DNA of 32,000 nucleotides from Acaryochloris thomasi RCC1774. Lineage in GTDB: Bacteria > Cyanobacteriota > Cyanobacteriia > Thermosynechococcales > Thermosynechococcaceae. The stretch covers positions 120,001 through 152,000 of the forward strand of contig NZ_PQWO01000012.1 of NCBI RefSeq assembly GCF_003231495.1, read 5' to 3'. The notes beneath the pieces were generated by a model, which made no database searches, was not told the origin of the DNA, and saw only the letters and a program-made list of their open reading frames with translations. The position numbers were made by a program, and so were the translations under genes. This document shows, piece by piece, positions 1-32,000 of this stretch. Every line of letters starts with the position of its first letter. The first letter of the stretch is position 1.

Positions 1-419
1 TTGATTTGAAGGCGGTGAGAGATGCCGCCAAGGTTGCTAATGCCCATGAGTTTATTCTTCAGTTCCCTGAGGGCTACGAGACGCAGCTCGGCGAACGTGG
101 GGTGACGCTTTCAGGGGGGCAGCGCCAGCGACTTGCGATCGCAAGAGCAGTCCTTCTCAACCCGCGCATTTTAATTTTGGACGAAGCCACTTCAGCTCTC
201 GATTCAGAGTCAGAGGCCCTCGTTCAAGAAGCGCTGGAGCGTCTTATGCAGGGGCGCACCGTCTTTATCATTGCCCACCGCCTCACGACAGTACGGCGAG
301 CCAGTCGCATTCTAGTCCTTGAGCAAGGGCAGGTGGTTGAATCCGGCACCCATACAGAACTCAGCAGCCAGCCGAACTCTCGCTACGCCAGTTTTTGCGC
401 CCAGCAATATTTAACGTAG
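1..419 (+). CDS. ABC transporter ATP-binding domain, C-terminal fragment (exporter type, MsbA/ABCB-like); the 5' part lies outside the window
   Basis: The frame is open to base 1, and the 'M' at position 6 is an internal TTG. Motifs seen: ABC signature [14 protein letters not shown], Walker [14 protein letters not shown]-loop IIAHRL. Stop TAG at 417-419. Confidence 0.9.
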
Positions 420-431
420 AGATGGACCCCA

Positions 432-920
432 CTACTCAGCAACGGAAAGGGTATAGCGATACTTCTGGCCCGGTTCACTCGTGCCAACCCACACCTGGTA
501 AGTGCCACCCCTGAGTTTCTGGGCCGTTAAGCCAGCATCTTGTCCTCGGGCCGTGTCATCGGCACAGAAGAGCTGGTTACCCGGCCCCTTAATCAGAAGA
601 GTGGTGTCTTTGCCGCTCTTGACCTGCAGTTTAAGACGCGCAAAGTTGCCTTTGAGGACCAAGATATGATCGGGTTCAGGAGAGCCATACCCCATGCAGC
701 GATTATTGTTGCGATCTCGATCGCCCACAACCTTATGGAGCGCCACAGCGCCCTTGGCATAGCCAGTCAGGTTTTTCGCAGCGGGCTTGAAGCCAGGGGC
801 AACGCTCACGCTGCCGAAATTGGACGGCTTTGCCAGTGCTGGTGCAGCCAAGAAGGTGGCGATCATCAATAATGAGGACCAGCCCCGAAGGACGGGATGC
901 CTTGAAGAAAATATTTGCAT
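432..920 (-). CDS. Secreted hypothetical protein with a C-terminal beta-sandwich (pre-peptidase C-terminal-like) domain
   Basis: 162-aa ORF with ATG at 918-920. N-terminal signal peptide (LLMIATFLAAPALA|KP). The domain resemblance (PDHILVL...DTTLLIKGP...YQVWVG) is my recognition only. Confidence 0.7.
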   Translation of the reverse strand: MQIFSSRHPVLRGWSSLLMIATFLAAPALAKPSNFGSVSVAPGFKPAAKNLTGYAKGAVALHKVVGDRDRNNNRCMGYGSPEPDHILVLKGNFARLKLQVKSGKDTTLLIKGPGNQLFCADDTARGQDAGLTAQKLRGGTYQVWVGTSEPGQKYRYTLSVAE

Positions 921-1137
921 ACCCTATTACCTCAATACTAAAGTCCCTAGACTTAATTTACCCCGGAAAAGTTGCTTCAGAACATTGGCTGTACCACTTC
1001 CCCAGCCGGAGTAACGGCTTCAAAGTGCACTAATTCTCGGATTTTTATTCTTTGGCTTTAAGATTGCTATTAAGGGAGGGAATTATTGTACTATTCATGG
1101 CTCACTTCAGTGAGATAGGCTTCTTTGCCAAGCTATT

Positions 1138-1620
1138 TTGTGGCAAGCCTACCATAGACATGTGCCAGTGACAGAGAGAGGAAGACCCCCGTTGTTAAAG
1201 CTAGCCTACTCAGATATTGGCACCCACCTAGAATACTTGTCGGGCAGAATGGGGCCGATGATTGCTCGCCGTCGGCTTTTAGCCCGCCGCACTGGCCAAG
1301 CTATTCATCTAGAGCCAAGCTATGCCGCAGTGCTCATTCCTGACTCTGTCACCGAGATGAAGACGTTAGAAGATGCGATCGCAACCCACAACGACGACAA
1401 CATCAGCCTTTGTGCATCTCTAGACGCTGGCATTGAAGTCATTCTGCAAGGGTGCTGGGTTGCCCACAACCAAAACACCACAGAAGGCCTCTTTCTCACC
1501 GTCCTACAGCCCGCCATCGAACAGCATCTTGTCAACCTGTGGCGCGTCATTGGTCCCAACGTTGTTTCTTGCACTTGGCCGACGGGACAGCCCTTATCAG
1601 AACTGGGATATGAATTCTAG
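1138..1620 (+). CDS. Hypothetical protein
   Basis: 160-aa ORF with no recognisable motif. The TTG start at 1138 is uncertain; an in-frame ATG at 1249 is an alternative. It contains an in-frame HIP1 site, as genuine genes in this window do. Confidence 0.45.
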   Translation: MWQAYHRHVPVTERGRPPLLKLAYSDIGTHLEYLSGRMGPMIARRRLLARRTGQAIHLEPSYAAVLIPDSVTEMKTLEDAIATHNDDNISLCASLDAGIEVILQGCWVAHNQNTTEGLFLTVLQPAIEQHLVNLWRVIGPNVVSCTWPTGQPLSELGYEF

Positions 1621-1671
1621 CGCCCCCTGCAAATCTAGGATAGTCCCGTGATATGGTATTGAAGCAATCTT

Positions 1672-2034
1672 GGGGGCGTGGCGGAATGGTAGACGCTACG
1701 GACTTAGGAAACTGGGCCTTAGTCGAGTAATCGATTAAGTGAATGCTCTCAAATTCAGGGAAACCTAAACCTGTGAACGCAGGCAAGGCAATCCTGAGCC
1801 AAGCTTAGAAATAGCCTACGTGGTGAACTGCAAAGGGCTATTTTTTTGAAGGTGCAGAGACTCGACGGGAGCTACCCTCACGCTCAAAGGGCTATGCCTT
1901 GTGGGCGCGGGTAAAGGGAGAGTCCAATTCTCAAAGCCCCACAGCCAGGTTGGCAAGGGCAGTTGCGAAAGCAGCGGGAGGATGAAAATCCGTTGACCTT
2001 AAAAGTCGTGAGGGTTCAAGTCCCTCCGCCCCCA
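1672..2034 (+). tRNA. trnL: tRNA-Leu(UAA), interrupted in the anticodon by a group I intron (exons 1672-1705 and 1985-2034)
   Basis: 5' exon gggggcgtggcggaatggtagacgctacggactt ends at U34. 3' exon aaaatccgttgaccttaaaagtcgtgagggttcaagtccctccgccccca supplies A35 and A36, a long variable arm and the T arm (ggttcaagtcc). Acceptor 5' gggggcg pairs with 3' cgccccc, followed by discriminator A. Confidence 0.95.
1706..1984 (+). ncRNA. Group I (IC3-type) self-splicing intron of tRNA-Leu(UAA), 279 nt, no internal ORF
   Basis: It sits between U34 and A35. The core blocks nearly match the Anabaena tRNA-Leu intron as I remember it: gtgaatgctctcaaattcagggaaacctaaa, caaggcaatcctgagccaagc, gaaggtgcagagactcgacgggagctaccct, gggtaaagggagagtccaattctcaaagcc, gcgaaagc. 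The 5' splice site follows U (1705) and the intron ends in G (1984). Confidence 0.93.
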
Positions 2035-2043
2035 TAGATGCAC

Positions 2044-2072
2044 AAAGCGCCCTGTCAATGACAGGGCGCTTT
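2044..2072 (+). terminator. Perfect 13-bp stem-loop immediately downstream of trnL (probable terminator or processing hairpin)
   Basis: aaagcgccctgtc (2044-2056), loop aat, gacagggcgcttt (2060-2072). The U tract is short (ttt, then gctagtta). Confidence 0.55.
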
Positions 2073-2335
2073 GCTAGTTATTCCCGCAACGCCGTCTTAC
2101 CTCAGTTTTTGACCTGGAAAAATCCAGGTGGGTGCTGATCGCATCGATTTAAAGTGCCCTGGCCGAAGCCTGGTCTACTGCCATCGCGCTGATTGGCTCC
2201 CGTTCGTTAAAGTTATAGATCAAAAAACATATTGGCAGTCACCAACGACGCAGAAATAGCTAGAGGCATTGTAGCAGAGGTTTTCTGATGCCGCCTCCAA
2301 TCGTGACCGGAGAACCGAACCATCAGCTTTTAACT

Positions 2336-2365
2336 CTGACAAAGCTAGGGTACCCCCGCTACAAT
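2336..2365 (+). promoter_or_regulatory. Sigma-70-type promoter candidate
   Basis: -35 cTGACA (2336-2341), 18-nt spacer, -10 TACAAT (2360-2365). It lies 28 nt upstream of the ATG at 2393. Confidence 0.4.
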
Positions 2366-2392
2366 CGATGGCATACATTCGGGAACAGAAAA

Positions 2393-2689
2393 ATGTCTGG
2401 CGCTCCTCTCTCTCCTCCCACGGACAAGTCACCTGTAGCCCTACCGCTGGCCCAAAAGCTATCGGAGGAGCTGACAATTTCTTCAATGGATTGGCATCGG
2501 CTGAAGGCCAACCGCAAAGCGAGGGCTTTGGAGCAGGCGGGAGTTGCGATCGTATTCTTGCTCAAGAACCAGCCCGAAGAAGCTCTGGCACGGCTCCAGC
2601 AGGCTGTCGGCTGGCTCGATCGATCCATTAGTGCTCCTCCTTGCCCAACCCATGGCGAGAGTCACAGGGCCCCTAAATCTCAGTCTTAA
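2393..2689 (+). CDS. Small hypothetical protein (98 aa)
   Basis: Internal ATG of the 2288-2689 ORF, chosen because of the promoter-like element just upstream. Several overlapping ORFs compete in this region and no motif is recognised. Confidence 0.4.
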   Translation: MSGAPLSPPTDKSPVALPLAQKLSEELTISSMDWHRLKANRKARALEQAGVAIVFLLKNQPEEALARLQQAVGWLDRSISAPPCPTHGESHRAPKSQS

Positions 2690-2736
2690 TTTTTTAGAGG
2701 TAGAATATTGAGCCATGCCGTTCTCACCGAAGCTCT

Positions 2737-4320
2737 ATGACTGTCCTATCTAAGTTCCCGACAGTGTTGCTGGGGGCAGCCGCTGCGGTCACGATGGTAC
2801 TGCCCCCAGCAGCACAGGCTCTTAGCCCTGCTGAAGTCAGTCAGATGGCGAAAAGCTTCACGGTTCGGATCACGAGCCAAACCTCTGGTTCTGGGGTGAT
2901 CCTGAAGCGTCAGGGCGATCTTTACACGGTCTTGACAGCAGCTCACGTCGTCGCCTCAGACGATGACTATCGGATGATCACGCCTGATGGTAGGGAACAT
3001 ACGGTCAATACAGACAGCATCAAAAAGCTGCCGGAACTAGACTTAAGCATTGTTCAGTTCACCAGCAATAAACCCTATCAAACCGCTCAAATCGGAGAAT
3101 CTGATCAGGCTGTAGAGGGGACAATTAGCTACATTGCTGGATTTCCGAACCGCACCGAGGCTTTGCCTGAATCAATCTATAACTTTACCGAAGGCAAAAT
3201 CACGGCCAGCGCCAGCCGTCCCCAGGCTGAGGGCTACTCATTGGTCTATTCCAACAATACGTTGCCTGGAATGAGCGGTGGGCCAGTGCTCAACGAAACT
3301 GGAAAGTTAATTGCCATTCATGGCAGAGCAGATACAACTGAACAAGCGCAAAATCCCAATATTGACCCGTCGATCTACATCAAGACAGGGTTTAATTTAG
3401 GGATTCCAATCAAGCGCTTTTTGAGCCTTGTCCCTCAGACCGGCGTAGATTTGGGTTTTGCTATCCCCACAGCACGGTCAACCGGCTCAAAGCTTTCTGC
3501 AGATGACTACTATCTGCAGGCGAGCGAGAAGATGGATGCGAAAGATTATGAGGGTGCGATCGCAAATCTAGATCAGGCTATTCGTCTCAAACCAAACTAC
3601 GCTGCGGCCCACCTAAATCGTGGGTATGCCCATTTCTTTCTCAACCAGACAGAAGCGGCTTTGGCTGACAGCAACAAAGTCATCCAACTCGCGCCCAATC
3701 AAAGTACGGCCTATCTCTTAAGAGGACTGATTTACAGCCTGTCTGGAGAGAACATTAGTAAAGCCCCAGCCGACTTCAAGCGAGCACAGACCTTAGCCAA
3801 AGCTCAGGGAGACTCAAGTACGAGTCAAACCGCTCAAAAAATGATTGCCAGCTTGAAGGGATCTTCGGATAAGCCGCCAGATTCTCCAGACTTAAAGAGC
3901 AGTATGATCCGTTCCGGGCTACACATCGCCAATAAAGATACGAAGAGAGTCACCCAGGAACTGCCGACGCTGGCAAACCTCTCGTGCAAAGAGCAAAATT
4001 TGTCCGGCTACTTGATTGCCAGAATGATGTTGAGAATGTTGGCACCAGCGGATAGTCACGGTGCGATCGCCTCTCAAACATCCTGTCCTGCGTTTGTGAA
4101 AGATCAGACGAAGCTGCTAGATAAAGCAGAGCAAAAAATTAAGGCTAGCCCCAATGAGATCAACGCCTACATGGAACGTGGTTTAATCCACGCTGAGATT
4201 TTAGGAGATACACAGCGTGCCATTCCTGACATTCAGAAAGCAGCGAAGCTTTCCATCGCTCAGAAGCAACAAAAGAAAAGCAAGGGAGTCATGGTTTATC
4301 TCAGAAGTTTGCAACCCTAG
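2737..4320 (+). CDS. Secreted trypsin-like (S1 family) serine protease fused to TPR repeats
   Basis: Signal peptide (AAAAVTMVLPPAAQA|LS). Catalytic triad context TAAHVV (His), ELDLSIVQF (Asp), GMSGGPV (Ser). The C-terminal half has TPR-like repeats (YEGAIANLDQAIRLKPNYAAAHLNRGYAHF..., NAYMERGLIHAEILGDTQRAIPDIQKAAKL). Confidence 0.88.
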   Translation: MTVLSKFPTVLLGAAAAVTMVLPPAAQALSPAEVSQMAKSFTVRITSQTSGSGVILKRQGDLYTVLTAAHVVASDDDYRMITPDGREHTVNTDSIKKLPELDLSIVQFTSNKPYQTAQIGESDQAVEGTISYIAGFPNRTEALPESIYNFTEGKITASASRPQAEGYSLVYSNNTLPGMSGGPVLNETGKLIAIHGRADTTEQAQNPNIDPSIYIKTGFNLGIPIKRFLSLVPQTGVDLGFAIPTARSTGSKLSADDYYLQASEKMDAKDYEGAIANLDQAIRLKPNYAAAHLNRGYAHFFLNQTEAALADSNKVIQLAPNQSTAYLLRGLIYSLSGENISKAPADFKRAQTLAKAQGDSSTSQTAQKMIASLKGSSDKPPDSPDLKSSMIRSGLHIANKDTKRVTQELPTLANLSCKEQNLSGYLIARMMLRMLAPADSHGAIASQTSCPAFVKDQTKLLDKAEQKIKASPNEINAYMERGLIHAEILGDTQRAIPDIQKAAKLSIAQKQQKKSKGVMVYLRSLQP

Positions 4321-4376
4321 CCAAAAGAACGCAAAATATGGCAGATTCTGTGTCTCAATTCCTATGAGAGTTTGTG

Positions 4377-4970
4377 ATGAAGCTAGGCAAGGTCGTCAAA
4401 TCTGATTCCCACTGCGACTATATCGTGCAGCTCGATGATGAGATGGAGGTGGTAGATCCACCTCAGCCGGAGGACTATGGCTTTGGCTGTTTTGTGAAAC
4501 TAGAAACCGAAGATCGCCACTGGGCGGTGGGGGTTATCTACAATTCTCAGCTTTTCAACCCCGCCTATCTTAATACCGGCCCTCGATTGGTGAGTCAGCC
4601 CGATCCTTTTTTTACGCCTGACTTAATTCGTGAGACCCGCACAATCCTCGCTACGGCATTGATCGGAACGCTACACAACGACAGCCCTCCTTGGGGAGAG
4701 CAGGGCATTCCTCGGATAGTGGTGCCGGTAAATACGCCTGTGTGGACCATGACAGAATCAGAGGTGGAAAGCTTTCATCGCGATCGCAACTCTCAGCCCC
4801 AGTTTTGCTACTACAGCTTTTTGCTTAGATCCGGCGGAGCCTTTGCCTCTCAGCTTGTCGAAACAGTCTTGAGTCAAGTCAGCCCGCTCTTTGAAGGCAG
4901 CGACCGCCGCGCCCTAGATATCCTTAGCAAAGAACTCTCCTGGAAGCATACGTTAGGGACTATGCGATAG
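4377..4970 (+). CDS. Hypothetical protein (197 aa)
   Basis: Long ORF with no strong competing ORF. ATG at 4377 (GTG at 4374 is possible). No catalytic motif recognised. Same strand as the protease gene, 56 nt downstream of it. Confidence 0.65.
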   Translation: MKLGKVVKSDSHCDYIVQLDDEMEVVDPPQPEDYGFGCFVKLETEDRHWAVGVIYNSQLFNPAYLNTGPRLVSQPDPFFTPDLIRETRTILATALIGTLHNDSPPWGEQGIPRIVVPVNTPVWTMTESEVESFHRDRNSQPQFCYYSFLLRSGGAFASQLVETVLSQVSPLFEGSDRRALDILSKELSWKHTLGTMR

Positions 4971-5033
4971 GATTGGCATCCTCAGAGGTCAAAGCGATCT
5001 CATCCTCACCTCCTCGTGCAACTGCATCTACTG

Positions 5034-5891
5034 TCACCTGTTCTCCAACCAAGCTCTCAGATCAGAAGATGTAGAAAAATCCAGCAACGCCTCTCCTAGC
5101 TTTTCAAGCTCAGTGAGCGAGAGCGAGCAGACTTGGGTCTCAACGTCAGGGGCAATGACTCCAACCCGACGAGTGAGAAGTCGGAGAATAAGTGACTGGG
5201 CCTCTTCAAGAGCACCCTCCTGACGACCCTCCTGACGGCCCTCCTGACGACCCTCCTGGAGAAATTCTTCTTTCCATTCCTGGTAGATAACAGATTGCTG
5301 CATCGTTTCCTTCCGTAGCACCTGATTGATCAAGTCTTGCTTCAATGTTAACCCAGCGAGAATCGCCGCTGATGCTGCCACATTACTCTGCAGCCGACGG
5401 TCGGCAATGGCCTCCACCTTCGAGGCAACCTGTTTCAACGTCTCCTTCTTGTTCTCCGTTTGAGTCAGAACTGCCAACGGCAACAACCCTATTGCATCCA
5501 GGAATGGTTGAGTCGGCTGCTCCCAAAGACGAATCACCTCAAATTCATAGCGCAGCTTCGGAATTTCAAAGGTGTTCTGATAGACAAGATCAGAGCCTGT
5601 CGGCGTTAGATAGACTACGACTTGCCTCATCTGCTTACTGGGAAAACGACGGAACACCCTTAATCGATAATCCGTGAGTCTAAACGCCATTGCTGTATCT
5701 GGCTCTGTCTGAAACTCGATCTGTAGAATCAGCTTGTCTGAATCGAGCAAGATGAGTGAATCGGCCCGAATCGGCTCCAGAGAGAGTTCTGTAGGACTGA
5801 GTTTTGTCAAAGCTATTGATTCGTCGAGCAACCAGGTGGCAAAGTCAGCCGGAAAGCTCTCAGCAAGAAACTTACAGGTTGGGTCAAACAT
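5034..5891 (-). CDS. Rpn-family recombination-promoting nuclease / putative transposase (PD-(D/E)XK-like, DUF4351-type C-terminus)
   Basis: The N-terminus MFDPTCKFLAESFPADFATWLL, a central ...IEFQTEPD... block, the QEGRQEGRQEGRQEG repeat and the LILRLLTRRVG...L tail are typical of the abundant cyanobacterial Rpn/YhgA-like family (recognition only). Confidence 0.8.
   Translation of the reverse strand: MFDPTCKFLAESFPADFATWLLDESIALTKLSPTELSLEPIRADSLILLDSDKLILQIEFQTEPDTAMAFRLTDYRLRVFRRFPSKQMRQVVVYLTPTGSDLVYQNTFEIPKLRYEFEVIRLWEQPTQPFLDAIGLLPLAVLTQTENKKETLKQVASKVEAIADRRLQSNVAASAAILAGLTLKQDLINQVLRKETMQQSVIYQEWKEEFLQEGRQEGRQEGRQEGALEEAQSLILRLLTRRVGVIAPDVETQVCSLSLTELEKLGEALLDFSTSSDLRAWLENR
5215..5260. 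repeat. 12-bp tandem repeat (ccctcctgacgR, 3.8 copies) encoding (QEGR)n inside the Rpn-like gene
   Basis: Units at 5215-5226, 5227-5238 and 5239-5250, plus a partial unit at 5251-5260. The unit is 4 codons, so the repeat stays in frame. Confidence 0.9.
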
Positions 5892-6022
5892 GCAGAAATT
5901 GTAGCGGGGGTTTCACATACTCCCCCATGCTCTCAGAAACCCCGACCTTCTCAGCAAAGAACAATCTTGCAGGCATACGCTGGGCACGATGCGATAAAGT
6001 TCGAGACAATGAATCAACAGGC

Positions 6023-6060
6023 AATAAAAAACCGACAAACTGAACCAAGTCTGCCGGTTT
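6023..6060 (-). terminator. Intrinsic terminator-like hairpin on the minus strand, with no annotated upstream gene
   Basis: Minus-strand RNA: aaaccggcagac (stem), uuggPuca-type 8-nt loop, gtttgtcggttt (stem), then uuuauu. The stem is 12 bp including two G-U wobbles. On the plus-strand RNA those two positions become A-C mismatches, so the structure favours the minus strand. Confidence 0.5.
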
Positions 6061-6202
6061 ACTGTGTGTTCCCCATTGATGACTCAGATAGCACCGAGTC
6101 TCCTGCATTATGGCTTCGGGTTTTTAGGTGGGGTGCGATCACAATCACCTCAACTGTGTGACTCTGATCACAGGTACTCTTTTATATTTTTTGTAGCGCT
6201 AA

Positions 6203-7261
6203 ATGTTGACAGAACAGCAGCAGGACGGCCACCTGCTTTACTACGGGCCAGCCAAGCCCAAAGGACTCCCCAGACGGCTGATTCACGTGAACGGCATGGC
6301 CAGTGACGTTAAAAAGCAGCTCCGCGACCTAGAGGCGCTGGTGTGGATGACCGTTGAACATCCGACCGACATCGTGGGGGTCCATAACAGCACCGCCAAT
6401 TTTCAGAGTGATCTTTTAGAAAGCACGTTGGGCGGCGCAGATTTAGTTCAGCATCGGGCCGATCGCCAAACGCCAGAGAGCCAGAAGCGACTGCGGGGAT
6501 ACGCCGATTCTTTGCAGGCCCTCTGCGACCATGAGCTACCGTCGGATGCTGATATTTTAGCGGCGGTGCAGCGTCTTCAGCGTTCTCTCACCGTTGCTGA
6601 AGGACAGGAGAAGGCCCAGTCGCCCATCGACTTAGAGCTGATTCGACGGCTGCCCTTTCTGCAGGATATGGACCTGTCAGCTCTAGAGAGCTATCTATAC
6701 GGAAGCTATCCAGCCGGTGCGCCGCGACCGACGATGCGGACAGCCTATGAAATTATCCGGGCCATTCGGGCGGGGGCAGAGGTGCTGCTGGTGGCGCATA
6801 GTCAGGGAACCATCATCACGGCGGTGGCGCTTCATATTGTCAAACAGCTTTTGGGGGGAGAGGTCTGGGCTAAGTCTCTCCGTTTCGTGGGCTATGGGCC
6901 CGTGATTCTATTTGATGATCTGCCGATGGAGATGAGATCGCAAACCATCCTCATTCAGCACCGTCAGGATCTGATTGCCGAGTCCTTCAGCAACCAGCGC
7001 AACGTTGATCTATGGAACAACATGCAAACCCAGGCCAAAAATCTACTAGAGCAGGCCGATCGGATCTTTCAAATGGTCAGTCGAGACTCCCACCACAGCG
7101 CCAGCGTTTATCTAGGACTAACGGGGGATATTGCTGGTGATCGCTCGGCCCAACTGATCAAGCAACTGCTGACCGAAAACTGGGAGAACCACCCGTTCAT
7201 CCAGGGGCTACGGGCCAGCCGAATTATTCTAGAAGAGCCTGAAACCTATATCCAGCCGTAA
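6203..7261 (+). CDS. Alpha/beta-hydrolase-fold serine hydrolase (lipase/esterase-like) with a large helical insertion
   Basis: 352-aa ORF with ATG at 6203. Nucleophile elbow LLVAHSQGT (A-H-S-Q-G), early strand RRLIHVNGM (oxyanion-hole-like), candidate Asp (HRQDLIA) and His (SRDSHHSA). About 150 aa lie between the first strand and the nucleophile. Confidence 0.6.
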   Translation: MLTEQQQDGHLLYYGPAKPKGLPRRLIHVNGMASDVKKQLRDLEALVWMTVEHPTDIVGVHNSTANFQSDLLESTLGGADLVQHRADRQTPESQKRLRGYADSLQALCDHELPSDADILAAVQRLQRSLTVAEGQEKAQSPIDLELIRRLPFLQDMDLSALESYLYGSYPAGAPRPTMRTAYEIIRAIRAGAEVLLVAHSQGTIITAVALHIVKQLLGGEVWAKSLRFVGYGPVILFDDLPMEMRSQTILIQHRQDLIAESFSNQRNVDLWNNMQTQAKNLLEQADRIFQMVSRDSHHSASVYLGLTGDIAGDRSAQLIKQLLTENWENHPFIQGLRASRIILEEPETYIQP

Positions 7262-7366
7262 CCAGATTGAGTTTTGTTGCGGGTTCACTTGCGAATTGTT
7301 GCGCGCCCTTACCCTCTCTAGTCGAGGCCGTTAGGGTGAGTATAACTTTGGTGGAGGTTAAAGCCA

Positions 7367-7918
7367 ATGAGTCGTTCATTTCCAAATTCAGACTATTCAA
7401 AAGACCAATTCTCAATGGCCGTCGCCACCCACGCGTCTCTCTGGCGCAAAAGCATTATCGTTGTCCTTGTGGCCTGGCTCGGTGCCAGTCTGCTGCTAGA
7501 CCTTGTTGTTATGCCTAGCCTCTACGGCGCGGGCATGATGGACTCTTCTGGCTTTGCTATGGCCGGAGATATGATTTTCTCGGTTTTCAACCGTGTCGAA
7601 CTGCTGGCCGGTTCTGTAGTCCTGACAGGCTGCCTAATCTGGTCTGCGATCAACAGTGCGCGTCCGCTGCAGCAGCAGTCGTTCATGCTCGCTATTGCCG
7701 CGCTGCTGCTCGTGATTCCCTTGGTCTACACCTATGGCCTTACACCTAGCATGGGCGCATTAGGCATTCAGCTCAACCTCTTTGAGACCGCAACTGTTCC
7801 CAAGCAGATGGACCAGCTCCATCAAACCTATTGGGGCTTAGAGCTGCTCAAGCTAACGGCAGCAGGTCTACTTCTCTCCCGCTTCTGGAAGAATTCAGAC
7901 ATTTCCTTAGCGCAGTAA
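7367..7918 (+). CDS. Integral membrane protein, about 4 TM helices (DUF4149-like)
   Basis: ATG at 7367 preceded by GGAGG (7353-7357). Hydrophobic segments IIVVLVAWLGASLLLDLVV, LLAGSVVLTGCLIW, MLAIAALLLVIPLVY, LLKLTAAGLLL. A terminator follows. Confidence 0.75.
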   Translation: MSRSFPNSDYSKDQFSMAVATHASLWRKSIIVVLVAWLGASLLLDLVVMPSLYGAGMMDSSGFAMAGDMIFSVFNRVELLAGSVVLTGCLIWSAINSARPLQQQSFMLAIAALLLVIPLVYTYGLTPSMGALGIQLNLFETATVPKQMDQLHQTYWGLELLKLTAAGLLLSRFWKNSDISLAQ

Positions 7919-7958
7919 ACGCCTTCGTTTCCAAGCATCCAACGCAACAGTAAATACC

Positions 7959-7992
7959 AGCCTCCAGCACATCCGCTGGGGGCTATCTTTTT
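7959..7992 (+). terminator. Rho-independent terminator
   Basis: agcctccagc (7959-7968), loop acatcc, gctgggggct (7975-7984; 10 bp with one G-U), then atcttttt. Confidence 0.7.
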
Positions 7993-8001
7993 GCGTGTAG
8001 A

Positions 8002-8715
8002 CTACTCGTACCAGCTATTCAGAAACGCGATGCGCTGCGTTTGACTCGGTAAGCGAGCAAAGTTGAGAGCCACGCTATAGAAATCATCCCTGAATCCGCG
8101 TTCATGGGGCGAGAGAACGGCTGACTGTGGAAAGGTGCGGTCTAGGGCAGCTTGCGCCTGACGATTGGGTGTCACAACGCTGCCTTCTGCATAGTACTGT
8201 CGCCGGGCTTGAATCTGACGGATGGCCTGCGTAAATTTTCCCTGAGTGATTCGGTCTGCGGCAAACAGCTCACTGTCAAAGGCTTGAACTTTTGCCGCTA
8301 AGTAGTCGGTGCGGGAGGGATTAGGCGTTGCTTTCTCCAGAAGGATCTGGGCAAGAGTTGTTTCATGTAAACACCCTAAACCTGTCCACACTTGAGTCAT
8401 GGGGACGGCCATCAGATAAAGACGCCCTTGGGCTGGGTCAAATTCAAATAAATTAGCGCGCCGCTGCTGGGCCATCTCGACTTCGGTGAGCGCCACGACG
8501 GCAAAGCGATCGCGCTCAGGCTGAAATGCACTGCCCTGTTGAGCATGGGCTTTATAAAACTGAGGAATAGCTTGGAGCTGAGCATGGCCAGCTGTAACGG
8601 CTTCCATTCCCCGCAGGCAGTTGGCTAAGGTGGCTTGGCGAATATCTTGGGCCTGACTGGGCACGCTCCAGGCAAGCATCGAGATCACCGTTAGCACAAT
8701 GGGGAAACGAGCCAT
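8002..8715 (-). CDS. Secreted hypothetical protein
   Basis: ATG at 8715 gives MARFPIVLTVISMLAWSVPSQAQ|D, a signal peptide. The TTG at 8733 in the ORF track is less likely. No motif recognised. Confidence 0.65.
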   Translation of the reverse strand: MARFPIVLTVISMLAWSVPSQAQDIRQATLANCLRGMEAVTAGHAQLQAIPQFYKAHAQQGSAFQPERDRFAVVALTEVEMAQQRRANLFEFDPAQGRLYLMAVPMTQVWTGLGCLHETTLAQILLEKATPNPSRTDYLAAKVQAFDSELFAADRITQGKFTQAIRQIQARRQYYAEGSVVTPNRQAQAALDRTFPQSAVLSPHERGFRDDFYSVALNFARLPSQTQRIAFLNSWYE

Positions 8716-8797
8716 GAATTGATGAGGGTGCAATTTACCTTCCCAGTATAGGCGCGCAGCCTCTCAGCACTGCACGTTTTAGAGATCGAGACTCTGC

Positions 8798-10006
8798 TTA
8801 GAGACCCGACTGCAGCCAGTCAAGATGTTGGGGCAGTAGTTTTGCCAGATCGTAACGCTCCTGAACAGTTTGACGGGCATTAAGGCGGATTCGAGCCATG
8901 CCGTCGGGGTGATCGAGCACTTCTAGGATGCGATCGCAAACTCCCTCTGGCGAGAAGAACGGCGTTAGCAGACCATTCTCACCATCCTTAATGACCTCTT
9001 TGACCGGCTCAGTATCGGATGCCACTAGCACACAGCCCGCCGACATTGCCTCCAGCATTGACCAAGACAGGACAAAGGGCCGGGTCAAATAGACGTGCAC
9101 CGAAGAAGCCTGCAGCACCTTCAGGTAAAGATCATAGGGCAACCGCCCCGTGAAATGAAGTCGTGATAAATCGAGTGGGAGCTTATCCAGCATCAACTGC
9201 TTATAGGTTTGACCATCAGGCAACTGCTTACCATAGGCCACCCGATCTTCGCCCACCACCACTACATGGGCCTGAGGCCGGCGTTGCAGCAGCCGCGCCA
9301 CCGCCTCCATAAACTGCGGAAAACCGCGATAGGGTTCCATACCACGCCCCACGTAGGTCACCAGTTCTTTAACTTGCGATAAATCTAAATTGCACTCTGG
9401 CAATACCAGTTTGGCTCCGGGCTGGGGTTTGAAATACTGAGTATCGACCCCATCATGCAAAACCTTGAGCTTAGAGTGAAGCTCTGCAGGGAACTGCTGG
9501 CGTTGCCAACCCGTGGGACACAGCCCCTGATCGCAGCTCGCCAGATCAAGCAAAATGGGCGCATTTTTAATCCGAATCCGGGCCTCATCATCAGCCTGTA
9601 GCGGATCGGCAGGGTCAAAATCAGCATCAGAGCCGTGGGCGCGATAGTACCACTCGAAAAAGCTGCAGAACTTTGCTTTTGGGAAAATATCCTTCACGAA
9701 TAACCCCGGTCCCCAGCCTGAATGGGCATAGACAACATCAGGGACAAAGCCGCGTTCTCGCAACTGCTGAGCCACCCGAAAAACAGCCTGCCCCTGCAGC
9801 ACAGCGCTCTCTAAACTGCGGACATAGTGATGGGTTTCAGGCCGCACTTCTCTTGAAGGCTTGTAGAGCACCTTCGTGACGCCGGTCATACTGCCCTCAG
9901 GACGGGCAGTGCCGAACACGACTTGATGCTGGGGATCTTGGGCTAGGACAGCTGCCAGATGCCGGAACTGAGCTGGGAAGTTGGGATGAAGGAAAAGAAT
10001 CCGCAT
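8798..10006 (-). CDS. Glycosyltransferase, GT4 (group 1) family
   Basis: 402 aa. The N-terminus MRILFLHPNFPAQFRHLA is typical of one GT4 subgroup. The C-terminal GT-B half has the ...SWSMLEAMSAGCVLVASDTEPVKEVIKDGENGLL motif (E-x7-E region). Confidence 0.85.
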   Translation of the reverse strand: MRILFLHPNFPAQFRHLAAVLAQDPQHQVVFGTARPEGSMTGVTKVLYKPSREVRPETHHYVRSLESAVLQGQAVFRVAQQLRERGFVPDVVYAHSGWGPGLFVKDIFPKAKFCSFFEWYYRAHGSDADFDPADPLQADDEARIRIKNAPILLDLASCDQGLCPTGWQRQQFPAELHSKLKVLHDGVDTQYFKPQPGAKLVLPECNLDLSQVKELVTYVGRGMEPYRGFPQFMEAVARLLQRRPQAHVVVVGEDRVAYGKQLPDGQTYKQLMLDKLPLDLSRLHFTGRLPYDLYLKVLQASSVHVYLTRPFVLSWSMLEAMSAGCVLVASDTEPVKEVIKDGENGLLTPFFSPEGVCDRILEVLDHPDGMARIRLNARQTVQERYDLAKLLPQHLDWLQSGL

Positions 10007-10190
10007 GATGATCGAATGCTGCAGTACGCCTCGCTATGATGCCCAGTTATCCGGCGCAACACATTGACGACTCGTGAAGTTATTGTTGAACGATGCGTTC
10101 CTAGTTTAGTCGATGGCCTAGATCTCGAAAGCAGAGGTGTCGGCGGAACCCTTGGCAGAGCACGGAATGATGTTAAATTGAAGGCCTCAA

Positions 10191-11312
10191 TTGGCAAGAG
10201 GCAAATTCGTGGCGCAGGTTGAACTCAAGCAAACTCCTCTATTTCAGCAACACCAAGATCTCAAGGCTCGAATGATGGGGTTTGGCGGCTGGGATATGCC
10301 CGTGCAGTACCAGGGCATTACAGCGGAGCATCAAAATGTTCGCCAGCAGGCCGGGATGTTCGATATTTCCCACATGGGCAAGTTTCTCCTCAAGGGCAAG
10401 AATCTACGGCAACAGCTTCAGTCCCTGGTTCCGTCTGACTTGGGTCAACTGCAGCCGGGGCAAGCAAAATACTCTGTCTTCCTCAATCCTGAGGGTGGAA
10501 TTATCGATGACTTGATTTTCTACTACGAAGACCAAGATGATGCGGGCCTCGAACTGGGAAAGCTGATTGTTAATGCTTCAACAACAGACAAAGACAAGGC
10601 TTGGCTCTTAGAGCATTGCTCTGAAAAGGACTTAGGTTTCAAAGATGTTTCGACTGAGCGGGTGTTAATTGCCGTTCAAGGTCCAAAAGCTGTCGAGATT
10701 CTGCAAAGCTTAACGCCAACAGACCTATCAGCCGTGGGCAATTATCGTCATCAAACCGGAACAATTCTAGACCAGCCGGCCTGGTTCGCTCGCACGGGCT
10801 ACACCGGCGAAGATGGCTTTGAGATTATGGTGAGTTCCGAAATGGGTGACCAGCTTTGGCAAACGCTTCTGACTCAGGGCATTGCGCCTTGCGGATTGGG
10901 CGCCCGCGACACCCTACGTCTAGAGGCGGCAATGGCACTCTACGGCCAAGATATTAATGACACCACCACGCCTCTGGAAGCGGGCCTGAAATGGCTGCTC
11001 AATTTTGAAGGCGATTTTATTGGCCGTTCGGCGCTGGAGCAGCAGAAGGAATCCGGCGTCTCTAAACGACTTGTGGGCCTACAAATGGAGGGGCGTAATA
11101 TTGCCCGTCATGACTATCCGGTGTGTGTGGATGGTCAGGTGGTGGGTACAGTAACAAGTGGTTCATTCTCGCCGACTTTGGGAGTTGCGATCGCACTTGC
11201 CTATCTCCCTCCTAACCTTACCAAGGTAGGTCAGTCCGTTACCGTAGAGATTCGGGGCAAACAATGCCCAGCAACCGTCGTCAAGCGCCCTTTCTATCGG
11301 CGCTCCAAATAG
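10191..11312 (+). CDS. gcvT: Glycine cleavage system T protein (aminomethyltransferase)
   Basis: LKQTPLFQQHQDLKARMMGFGGWDMPVQY, FDISHMGKF, TGYTGEDGFEI and LGARDTLRLEA are hallmark GcvT blocks. The start is TTG at 10191 or GTG at 10209. Confidence 0.93.
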   Translation: MARGKFVAQVELKQTPLFQQHQDLKARMMGFGGWDMPVQYQGITAEHQNVRQQAGMFDISHMGKFLLKGKNLRQQLQSLVPSDLGQLQPGQAKYSVFLNPEGGIIDDLIFYYEDQDDAGLELGKLIVNASTTDKDKAWLLEHCSEKDLGFKDVSTERVLIAVQGPKAVEILQSLTPTDLSAVGNYRHQTGTILDQPAWFARTGYTGEDGFEIMVSSEMGDQLWQTLLTQGIAPCGLGARDTLRLEAAMALYGQDINDTTTPLEAGLKWLLNFEGDFIGRSALEQQKESGVSKRLVGLQMEGRNIARHDYPVCVDGQVVGTVTSGSFSPTLGVAIALAYLPPNLTKVGQSVTVEIRGKQCPATVVKRPFYRRSK

Positions 11313-11401
11313 ACCTCAAACAGTCCAAATTCGGGCACAATAATCTCTAGACTCACTGATACAACAACCCACCTAGATAATCCCTTGATTGGAGCAACCC
11401 C

Positions 11402-11791
11402 ATGAGCTTTGAATATCCAGAGACTCTTAAGTATTTCGACTCTCATGAATATGTGCATCTTGAGGGCGACACCGCCACCATCGGCATCACCGCCTATGCC
11501 GTCGATCAACTCGGGGATATTGTCTTCGTTGAACTGCCCGAAGTCGACGAACAACTGACCAAAGGCGAGACCTGTGGCAACATTGAATCGGTCAAAGCTG
11601 TTGAAGATCTCTATGCCCCGATCACGGGCAAAGTTGTGGAATGCAATGCAGCAGTGATCGAAACCCCCGAGATGCTAGCGGAAGATCCCTACCAAGCAGG
11701 CTGGCTCATGAAAATTCAAGTGAGTGACCCCACCGAGCTAAAAGATTCTCTGTCTGTCGGCGACTATCGAACTCTGGTTGAAGGAAGCTAG
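11402..11791 (+). CDS. gcvH: Glycine cleavage system H protein (lipoyl carrier)
   Basis: 129 aa. Lipoyl-lysine motif [13 protein letters not shown], and [12 protein letters not shown] near the C-terminus. Confidence 0.93.
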
Positions 11792-11925
11792 CTTCTACGG
11801 CTAGACAGTTGGCTTTCAATCAACCTAATTCAGACGAAACTTTGCACTTCTTTACACAAGCAATCGTTACCTACTCGACGTAGCAGGCTCTGTGCTGATT
11901 TGTCGTCATGAAAATTTAAATAAAT

Positions 11926-11954
11926 TTGAGTTTTCAGTGTCAAATCGCTATAAT
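11926..11954 (+). promoter_or_regulatory. Sigma-70-type promoter candidate
   Basis: -35 TTGAGT (11926-11931), 17-nt spacer, consensus -10 TATAAT (11949-11954). Confidence 0.5.
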
Positions 11955-12021
11955 CGGGGTCGGTTTTGTAACAAGAACTACAGTAGATTGATCGCTGAGT
12001 AGTCGCAAGGGAGGTCTGGCT

Positions 12022-12348
12022 TTGGCAAGAAGACGGAAGCGTAAGAGTCGTCGTCGTCAGGAAGGGCGAAGAATTTTAGAATGTATACCCCAGTTCAGTA
12101 TTGAAAGCGGTGAAGACAAGCCCGTAACTGCAGCTCGGAAGTATATTCAGACAGCGGGTATTGTTCCCCCAGCTTTGCTATTAGTAAAGCGAAACGAGCA
12201 TACAACAGATCGCTATTTTTGGGCTGAGAAAGGTTTATTCGGTGCTCAGTACGTTGAAGAGAACCACTTTCTCTTTCCGAGTTTGCGCTTAGAGGCTGAA
12301 GAAACGGTTGACGCTCCAGAGGCGGCTGTCGCTGTTGCTGCCGGATAA
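12022..12348 (+). CDS. Small conserved-looking hypothetical protein with a highly basic N-terminus
   Basis: TTG start 7 nt after GGGAGG (12009-12014). The N-terminus is ARRRKRKSRRRQEGRR. A promoter candidate lies upstream and a strong terminator downstream, so it forms a self-contained unit. Confidence 0.65.
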   Translation: MARRRKRKSRRRQEGRRILECIPQFSIESGEDKPVTAARKYIQTAGIVPPALLLVKRNEHTTDRYFWAEKGLFGAQYVEENHFLFPSLRLEAEETVDAPEAAVAVAAG

Positions 12349-12375
12349 GTTTAGTTCCGTAAATGTAATCTGTAG

Positions 12376-12402
12376 TGGAGGCTTTCATAGCCTCCATTTT
12401 TT
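12376..12402 (+). terminator. Rho-independent terminator
   Basis: tggaggct (12376-12383), loop ttcat, agcctcca (12389-12396), then tttttt (12397-12402). Confidence 0.8.
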
Positions 12403-12424
12403 GTGCTGAGCGGAGAGCGTTTTC

Positions 12425-13246
12425 GTGCCTGAAGGTCCAGAAATTAGACGAGCAGCGGATCGAATCGCAGCGGCAGTCGTTCAGCAGCCTTTGCAAGAGG
12501 TCTGGTTTGCTTTTGCACATCTGCAGTCCTACGGTGCTGCTTTAAGCGAGAGCCGGGTGACCGCGGTGCAAACCCACGGCAAAGCAATGCTGACGCGCTT
12601 CAGCAATGGCCTCAGTATCTATAGCCATAATCAGCTCTACGGCAAGTGGATGGTGCGTAAGGCTTACAGCTATCCTCAAACAAATCGGCAGCTGCGGCTA
12701 GCGATACATTGCGATCGCAAATCAGCCTTACTCTACAGCGCCTCAGATATTGAGATTCTAGATGACGACACCATCCTTGCTCATCCCTTTTTGAGTCGCA
12801 TTGGTCCCGACGTACTGAGCGATCAACTCAGCATTGAAGATGTAGAGCAGCGGTTTCAAGACCCGACATTCCACCGCCGCCGGTTAACAACTCTATTATT
12901 GGATCAACACTTCTTTGCGGGGTTAGGCAACTATCTCCGCAGTGAAATCTTGTTTGTCGCTCGGGTTCACCCACAACTGCGCCCTATAGACTGTACCTCT
13001 AGCCAAATCCACAACCTATCTGCAGCCGTCCTTTCCGTCACCCAGCAGTCCTACCAAACCGGTGGCATTACCAACAACATTAAACAGGCCGAACAGCTCA
13101 AGGCCAGCGGCATGGCGCGTCGTCACTATCGTCACTGGGTCTTTAGTCGCGCCCGTCAACCCTGCTTTATCTGTCAAACCCCGGTCATCAAAGAACTTTC
13201 CAGCGGGCGTCGCTACTATTACTGCCCCCAATGCCAGCAGAAGTAG
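12425..13246 (+). CDS. nei: Endonuclease VIII (Fpg/Nei family DNA glycosylase/AP lyase)
   Basis: GTG start gives (M)PEGPEIRRAAD with the catalytic Pro2. It aligns by eye along its length with E. coli Nei (FSNGLSIYSHNQLYG, LLYSASDIE, HPFLSRIGPDVL, LLLDQHFFAGLGNYLRSEILF). C-terminal zinc finger CFICQ...YYCPQCQ. Confidence 0.9.
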   Translation: MPEGPEIRRAADRIAAAVVQQPLQEVWFAFAHLQSYGAALSESRVTAVQTHGKAMLTRFSNGLSIYSHNQLYGKWMVRKAYSYPQTNRQLRLAIHCDRKSALLYSASDIEILDDDTILAHPFLSRIGPDVLSDQLSIEDVEQRFQDPTFHRRRLTTLLLDQHFFAGLGNYLRSEILFVARVHPQLRPIDCTSSQIHNLSAAVLSVTQQSYQTGGITNNIKQAEQLKASGMARRHYRHWVFSRARQPCFICQTPVIKELSSGRRYYYCPQCQQK

Positions 13247-13400
13247 TGGCTTACTCAAAAATTTTCAACCCACTATCTACCCGCCCCGATGGGGACAACA
13301 GCTTTCAAGCAGGGCGTCAGCCTCCTGTCTAGGTCAAGGACAGCTTATGATAGTTCAGGCTCCACACCATTGAGCCGTCGATCAAGAGGTCTCGCTAGCG

Positions 13401-14051
13401 ATGTCCATGCAGCTCCGTGTCTACGTTCCGCCTCACCCGCTCGTCAAGCATTGGCTCGCCATGGCGCGGGACAAAAATACCCCTGGCATCCTCTTCCGAA
13501 CCGCCATGACAGAGCTGGGGCGCTGGCTGACCTATGAAGCCATGCGAGACTGGCTGCCCGTCATCGAAACATCAGTTGAGACACCTCTCGGCCCCGCAGC
13601 CGCCACCATCATCAACCCAGAGACGCCCATCGCTGTTGTCCCCATTCTGCGGGCAGGGCTGACGCTACTAGATGGGGCGCAACAGGTTTTGCCCCGCGCA
13701 GCTACCTACCACTACGGTCTAGCGCGGAATGAAGAAACACTGCAGCCTTACTGTTATCTCAACAAGCTGCCCGCCACTTTCGCCCCAGAGACCCGAATTT
13801 TAATTAGCGAACCCATGCTAGCCACAGGGGGGGCGATCATGGCTACGATGCAGGAACTAACCCAGCGCCAAGCGAACCCAGAACTTGTTCGCATTATTTC
13901 TGTTGTTGCAGCCCCTCCCGCGCTTCAGCAGTTGGGGCAGACCTACCCCGGCCTCCAGATCTACACCGCCACCATCGACGAAGCCCTCAACGACCAAGGC
14001 TTCATTGTGCCGGGGTTAGGAGATGCAGGCGATCGCGCCTTCGAGACCTAA
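13401..14051 (+). CDS. upp: Uracil phosphoribosyltransferase
   Basis: HPLVKHWLAMARDKNT, VPILRAGL, the PRPP-binding ILISEPMLATGG, and the C-terminal GLGDAGDRAF. Confidence 0.92.
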   Translation: MSMQLRVYVPPHPLVKHWLAMARDKNTPGILFRTAMTELGRWLTYEAMRDWLPVIETSVETPLGPAAATIINPETPIAVVPILRAGLTLLDGAQQVLPRAATYHYGLARNEETLQPYCYLNKLPATFAPETRILISEPMLATGGAIMATMQELTQRQANPELVRIISVVAAPPALQQLGQTYPGLQIYTATIDEALNDQGFIVPGLGDAGDRAFET

Positions 14052-14134
14052 AGGAGGCTAAAGAAATACAGTAGCCTCAGCCGAAAGCTGAGGTTAATCG
14101 CTAAGCTAGGAACAGGCCGTTAAAGGATAAGCCG

Positions 14135-14443
14135 ATGAGCAGTGACAACGATCGATTCGGGGGCGGTTTCCTCGCCGGGAGCATTTTCGGAGGCATCACC
14201 GGAGGGCTGCTAGGTGCCTGGATTGCCACCAAATTGAGCAATCGCCTCACGTCTGAACCGCAAACGGATGAAAGCGATGATCCAAGCACCCCCCAATTCA
14301 GACCTCCCGTCTTCATGGGCGGTAGCGATTTAGAAATGGAAGACGCCCGTCAGAGCCTTGAAGACAAAATCTCTCAACTTAACTCAGCTATTGATCAAGC
14401 CCGTGAACAACTGAGTGAAGTGAACGGCAATGCTTCAGATTAA
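14135..14443 (+). CDS. YtxH-domain small membrane-associated protein
   Basis: Gly-rich hydrophobic N-terminus GGGFLAGSIFGGITGGLLGAWIATKL, followed by an acidic coiled-coil tail. Confidence 0.75.
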   Translation: MSSDNDRFGGGFLAGSIFGGITGGLLGAWIATKLSNRLTSEPQTDESDDPSTPQFRPPVFMGGSDLEMEDARQSLEDKISQLNSAIDQAREQLSEVNGNASD

Positions 14444-14564
14444 TTGTTAGCTGAGTGCGTCTATTGCCCAAACCTTCTTATTCTTTTTAGAAGCGTAGGC
14501 ATCCCAGGCAATGACATCAGCTAAACTTTAGATACTGCTCGTCATTCGAAACAAACAGCCAACC

Positions 14565-14837
14565 ATGGACCCTATTACTCTAATCATTACGTCTTTAGCG
14601 ACCTTCGTGCAGATATATCTATATCTGCTGATCGCTCGCGTGTTATTGAGCTGGTTCCCAAATATTAATTGGATGAACCCACCTTTCTCAATTCTTAGCC
14701 AGCTCACCGATCCATATCTGAATATTTTTCGATCAATTATCCCTCCCCTCGGCGGCATTGATCTATCGCCAATCCTAGGATTTTTGCTGCTTCAGGTTCT
14801 TCAAGGTGCCTTAGTTAGAATCCCTTATATGATTTAG
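14565..14837 (+). CDS. yggT: YggT family membrane protein (Ycf19 homologue)
   Basis: LLIARVLLSWFP...LTDPYLNIFRSIIPPLGGIDLSPILGFLLL matches the YggT/Ycf19 signature. Confidence 0.88.
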   Translation: MDPITLIITSLATFVQIYLYLLIARVLLSWFPNINWMNPPFSILSQLTDPYLNIFRSIIPPLGGIDLSPILGFLLLQVLQGALVRIPYMI

Positions 14838-14898
14838 TGACCGGCTAACAGAAAAATGCATCTTGAGCATTCGCTTTTCTTCTGCACTCTGAGAAGCA

Positions 14899-15351
14899 CT
14901 AACGAACTTTCGCGGCGAACCCGCTTGCTTTGAACTGCTCAAGCTGTAATGGGGGCTTAAGACCCTCAGGAACGCTAATTCTAAGTTCAAAGGTTCCCAC
15001 CCCCGGGTCTACCTCATTGATAGAGCCTAGGCGAGTGCGGTTCTCCATGACCGGGTTGTTATTCGTGTCATAGATCCGGCCAAAAACATCAGCATCTACT
15101 ACAGGGCTGTTAGAGGGGTTCTTTGTCGTCCCAGTAATCAGGAAGCAGTTGGCAAGTCTTAACGTCGGCCCTCCGCTGGTAACGGTCCCTTCACCCACTT
15201 TGTCTGGGCACAGATCGGCAGACAGATCCGTCAGCTTGATTTGGGTCACGGCTTGGGCATCAGGACTGGTAAAACCACTCACACATAACAGGAAGAGGGC
15301 CAGCATCGAGCTGAGTAGGGAACGCCAAAGTAGAGTGATGTTTAATCGCAT
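14899..15351 (-). CDS. Exported hypothetical protein (periplasmic or lumenal)
   Basis: 150 aa with ATG at 15351. Signal peptide MLALFLLCVSGFTSPDAQA|V. No motif recognised. Confidence 0.7.
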   Translation of the reverse strand: MRLNITLLWRSLLSSMLALFLLCVSGFTSPDAQAVTQIKLTDLSADLCPDKVGEGTVTSGGPTLRLANCFLITGTTKNPSNSPVVDADVFGRIYDTNNNPVMENRTRLGSINEVDPGVGTFELRISVPEGLKPPLQLEQFKASGFAAKVR

Positions 15352-15450
15352 AGGTGTTCGTCAAATAACATTCTCAACAATCGCACATTATCTTTGTGCT
15401 TTTGAATCCTGTGTAACCTCAGTTAACGCTCTCTTGAGGAATCGGGAGAC

Positions 15451-15490
15451 AATAAAAAAACAAAAAGAGGTGGAGAATAATTGCCACCTC
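15451..15490 (-). terminator. Rho-independent terminator (minus strand) for the DPCGA-repeat gene
   Basis: Minus-strand RNA: GAGGUGG, loop CAAUUAUUCU, CCACCUC, then UUUUUGUUUUUUUAUU. It lies 85 nt downstream of the stop at 15575. Confidence 0.8.
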
Positions 15491-15574
15491 AAGTATTCTA
15501 TCGCTATCTGCTAGCTCTAAAGAGCAGAGCCAGTCAAACTATCAGAGTTGCGGTTTGACTGGTTAATGTTTTGA

Positions 15575-15781
15575 CTAAGGAGCCGAAGCACCGCAGGGAT
15601 CTTCTTTCGCGCCACAAGGATCTGCAGCGGCACCACAGGGATCTGCAGCAGCACCACAAGGATCTGCAGCACCATCAGTCTCCGCAGGTGCATCAGTAGC
15701 AGGCTCAGAGCAGCTCGTAACCAATGCTCCTGAACCCATTAGAGAAACAGCGGCAACCATTGCCATGTAATTAACTTTCAT
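15575..15781 (-). CDS. Small putative lipoprotein with four DPCGA cysteine repeats (68 aa precursor)
   Basis: ATG at 15781, 7 nt after GGAGAG. Signal peptide ends in a lipobox-like VTS|C. The mature part is CSEPATDAPAETDGA-ADPCGA-AADPCGA-AADPCGA-KEDPCGA-SAP. A dedicated terminator lies downstream. Confidence 0.7.
   Translation of the reverse strand: MKVNYMAMVAAVSLMGSGALVTSCSEPATDAPAETDGAADPCGAAADPCGAAADPCGAKEDPCGASAP
15588..15671. repeat. 21-bp tandem repeat, 4 units, coding for the DPCGA(A/K)(A/E) heptads
   Basis: Units at 15588-15608 (degenerate), 15609-15629, 15630-15650 and 15651-15671. Consensus gcaccacaRggatctgcagcR. Confidence 0.9.
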
Positions 15782-16311
15782 AATTCTCTCCGTTGATTAA
15801 AGAATCAAATGAACCAAACACACCGAAGTTGCGGCTTTATCCTGGCAATCATAGCAATGAGTTACCGAGTTTGGCGAGAATCATGGTCACCGCCAAGATC
15901 TTTGTAGGGGCGAACTCAGCACTGGAAACAGTTCAAGTCTAGTAATATCGGCGATCTGCAACATCACCTTCTTTTATATAAGTTGTGGAGTAAATAGACA
16001 CCTTATTTCTCTTCTTTAGTTTTTTCAGGGACTGGGATACTTTGAGGTAATTCATACAAAGTGTGCTGCTCTCAGTTAAAACTTATCTGATCGTCAGGAC
16101 AAAATCATCCTTGCCCTTTTAGATGGGGGATGGAAGATTAATGATAATTACTCCAAGTGCTGGAAGCCCAATATTTACTTTTAGGCTGAGGGTATTGGAA
16201 CAATGCAGAGGTTATGAGGGCAAACAAGAACCTTTTGCCGCGACGACAGAAGCAGATCTTCTGTCTCGCAAACAGAAACGGTCTAGTTATTGCAAATAGT
16301 GGTATATCAGC

Positions 16312-16920
16312 GTGGTTAATCAAGATTGGCTAGCAACAGAAGACGGAAAGTGGCAAGTCTGCCACAGCGCAGTTCCCGGTGAAGGCCTACATCAGTATCG
16401 CCTGTATCGCTTTCTTACCAATGTAGAAGACATCATCGAGCACCACTCCCAAGAGCAGGTTCGTTTAGAAAAGATGCGCCCCTTGGTACGCCAATTACTA
16501 ACTGAATCCACATGGCTACAGTTCGCCGCTCAGCCGCCCGACCCGAAGGTGGGATGGTCGGTGAACTTTCTCTATGAAGAGCCTCAATTCCCGCTCACGA
16601 TTCAAATGGTGGCATGGTTACCGGGTCAAAAGTCTCCCATCCATAACCATGCGACTTGGGGTGTTGTTGCGCTCCTTAGTGGTCAAGAAAAAAATCGATT
16701 TTGGCGGCGGGCCGCAGACGAAAGCCATCCCGATCGAATTGAGCAGACGGGAGAACTGATTTTGAATCCAGGGGACATTATTAGCTTTATGCCAGATGCT
16801 ATCCATGCTGTCGAGGCATTGGGAGACGAACCCACCGTTAGTTTCAATATTTATGGAGCACCCAATTACCAAGACCGCTGGAGATTTGATCCGCAAGCCC
16901 ATACGGCTCAGCAATTTTGA
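16312..16920 (+). CDS. Cupin-fold protein of the cysteine-dioxygenase (3-His thiol dioxygenase) type
   Basis: SPIHNHATWGVVALLSGQE ... PGDIISFMPDAIHAVEA gives an H-x-H ... H metal triad in a cupin spacing. The GTG start at 16312 is uncertain. Confidence 0.7.
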   Translation: MVNQDWLATEDGKWQVCHSAVPGEGLHQYRLYRFLTNVEDIIEHHSQEQVRLEKMRPLVRQLLTESTWLQFAAQPPDPKVGWSVNFLYEEPQFPLTIQMVAWLPGQKSPIHNHATWGVVALLSGQEKNRFWRRAADESHPDRIEQTGELILNPGDIISFMPDAIHAVEALGDEPTVSFNIYGAPNYQDRWRFDPQAHTAQQF

Positions 16921-16933
16921 TTTGCGCCGCTCT

Positions 16934-18427
16934 ATGCCGATGAAACGCGCTGTCCCTCAAGTCTTTCAGAACCTGCCAGCAAAGCTGAAAAGGCGGATCA
17001 ACTGGTCATCTTTAGAGGTGCAGTTAACGCTAGGCATAGGTACGCTGTTTGCCTTATCGCTCAGTAGTGTGGCGATCTGGACCTGCTGGAAAATGCAGCG
17101 CATTCTCATCGAAAGTCATAAAAAGAATGTCTTCACGGTTGCCAGTCAGGTTACGGAAGACATCACCTTCTACAGCGAGATGCTACCGATGAACAAAAGC
17201 CTCCAGAAGGCCATTGACAATCGAGCATCTCGCAATCTTCTGCTCTGGATCGAGAAAGAGGATGCATCTTTAGTGGCTGCTCCTGCCATCACAGGGCCAG
17301 CGTGGCAGCGTGTTGGCCACCCCAGCGACCTTGCCCAAACTTTTCAGAAGGGTTCGCTCTTTGATCTCTATCAGGTTCAAGATCGCGAATTAGTTGCCTG
17401 TCGCAGTCCTCTGGTGATCGGCACTCAAACGTTAGGCACTCTGTTTGTGGCTCAAGATATTACGCAGGATCAGCGACGCATTAACGACAATATTCAAACG
17501 CTGGTGCTAGCGACGAGCCTGGCAATGATACTGTCGCTCTTTGCCATTGCCTACTTTATTCGACGTTCCCTCCAGCCGCTGTTTCAGATGCAAGCCATGA
17601 CACAGAAGATATCGGCTGAAGACCTAGGACATGCCCAAGTCGTTCTGCCAAAAGCCTCAAGTGAAATTCAATCGTTGGCCAATACCTTCAACATGATGCT
17701 GGCTCGTTTATCTGAAGCATGGGCCCAGCAGCATCATATTGGGGAACGACAGCGACAGTTTGCGAGTGATGTTTCTCATGAGCTGAGAACTCCCCTCACT
17801 ATTGTCAGAGGCTATTTGCAAAGTACGCTGCGCCGCAGCGATAATTTGCTTGACCATCAGCGCGAAGCTCTTGAGGTAGCTGCGGGTGAGGCCGATCACA
17901 CAATTCAGCTCCTGCAAGACTTACTTAACTTAGCGCGGGCCGATGATGGCTATATGGCCTATGATCTACAAATTCTGATTCTCAACGATGTTGTGACAGG
18001 CGTAGTGCAAGTCGCAGAACAGTTCAGCCATCGGACAATTTTGGTGGAGGCGAAGGCGTCGCTGATTCCGATCTATGCAGACGCGAATCGCCTCCACCAA
18101 ATCTTGGTCAATCTAGTAGAGAATGCCTTGAAGTATTCGGACGAGGCTGAGCCAGTGAGAATCAAGCTAGAGCAAGTCGATAAACAGGCTGTTATTCAGG
18201 TTTGCGATCGCGGCCCCGGCATTCCGCTACAGCAGCAATCTCGCATCTTTGATCGTTTTTATCGTTTGGACGAAGCCCGTACTCGTTCGATGGGAGGGAC
18301 AGGCCTAGGACTATCTATCGTTAAAGTCTTTGTAGAGGGGATGGGGGGACAGGTCACTGTTCGCTCTGAGCTCAACGAAGGCAGCACCTTTACCGTTACA
18401 TTGCCCATATCTGCAGTATCGCTATGA
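16934..18427 (+). CDS. Membrane sensor histidine kinase (2 TM with periplasmic loop, HAMP, HisKA, HATPase_c)
   Basis: I prefer the ATG at 16934; the ORF-track start at 16796 would overlap the cupin gene by 125 nt. TM1 LTLGIGTLFALSLSSVAIW, TM2 LVLATSLAMILSLFAIAYFI. H-box [15 protein letters not shown]-box LVENALKYS, G-boxes DRGPGIP and GGTGLGLSIV. Confidence 0.9.
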   Translation: MPMKRAVPQVFQNLPAKLKRRINWSSLEVQLTLGIGTLFALSLSSVAIWTCWKMQRILIESHKKNVFTVASQVTEDITFYSEMLPMNKSLQKAIDNRASRNLLLWIEKEDASLVAAPAITGPAWQRVGHPSDLAQTFQKGSLFDLYQVQDRELVACRSPLVIGTQTLGTLFVAQDITQDQRRINDNIQTLVLATSLAMILSLFAIAYFIRRSLQPLFQMQAMTQKISAEDLGHAQVVLPKASSEIQSLANTFNMMLARLSEAWAQQHHIGERQRQFASDVSHELRTPLTIVRGYLQSTLRRSDNLLDHQREALEVAAGEADHTIQLLQDLLNLARADDGYMAYDLQILILNDVVTGVVQVAEQFSHRTILVEAKASLIPIYADANRLHQILVNLVENALKYSDEAEPVRIKLEQVDKQAVIQVCDRGPGIPLQQQSRIFDRFYRLDEARTRSMGGTGLGLSIVKVFVEGMGGQVTVRSELNEGSTFTVTLPISAVSL

Positions 18428-19098
18428 CCGCAAATATTTTATTAGTTGAAGACGAAGTCAAACTGGCCCAGTTTGTGAAACTAGAACTTGCCCAAGAAGG
18501 GTACGAAGTGACGGTGGCCAATGATGGGATGACCGGTCTCACTTCGGCTCGAGAACTGCAGCTTGATCTGATTATTCTCGATTGGATGCTGCCTGGTTTC
18601 ACTGGCATTGAGGTGTGTCGTCGACTGCGAGCGACGGGTGATCAGGTACCGGTGATCTTGTTGACAGCCAAAGATGAGATTAGCGATCGCGTCGAGGGCC
18701 TAGACGCGGGCGCAGATGACTATCTAGTCAAACCTTTTAGTATTGAAGAACTACTGGCACGGGTGCGGGCGCATCTGCGGCGCACTCAAGAAGATGACCC
18801 AGACGAGCTGCAGTTCTCTGATTTGACTCTTAATCAGCGCACTCGTGAAATCTATCGGGGTGATCGCTCGATTGAGCTAACGGCCAAGGAATTTGATCTG
18901 CTGGTGTATTTAATGCGCCATCCTCGGCAGGTGCTGACGCGCGATCGCATCTTAGAAGAGGTCTGGGGCTACGACTTCATGGGCGATTCCAATATCATTG
19001 AGGTGTATATCCGCTATCTGCGCCTGAAGTTAGAAGAGAATGATGAAAAGCGCATGATTCAAACGGTGAGGGGTGTGGGATACGTCATGAGAGAGTAG
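18424..19098 (+). CDS. OmpR/PhoB-family response regulator (receiver plus winged-helix DNA-binding domain)
   Basis: ATGA overlap with the kinase stop. ILLVEDE, phospho-acceptor LIILDWMLPG, LLTAK, KPF. C-terminal LTAKEFDLLVYLMRHPRQVLTRDRILEEVWG...TVRGVGY. Confidence 0.93.
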   Translation: MTANILLVEDEVKLAQFVKLELAQEGYEVTVANDGMTGLTSARELQLDLIILDWMLPGFTGIEVCRRLRATGDQVPVILLTAKDEISDRVEGLDAGADDYLVKPFSIEELLARVRAHLRRTQEDDPDELQFSDLTLNQRTREIYRGDRSIELTAKEFDLLVYLMRHPRQVLTRDRILEEVWGYDFMGDSNIIEVYIRYLRLKLEENDEKRMIQTVRGVGYVMRE

Positions 19099-19128
19099 TC
19101 CTACGCTATAGGTGGTCGATCTCAAATT

Positions 19129-19821
19129 ATGGGCATTGCTCCAGTCCTTCCCTACGTTCATCGCGTTTTAAGTCCTTTATTTCCGGGATGTTTGTGGAAG
19201 GGCAACCCGGAGCGCAAGGAAATTGCGCTGACCTTTGATGATGGGCCTCACCCTAAATATACGCTGCAGTTGCTTGAGGCACTGGCTGAATATCAGGTGA
19301 CGGCTAGTTTCTTTTGGTTAGGAGTCTGTGTTGAACGTGCGCCGCAGGTAGCGCAGGCGGTTTATGAGCAGGGGCATTGGCTGGGACTGCATGGCTATAC
19401 GCATCGGTCTTTCCCAAGAATGAAGGGGGAACAGTTACTTCAGGACTTGGGGCGGACTCGGGATGCGATCGCATCTATCTGCAACATCGACCCAAGCACC
19501 CTTCGAGATGTCCGGCCGCCCAACGGCGTTTTTACCCCTAGTACGCTATCTCGCCTCAAGTTAGGAGGCTACCGCCCGGTAATGTGGAGCGTTGTCCCGG
19601 TTGATTGGGTGTGTCCTGGTGTTGAATTGGTTACCCAGCGTGTTGTTGAGCAAACGCAGAACGGCTCAATTATTGTCCTGCATGATGGACTGTGCGGCGG
19701 CCAGGATGTGGCTCAGTCTGTTCGTCAGCTTGTACCTCAGCTTCTCGATCAGGGCTATCGGTTTGTCACCATTGACCATCTCTGGAAACAGCAGAATTAC
19801 ATGAACAGTTCATCACGGTAG
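19129..19821 (+). CDS. Polysaccharide deacetylase (NodB homology domain, CE4)
   Basis: ALTFDDGPHP (motif 1), LHGYTHRSF (H-x4-H metal motif), VRPPNG, IIVLHD. Confidence 0.88.
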   Translation: MGIAPVLPYVHRVLSPLFPGCLWKGNPERKEIALTFDDGPHPKYTLQLLEALAEYQVTASFFWLGVCVERAPQVAQAVYEQGHWLGLHGYTHRSFPRMKGEQLLQDLGRTRDAIASICNIDPSTLRDVRPPNGVFTPSTLSRLKLGGYRPVMWSVVPVDWVCPGVELVTQRVVEQTQNGSIIVLHDGLCGGQDVAQSVRQLVPQLLDQGYRFVTIDHLWKQQNYMNSSSR

Positions 19822-19926
19822 TCTCGAGAGCGAGTGATTTTCAAGGCTCTCTGCCATCATCGATGTATAGATCATTTGTGTATACATGATGGTAAGGCTC
19901 TAGGCTTTTCACAAGAGGTTGAGTTT

Positions 19927-20892
19927 TTATAGATGCGATCGCGGATTAAAACTCCGCAACTGCGCCAGTTTTTCGTAACACTCTCGCTCCGCAGCAGAAA
20001 GCTCTTTTGGCATCACAAGCTGAATTTTGACAATTTGATCCGTGTGCCCGCCCTTTGCCAGCGGCCAGCCCTTGCCTCTCAGCCTCATCGACTGCCCTGA
20101 CTTAATACCCGCCGGAACGTTCATCTTGACGCTGCCCCCAGGTGTAGGCACGTCGATACTTGCTCCCAGAGCTGCCTCATCAGGGGTAATGGGAAGCTCA
20201 CAAGTGAGTCGGTCACCTTCAAATTTAAAGAATGAGTGGGGCTGAAGCTTGACCGTCAGATACAGATCACCGCGCGTCTGGGTCATAGGATTAAGCTGTC
20301 CCTTACCCCGTACCCGAATCTTAGTCCCTGGCTTAGCTCCGGCGGGAATCCGTACCGAGATGGTTTCACTGCCACCAATGATTAGCCGCTTTTGCACGCC
20401 CTGTAGCGCCTCGTCAAAGCTGAGAGAAATCTCAGCCGTAGCATCGGCGGACATGCTACCGGCATTGCCGAAGCCACCGTCATTAAAACCAAATCCGGCG
20501 TCATTAAAGCCAAACCCCGGCGTCGCGGTCGTGGTGCGGTAGCTAGGACCGCCTGTTCCACCAAATCCACCCCCAAAGCGCCCCAGTAGCTCATTGATAA
20601 ACTCATCAAAGCTGCCGTACTGTCCACCAAAGGGATCGGCCGCAGAGGCACCGCCCGCTTGATTCCAGTACTGACCAAACTGGTCGTACTTTTGGCGCTT
20701 ACTCGAATCGGATAAAACCTCGTAAGCTTCACTAATCTCTTTGAACTTTGCCTCTGCAGCCTTGTCACCGGGATTCATGTCTGGGTGATATTTACGCGCT
20801 AGCTTCCGAAAAGTCCGCTTAATTTCAGACTCATCGGCGGTTTTACTGACGCCCAGAATCTTGTAATAATCTTTGAAATCAGTGGCGGGCAT
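19927..20892 (-). CDS. J-domain co-chaperone, DnaJ class II (CbpA-like, no zinc-finger region)
   Basis: DYYKILGV...YHPDMNPGD (HPD motif), a G/F-rich linker (GGGFGGTGG, GFGFNDAGFGFNDGGFG), and DnaJ C-terminal beta domains (GDLYLTVKLQPHSFFKFEGD). No CxxCxGxG repeats. Confidence 0.9.
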   Translation of the reverse strand: MPATDFKDYYKILGVSKTADESEIKRTFRKLARKYHPDMNPGDKAAEAKFKEISEAYEVLSDSSKRQKYDQFGQYWNQAGGASAADPFGGQYGSFDEFINELLGRFGGGFGGTGGPSYRTTTATPGFGFNDAGFGFNDGGFGNAGSMSADATAEISLSFDEALQGVQKRLIIGGSETISVRIPAGAKPGTKIRVRGKGQLNPMTQTRGDLYLTVKLQPHSFFKFEGDRLTCELPITPDEAALGASIDVPTPGGSVKMNVPAGIKSGQSMRLRGKGWPLAKGGHTDQIVKIQLVMPKELSAAERECYEKLAQLRSFNPRSHL

Positions 20893-21087
20893 TCTTTAAA
20901 TCTCCTGGCAATCAATCAGCGCGGGACCATGTCAAGGATGCGGCCTCGCTCCCACAAGCATCAGTCAACCCCATTGTGGACTGAGAAAGCATTAGAGAGG
21001 GCAGCCGACACGTTCGCAGGAACCGGCAAAATATCTAATCTCACCGTAGCAAAATCAGAAGAACCACAGGGTTCGGTTTTTGCGACT

Positions 21088-21771
21088 TTAAGAAGACTGA
21101 GCCGTCGCTAATTCCTCAGCTAACAGTTGCTGATAGATGCGGGCTAGTTGAGGCGTCACAGCGTTATCTTCAATACCGTAACCGAGGCTAGTCCAGGTTC
21201 CAGAGAGGCGCTTGAGGACTGACTGTAGCTGACCGGCCTCTAAGGCTTGAGGAATATCTAATCCCCATGCTTGCTGATCTTGCAGCCACTTATATACAAC
21301 CTGATCTTGGTACATGGGTTCAAAGCTGTAGGTTTGCCACAACAGCATTTTGTGGGGCTTGGGGTGATAGGCCTTGGCTTTCTCTGCCCAGGTGGTATTG
21401 ATGAACTGATAGCGACCAGCAGCAGTGGTGCAGTTGCCAACATTGGGGCCAGCAACGATGGGCAAGCAGCGATCAGGATGTCCGCTCAGGTCTTCGACAT
21501 GGGTGCCGCCATACAGCAGTGTGTAGGGACTAGGGTCGTTGGCTTCGCTGGCGGAAATGGTGCGCATCAGCGCTCGCAAATGGGGACTGCCACCAGACAT
21601 GGCAAGCGGCGCAATCTCTCCAGGACGGCTGCTTTGCGGGAGTAACCACTCGGGGTTAGGCCGCGGCCAGATGAAAGCTGTCAGCCCCAATAGCGCCAGA
21701 GCAAGGATCGTAGGTCGCCATGGGAAACGCGACTCAATTTTGAGGGTTCGAGGTGGAAGCGTGGGAACCAA
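21088..21771 (-). CDS. Membrane-anchored lambda-lysozyme-like lytic transglycosylase (GH104-type)
   Basis: N-terminal TM PTILALALLGLTAFIW. It aligns by eye with phage lambda R: ISASEAN (catalytic Glu), LYGGTHVEDLSGHP, TAAGRYQFINTTW, TWTSLGYG. Start is TTG at 21771. Confidence 0.75.
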   Translation of the reverse strand: MVPTLPPRTLKIESRFPWRPTILALALLGLTAFIWPRPNPEWLLPQSSRPGEIAPLAMSGGSPHLRALMRTISASEANDPSPYTLLYGGTHVEDLSGHPDRCLPIVAGPNVGNCTTAAGRYQFINTTWAEKAKAYHPKPHKMLLWQTYSFEPMYQDQVVYKWLQDQQAWGLDIPQALEAGQLQSVLKRLSGTWTSLGYGIEDNAVTPQLARIYQQLLAEELATAQSS

Positions 21772-21905
21772 GGAGACAGCTCCTGAAGGTGATTTTTGAT
21801 CTATGACGAGGATTAAATCTCAGAAGTGCCTGAATCAGTCTCAAGAAGTGGAAAATTGTGGACAAAGCTTTAAGATGAGACAGCGCAGATGCAGGGATAC
21901 TCTCA

Positions 21906-22715
21906 ATGAAACTCTTAGTTGGCAATGATGATGGTATTTTTGCTCCGGGTATTAAGGCGTTGGCAAATGCCCTTGCGATCGCAAATCACGAAGTCATCGT
22001 TGTCTGTCCCGATCGAGAGCGCTCCGCCACCGGCCACGGCTTAACCATCCATCAGCCGATTCGCGCCGAACTTATGGATGCGATATTTCTACCTCAAGTC
22101 AAAGCTTGGGCCTGTTCTGGAACCCCCTCTGACTGCATTAAGCTCGCCCTGGGTGCGTTGCTAGACAGTCCCCCCGATCTGGTGCTGTCCGGCATCAATC
22201 AGGGCGCGAATCTCGGCACCGACGTTCTCTATTCCGGGACGGTCTCTGCCGCAATGGAGGGGGCAATTGAAGGGATCATGAGCGTGGCCCTCAGCTTGAC
22301 TAGCTTCAAAGTTCAAGATTTTCAGGCTGCCGCTCAATTTGCCTGCGCCCTTGTTGATCATCTGCAGAAGCAGCCCCTCAGCGATCCGATTCTTTTAAAC
22401 GCAAATATACCCGCCGTTCCTGCCGCAGAGATTGCTGGGGTCACACTTACGCGGCAGGGCATTCGCCGCTATCAGGATCTATTTGAAAAGCGCATCGATC
22501 CACGGGGCAAGACCTACTACTGGCTCGCAGGAGAAGTGGTGGAAGATGTTGAAGATTCGGCCGCGGCTCATTCTCCACTGATGACAGATGTACAGGCCAA
22601 TCGGAAAAACTTGATCAGCATCACGCCTCTGCAGTACAACTTGACGGCTCTATCGCACCTAGAAAAGCTTCCACAGTGGGTGGAGCAAACGATGCCGCAG
22701 ATTCCTGGTGTTTAA
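21906..22715 (+). CDS. surE: 5'/3'-nucleotidase SurE
   Basis: [30 protein letters not shown] and [11 protein letters not shown] are hallmark SurE blocks. Confidence 0.93.
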
Positions 22716-22775
22716 GTGCGTTGATCGCTTCGGCAATCAGGGAATCCTAGAGCTGCAGTTGTTAGTTGCTAAAGT

Positions 22776-23189
22776 ATGGCTGAATTTCCTGAGTCGAACG
22801 CAGCGATGGGCTATCTCTGCTTAGCCATCGGTACAGCCCTTACCTTGGTCGCCGGAGGCGTGATTCCGACAGATCCATCCCAGTTTTTTGCGCCACGATG
22901 GATGCTAGCGCTTGCGGGTTTGAGCGTTATTGCCTGTGGGGGTAGCTTAATCACCCCAAAAGATAGCGTTCCACAGCTCTGCTGTATTGGTTTTATTTTA
23001 GTTAGCTTTGCAATGATGGGGGGCTGGGTTGCCGTGTTCAGTTCCGATGATTCCATTGCTGGGGGCATTCCCTTTATCCCTCGCAGCGTTAATATTTTTT
23101 TGGGGAGATGCCTGTTTGGCTTAGGCCCAATTGTCTGCTTAGGAATGCTTTGGAGTTTGGTTAGCGGTTCGCTCAAGCAGCAACAATAA
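22776..23189 (+). CDS. Small integral membrane protein (about 4 TM), hypothetical
   Basis: 137 aa with four hydrophobic segments. I prefer it over the antisense 121-aa ORF, which has no membrane or motif logic. Confidence 0.6.
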   Translation: MAEFPESNAAMGYLCLAIGTALTLVAGGVIPTDPSQFFAPRWMLALAGLSVIACGGSLITPKDSVPQLCCIGFILVSFAMMGGWVAVFSSDDSIAGGIPFIPRSVNIFLGRCLFGLGPIVCLGMLWSLVSGSLKQQQ

Positions 23190-23252
23190 CAAGATTGCTC
23201 TGGCCCGCAGTCAGTGTCATGCTGCTAGGGATATCTGAGTGAGCAAAGGCTG

Positions 23253-24293
23253 ATGAGCGACTCTAGCAAACCGAATCGATGGGATGCCCTCAGTAATTCT
23301 GATTTGCTCCGCTTTCTGTTGTTGGCAGCCTGCGGCTGGGTGCTGGTGCAGTTCATCAACTTTTTTTATGGGGTAATCGCGATGTTTGCCAGCGCTGCGA
23401 TTCTGGCAGTGCTGCTCAACTATCCGGTGAGTCAGTTGGCGCGATTTTTGCCGAGGTGGGTTGCGATCGCAACAACAGTTGCCTCCAGTATCGCCATCGT
23501 TGCCACCTTCGTCACATTTCTGGGCCTAGAGGTAATCAATCAGGGTACAGGTCTAGTCACTACGATTACAGAAACACTTCAAACCAGCGACCTGCCCTTT
23601 GAAAACCTGCTTGACAAGTTGAACTTTGAAAATCTGATTAGCGTCCTCACCTCAAGTCTCGGGACAGGTTTAGGCATTGCTGGCGGTATTTTCTCTAATA
23701 CCTTTACCTTCATTTTTGTCGTGGTGATCTCGGTCTATATGCTGATTGACGGCAGCAAGATCTGGCGAACCTGTCTCATCATTGTTCCAGTGGAGCTACG
23801 CGATCGCGTTGACAATACCGTTCAGCGCAGCTTCATCGGCTTCTTTCGCGCCCAAATATTTTTGGTGTTGTTTCTCACCAGCCTCAGCTTTGTGATTTAC
23901 ACCCTTCTCGGGGTCAAATTTGCATTGGTCCTTGCCATCGTTGCTGGCGTTCTAGACGCTATTCCCGGCATTGGTGCAACCCTGGGCGTCTTAATCGTCA
24001 CCCTCTTAGTCTTTGCCTCCCAGGGATTGACGTTGGCAGCTAAAGTCATTTTTGCCTCTGTGATCCTGCAGCAAATTCAGGACAACCTCATTCACCCCAA
24101 GGTGATGAAAGAATCGTTAGACATTAACCCCATTTTGATGTTTTTGTCGCTCTTCATTGGCGAAAAAATCGCAGGTCTTTTGGGCCTCTTTCTCTCCATT
24201 CCCTTAGCCGGGATGGCGGTTCGCTGGTTCAAAGATAGCCACGAACAACGACTCCAAGTGCAGGCTGCTGAGCATCACGACACTCAAGAATAA
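23253..24293 (+). CDS. AI-2E family transporter (PerM/UPF0118)
   Basis: 346 aa, about 8 TM. The conserved C-terminal region ...LDAIPGIGATLGVLIVTLL...IQDNLIHPKVMKESLDINPILMFLSLFIGEKIAGLLGLFLSIPLAG is typical of the family. Confidence 0.8.
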   Translation: MSDSSKPNRWDALSNSDLLRFLLLAACGWVLVQFINFFYGVIAMFASAAILAVLLNYPVSQLARFLPRWVAIATTVASSIAIVATFVTFLGLEVINQGTGLVTTITETLQTSDLPFENLLDKLNFENLISVLTSSLGTGLGIAGGIFSNTFTFIFVVVISVYMLIDGSKIWRTCLIIVPVELRDRVDNTVQRSFIGFFRAQIFLVLFLTSLSFVIYTLLGVKFALVLAIVAGVLDAIPGIGATLGVLIVTLLVFASQGLTLAAKVIFASVILQQIQDNLIHPKVMKESLDINPILMFLSLFIGEKIAGLLGLFLSIPLAGMAVRWFKDSHEQRLQVQAAEHHDTQE

Positions 24294-24333
24294 CCGCAAC
24301 CATTTCACCGGGCAAACACAGGCTAGGCTCCCA

Positions 24334-26706
24334 TTAAGTACTGGGCGATGTCTGTAGAGCCTGCTCCATGAGCCGGATATGAATACCTGGGTCGTCGCCT
24401 TGAGCTTGGCGTTGAACATATTCGCCACTCGCCTGCAGTTCCCAGGCTTGGCGCGTGTCTGCCAGCATCTGCTGTAGCAGATTATAGAGTCGAGTCACCA
24501 GAGCCGGATCTTCGATCGGGACAACAGCCTCTACTCGCCGATCCAAATTTCTAGCCCGCCAATCAGCACTGCCGATTAAAACCGTCGGGTCACCCTGGTT
24601 CTCGAAATAGAAGATGCGATCGTGTTCTAAGAACCGCCCAATAATGCTAGTTACCCGAATATTCTCGCTTACCCCTGGTACCCCCGGACGCAGGCTACAG
24701 ATTCCCCGAATAATCAGGTCAATTTCGACTCCAGCTTGAGAGGCCCGGTAGAGGGCCATAATTATTTTTTTGTCGATCAGGGCGTTCATTTTGGCAATAA
24801 TGCGGCCCGACTTGCCCGCTTCTTGATGAGCAATCTCTCGTTCAATTAGGGCATAGGTGCGATCTCGCAGGCTCACTGGGGCCACCAACAACTTACGATA
24901 CTGCTGCTGTCGAGCAAAGCCAGTGAGATAGTTGAACAAGTCTGTCAGATCAGCGCCTAAATCCTCTCGGCAGCTCAGCAGTCCCAAGTCAGTGTACAAG
25001 CGCGCCGTTTTAGGATTGTAGTTGCCGGTCCCAATATGCACATAGCGACGAATTCTCTGCTTCTCTCGCCGGACCACTAAAGCAACTTTAGTATGGATTT
25101 TTAGGCCCACAATCCCATAGACCACGTGCACGCCAACTTTCTCTAGTTTTCGTGCCCATTGAATATTGTTTTCTTCATCAAATCGAGCCTTTAGCTCAAC
25201 CAAAACTATCACCTGCTTACCGTTTTCAGCAGCGGCAATCAGGCTACTAACAATCGGCGAACCCACCATTGCTGCATCGCCATCAGTACGATATAGAGTC
25301 ATTTTGATGGTCAGAACATCTGGGTCGTGAGCTGCCTGAGTAATGAAGCGCAAAACCGTCGCCGAGAAAGATTCGTAGGGATGATGAACCAATAAGTCCC
25401 GCTCTTGGACCACTGAGAAGATATCGGCCTGATCATCTTCCATGGGCTTATCGAACTTATCAAGTTGCTGGAGAGGCTTCGGTACCGTTGGCACCCAAGA
25501 TGCCTGTTGAAATTGTGGGAAGGGAAGGCTGGCAATCCCCATCAAATTATGGAGACCGATCGGTCCTTCAACGGCGTAAACATCGCTCTCGCACAGGCCC
25601 AGTTCCTGCATCAACTTTTGGCGCATGAAGTCCGGCGTACCGTCCTGGATCTCCACTCGGACCACAGAGCCAAATCGTCGCTTCCGTAGCTCTTGTTCGA
25701 TCGCTTCTAAGAGATCGTCAGCCTCGTCTTCTTCTAGATCTAGATCAGCATTTCGGGTAATTCGGAAGGGATAGCAGGCTTCTATGACCATGCCCGAAAA
25801 TAAAGACTGCAGGTTGTGGGCGATCACCTGCTCAATCGTTACTCCCACCCACTCGCAGCCATTTTCACTCAGTCCCGGCATAGAGATAAACCGAGGCAAC
25901 ATATTCGGAACCTTCACCCGCGCAAAGTGGGATTCTCCCATATGTTCATCTTTAACAATCACCGCCAAGCTAAGGCTGAGATTGGAGATATAGGGAAACG
26001 GATGCCCTGGATCGACCGCAAGAGGAGTCAGAACGGGGAAAATCTGCTCTAGAAAATACTGCTCTAGATAGGTTACTTGTCGTTCGCTCAGGTCAGAATA
26101 GTTAACCAAGCAAATCCCAATTTCAGCCAGTTGGGGAATCAGATCTTGATTAAAGTAGCGATGCTGTCGCGCCACCTCTGGCTCAAGTTGGTCACGGATC
26201 GCATCAAGCTGCTCTTTGGGGGTCAATCCATCGTGCGATCGCTGTGTAATCCCAGCTTCGACCAGTCGCTTTAAACCTGAGACGCGCACCATGAAGTATT
26301 CGTCTAAATTCGAGCTGTAGATCGCTAAAAACTTCAGCTTTTCCAGCAGCAGTGTGCGCTGATCGAAAGCCTCATGCAGAACCCGTTGATTAAACTGCAG
26401 CCAGCTAATTTCACGATTGAAGTAATACTCAGGTGCCGCGATGTTCTGACCGCTGCTGGGAGTTGCACTCACTTGCTGCTGAGCAATCGACTGCTCAGCA
26501 GGTTTATTGCTCGGAGCACCATGACTATTAAGCGCAGCAAGGCTATCATTGCTGGCCATTGCTCGAAGTTGACTTGCTTCTGAGGAGGTAACGGAGCTAC
26601 AGGCGGTACGGGCTTCTATGTCTAGCTGCTGACATAATTCTAAGACCTCCTTTGATTGCAGGCTTAATTCTCGACTCAGCTCATAGATTCGGACGTTGTC
26701 GTTCAT
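24334..26706 (-). CDS. ppk1: Polyphosphate kinase 1 with an N-terminal IF2_N-like extension
   Basis: I prefer the ATG at 26706 (GGAGAG about 10 nt upstream) over the TTG at 26790. PPK N-domain YYFNREISWLQFNQRVLHEA, autophospho-His context LKIHTKVALVVRRE, and two PLD-like C-terminal domains (GTGNYNPKTARLYTDLGL; IGRFLEHDRIFYF; IGSADWRARNL). Confidence 0.92.
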   Translation of the reverse strand: MNDNVRIYELSRELSLQSKEVLELCQQLDIEARTACSSVTSSEASQLRAMASNDSLAALNSHGAPSNKPAEQSIAQQQVSATPSSGQNIAAPEYYFNREISWLQFNQRVLHEAFDQRTLLLEKLKFLAIYSSNLDEYFMVRVSGLKRLVEAGITQRSHDGLTPKEQLDAIRDQLEPEVARQHRYFNQDLIPQLAEIGICLVNYSDLSERQVTYLEQYFLEQIFPVLTPLAVDPGHPFPYISNLSLSLAVIVKDEHMGESHFARVKVPNMLPRFISMPGLSENGCEWVGVTIEQVIAHNLQSLFSGMVIEACYPFRITRNADLDLEEDEADDLLEAIEQELRKRRFGSVVRVEIQDGTPDFMRQKLMQELGLCESDVYAVEGPIGLHNLMGIASLPFPQFQQASWVPTVPKPLQQLDKFDKPMEDDQADIFSVVQERDLLVHHPYESFSATVLRFITQAAHDPDVLTIKMTLYRTDGDAAMVGSPIVSSLIAAAENGKQVIVLVELKARFDEENNIQWARKLEKVGVHVVYGIVGLKIHTKVALVVRREKQRIRRYVHIGTGNYNPKTARLYTDLGLLSCREDLGADLTDLFNYLTGFARQQQYRKLLVAPVSLRDRTYALIEREIAHQEAGKSGRIIAKMNALIDKKIIMALYRASQAGVEIDLIIRGICSLRPGVPGVSENIRVTSIIGRFLEHDRIFYFENQGDPTVLIGSADWRARNLDRRVEAVVPIEDPALVTRLYNLLQQMLADTRQAWELQASGEYVQRQAQGDDPGIHIRLMEQALQTSPST

Positions 26707-27056
26707 TCCCTGTGGTCTCTCCGCAATTGACGAATGGCTGGGTAGCAATGGACAAACTTTGATTGACTGGCACAATACGAGGGCTAGCAAACGCAGCTAT
26801 TTCAAGGGCTGTGCCACTCATGACGTTTCTGGGTCACTGCTAAGCCTGGGTATTGTAGGGGTAAAGGGGAAATAATGCCTGTATCCCTCATCACTCAAAG
26901 CTTCAAATGCCTCAGAATAGGCCCGAAGGCACTGGGGTGCCGTTCTCAAAATCGAGTGCTATATTGGAACCTCAGCCGGGGGGTAATTGATAGCAGTGGT
27001 GTCTTTCACCATTCTAGAATTGTCCACTCTATTGGATTTGCTCCAGGTTGTGCTTC

Positions 27057-27716
27057 ATGATGGTAGCTTCTCAAACATCCGTATCCCAACAACATTCATC
27101 CTGCTACACAGACGAGGGATTGATCCAGCGCTTCGTTGATGGATTCATCCAGGGAAACCCTATTTTATTATCAAATCCCAATCTGCGGACTGAGCCTCTG
27201 TTCAAGAGTATGCAGTTGATTGCAGGCCATGATGTGATCGCGACAGCTTATTTGCAAGACCCGCCCATCCGCGCTGTTGTGCACCACGGCTCACCCTACA
27301 GCTCGATCCTCAAGCAGGCATTACTCGCTGAGAATTTTTATCCCCTCGCTCGCACGGGGCAAAGTCAGCAGTATGTCTATCAATATTGTCTTCCTCCCGA
27401 GGGGTATGAGCTCCGCTGTACGACAGCTAAAGAGCTGTGGCGTGTTTGTTGGGGCCGAGGGTTTAGCCTCCGCTCTGGAATCCCCCTCGATTTACTCGTT
27501 TGGGGCGGCGCTTCTAGCCGCAATCATGAAAACTGGCGCTCTCTCAGAGGAATAGACTGCGATCAAGGTAAGCTGCAGCTCAAGCTTCTAGGTGGAAGTC
27601 TTGCGATCGCAAGTTCTGATCTTGTCGTGTGGGCTCAGCAAAAATCCTCACACCCCTCTCCCAGAGAGCAGCGCACAAGACCGAACCTACGAGGATACTA
27701 TCGACTGCGCAACTGA
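27057..27716 (+). CDS. Hypothetical protein
   Basis: ORF of about 220 aa with ATG at 27057 or 27060 (TTG at 27048 in the track). No motif recognised. Its stop is 25 nt from the convergent CHASE2 kinase stop. Confidence 0.55.
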   Translation: MMVASQTSVSQQHSSCYTDEGLIQRFVDGFIQGNPILLSNPNLRTEPLFKSMQLIAGHDVIATAYLQDPPIRAVVHHGSPYSSILKQALLAENFYPLARTGQSQQYVYQYCLPPEGYELRCTTAKELWRVCWGRGFSLRSGIPLDLLVWGGASSRNHENWRSLRGIDCDQGKLQLKLLGGSLAIASSDLVVWAQQKSSHPSPREQRTRPNLRGYYRLRN

Positions 27717-27741
27717 TGCCTCAGCAGAGATCGACGTAATC

Positions 27742-30543
27742 TCAAGCGGTCGACTGTAGCTGCTGAGCCTCCTGTGCAAGCGTCATGATTTGCCAGAACT
27801 CAAACTCTTTAACCGTTTGCTTGAGGGCATTGGTAAGATCAAGCTGTACCTCTGGAATCTGCTCAATGAGGGTCAAAATGGCACTGGCATCAAGACGCTG
27901 TGCGGCCCAGTCTAATTGTGTTAACCAGTCCGTTGGCATGTGAGCAAGTTGCTCCGCAGAGAGGGACTCTAAGACACTCTCATGGGTTCCAAAAGACCGC
28001 ACTGACGGGCTGAGAGGGTCTTCTTCATAAAGATACTGCACGCCCAAGTGCTCCGCTAGAGCCGTAAAAATCGTCTCTTCTTGAAAGGGCTTATAAATAC
28101 AGTCATGGCACCCAGCCGCAAGAGCACGGGTTCGCTCTTGCTCAAATGCATTCGTGCTCAAGGCGATCACGACCCCCTGCGGCGGCTCTTCCAGCGCGGT
28201 GAGATGCTGGAGCACCCTTTCTCCACCCTCAGAGGGCAGTTGAAGATCAAGGAACACCGCATCAGGGTGCCAACTTTGACAAGCGGCAATCACCTCGGCC
28301 CCGCTCTCAACCGTTCGTACTTCAAAACCCACCAGCTCCAACAGTGCCCCTAATAAATTCCGACTTTCCCAGCGCCCCTCAGCCACTAAAATTCGGTAAA
28401 CAGGTTGAAGGGGAGCAATACCGACCACTCGTTGAGATCTTTGCGGGACTCGGTTCTCAGCCATCGGCTGCACAGGTAAAATAAGACTAACAGTTGTGCC
28501 TTTATCTGGCGCGCTAGCAACGGCAAGTTTGCCCTGCATCAGCTGCGCAAACTGTTGACTGATCGCAAGACCCAGTCCTGTCCCTTTCTGAGCTTGTTTC
28601 CCTGTTCTCGTTTGGATAAACGGCTCAAAAATCTGCTGGAGTTCTTCCGGTTCTATACCGGGTCCTGTATCCTCGACCTCAAAGTAGAGATAGCAGGCTG
28701 TGGGGGAAGTTTCGCGCCCATCAAGACTCTCTATTATGTCGGTAATCTGATCTTGTTCCGCCAGCTGAACACGTAGGGTTACACCACCCGAACGGGTGAA
28801 TTTGATCGCATTGCTCAGCAAATTAATCAGGATCTGCCGTAGGCGATTCTGATCTGTCGCCATGTGTTGTGGCACGTCAGAGGCCCACTGAATTAGAAAC
28901 TGCAGGCCCTTTGTTTTAGCTTCGAGCTGCAGCATCTCCTTTAAAGTTTGCAGAAGGCGATAGAGGTCCATGCGGTCAGAACTGAGTGTCATCTGCCCCG
29001 CTTCAATTTTGGAGAGGACTAAAACATCGTCAATCAGGCTCAGTAGATGTTCGCCACTGTGGCTGATAATCTCAGTGCGTTCTCTCTGAGTGACATCTAA
29101 ATTGACGTCACGGATCATCAACTGTGTGAACCCTAAAATAGCATTCAAAGGCGTTCTGAGTTCATGGCTCATGTTTGCCAGAAAACGGCTTTTAGCCTGA
29201 TTGGCATCATCTGCGGCTTCCTTGGCCTGTGCCAATGCTTGGGTTCGTTCAGCAACGCGAACTTCTAGCGTTTTCGCATAGCCCCGTAGCTGCTGATTCA
29301 CCTGTGCCAACTGAGTATTGGCAACTTCTAACCGTTCTTGCTTATGCCAGCTGATGGCTGCAATCCCGCTGAAGAGCAGCGCAGCTAAGGGCGGAACAAC
29401 GGGAATCAACCAGCCATTGAGAAAAGCCCAATAGGTACTGCCGATCAAAATGCTCGTGGCCGATAGGATGCCGCCCACCTCTCTGAGTCCAAAGAGTACC
29501 TTTTGGCTAGCATTTGCCCGATCCAAACACAGGCCGCCAACACTGCCGATACTCGCCCAGACAAGTACCCAAAACCACTGCCCGGGAATGGGCCACCCCC
29601 GCAGCAACAAGCGCCCCGACTTGGCCGACTGAATCATCTGGCTGGCTAAATTAGCATGAATTACAACACCCGCCATTGGTTCAGCATCCGTGAACCAGGT
29701 GCGATTGCCGTAGGGAGTACCAAAAAAATCATTGGTGCTCACCGCCGTCGATCCAATCAAGACAATGCGATCTCGAATGGCTGCTTCAGGAACCTGTCCA
29801 TTTAATACCTCTGTCAGCGAGAAGGTCTGAAATCGAGAGATAGGGCCGCGCCAGTTCATGAGGATTTGATACCCGCCCCCCTCCCGTGGCTTGTACCCCA
29901 CCTCAGCAGGTTTTAGGGGCGTAAAGACAGCTTTACCAATCCGAATCTCTTCGCCATCGCTCTCCTGTGCTGTAATCCCTTGCTCCTGAAGATGTCGGAA
30001 CGCCACGTGTACTGATAGCGCATGTTTATCCACACCCTGCACAGGATCTTCGACGGTCAACAAACCCCGCCTGATTTTACGGTCAGGATCGGTCAAGAAA
30101 TCAGCAAAGCCGACCTGTCCAGCTTTTTCTAGAATTGAGGGCGGTGCCACGCGCTGATTACCAAGAATTGTCTCAACCCCAATTAAGTTTGGCGTTGACC
30201 GAAAGACCTCCAGCAGCGCCTGGTGTCCGGTCCCTTCTGGCAAATCTCGATAGAGATCAAGCCCCATCACGCTCGGACCAAGCGCCCGCAGCTGCGTCAG
30301 AGCTTTCGCTAAAGTGGCATCAGGAATCGGCCAATCACCAATTGCAGTCAGATCGGCTTCATCAATGGTAACGATCACGATTTCGGCTTCGGTACTCTCT
30401 TGAGAGCGCAAACGAAAGAACAGATCGTGGGAGGCCCACTCTAGGAGCCGAAAAATGCCTAGGGCATCACTACCCAGAACCAAAACGGTAACAATAGGGG
30501 CAATGAAAAGTGCACCTCGCCATCGCCAAGACTTGAGGTCCAC
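27742..30543 (-). CDS. CHASE2-domain hybrid sensor histidine kinase (CHASE2, 3 TM, coiled coil, HisKA, HATPase_c, receiver, helical tail)
   Basis: GTG start at 30543. N-terminal TM, then an extracytoplasmic domain of about 300 aa with CHASE2-like blocks ([11 protein letters not shown]..., [23 protein letters not shown]). Three TM helices follow. H-box [17 protein letters not shown]-box [10 protein letters not shown]-boxes DTGPGIE and [10 protein letters not shown]. Receiver with FLDLQLP / ALST / YKPF. Confidence 0.9.
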
Positions 30544-30550
30544 TACCGAC

Positions 30551-31288
30551 CTACTGCAGAACGTTTGACGTCGTCAAGGTGTCAAGTTCCTGGGGATTTA
30601 GGGCTGTCCATCCCAAAAAGTTACGCCAGGATTGAGCAATCTCAGAATTCTGAGGCTGCTGCCGTTTGAGCTGCGTCAGAGTTGCGATGGTGTCGTACCA
30701 AAAGCCAGCTTCTCCTAAGGAAATCGCCTGAGCGATGGAGGGAGCCTGAGCCACAATCGTTGCAACAGATGCATTTGGTATTACTCTTTGAACCCAACCA
30801 TCAATAAAGGGGCTGCTGGGCCGCAGTTCTCCATTACACTTCACGGCTAAAAACCATTGATAATGCTTGCTTGGTTCAAGGGCTGGGGCTTGCGCAGGAA
30901 GCTGGAAACTGAAGAGACCCGCTTTCCCTGAGATCGGTAAGCTCGTTTCAAAATGAAGCTGCTTTGCTTCATCTTTGAGGCTGAAAAAAACTTCTGTAGC
31001 CGAGGTTTCTGGCAGGTAGGCCACAATTGTGGGGCGCTCTACAGCAGTTAGACCATAATGACTTTCCGGCAGGAGCGCTTTAACCGAAGCCGATTCCGCA
31101 GTGGCAGCCGAGTCACACAACCCACCTCGCGACGCACCTTGAGAAGTTGAAGCACGACGAGGGGCAGGTTTATCAGAAGGCGATTTAAAGGGAATATTGA
31201 CGCTGGCGGCTGCCATCGGAGCCATTGCCCAACTGCCCATGGTCAAAACCATGCTCCCTAGGGCTAGTACTGGAGTCGTACGATACAT
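30551..31288 (-). CDS. DUF928-like secreted protein
   Basis: I prefer the ATG at 31288 (AAGGGG 6 nt upstream); ATG at 31318 is the alternative. Signal peptide ...[10 protein letters not shown] basic Gly/Arg N-terminal stretch [18 protein letters not shown] and [10 protein letters not shown] match my memory of DUF928. The stop is 7 nt before the kinase start. Confidence 0.72.
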
Positions 31289-31531
31289 ATAGGTCCCCTT
31301 CGTCAATCTGTTCACCATGCCTAAAAATAATTTAAAGTCAATAATTAAAGGCTCTGTCTAGTAGTGAAGCCAACAGCTCATGGATTTAGGCGACTCAAAA
31401 GCCAGATGACAACTGCTAATATATTGCTTGTCAATTAATCAATACTGCAATCTACAGTACTATTCTATTCCTAGTGTGCACTCTAATCTTTTAAATCGCC
31501 AGCTTATGGGTGTGGAAAACACTCTTTTTAC

Positions 31532-32000
31532 CTATAGCCAATTACCTACCAATATAAAGGGTGCCCAGAAAAAAGGAGCGTCATAATCACTCTCTGACAA
31601 TAACGATAGCTGAGCTTGTCTGAGGGCTTCAGCTTTAGTGATTCCTGGGATCTTCAGGGACTGATAAAACTGGCGCATGAAGGTTGCTGTTGATTGATCT
31701 CGAACGGACCAAAGCGTTGCCAGTGTGGCACGGGCACCTGAGCGAACGGCCAATCCGGCCAATCCCAGTACCGCTTTGTCGTCTCCCGCTGCTGTTTGAC
31801 AGGCACTGAGAACTAATAGCTCAATTGCTTGAGAATTTTGTGTTCCCTGTCTAGAAAGCAGTGCACTCAAATCTTGAATATTAAGTCGTCCTTCCCAGGT
31901 CAAAAGGAAGGTCTCAGATGCGTTAGAACTAAACTGCCCGTGGGTTGCCAAATGGACAATGCTAGCGGGTTCTTCGGTAACGCGTTCGGCTAATTTCGGT
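31532..32000 (-). CDS. CHAT-domain (caspase-like) protease, C-terminal part; the N-terminus lies beyond the window
   Basis: The frame stays open to base 32000, and the 'M' at 31951 is an internal TTG. Caspase-type dyad context (L)ATHGQF (His) and LVLSACQTAAGD (Cys). C-terminal APFILVGNWL is typical of CHAT proteins. Confidence 0.85.
   Translation of the reverse strand, partial: PKLAERVTEEPASIVHLATHGQFSSNASETFLLTWEGRLNIQDLSALLSRQGTQNSQAIELLVLSACQTAAGDDKAVLGLAGLAVRSGARATLATLWSVRDQSTATFMRQFYQSLKIPGITKAEALRQAQLSLLSESDYDAPFFWAPFILVGNWL

What the first reader, a model, noticed from the sequence alone, without database searches (positions are those of the whole stretch)
15575..15781. Small lipoprotein made of four DPCGA cysteine heptads
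This is a 68-aa precursor with a good SD (GGAGAG), a signal peptide ending in a lipobox-like VTS|C, and its own strong terminator, so it looks like a real gene.

The predicted mature peptide is about 45 aa and very acidic. It consists almost entirely of four near-identical heptads, (A/K)(A/E)DPCGA, encoded by a 21-bp tandem repeat. That gives four evenly spaced thiols plus the lipidated Cys.

I do not recognise this as a named family. A regular Asp-Pro-Cys-Gly array tethered to a membrane could be a soft-metal (Cu(I), Zn, Cd) binding or buffering peptide, a redox-active thiol array, or a substrate for thiol modification. The nearest neighbours are a thiol-dioxygenase-type cupin and a two-component system.
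Basis: partly seen in the sequence, partly recalled or inferred. Interest (0 to 1): 0.72.

Follow-up and report, generated by a model that had tools for sequence, protein, structure and literature searches.

The report
Cysteine-repeat lipoprotein paired with thiol dioxygenase
This is a real, conserved but unnamed cyanobacterial gene for a tiny membrane-anchored peptide carrying four evenly spaced cysteines, and it almost always sits beside a gene for a thiol-oxidising iron enzyme and a sensor system, which points to an undescribed thiol- or metal-handling module of the cell envelope.

Summary
Window 15575-15781 (-) encodes a 68-aa prolipoprotein: lipobox VTS|C, then a 45-aa acidic, predicted-disordered mature part with four (A/K)(A/E)DPCGA heptads from a 21-bp tandem repeat. 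It has its own SD, promoter and terminator.

It belongs to an unannotated family. There are 59 clusters at E<1e-3 and 280 representatives in the exhaustive search, with no Pfam or NCBIfam model and no literature found. The family is defined by an MKVKY-type signal peptide, a lipobox, and 2-14 (D/N)-P-C-(A/G/S) units spaced 4-8 residues apart. Substitution patterns show purifying selection.

The new result is a conserved genetic linkage. The neighbouring cupin is a 3-His thiol-dioxygenase homologue. Of 80 cyanobacterial cupin loci, 55 carry a protein with this repeat within 4 kb. Usually it is transcribed divergently from a cupin-histidine kinase-response regulator operon, as in the window.

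The same repeat is also fused to YHS, thioredoxin-like and DM13 domains, and outside cyanobacteria to SoxA/TsdA-type cytochrome c domains.

No MNIO or other known peptide maturase is nearby.

Best reading (about 0.4): a stress-regulated, lipid-tethered thiol array that captures soft metals or reactive sulfur species. The most novel reading (about 0.2) is that the cupin modifies the cysteines before export.

The parts
15575..15781 (-). Coding sequence (with stop) of the 68-aa Cys-repeat prolipoprotein
   Evidence: ORF list. Homologues have in-frame repeat-number variation. Third-codon-position bias: dN 0.15 / dS 1.73 against L007.
15713..15781 (-). Signal peptide (residues 1-23). Cys24 (15710-15712) is the predicted lipidated residue of lipobox V-T-S-C.
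   Evidence: A PS51257-type rule is met here and in 58 of 60 cyanobacterial stand-alone members. AlphaFold predicts a helix at 3-21 and nothing else. M1, Y5 and C24 are invariant in 33 members. No SignalP/LipoP tool was available.
15587..15670 (-). Four heptads (A/K)(A/E)DPCGA, residues 38-65, encoded by a 21-bp tandem repeat
   Evidence: TRF; per-unit codons.
15786..15791 (-). Shine-Dalgarno GGAGAG, 4 nt upstream of the ATG
   Evidence: Sequence read.
15810..15895 (-). Conserved promoter and 5' leader block of the repeat gene: -35 TCGCCA, 18-nt spacer, TG-extended -10 TATGAT at 15848-15877
   Evidence: Consensus scan. Near-invariant block in the alignment with L001, L002 and L007. Function is inferred.
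15450..15490 (-). Intrinsic-terminator-like stem GAGGTGG/CCACCTC followed by a T-run
   Evidence: Sequence; fold z = -3.4. The consensus scanner did not list it, because its loop is longer than the scanner allows.
15530..15562 (-). 10-bp-stem hairpin directly after the stop codon
   Evidence: Fold. Role unknown.
16071..16110 (+). Conserved 40-nt element in the divergent intergenic region; candidate shared operator or promoter element
   Evidence: Invariant block in A3. Its two halves recur in Microcoleus/Tychonema loci: 18 of 32 intergenic regions against 0.7 in shuffles, with a pattern chosen post hoc. Unique in the window.
16312..16920 (+). 202-aa cupin, a 3-His thiol-dioxygenase homologue, transcribed divergently from the repeat gene
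   Evidence: PDB phmmer: 6xb9 at 1.9e-15, 8vni, 4tlf, 4qma. AlphaFold pLDDT 92; the Foldseek top 50 are all thiol dioxygenases. H111, H113, H165, Y181 and R189 are invariant.
16934..18427 (+). Sensor histidine kinase (HAMP, HisKA, HATPase_c), starting about 14 nt after the cupin stop
   Evidence: Pfam. The only full-length NCBIfam alignment is to the heavy-metal sensor subfamily TIGR01386, below its cut-off (222 vs 292.55 bits). Start read.
18424..19098 (+). OmpR-family response regulator, overlapping the kinase stop
   Evidence: Pfam and NCBIfam. Below the cut-offs of NblR, RppA and the heavy-metal regulator models.
14899..15351 (-). 150-aa secreted protein of unknown function, downstream neighbour only in close relatives; probably not part of the core module
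   Evidence: Synteny. No Pfam hit; weak FxLYD hit. A terminator lies between it and the repeat gene.

Best explanation
The gene encodes a prolipoprotein. After Sec export and processing at VTS|C24 (diacylglyceryl transfer, then signal peptidase II), a 45-residue acidic, disordered peptide stays tethered to a membrane by its lipidated Cys. It displays four thiols, each in an Asp-Pro-Cys-Gly turn.

It is the minimal, stand-alone form of a (D/N)-P-C-(A/G/S) tandem-repeat module. In other cyanobacteria this module is an appendage of extracytoplasmic redox or metal domains.

The gene is transcribed divergently from an operon for a cytosolic 3-His thiol dioxygenase, a histidine kinase and an OmpR-type regulator, and is probably co-regulated with it.

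Most likely it is a stress-induced, membrane-anchored thiol array. It would capture a thiophilic species outside the cytoplasm; my first choice is Cu(I) or another soft metal, my second is reactive sulfur species. General or dedicated thiol-redox partners would keep it reduced or recycle it. The cupin would deal with a thiol compound in the cytoplasm as the second arm of the same response.

Shown: the gene, family, repeat, lipobox, linkage, fusions and cupin identity. Inferred: export, lipidation, co-regulation, the ligand, and every step of the chemistry.
For: Gene reality and family.

Lipobox in 58 of 60 members. Mature part without predicted structure.

Linkage from the cupin side: 55 of 80 cyanobacterial cupin loci hold a repeat protein within 4 kb. 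With stricter ORF calling, 51 loci qualify; in 35 of them the repeat gene is directly adjacent, with a median gap of 311 bp.

Linkage from the repeat side: the cupin is adjacent in 8 of 11 contexts, even where all other neighbours differ.

The arrangement repeat-gene <-> cupin-HK-RR occurs in 34 loci plus the window, and 31 of the 34 have the repeat gene.

Fusions of the repeat: a YHS (seleno)protein domain (NF041384, 156 bits), a thioredoxin-like domain with a CcdA/DsbD_TM gene next door, DM13, and SoxA/TsdA-type cytochrome c.

The kinase aligns full-length only to the heavy-metal sensor subfamily, below its cut-off.

CutA1, an FGE-type lipoprotein and a sub-threshold cupredoxin-like lipoprotein appear in some clusters.

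Promoter and intergenic blocks are conserved.
Against: There are no expression, lipidation or binding data.

The window itself has no metal transporter or chaperone gene. The kinase and regulator fall below every curated cut-off, so the signal is unknown.

The regulator type next to the cupin varies (HK/RR, ECF sigma, ArsR, MerR-CbiC), so no single stimulus is implied.

A thiol array in an oxidising compartment would form disulfides unless it is kept reduced, and the window has no dedicated reductase.

The model does not explain why the cupin in particular is the constant partner.

Strict conservation of Asx-Pro before each Cys and a small residue after it, with free spacing, looks more like a recognition or turn motif than a metal-cluster rule.

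The YHS subfamily involved has Cys/Sec variants, according to the NCBIfam name. That suggests redox catalysis rather than simple metal binding.
Confidence: 0.4

Rival explanations
1. Enzyme-substrate pair (a new RiPP-lipoprotein type). The cytosolic cupin oxidises the internal cysteines of the (D/N)-P-C-(A/G) motifs before Sec export, for example to sulfinates or another oxidised species. The lipoprotein pathway then anchors the modified peptide. This is the logic of DAG-RiPPs, but with a mononuclear 3-His cupin in place of an MNIO.
For: The two constant elements of the locus across genera are the cupin and the repeat motif, while fused domains, regulators and gene order all vary.

In the Calothrix/Rivularia loci the repeat gene follows the cupin on the same strand after about 95 bp.

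A short, strictly conserved motif with variable spacers is what enzyme recognition sites look like: EGKCG for HvfBC/NedBC and CPACGMG for ChrH (PMC13056109).

The cupin has no signal peptide and keeps an intact 3-His/Tyr site.

Its invariant R189 aligns with the Arg that follows the active-site Tyr in 8vni. By position this is the carboxylate-binding Arg168 of 3MDO (PMC8050391). Asp-Pro-Cys offers a thiolate plus a carboxylate.

The signal-peptide N-terminus MK(V)KY is unusually conserved; M1 and Y5 are invariant.

ADO and PCO show that the fold can take protein substrates (PMC8503633, listed, title and abstract only; Foldseek PCO4 hits).
Against: The linkage is not obligate. 25 of 80 cupin loci have no repeat gene within 4 kb, and 3 of 11 repeat-gene contexts have no cupin.

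The closest solved relatives act on small thiols, and 3MDO has a closed cavity (PMC8050391).

Known protein-acting thiol dioxygenases take only N-terminal Cys.

Asn variants of the motif lack a carboxylate.

The His of the Ser-His-Tyr triad is Asn in this family.

Thioredoxin fusions with CcdA next door suggest that the cysteines stay thiols.

The same motif occurs in non-cyanobacterial proteins, and the two non-cyanobacterial contexts examined have no cupin.
Confidence: 0.22
2. Sulfur-carrier or redox-relay arms. The cysteines carry sulfane or thiosulfonate sulfur, or shuttle electrons as thiol/disulfide, for partner redox proteins. This would be analogous to the swinging Cys arm of SoxY, which is served by SoxAX cytochromes, SoxS/W thioredoxins and the CcdA-like SoxV (that analogy is from my own knowledge). 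The stand-alone lipoprotein would be a free-standing carrier or redox buffer.
For: The fusion partners are all redox proteins: SoxA/TsdA-type cytochrome c flanked by arrays on both sides, thioredoxin-like with CcdA adjacent, DM13, and YHS (seleno)protein.

The neighbouring enzyme is a sulfur-oxidising enzyme family.

Carriers include many mat-forming genera: Microcoleus, Coleofasciculus, Lyngbya, Symploca, Calothrix. That these live with sulfide is my own knowledge.
Against: There is no homology to SoxY. No sox, sqr or persulfide dioxygenase genes were seen in the loci examined. The cytochrome fusions are outside cyanobacteria. The window has no thioredoxin, CcdA or cytochrome gene next to the repeat gene.
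Confidence: 0.18
3. Passive element. The repeat is only a flexible tether or spacer of envelope proteins, and the stand-alone gene is a remnant of a fusion protein or a structural, disulfide-crosslinked envelope component with no specific chemistry.
For: In the fusion proteins the repeat lies between the membrane anchor or signal peptide and the globular domain, where lipoprotein tethers lie. The region is low-complexity and predicted disordered. Copy number drifts freely.
Against: Cys, the preceding Pro and Asx are conserved in every unit across 280 representatives, while spacers vary.

Stand-alone forms are conserved in many genera, with their own promoter and terminator and under purifying selection.

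Arrays also occur C-terminal to domains.

The linkage to the cupin would be unexplained.
Confidence: 0.08
4. Not a gene: a chance ORF over a DNA tandem repeat or a non-coding RNA.
For: It is short and low-complexity, overlaps a 21-bp DNA repeat, and no family model matches it.
Against: Homologues keep the reading frame through copy-number changes. The signal peptide and lipobox are conserved, with mostly third-position changes. The same motif is translated in frame with recognised domains in the fusion proteins. No Rfam match.
Confidence: 0.02

Closest known systems
Lipidated oxazolins (NedA; HvfA family), a class of DAG-RiPPs (PMC13056109)
   Same: A small precursor with a signal-peptidase-II lipoprotein signal, followed by tandem short Cys-Gly-containing motifs. 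The neighbouring gene encodes a cytosolic, O2- and iron-dependent enzyme family that acts on cysteine sulfur. The proposed role is sequestering copper at the membrane.
   Different: The motif is EGKCG, not (D/N)PC(A/G). The maturase is an MNIO (DUF692) with a partner protein, and neither is in the window (tblastn; Pfam). Here the neighbour is a mononuclear 3-His cupin. No model hit. No modification has been shown here.
Bufferins (BufA1/DUF2282, BufA2)
   Same: Sec-exported Cys-containing peptides of the envelope, linked to metal stress and regulated by adjacent sensors. Some are predicted to be lipidated (PMC13056109).
   Different: Their precursors are folded and have different Cys patterns. 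They need MNIO BufB plus BufC. There is no sequence match: BufA2 scored 7 bits for one relative and nothing for the window peptide.
CefA, 'Cys-every-fifth RiPP peptide' (NCBIfam NF038108)
   Same: A low-complexity peptide with cysteines at a fixed short period. Pentad-type relatives (DPCAA)n resemble it weakly.
   Different: The window peptide gives no hit. Pentad relatives score 13-19 bits against a cut-off of 30. The signal peptide and context differ. No literature was found.
Phytochelatins, metallothioneins (SmtA/BmtA) and Csp1-type copper storage proteins (from my own knowledge)
   Same: Repeated acid-plus-thiol units, or many cysteines, used to bind soft metals. Csp1 shows that Cys-based Cu(I) binding can operate outside the cytoplasm.
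   Different: Phytochelatins are made enzymatically. Metallothioneins are cytosolic with CxC/CxxC patterns. Csp1 is a folded helical bundle. There is no homology. Here the peptide is lipid-anchored, has one Cys per unit and variable spacing.
SoxY carrier arm with SoxAX, SoxS/W and SoxV (from my own knowledge)
   Same: A Cys on a flexible Gly-rich arm, serviced by a SoxA-type cytochrome, periplasmic thioredoxins and a CcdA homologue. The same three partner types are fused or adjacent to the repeat module.
   Different: SoxY is a folded protein with one C-terminal GGCGG. There is no homology and no sox genes here.
Thiol dioxygenases: 3MDO, CDO, mercaptosuccinate dioxygenase; PCO/ADO (this concerns the neighbouring cupin)
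   Same: The fold, the 3-His iron site, the active-site Tyr and an Arg at the 3MDO/MSDO carboxylate-binding position.
   Different: About 25% identity. The Ser-His-Tyr triad reads Ser-Asn-Tyr. It has a conserved N-terminal beta-hairpin (residues 5-17) and a C-terminal tail. It forms its own cyanobacterial clade, annotated only as 'cupin'. Substrate unknown.

Membership tests
Bacterial lipoprotein (signal peptidase II substrate) | Positively charged n-region, hydrophobic h-region, lipobox [LVI][ASTVI][GAS]-C within about the first 35 residues | tested here: met
   K2, helix 3-21, V-T-S-C24. The PS51257-type rule is met in the window peptide and in 58 of 60 cyanobacterial members. This was a regex, not SignalP/LipoP.
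Bacterial lipoprotein (signal peptidase II substrate) | Actual diacylglyceryl modification and cleavage | not testable with these tools
   Needs globomycin sensitivity, or mass spectrometry of the acylated N-terminus.
Oxazolin / HvfA-NedA type DAG-RiPP | Repeated EGKCG core motif | tested here: not met
   The motif is AADPCGA; the family core is (D/N)PC(A/G/S). No NCBIfam hit.
Oxazolin / HvfA-NedA type DAG-RiPP | Adjacent MNIO (DUF692/PF05114) and partner protein | tested here: not met
   tblastn with a cyanobacterial MNIO finds nothing in the 32-kb window. Pfam on the ORFs scanned (most of the window's ORFs of 100 aa or more) shows none. None is adjacent in L001-L003, L009-L011, L092 or L095. 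In L007/L008 an MNIO lies 8 kb away with its own ChrA-like precursor.
Oxazolin / HvfA-NedA type DAG-RiPP | Lipoprotein signal peptide on the precursor | tested here: met
Bufferins (BufA1 DUF2282 / BufA2) | Match to the family models, with a BufB/BufC neighbourhood | tested here: not met
   No Pfam or NCBIfam hit for the window peptide. No MNIO.
CefA Cys-every-fifth RiPP (NF038108) | Score at or above the 30-bit cut-off | tested here: not met
   Window peptide: no hit at E<=10. Pentad relatives: 13-19 bits.
CefA Cys-every-fifth RiPP (NF038108) | Dedicated maturase next door | not tested
   I do not know the partner with certainty. No radical SAM or other maturase domain was seen in the window ORFs scanned.
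Bacterial metallothionein (SmtA/BmtA) | Pfam metallothionein model; cytosolic; CxC/CxxC clusters | tested here: not met
   No Pfam hit. The peptide is exported and has single Cys units.
Thiol dioxygenase superfamily (the neighbouring cupin, 16312-16920) | Cupin fold with a 3-His iron site | tested here: met
   PDB hits at 1e-15. Foldseek TM 0.72-0.77 to 6xb9 and 4tlf. H111, H113 and H165 are invariant in 33 sequences.
Thiol dioxygenase superfamily (the neighbouring cupin, 16312-16920) | Ser-His-Tyr outer-sphere triad | tested here: inconclusive
   It reads S177-N179-Y181. Tyr is invariant and Asn nearly invariant in place of His.
Thiol dioxygenase superfamily (the neighbouring cupin, 16312-16920) | O2-dependent oxidation of a thiol to a sulfinate | not testable with these tools
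   Needs an enzyme assay.
New family proposed here: (D/N)PC(A/G) repeat module linked to the cupin | Two or more (D/N)-P-C-(A/G/S) units behind a signal peptide, encoded within 4 kb of the cupin | tested here: met
   The window has four units, 530 bp from the cupin and divergent. The same pattern holds in 55 of 80 cupin loci.

The most novel reading that the evidence does not exclude
The cupin is a peptide-modifying thiol dioxygenase. It oxidises the internal cysteines of (D/N)-P-C-(A/G) motifs in the cytoplasm, on stand-alone precursors and on the tails of YHS, thioredoxin and DM13 proteins alike. The Sec and lipoprotein pathways then export and anchor the product. That would be a new class of lipidated ribosomal peptide, matured by a mononuclear 3-His cupin instead of an MNIO. 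It would also be the first thiol dioxygenase known to act on internal protein cysteines.
Probability: 0.2. Interest if true: 0.9.

Novelty: new variant of a known kind. Interest (0 to 1): 0.7.

Why it matters
Small exported Cys-rich peptides have recently emerged as a widespread bacterial answer to copper stress (bufferins, oxazolins), and lipidated versions were described only in 2026. This locus shows a family with the same outward design: a lipoprotein signal plus tandem Cys motifs. It is spread across many cyanobacterial genera. It has no MNIO, and instead is tied to a thiol-dioxygenase homologue and a sensor system.

Whichever reading is right, the result fills a gap. If the array binds metal or sulfur species, it adds a missing envelope component to cyanobacterial metal or sulfide homeostasis, and it explains a repeat found on YHS, thioredoxin, DM13 and cytochrome c proteins. 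If the cupin modifies it, it defines a new maturation chemistry.

The predictions are cheap to test with one co-expression experiment and one synthetic peptide.

Tried and rejected
- MNIO-dependent RiPP (oxazolin, bufferin or chryseobasin type): rejected as membership. There is no MNIO in the window and no model hits. The MNIO 8 kb away in L007/L008 has its own precursor ending in CPPCGRG.
- CefA: sub-threshold only for pentad relatives.
- Non-coding RNA: Rfam on 14800-16400 gave only a chance miRNA-type hit at E 0.29.
- Defence system: no PADLOC hit.
- The 150-aa downstream protein as the functional partner: rejected. It is a neighbour only in close relatives, whereas the cupin stays when synteny breaks.
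- Kinase sensor domain against the PDB: nothing useful.
- Literature searches for the motif strings, COG5553, CefA, and cupin plus RiPP gave nothing relevant.
- Relaxed search for degenerate repeats in the 25 cupin loci without a repeat gene: none found. A few of those contigs are cut within 600 bp of the cupin.
- AlphaFold of the peptide gives no structure beyond the signal helix, so no fold search was attempted.
Full report
**Observation.** The ORF at 15575-15781 on the minus strand is exactly as described. It has 68 codons and an SD GGAGAG 4 nt before the ATG. The N-terminus has K2, a hydrophobic stretch and the lipobox V-T-S-C24. An acidic linker follows, then four heptads (AADPCGA x3, KEDPCGA). 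Tandem Repeats Finder reports a 21-bp period. The four units differ only at synonymous third positions, apart from the K/E pair. The mature part is 45 aa with pI about 4.05 and five cysteines. Downstream lie a 10-bp-stem hairpin and a canonical stem plus T-run; the region folds at z = -3.4. This is the only open frame in the whole window, in any of six frames, with two or more [DN]PC[AGS] motifs.

**Is it a gene?** Yes. A single-sequence search found close homologues with 2, 4, 5 and 6 repeats, all in frame. A profile search found 59 clusters at E<1e-3. An exhaustive HMM search of 1.84 billion representatives found 280 at E<=1e-3 and 78 at E<=1e-10. In the gap-free first 26 codons, differences between orthologues fall mainly on third positions: 6/2/13 against L007, with dN 0.15 and dS 1.73. 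The promoter and leader block upstream is nearly invariant among four relatives and contains a TG-extended -10. Rfam finds nothing. AlphaFold predicts only the signal-peptide helix and leaves the rest unstructured, with pLDDT below 50.

**The family.** Cyanobacterial members share three features:
- an MK(V)KY-type N-terminus (M1, Y5 and C24 invariant, K2 at 90% or more);
- a lipobox, present in 58 of 60 members;
- 2-10 units whose conserved core is (D/N)-P-C-(A/G/S), up to 13-14 units in fetched loci.

Spacing between cysteines varies: 7 residues is commonest, then 5, 6 and 8. The heptad is therefore one variant, and the tetrapeptide is the real unit. A second clade (MRTLK...ATGCGKKKD...NPCGG) comes from other bacteria. 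None of these proteins has a Pfam, NCBIfam or PADLOC match or an informative name. Full-text searches for the motif strings found nothing.

**Neighbourhood.** The 150-aa secreted protein downstream is conserved only in close relatives. The constant neighbour is the 202-aa cupin, 530 bp upstream on the other strand. It is adjacent and divergent in L001, L002/3, L007/8, L009, L010/11, L092 and L095. In several of these the cupin is only 46-56% identical to the window's and every other neighbour differs. It is absent in L005, L093 and L094, which gives 8 of 11 contexts.

I then scanned one genome per species with the cupin. This gave 220 confirmed loci; in the best 80, every named organism is a cyanobacterium except one metagenome bin labelled Brocadiaceae and one labelled uncultured bacterium. 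Of these 80, 55 contain an ORF with two or more motifs within 4 kb. With stricter ORF calling, 51 loci qualify; in 35 of them the repeat gene is directly adjacent, with a median gap of 311 bp. The 25 remaining loci have no relaxed match either.

The dominant order is repeat protein <- | -> cupin-histidine kinase-response regulator. It occurs in 34 loci plus the window, and 31 of the 34 have the repeat protein. In Calothrix/Rivularia-type loci the small repeat gene follows the cupin on the same strand after about 95 bp, behind a MerR-CbiC regulator. In Nostocales the cupin sits with an ECF sigma/anti-sigma pair or an ArsR gene and has no repeat gene nearby.

**The cupin.** It matches solved thiol dioxygenases at about 1e-15: Azotobacter and Pseudomonas 3-mercaptopropionate dioxygenases, mercaptosuccinate dioxygenase and Ralstonia CDO. 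A confident model (pLDDT 92) retrieves only thiol dioxygenases at the top of the PDB search, down to ergothioneine dioxygenase and plant cysteine oxidase. H111, H113, H165, Y181 and R189 are invariant in 33 sequences.

R189 aligns with the Arg that follows the active-site Tyr in mercaptosuccinate dioxygenase. This is the position of Arg168, which binds the substrate carboxylate in 3MDO (PMC8050391). The His of the Ser-His-Tyr triad is Asn here. The cupin has no signal peptide. Databases call it only 'cupin', 'cysteine dioxygenase family protein' or a predicted metal-dependent enzyme.

**The repeat as a module.** In the cupin loci the same repeat, with the same type of N-terminus, is fused to three kinds of domain:
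- a YHS (seleno)protein domain (NF041384, 156 bits; Pfam YHS) in 19 loci;
- a thioredoxin-like WCxxC domain in 11 loci, often with a CcdA/DsbD_TM gene next to it;
- a DM13 domain.

The exhaustive search adds non-cyanobacterial proteins in which NPC(A/G) arrays flank a SoxA/TsdA-type cytochrome c domain on both sides. These in-frame fusions prove that the motif is translated. They also tie it to extracytoplasmic redox or metal proteins. Other recurrent neighbours are an FGE-sulfatase-type lipoprotein, CutA1, DUF4079, and a lipoprotein with a sub-threshold cupredoxin match.

**Regulation (inferred).** The kinase starts about 14 nt after the cupin stop, and the regulator overlaps the kinase stop, so the three genes form an operon. 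The kinase aligns end to end only with the heavy-metal sensor subfamily, below its cut-off. The regulator is just below the NblR, RppA and heavy-metal regulator cut-offs. A 40-nt element at 16071-16110 is invariant among close relatives. Its two halves recur in Microcoleus and Tychonema loci with a longer spacer: 18 of 32 intergenic regions against 0.7 in shuffles, though I chose the pattern after seeing the data.

**Mechanism.** The following are shown: an exported-type, lipobox-bearing, disordered poly-Cys peptide; a conserved family; a conserved link to a thiol-dioxygenase homologue and to regulators; and reuse of the repeat on redox or metal domains.

My best reading (0.4) is a regulated, lipid-tethered thiol array that captures a thiophilic species outside the cytoplasm. 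A soft metal such as Cu(I) is the first choice and reactive sulfur the second. The cupin would handle a thiol compound inside the cell as part of the same response.

The main rival (0.22) is that the cupin modifies the motif cysteines before export. This follows the logic of the lipidated RiPPs described in 2026, in which cytosolic MNIOs modify EGKCG or CPACGMG motifs on precursors carrying lipoprotein signals (PMC13056109). That model best explains why the cupin and the motif are the two constants. It is weakened by the non-obligate linkage and by the small-molecule character of the closest enzymes.

A sulfur-carrier or redox-relay reading (0.18) rests on the cytochrome, thioredoxin and CcdA partners. 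A passive tether (0.08) and a non-gene (0.02) are unlikely.

**Comparison and novelty.** The peptide works like, and looks like, a lipidated oxazolin or bufferin. It fails their defining features: motif, MNIO with partner, and family models. It also fails CefA. I found no description of this family, of the repeat as a module, or of its link to a thiol dioxygenase. I rate it a new variant of a known kind (exported Cys-repeat peptides of the envelope), with a one-in-five chance of a new maturation chemistry.

**Limits.** There are no expression data, no lipoprotein predictor and no whole-genome co-occurrence test. Repeat-side context rests on 11 loci. Cupin-side loci are the 80 best of 220 and include many related Microcoleus genomes.

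Noticed in passing
L007 17842-19212 (same in L008): An MNIO (PF05114) with its own 97-aa secreted precursor ending in YCPPCGRG, plus a separate 65-aa helical protein. This matches the split cyanobacterial ChrH-type clusters described in PMC13056109. It lies 8 kb from the repeat gene and is not present in the window.
   Followed up: partly
window 14899-15351 (-): A 150-aa secreted protein with two mature cysteines, no Pfam hit and only a weak FxLYD match. It is the downstream neighbour of the repeat gene in Acaryochloris/Thermosynechococcaceae-like relatives only.
   Followed up: partly
window 16071-16110: A 40-nt intergenic element, invariant among close relatives. Its halves (AG[TA]TAAAACT and TCAG..CAAAAT.CATC) recur in Microcoleus/Tychonema loci with a spacer 13 nt longer. 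It may be a regulator binding site or a promoter of the cupin operon.
   Followed up: partly
L019 3519-3989, L020 3498-3971, L034 3451-3933; L018 3561-3972: A lipoprotein of about 157 aa directly upstream of the cupin on the same strand in Symploca, Acaryochloris and Lusitaniella, with a sub-threshold Cupredoxin_1 match. In A. marina MBIC11017 it is split into two ORFs, so it may be frameshifted.
   Followed up: partly
L050, L071, L072, L081 (about 2500-3500): An FGE-sulfatase-domain lipoprotein lies between the repeat gene and the cupin, with a CutA1 gene and a pentapeptide-repeat gene on the other side of the cupin.
   Followed up: partly
P0251, P0253, P0256, P0258, P0263, P0292: Non-cyanobacterial proteins with long NPC(A/G) arrays on both sides of a single SoxA/TsdA-type cytochrome c domain. 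P0244 and P0254 have arrays around an unassigned beta-rich domain. Their genomic context could not be fetched.
   Followed up: no
P0006, P0016, P0019 and related; L004, L096: A separate clade of small lipoproteins (MRTLK..ATGCGKKKD..NPCGG repeats) and high-GC relatives ending in GRGF(L/V)L(S/A). The two contexts seen have no cupin.
   Followed up: partly
window 15571-15699 (+) and 15517-15693 (-): ORFs with HRRDLQ-type or LQILVV-type repeats are the same DNA repeat read in other frames, not genes.
   Followed up: yes
window 5034-5891 (-): A DUF4351/YhgA-like (Rpn-type) putative transposase/nuclease gene. Several secreted or membrane ORFs in the window (432-920, 6203-7261, 7367-7918, 8002-8733, 21088-21771, 27048-27716) have no Pfam match.
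   Followed up: no
L095 6747-9278: In one relative the repeat gene is followed by a class-I pyridine-nucleotide disulfide oxidoreductase, a GXWXG/DUF4334 protein and a second, unrelated Cupin_2 protein.
   Followed up: no

Follow-up and report, generated by a model that had tools for sequence, protein, structure and literature searches.

What connects a CHAT protease, a DUF928 protein and a CHASE2 hybrid histidine kinase that are encoded side by side in Acaryochloris thomasi RCC1774? The literature searched contained neither a characterisation of such a module nor a published function for DUF928, in agreement with a preliminary description of this locus, which knew of none. We analysed a window of 32,000 nucleotides that contains DUF928, the kinase and the C-terminal part of CHAT, all on the minus strand.

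The three genes and their products

The three reading frames lie where the preliminary description had placed them, and strong Pfam matches to CHASE2, DUF928 (PF06051) and CHAT (PF12770) bear out its assignments. The motifs that it quoted are also present (ATHGQF and LSACQTAAGD in CHAT, a 10-residue block in DUF928). The features are:

27742–30543, minus: CHASE2 hybrid histidine kinase, 933 aa, GTG start (CHASE2, HisKA, HATPase_c, Response_reg)
27745–27957, minus: C-terminal helical tail, aa ~863–933, a four-helix module without a named family
28057–28392, minus: receiver domain, aa 718–829 (Pfam Response_reg, E = 3.2e-18)
28468–29196, minus: kinase core, HisKA (aa 450–516) and HATPase_c (aa 563–692), Pfam
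29542–30489, minus: CHASE2 domain, aa 19–334 (PF05226, E = 1.8e-64), predicted periplasmic
30544–30550, minus: gap of 7 nt from the DUF928 stop codon to the GTG of the kinase
30551–31288, minus: DUF928 protein, 245 aa from the second Met (PF06051, E = 5.1e-50)
30554–31081, minus: folded DUF928 domain, AF2-modelled as a beta-sandwich (aa 78–168) and then a helical bundle (aa 173–240)
31115–31195, minus: single copy of a conserved linear unit in a predicted-disordered segment (Arg54 codon, 31127–31129)
31205–31288, minus: predicted Sec signal peptide of DUF928, by direct reading of the sequence
31289–31531, minus: AT-rich CHAT–DUF928 spacer, 243 bp, GC 0.37
31464–31502, minus: 39-nt conserved block in the spacer, CTGGCGATTTAAAAGATTAGAGTGCACACTAGGAATAGA, from an alignment of the window, L002 and L003 spacers
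31532–32000, minus: C-terminal ~155 aa of CHAT (PF12770, E = 1.4e-39); the gene runs off the window end

The kinase is, as described before, a 933-residue protein with a CHASE2 sensory part. This domain is predicted to be periplasmic because it is flanked by hydrophobic segments at residues ~10–35 and ~316–398 (hydropathy scan, direct reading); no PDB chain matches the region by sequence. The core (HisKA, E = 1.3e-20; HATPase_c, E = 1.2e-27) carries the H-box HELRTPLN at residue 460 and, in HATPase_c, DTGPGI and GTGLGL. The receiver keeps the phospho-acceptor Asp (FLDLQ), the Ser/Thr and the Lys, and has an E-G acidic pair (VAEGRW) instead of D-D, a form that the orthologue alignment shows only for the window, L001 and L003. 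The tail behind the receiver had been said to match no named domain. It is a widespread four-helix C-terminal module for which neither Pfam (even at E ≤ 10) nor NCBIfam contains a model. The tail is conserved in the kinase orthologues, and a search with it returned 232 cluster representatives at E ≤ 1e-3, in which it nearly always forms the very C-terminus of a histidine kinase. Its AF2 model consists of four helices (pLDDT 83), with no significant match in a PDB comparison.

The distance of 7 nt reported from the DUF928 stop to the kinase start is confirmed; in L003 the corresponding gap measures 9 nt. An alternative upstream ATG at 31318 would extend DUF928 to 255 aa (30551–31318). A database protein from A. 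thomasi (C1752_04081) is 100% identical, 245 aa long and starts at the second Met (31288), and a Shine–Dalgarno-like AAGGGGA lies upstream of this ATG. Since the database protein starts there, the spacer, which is AT-rich as claimed (GC 0.37 against 0.51 for the window), more likely measures 243 bp (31289–31531) than the 213 bp (31319–31531) given previously. An Rfam search of the spacer found no match. The 39-nt block, with GTGCAC at the heart of an imperfect palindrome and with a TAGAAT-like −10 element, is a candidate promoter or operator of the DUF928–kinase unit, although a scan for consensus promoters did not pick it up. DUF928 and the kinase are likely co-transcribed, and such a unit fits both the short gap and the conserved noncoding block upstream of DUF928.

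The proposed export of DUF928 agrees with its predicted signal peptide; signal-peptide-like N-termini occur in 72 of 79 orthologues versus 3 of 75 cytoplasmic REC-kinase controls. The AF2 model has a mean pLDDT of 80 (core >90), and Foldseek returned only generic Ig/FN3-like matches for it. The CHAT fragment covers positions 141–289 of the Pfam model and contains the His/Cys dyad previously described as intact (His at 31940–31942 in ATHGQF, Cys at 31799–31801 in LSACQTAAGD), which is kept in 75 of 76 orthologues. As the CHAT gene continues beyond the window, we extrapolate its signal peptide and TPR region, as well as an upstream TpsA gene in the A. thomasi genome, from orthologues. Full-length CHAT orthologues (~850 aa) consist of a signal peptide, TPR and CHAT, with Sec-type signal-peptide-like N-termini in 66 of 74 compared with the same 3 of 75 controls. 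These orthologues suggest that the protease is probably periplasmic, where it would meet both DUF928 and CHASE2.

Conservation of the gene order

We surveyed the neighbourhoods of 80 cyanobacterial loci (Nostocales, Thermosynechococcaceae, Leptolyngbyaceae, Oscillatoriales and Lusitaniella), counting in each fraction the loci with enough flank. CHAT, DUF928 and CHASE2 follow in this order on one strand in 64 of 67 evaluable loci, with CHAT directly upstream of DUF928 in 70/71 and CHASE2 directly downstream in 70/72, counts that overstate the number of independent events because related Nostocales dominate the set. This linkage, tight and widespread as the preliminary description would require, is far beyond chance. 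Among all surveyed loci DUF928 lies directly upstream of 82 of the 85 CHASE2 ORFs. Two of the three exceptions are in L032 and L073, which yielded no intact DUF928 ORF, and the third is a CHASE2 ORF of L009 (18914–20542). Conversely, L004 and L062 contain TpsA, CHAT and DUF928 with the downstream CHASE2 gene absent.

Nine divergent DUF928 genes (32–51% identity to the window protein) reveal which of these links is the firmest. A CHASE2 gene comes next in 9/9, versus CHAT in 5/7 determinable cases, and the CHASE2 outputs are GGDEF (five), hybrid kinase (three) and PAS-cyclase (one). Since the output varies while DUF928 stays, the link is to the CHASE2 sensor domain and not to the output. The invariant core of the module is the DUF928–CHASE2 pair. 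We know of no DUF928 at all with proteobacterial CHASE2 proteins. The term three-gene module proved too narrow: CHAT is not obligatory, and genes for TpsA and TpsB (two-partner secretion) and a REC-kinase are frequent members.

Caspase–CHASE2 fusions have been reported in cyanobacteria and in surveys of conflict systems (PMC2853523, PMC8195603). Together with the ties of TPR-CHAT proteins to phage defence through DdvA and Craspase, and a weak similarity of the CHAT domain to PADLOC BovA (E ~4e-5), they could point to a conflict, defence or programmed-cell-death system with the caspase-like CHAT protease as the effector and CHASE2 as the sensor of damage or of an invader. Such a role is conceivable by analogy to these systems, but we consider it highly improbable. 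The CHAT protein here would be exported separately, unfused to CHASE2; PADLOC gave no system-level match and none for DUF928 or TpsA; and the kinase produced only a weak match to SduA/DUF4263 over its receiver domain (E = 5e-4). Across genera the locus is syntenic with housekeeping genes (ppk) and forms no variable island, and the output domains are of ordinary types (two-component, c-di-GMP, cNMP).

An arginine-containing unit in DUF928

The most conserved residues of DUF928 sit in its N-terminus, where F34, P43, G51, A52 and R54 are invariant in the alignment and disorder is predicted (AF2 pLDDT <60 for residues 1–70). They belong to a 22-residue unit ending in GGASR, which occurs once in the window protein and as two to six tandem copies in Nostocales and Lusitaniella orthologues. 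The repeat period is strictly 22 aa in 222 of 232 spacings. Between units within one gene, 31% of the identical residues are encoded by different codons, and therefore the peptide sequence of the unit is under selection. The motif is found in 74 of 79 DUF928 ORFs and in 0 of 806 other ORFs of at least 150 aa.

With these observations in mind we propose, with our confidence evenly divided, that the module is a conserved cyanobacterial extracytoplasmic sensing system in which periplasmic DUF928 would partner CHASE2 and CHAT would cut after Arg. We infer each mechanistic step from context and analogy, including the physical interaction of DUF928 with CHASE2, the cleavage at Arg and the direction of regulation. 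Exported DUF928 would act as a co-sensor or as the carrier of a tethered ligand, and the kinase, replaced elsewhere by a diguanylate cyclase or nucleotide cyclase, would be an interchangeable output. The disordered segment ahead of the folded domain would display one (window) to six units ending in G-G-A-S-R. The neighbouring TPR-CHAT, as a periplasmic clan-CD cysteine protease, would most likely cut after the invariant Arg, and this cut would release peptide units or free the folded domain so as to switch the CHASE2 receptor. The TpsA exoproteins and TpsB pore encoded in many of the genomes would probably provide a cell-surface cue or a second CHAT substrate. Cleavage of DUF928 after the invariant Arg is plausible. 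The cyanobacterial CHAT protease HetF cleaves PatU3 strictly after Arg117 (PMC9457339). It speaks against this step that an Arg specificity of the present CHAT is extrapolated from HetF and separase.

In three loci no CHAT adjoins the DUF928–CHASE2 pair (L060, L090, L091). Of their DUF928 proteins at least two, P0018 (L090) and P0017 (L091), still carry GGASRG, a motif that may therefore serve CHASE2 binding instead of cleavage, or CHAT may be encoded elsewhere. These loci suit a different reading, in which DUF928 is an uncleaved co-receptor that, in the manner of LuxP, TorT or ChvE, would accept a ligand from outside or from the envelope via its beta-sandwich and helical domain and dock to CHASE2 via the N-terminal motif. 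CHAT would then act elsewhere, most likely on the TpsA exoprotein (conserved C-terminal ATGR-GG site), and the functions would be merely co-operonic. Consistent with this, module TpsA proteins contain [ST]GRGG ~83 aa from the C-terminus in 107 of 115 cases, bracketed by two Cys; L003 and L086 have overlapping TpsA and CHAT genes; and between CHAT and DUF928 lies a spacer that contains a conserved block. We nevertheless regard this reading as rather unlikely: TpsA is missing from L082 and L084 although CHAT accompanies DUF928–CHASE2 there, the DUF928 fold differs from the periplasmic-binding-protein fold, and tandem 22-aa units with an invariant Arg fit a multi-site substrate or precursor better than a docking site.

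The disordered and repeated nature of the motif could also suit an inhibitor. Separase, which shares the TPR-CHAT architecture, is inhibited by the pseudosubstrate securin (PMC11506125), and DUF928 might similarly fill the TPR/active-site groove of periplasmic CHAT with its Arg motifs and keep it inactive. The CHASE2 kinase, instead of being controlled by DUF928, would then sense or control the state of this protease–secretion system (for example a two-partner secretion or envelope checkpoint), which would accommodate the frequent linkage of TpsA and TpsB. We judge this improbable, since DUF928 tracks CHASE2 (9/9) more faithfully than CHAT (5/7 determinable) and the swapped CHASE2 outputs argue for information flow via CHASE2 into the cell.

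Comparison with known systems

A proteolytic input to CHASE2, as we propose it, has partial parallels. HetF of Anabaena PCC 7120 is also a cyanobacterial CHAT cysteine protease that regulates by cleaving one specific partner behind an essential Arg (R117/S118), namely PatU3, a cell-division and heterocyst regulator (PMC9457339). The module CHAT differs from HetF in the TPR repeats and the cleavable signal peptide predicted for its orthologues, and in its linkage to DUF928 and CHASE2. DdvA, a periplasmic TPR-CHAT protein that has a His-Cys dyad, has been proposed to initiate signalling across the membrane by proteolysis upon a protein signal, but its CHAT forms one protein with the anti-sigma factor, is proposed to cut itself and has an ECF sigma factor as output (PMC11506125). 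The module CHAT, in contrast, is separate and predicted to be soluble and periplasmic, with a CHASE2 kinase or cyclase, partnered by DUF928, as the receptor. In Craspase (type III-E CRISPR, Cas7-11 with TPR-CHAT Csx29) the TPR-CHAT cuts a dedicated co-encoded regulatory protein (Csx30), but this CRISPR-linked system works in the cytoplasm and is activated by RNA; the module loci showed no CRISPR genes. Craspase reportedly cuts elsewhere than after Arg.

In LuxP–LuxQ, TorT–TorS and ChvE–VirA a small exported protein delivers a signal to the periplasmic domain of a membrane kinase encoded next to it, an arrangement like that of DUF928 and CHASE2. LuxP, TorT and ChvE have the periplasmic-binding-protein fold, whereas DUF928 combines a beta-sandwich and helical bundle with a disordered repeated segment and a co-encoded protease. 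The LapD–LapG–LapA/CdrA system of Pseudomonas joins a periplasmic cysteine protease and a surface adhesin to an inner-membrane receptor that controls proteolysis by its periplasmic domain; CdrA belongs to the TpsA proteins. This system differs in that LapG is of another protease family, signalling by LapD runs inside-out from c-di-GMP and neither DUF928 nor CHASE2 takes part.

Among CHASE2 receptors, those of NsrA–CyaK/CyaD1/CyaD2 have, to our knowledge, the best-described input. The earlier statement that no ligand is established for CHASE2 needs a caveat in this respect: CHASE2 cyclases of Sinorhizobium meliloti respond to a protein signal (PMC7529298). This signal, the ribosomal protein uL2, is exogenous, and a beta-barrel protein of the outer membrane assists in its perception, in papers that mention neither DUF928 nor CHAT (PMC7529298, PMC13001267). 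The arrangement would parallel the outer-membrane TpsB and the proposed protein or peptide cue of the module. DUF928 with its Arg-containing motif beside CHASE2 suggests that the input of this sensor family may be a protein or peptide, an idea open to testing.

Genes of the Locus

Three consecutive minus-strand open reading frames (ORFs) are present at 27742–32000, as the preliminary description had reported, and in HMM searches each product matched the family proposed for it (CHASE2, DUF928, and CHAT).

27742–30543, minus strand: CHASE2 hybrid histidine kinase, 933 aa, GTG start (Pfam CHASE2, HisKA, HATPase_c, Response_reg)
30551–31318, minus strand: DUF928 ORF, 255 aa from the first start (PF06051, E=5.1e-50)
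31532–31999, minus strand: C-terminal fragment of a CHAT protein, 155 codons (PF12770, E=1.4e-39)

The DUF928 protein scored 170.2 bits against PF06051 (cut-off 26) over model positions 2–176 of 184. The CHAT fragment scored 136.7 bits against PF12770 and covers model positions 141–289 only, with the gene running off the window. Both residues of the caspase-like dyad recognized earlier are contained in this fragment, the His of ATHGQF at aa 20 (HLATHG) and the Cys of LSACQTA at aa 67 (LSACQT), and the two motifs are conserved in 75 of 76 orthologues. When the 155-aa fragment was used to search for homologues, most matches were short fragments, and no gene context was obtained.

The kinase contains the motifs HELRTPLN (aa 460), DTGPGI (625), GTGLGL (654), FLDLQ (764), and YKPF (817). 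With its H, N, and G boxes and the receiver Asp intact, the protein can be classed as a hybrid histidine kinase. The acidic pair of the receiver (28375–28392, minus strand, aa 718–723) reads E-G, not D-D. This pair occurs only in the window and in two related loci, L001 and L003, within the Acaryochloris/Thermosynechococcaceae clade, whereas the other orthologues have D-D; judging from this replacement, phosphotransfer to the receiver may be altered. The protein ends in a helical tail:

27745–27957, minus strand: kinase tail, ~70 aa, four helices that form a compact unit in the AF2 model (pLDDT 83)

The tail is conserved in all orthologues and, as initially suspected, corresponds to no named domain, with no Pfam match even at E≤10 and no NCBIfam model. 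When 1.84 billion representatives were searched in a full HMMER run, 232 clusters matched at E≤1e-3; nearly all have the match at the very C-terminal end of a histidine kinase, and the sensors of these kinases are unrelated (e.g., PAS, GAF, Cache). Assignment as an Hpt domain was rejected in view of the missing Pfam match and a sub-significant resemblance by profile and structure: the best natural PDB profile match was the Hpt domain of RcsD/YojN (E=0.098), Foldseek placed Hpt domains among the top matches only at E>2 (TM ~0.4), and the position aligned to the Hpt His is occupied by Glu. The tail is a general and widespread C-terminal module of histidine kinases, unnamed in Pfam and NCBIfam, and is not specific to the CHAT–DUF928–CHASE2 system.

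The 7-nt gap that separates DUF928 from the kinase gene was seen as described. The spacer between CHAT and DUF928 is AT-rich as stated (GC 0.37, window 0.51), but its length is more likely 243 bp than 213 bp because the identical database protein (A. thomasi RCC1774 C1752_04081, 245 aa) starts at the second Met. A Shine–Dalgarno-like AAGGGGA lies 5' of this ATG. Just 3' of the CHAT stop, the spacer contains a short conserved element:

31464–31502, minus strand: 39-nt noncoding block, an imperfect palindrome around GTGCAC with a TAGAAT-like element

This block is shared with L002 and L003, two loci from Thermosynechococcaceae metagenome-assembled genomes, and is more conserved than the surrounding spacer, which diverges. 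Its conservation suggests a promoter or operator of a DUF928–kinase unit. A consensus promoter and terminator scan of the region gave nothing above shuffled expectation. No Rfam family matched within 27000–32000, and a regulatory RNA in the spacer was rejected on the lack of any Rfam match at E≤1.

Gene Order in Related Cyanobacteria

A scan with a DUF928 alignment, using one genome per species, identified 179 relatives, and the best 80 of these 179 loci were kept. All 80 are cyanobacterial, mostly from Nostocales, with some from Thermosynechococcaceae, Leptolyngbyaceae, Oscillatoriales, and Lusitaniella; the alignment was narrow (8 sequences), so that this set is biased to one orthologous group and dominated by Nostocales. 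The six-frame ORFs of each locus were searched with the domains of the window, and counts were limited to loci with enough flanking sequence. The genes are indeed linked: CHAT lies directly upstream of DUF928 on the same strand in 70 of 71 loci, a CHASE2 protein is encoded directly downstream in 70 of 72, and both neighbors are present together in 64 of 67.

Since these loci are phylogenetically clustered, we also sampled nine divergent DUF928 proteins (32–51% identical to the window protein) by contig look-up with precomputed Pfam calls. A CHASE2 gene follows DUF928 immediately in all nine cases, and the outputs of these CHASE2 proteins vary (five GGDEF, three hybrid kinase, one PAS with nucleotide cyclase). 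No other single observation argues as strongly as this swapping of outputs for a tie between DUF928 and the sensor domain of CHASE2 itself.

Clustering of all ORFs and a Pfam scan of representatives revealed a module that is bigger and looser than the three genes first described. TpsA-like genes with a TPS domain (two-partner secretion exoproteins, 700–960 aa, E values in relatives 1e-40 to 1e-68) occur in 64 of the 80 loci with one to three copies each, usually directly upstream of CHAT and overlapping it in L003. The outer-membrane transporter TpsB (ShlB 9.8e-32, POTRA_2 1.8e-22) is encoded in 15 or more loci and also in the divergent locus L081. In 67 loci, a REC-HisKA-HATPase gene (433–445 aa) lies directly 3' of the CHASE2 kinase gene. 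CHAT is not obligatory: it is missing from L060 and from the divergent locus L091, which has the order TpsA, DUF928, CHASE2, and in L090 an ABC permease lies upstream of DUF928. The core that stays invariant is thus a DUF928 gene with a CHASE2 gene after it. L004 and L062 contain TpsA, CHAT, and DUF928 with no CHASE2 downstream. The window locus is one ordinary member of this widespread module.

Synteny with the window in L003, the closest full relative, includes an unannotated 222-aa ORF and the polyphosphate kinase gene ppk, and L003 has TpsA upstream of CHAT. From this synteny, A. thomasi probably has a TpsA gene as well, just past base 32000. The adjoining genes are as follows.

27048–27716, plus strand: 222-aa ORF between the kinase gene and ppk
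24334–26790, minus strand: polyphosphate kinase

Neither Pfam nor NCBIfam nor PADLOC gave a match for the 222-aa product; its counterpart in L003 (8844–9512) agrees in length, position, and relative orientation, the features by which the two were compared. The polyphosphate kinase by the module seems to be extended at its N-terminus by an IF2_N-like segment (the window protein starts with MNDNVRIYELSRELSLQSKEVLELCQQL), the IF2_N score (E=1.6e-8) coming from the L003 protein (L003:9851–12187).

Further arrangements were seen among the relatives. Some Nostoc genomes have a second, partly inverted module copy right after the first (DUF928 with convergent CHAT and TpsA; L015:14931–18515), and L009 has an extra CHASE2 ORF with no detectable DUF928 upstream (L009:18914–20542). 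In two GGDEF-type modules, a protein of 530–556 aa without a Pfam match is encoded just upstream of TpsA (L081:1894–3486, L086:1911–3581), in L081 between TpsB and TpsA. This protein may be a further module member.

Predicted Export and Anatomy of the Module Proteins

Full-length CHAT orthologues are ~850 aa long and consist of TPR repeats and CHAT (TPR_12 and CHAT in L003, L006, L081, L082, L086, and L087), an architecture also found in separase, Craspase, and DdvA. Their N-termini carry typical Sec signal peptides (e.g., MKFLIKQHRWLYVCLSIFSLCLAVTMTSVKA/S). A simple signal-peptide heuristic was positive for 66 of 74 full-length CHAT proteins and 72 of 79 DUF928 proteins, with the cytoplasmic REC-kinase proteins as a control (3 of 75). 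The CHASE2 domain (aa 19–334) matches PF05226 at model positions 3–256 of 257 (218.3 bits, cut-off 26.3, E=1.8e-64), and a hydropathy scan placed hydrophobic segments on either side of it (aa ~10–35 and ~316–398), from which the domain is predicted to be extracytoplasmic. Signal peptides and CHASE2 flanks together predict that CHAT, DUF928, and the sensor domain all meet in the periplasm. The question of where the CHAT protein resides is thus answered by orthology rather than directly.

The AF2 model of DUF928 (mean pLDDT 80) consists of a disordered N-terminal stretch of ~70 residues, a beta-sandwich (aa 78–168), and a helical bundle (aa 173–240). A Foldseek search with this model returned only generic Ig/FN3/CBM-like sandwiches (best E=4e-4, query-normalized TM ≤0.41) and no functional lead. 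With this fold and these matches, a periplasmic-binding-protein fold of the LuxP/TorT type was rejected.

The disordered segment holds several family-invariant residues (F34, P43, G51, A52, and R54). In DUF928 proteins from Nostocales and Lusitaniella, it contains a tandem array of two to six copies of a 22-aa unit with the consensus GNLFTPxxGKGAPRQATGGASR, in which GGA(S)R is invariant and the units keep to a strict 22-aa period (222 of 232 spacings). In the window protein, the unit occurs once:

31115–31195, minus strand: single, somewhat divergent copy of the unit in DUF928 (Arg54 codon at 31127–31129)

The unit motif occurs in 74 of 79 DUF928 ORFs and in none of 806 other large ORFs. Within one gene, 31% of the identical residues in different units are encoded by different codons. 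Because of these synonymous differences, the peptide sequence is taken to be kept by selection and not only by recent duplication.

The TpsA-like proteins (L003:341–2467, L006:15086–17581, and 113 further TPS ORFs in the 80 loci) share a very conserved C-terminal region of ~200 aa without a Pfam model. The motif F-[VI]-A-T-G-R-G-G-x-P-x-N-P, bracketed by a conserved Cys pair, lies ~83 aa from the end in 107 of these 115 proteins and in no other ORF. The motif may offer CHAT a second Arg-Gly site, or it may tether the proteins to TpsB.

A Probable Periplasmic Partner for CHASE2 and a Candidate Protease Step

CHASE2 was defined in 2003 from sequence analysis (Zhulin et al., as cited in PMC8195603), and its ligands were still called unknown in a 2023 paper (PMC10581220). 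The one paper found to mention DUF928 reports that Nostoc punctiforme has a CHASE2/DUF928/WD40 cluster and that sll1891 responds to acid stress (PMC5587647). The paper on Leptolyngbya Dgc2 (CHASE2-PAS-GGDEF), which was checked for adjacent DUF928 and CHAT genes, does not describe the gene neighborhood in its text, and therefore no phenotype can be transferred. Our search of the literature outside subscription journals found no description of the CHAT–DUF928–CHASE2 module, of the 22-aa repeat, or of a periplasmic CHAT protein in cyanobacteria.

An anti-phage defense function was rejected since PADLOC-DB 2.0 gave no system-level match. All matches were weak: the CHAT domain resembled BovA both in the window fragment (E ~4e-5) and in L003 (7e-5), the CHAT protein of L003 also matched a TPR-repeat model (E=4.7e-5), and the receiver of the kinase matched SduA/DUF4263 (E=5e-4). 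For DUF928 and TpsA, this database gave no match. We rate the module as a candidate system for accessory-protein and protease-assisted extracytoplasmic sensing.

Three precedents bear on how such a system may work. The cyanobacterial CHAT protease HetF cuts PatU3 strictly after Arg117 (PMC9457339), the Myxococcus protein DdvA is a periplasmic TPR-CHAT protein in transmembrane signaling (PMC11506125), and CHASE2 cyclases of S. meliloti respond to a protein signal by way of an outer-membrane protein (PMC7529298, PMC13001267). By analogy, a disordered and amplifiable unit with an invariant Arg, encoded beside an exported clan-CD protease, would look like a multi-site substrate or a peptide precursor. 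The substrate-like unit and these precedents lead us to favor a reading in which DUF928 would partner CHASE2 in the periplasm and a CHAT cut after the motif Arg would switch the pair. The two parts differ in strength: DUF928 is very probably the periplasmic partner of CHASE2, while the cleavage step, drawn by analogy, is put forward tentatively and with some doubt. The Arg (P1) specificity of the module CHAT is extrapolated from HetF (PMC9457339).

In the main rival to this cleavage switch, DUF928 serves as a co-receptor without being cleaved, and the target of CHAT is TpsA. It draws on the motif that the TpsA proteins of the module carry on their own account, FVATGRGG(V)PxNP between its two Cys, and on the persistence of the GGASRG motif in DUF928 proteins where CHAT is not adjacent.

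The strongest version of the favored reading, in which DUF928 is a polyprotein-style precursor whose released 22-mers are the CHASE2 ligand, we consider improbable. Here, the TPR-CHAT protease would cut after each invariant Arg and free 22-residue peptides, one per DUF928 molecule in Acaryochloris and up to six in Nostocales, which would bind CHASE2 and drive its output through a kinase, c-di-GMP, or cNMP. The timing of protease firing would be gated by TpsA/TpsB at the cell surface, and in filamentous cyanobacteria the peptides could travel through the shared periplasm as a cell-to-cell signal.

In many bacteria, CHASE2 is found at the head of kinases as well as of diguanylate and nucleotide cyclases. 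With an obligate, co-encoded putative partner in the periplasm that has a defined short peptide motif, and with an exported protease of predictable specificity, the question of its ligand becomes tractable. If the partner and cleavage-switch reading is true, DUF928 would gain its first function, periplasmic TPR-CHAT signaling would, to our knowledge, have a second example besides DdvA, and two-partner secretion proteins would be linked to cyanobacterial signal transduction.
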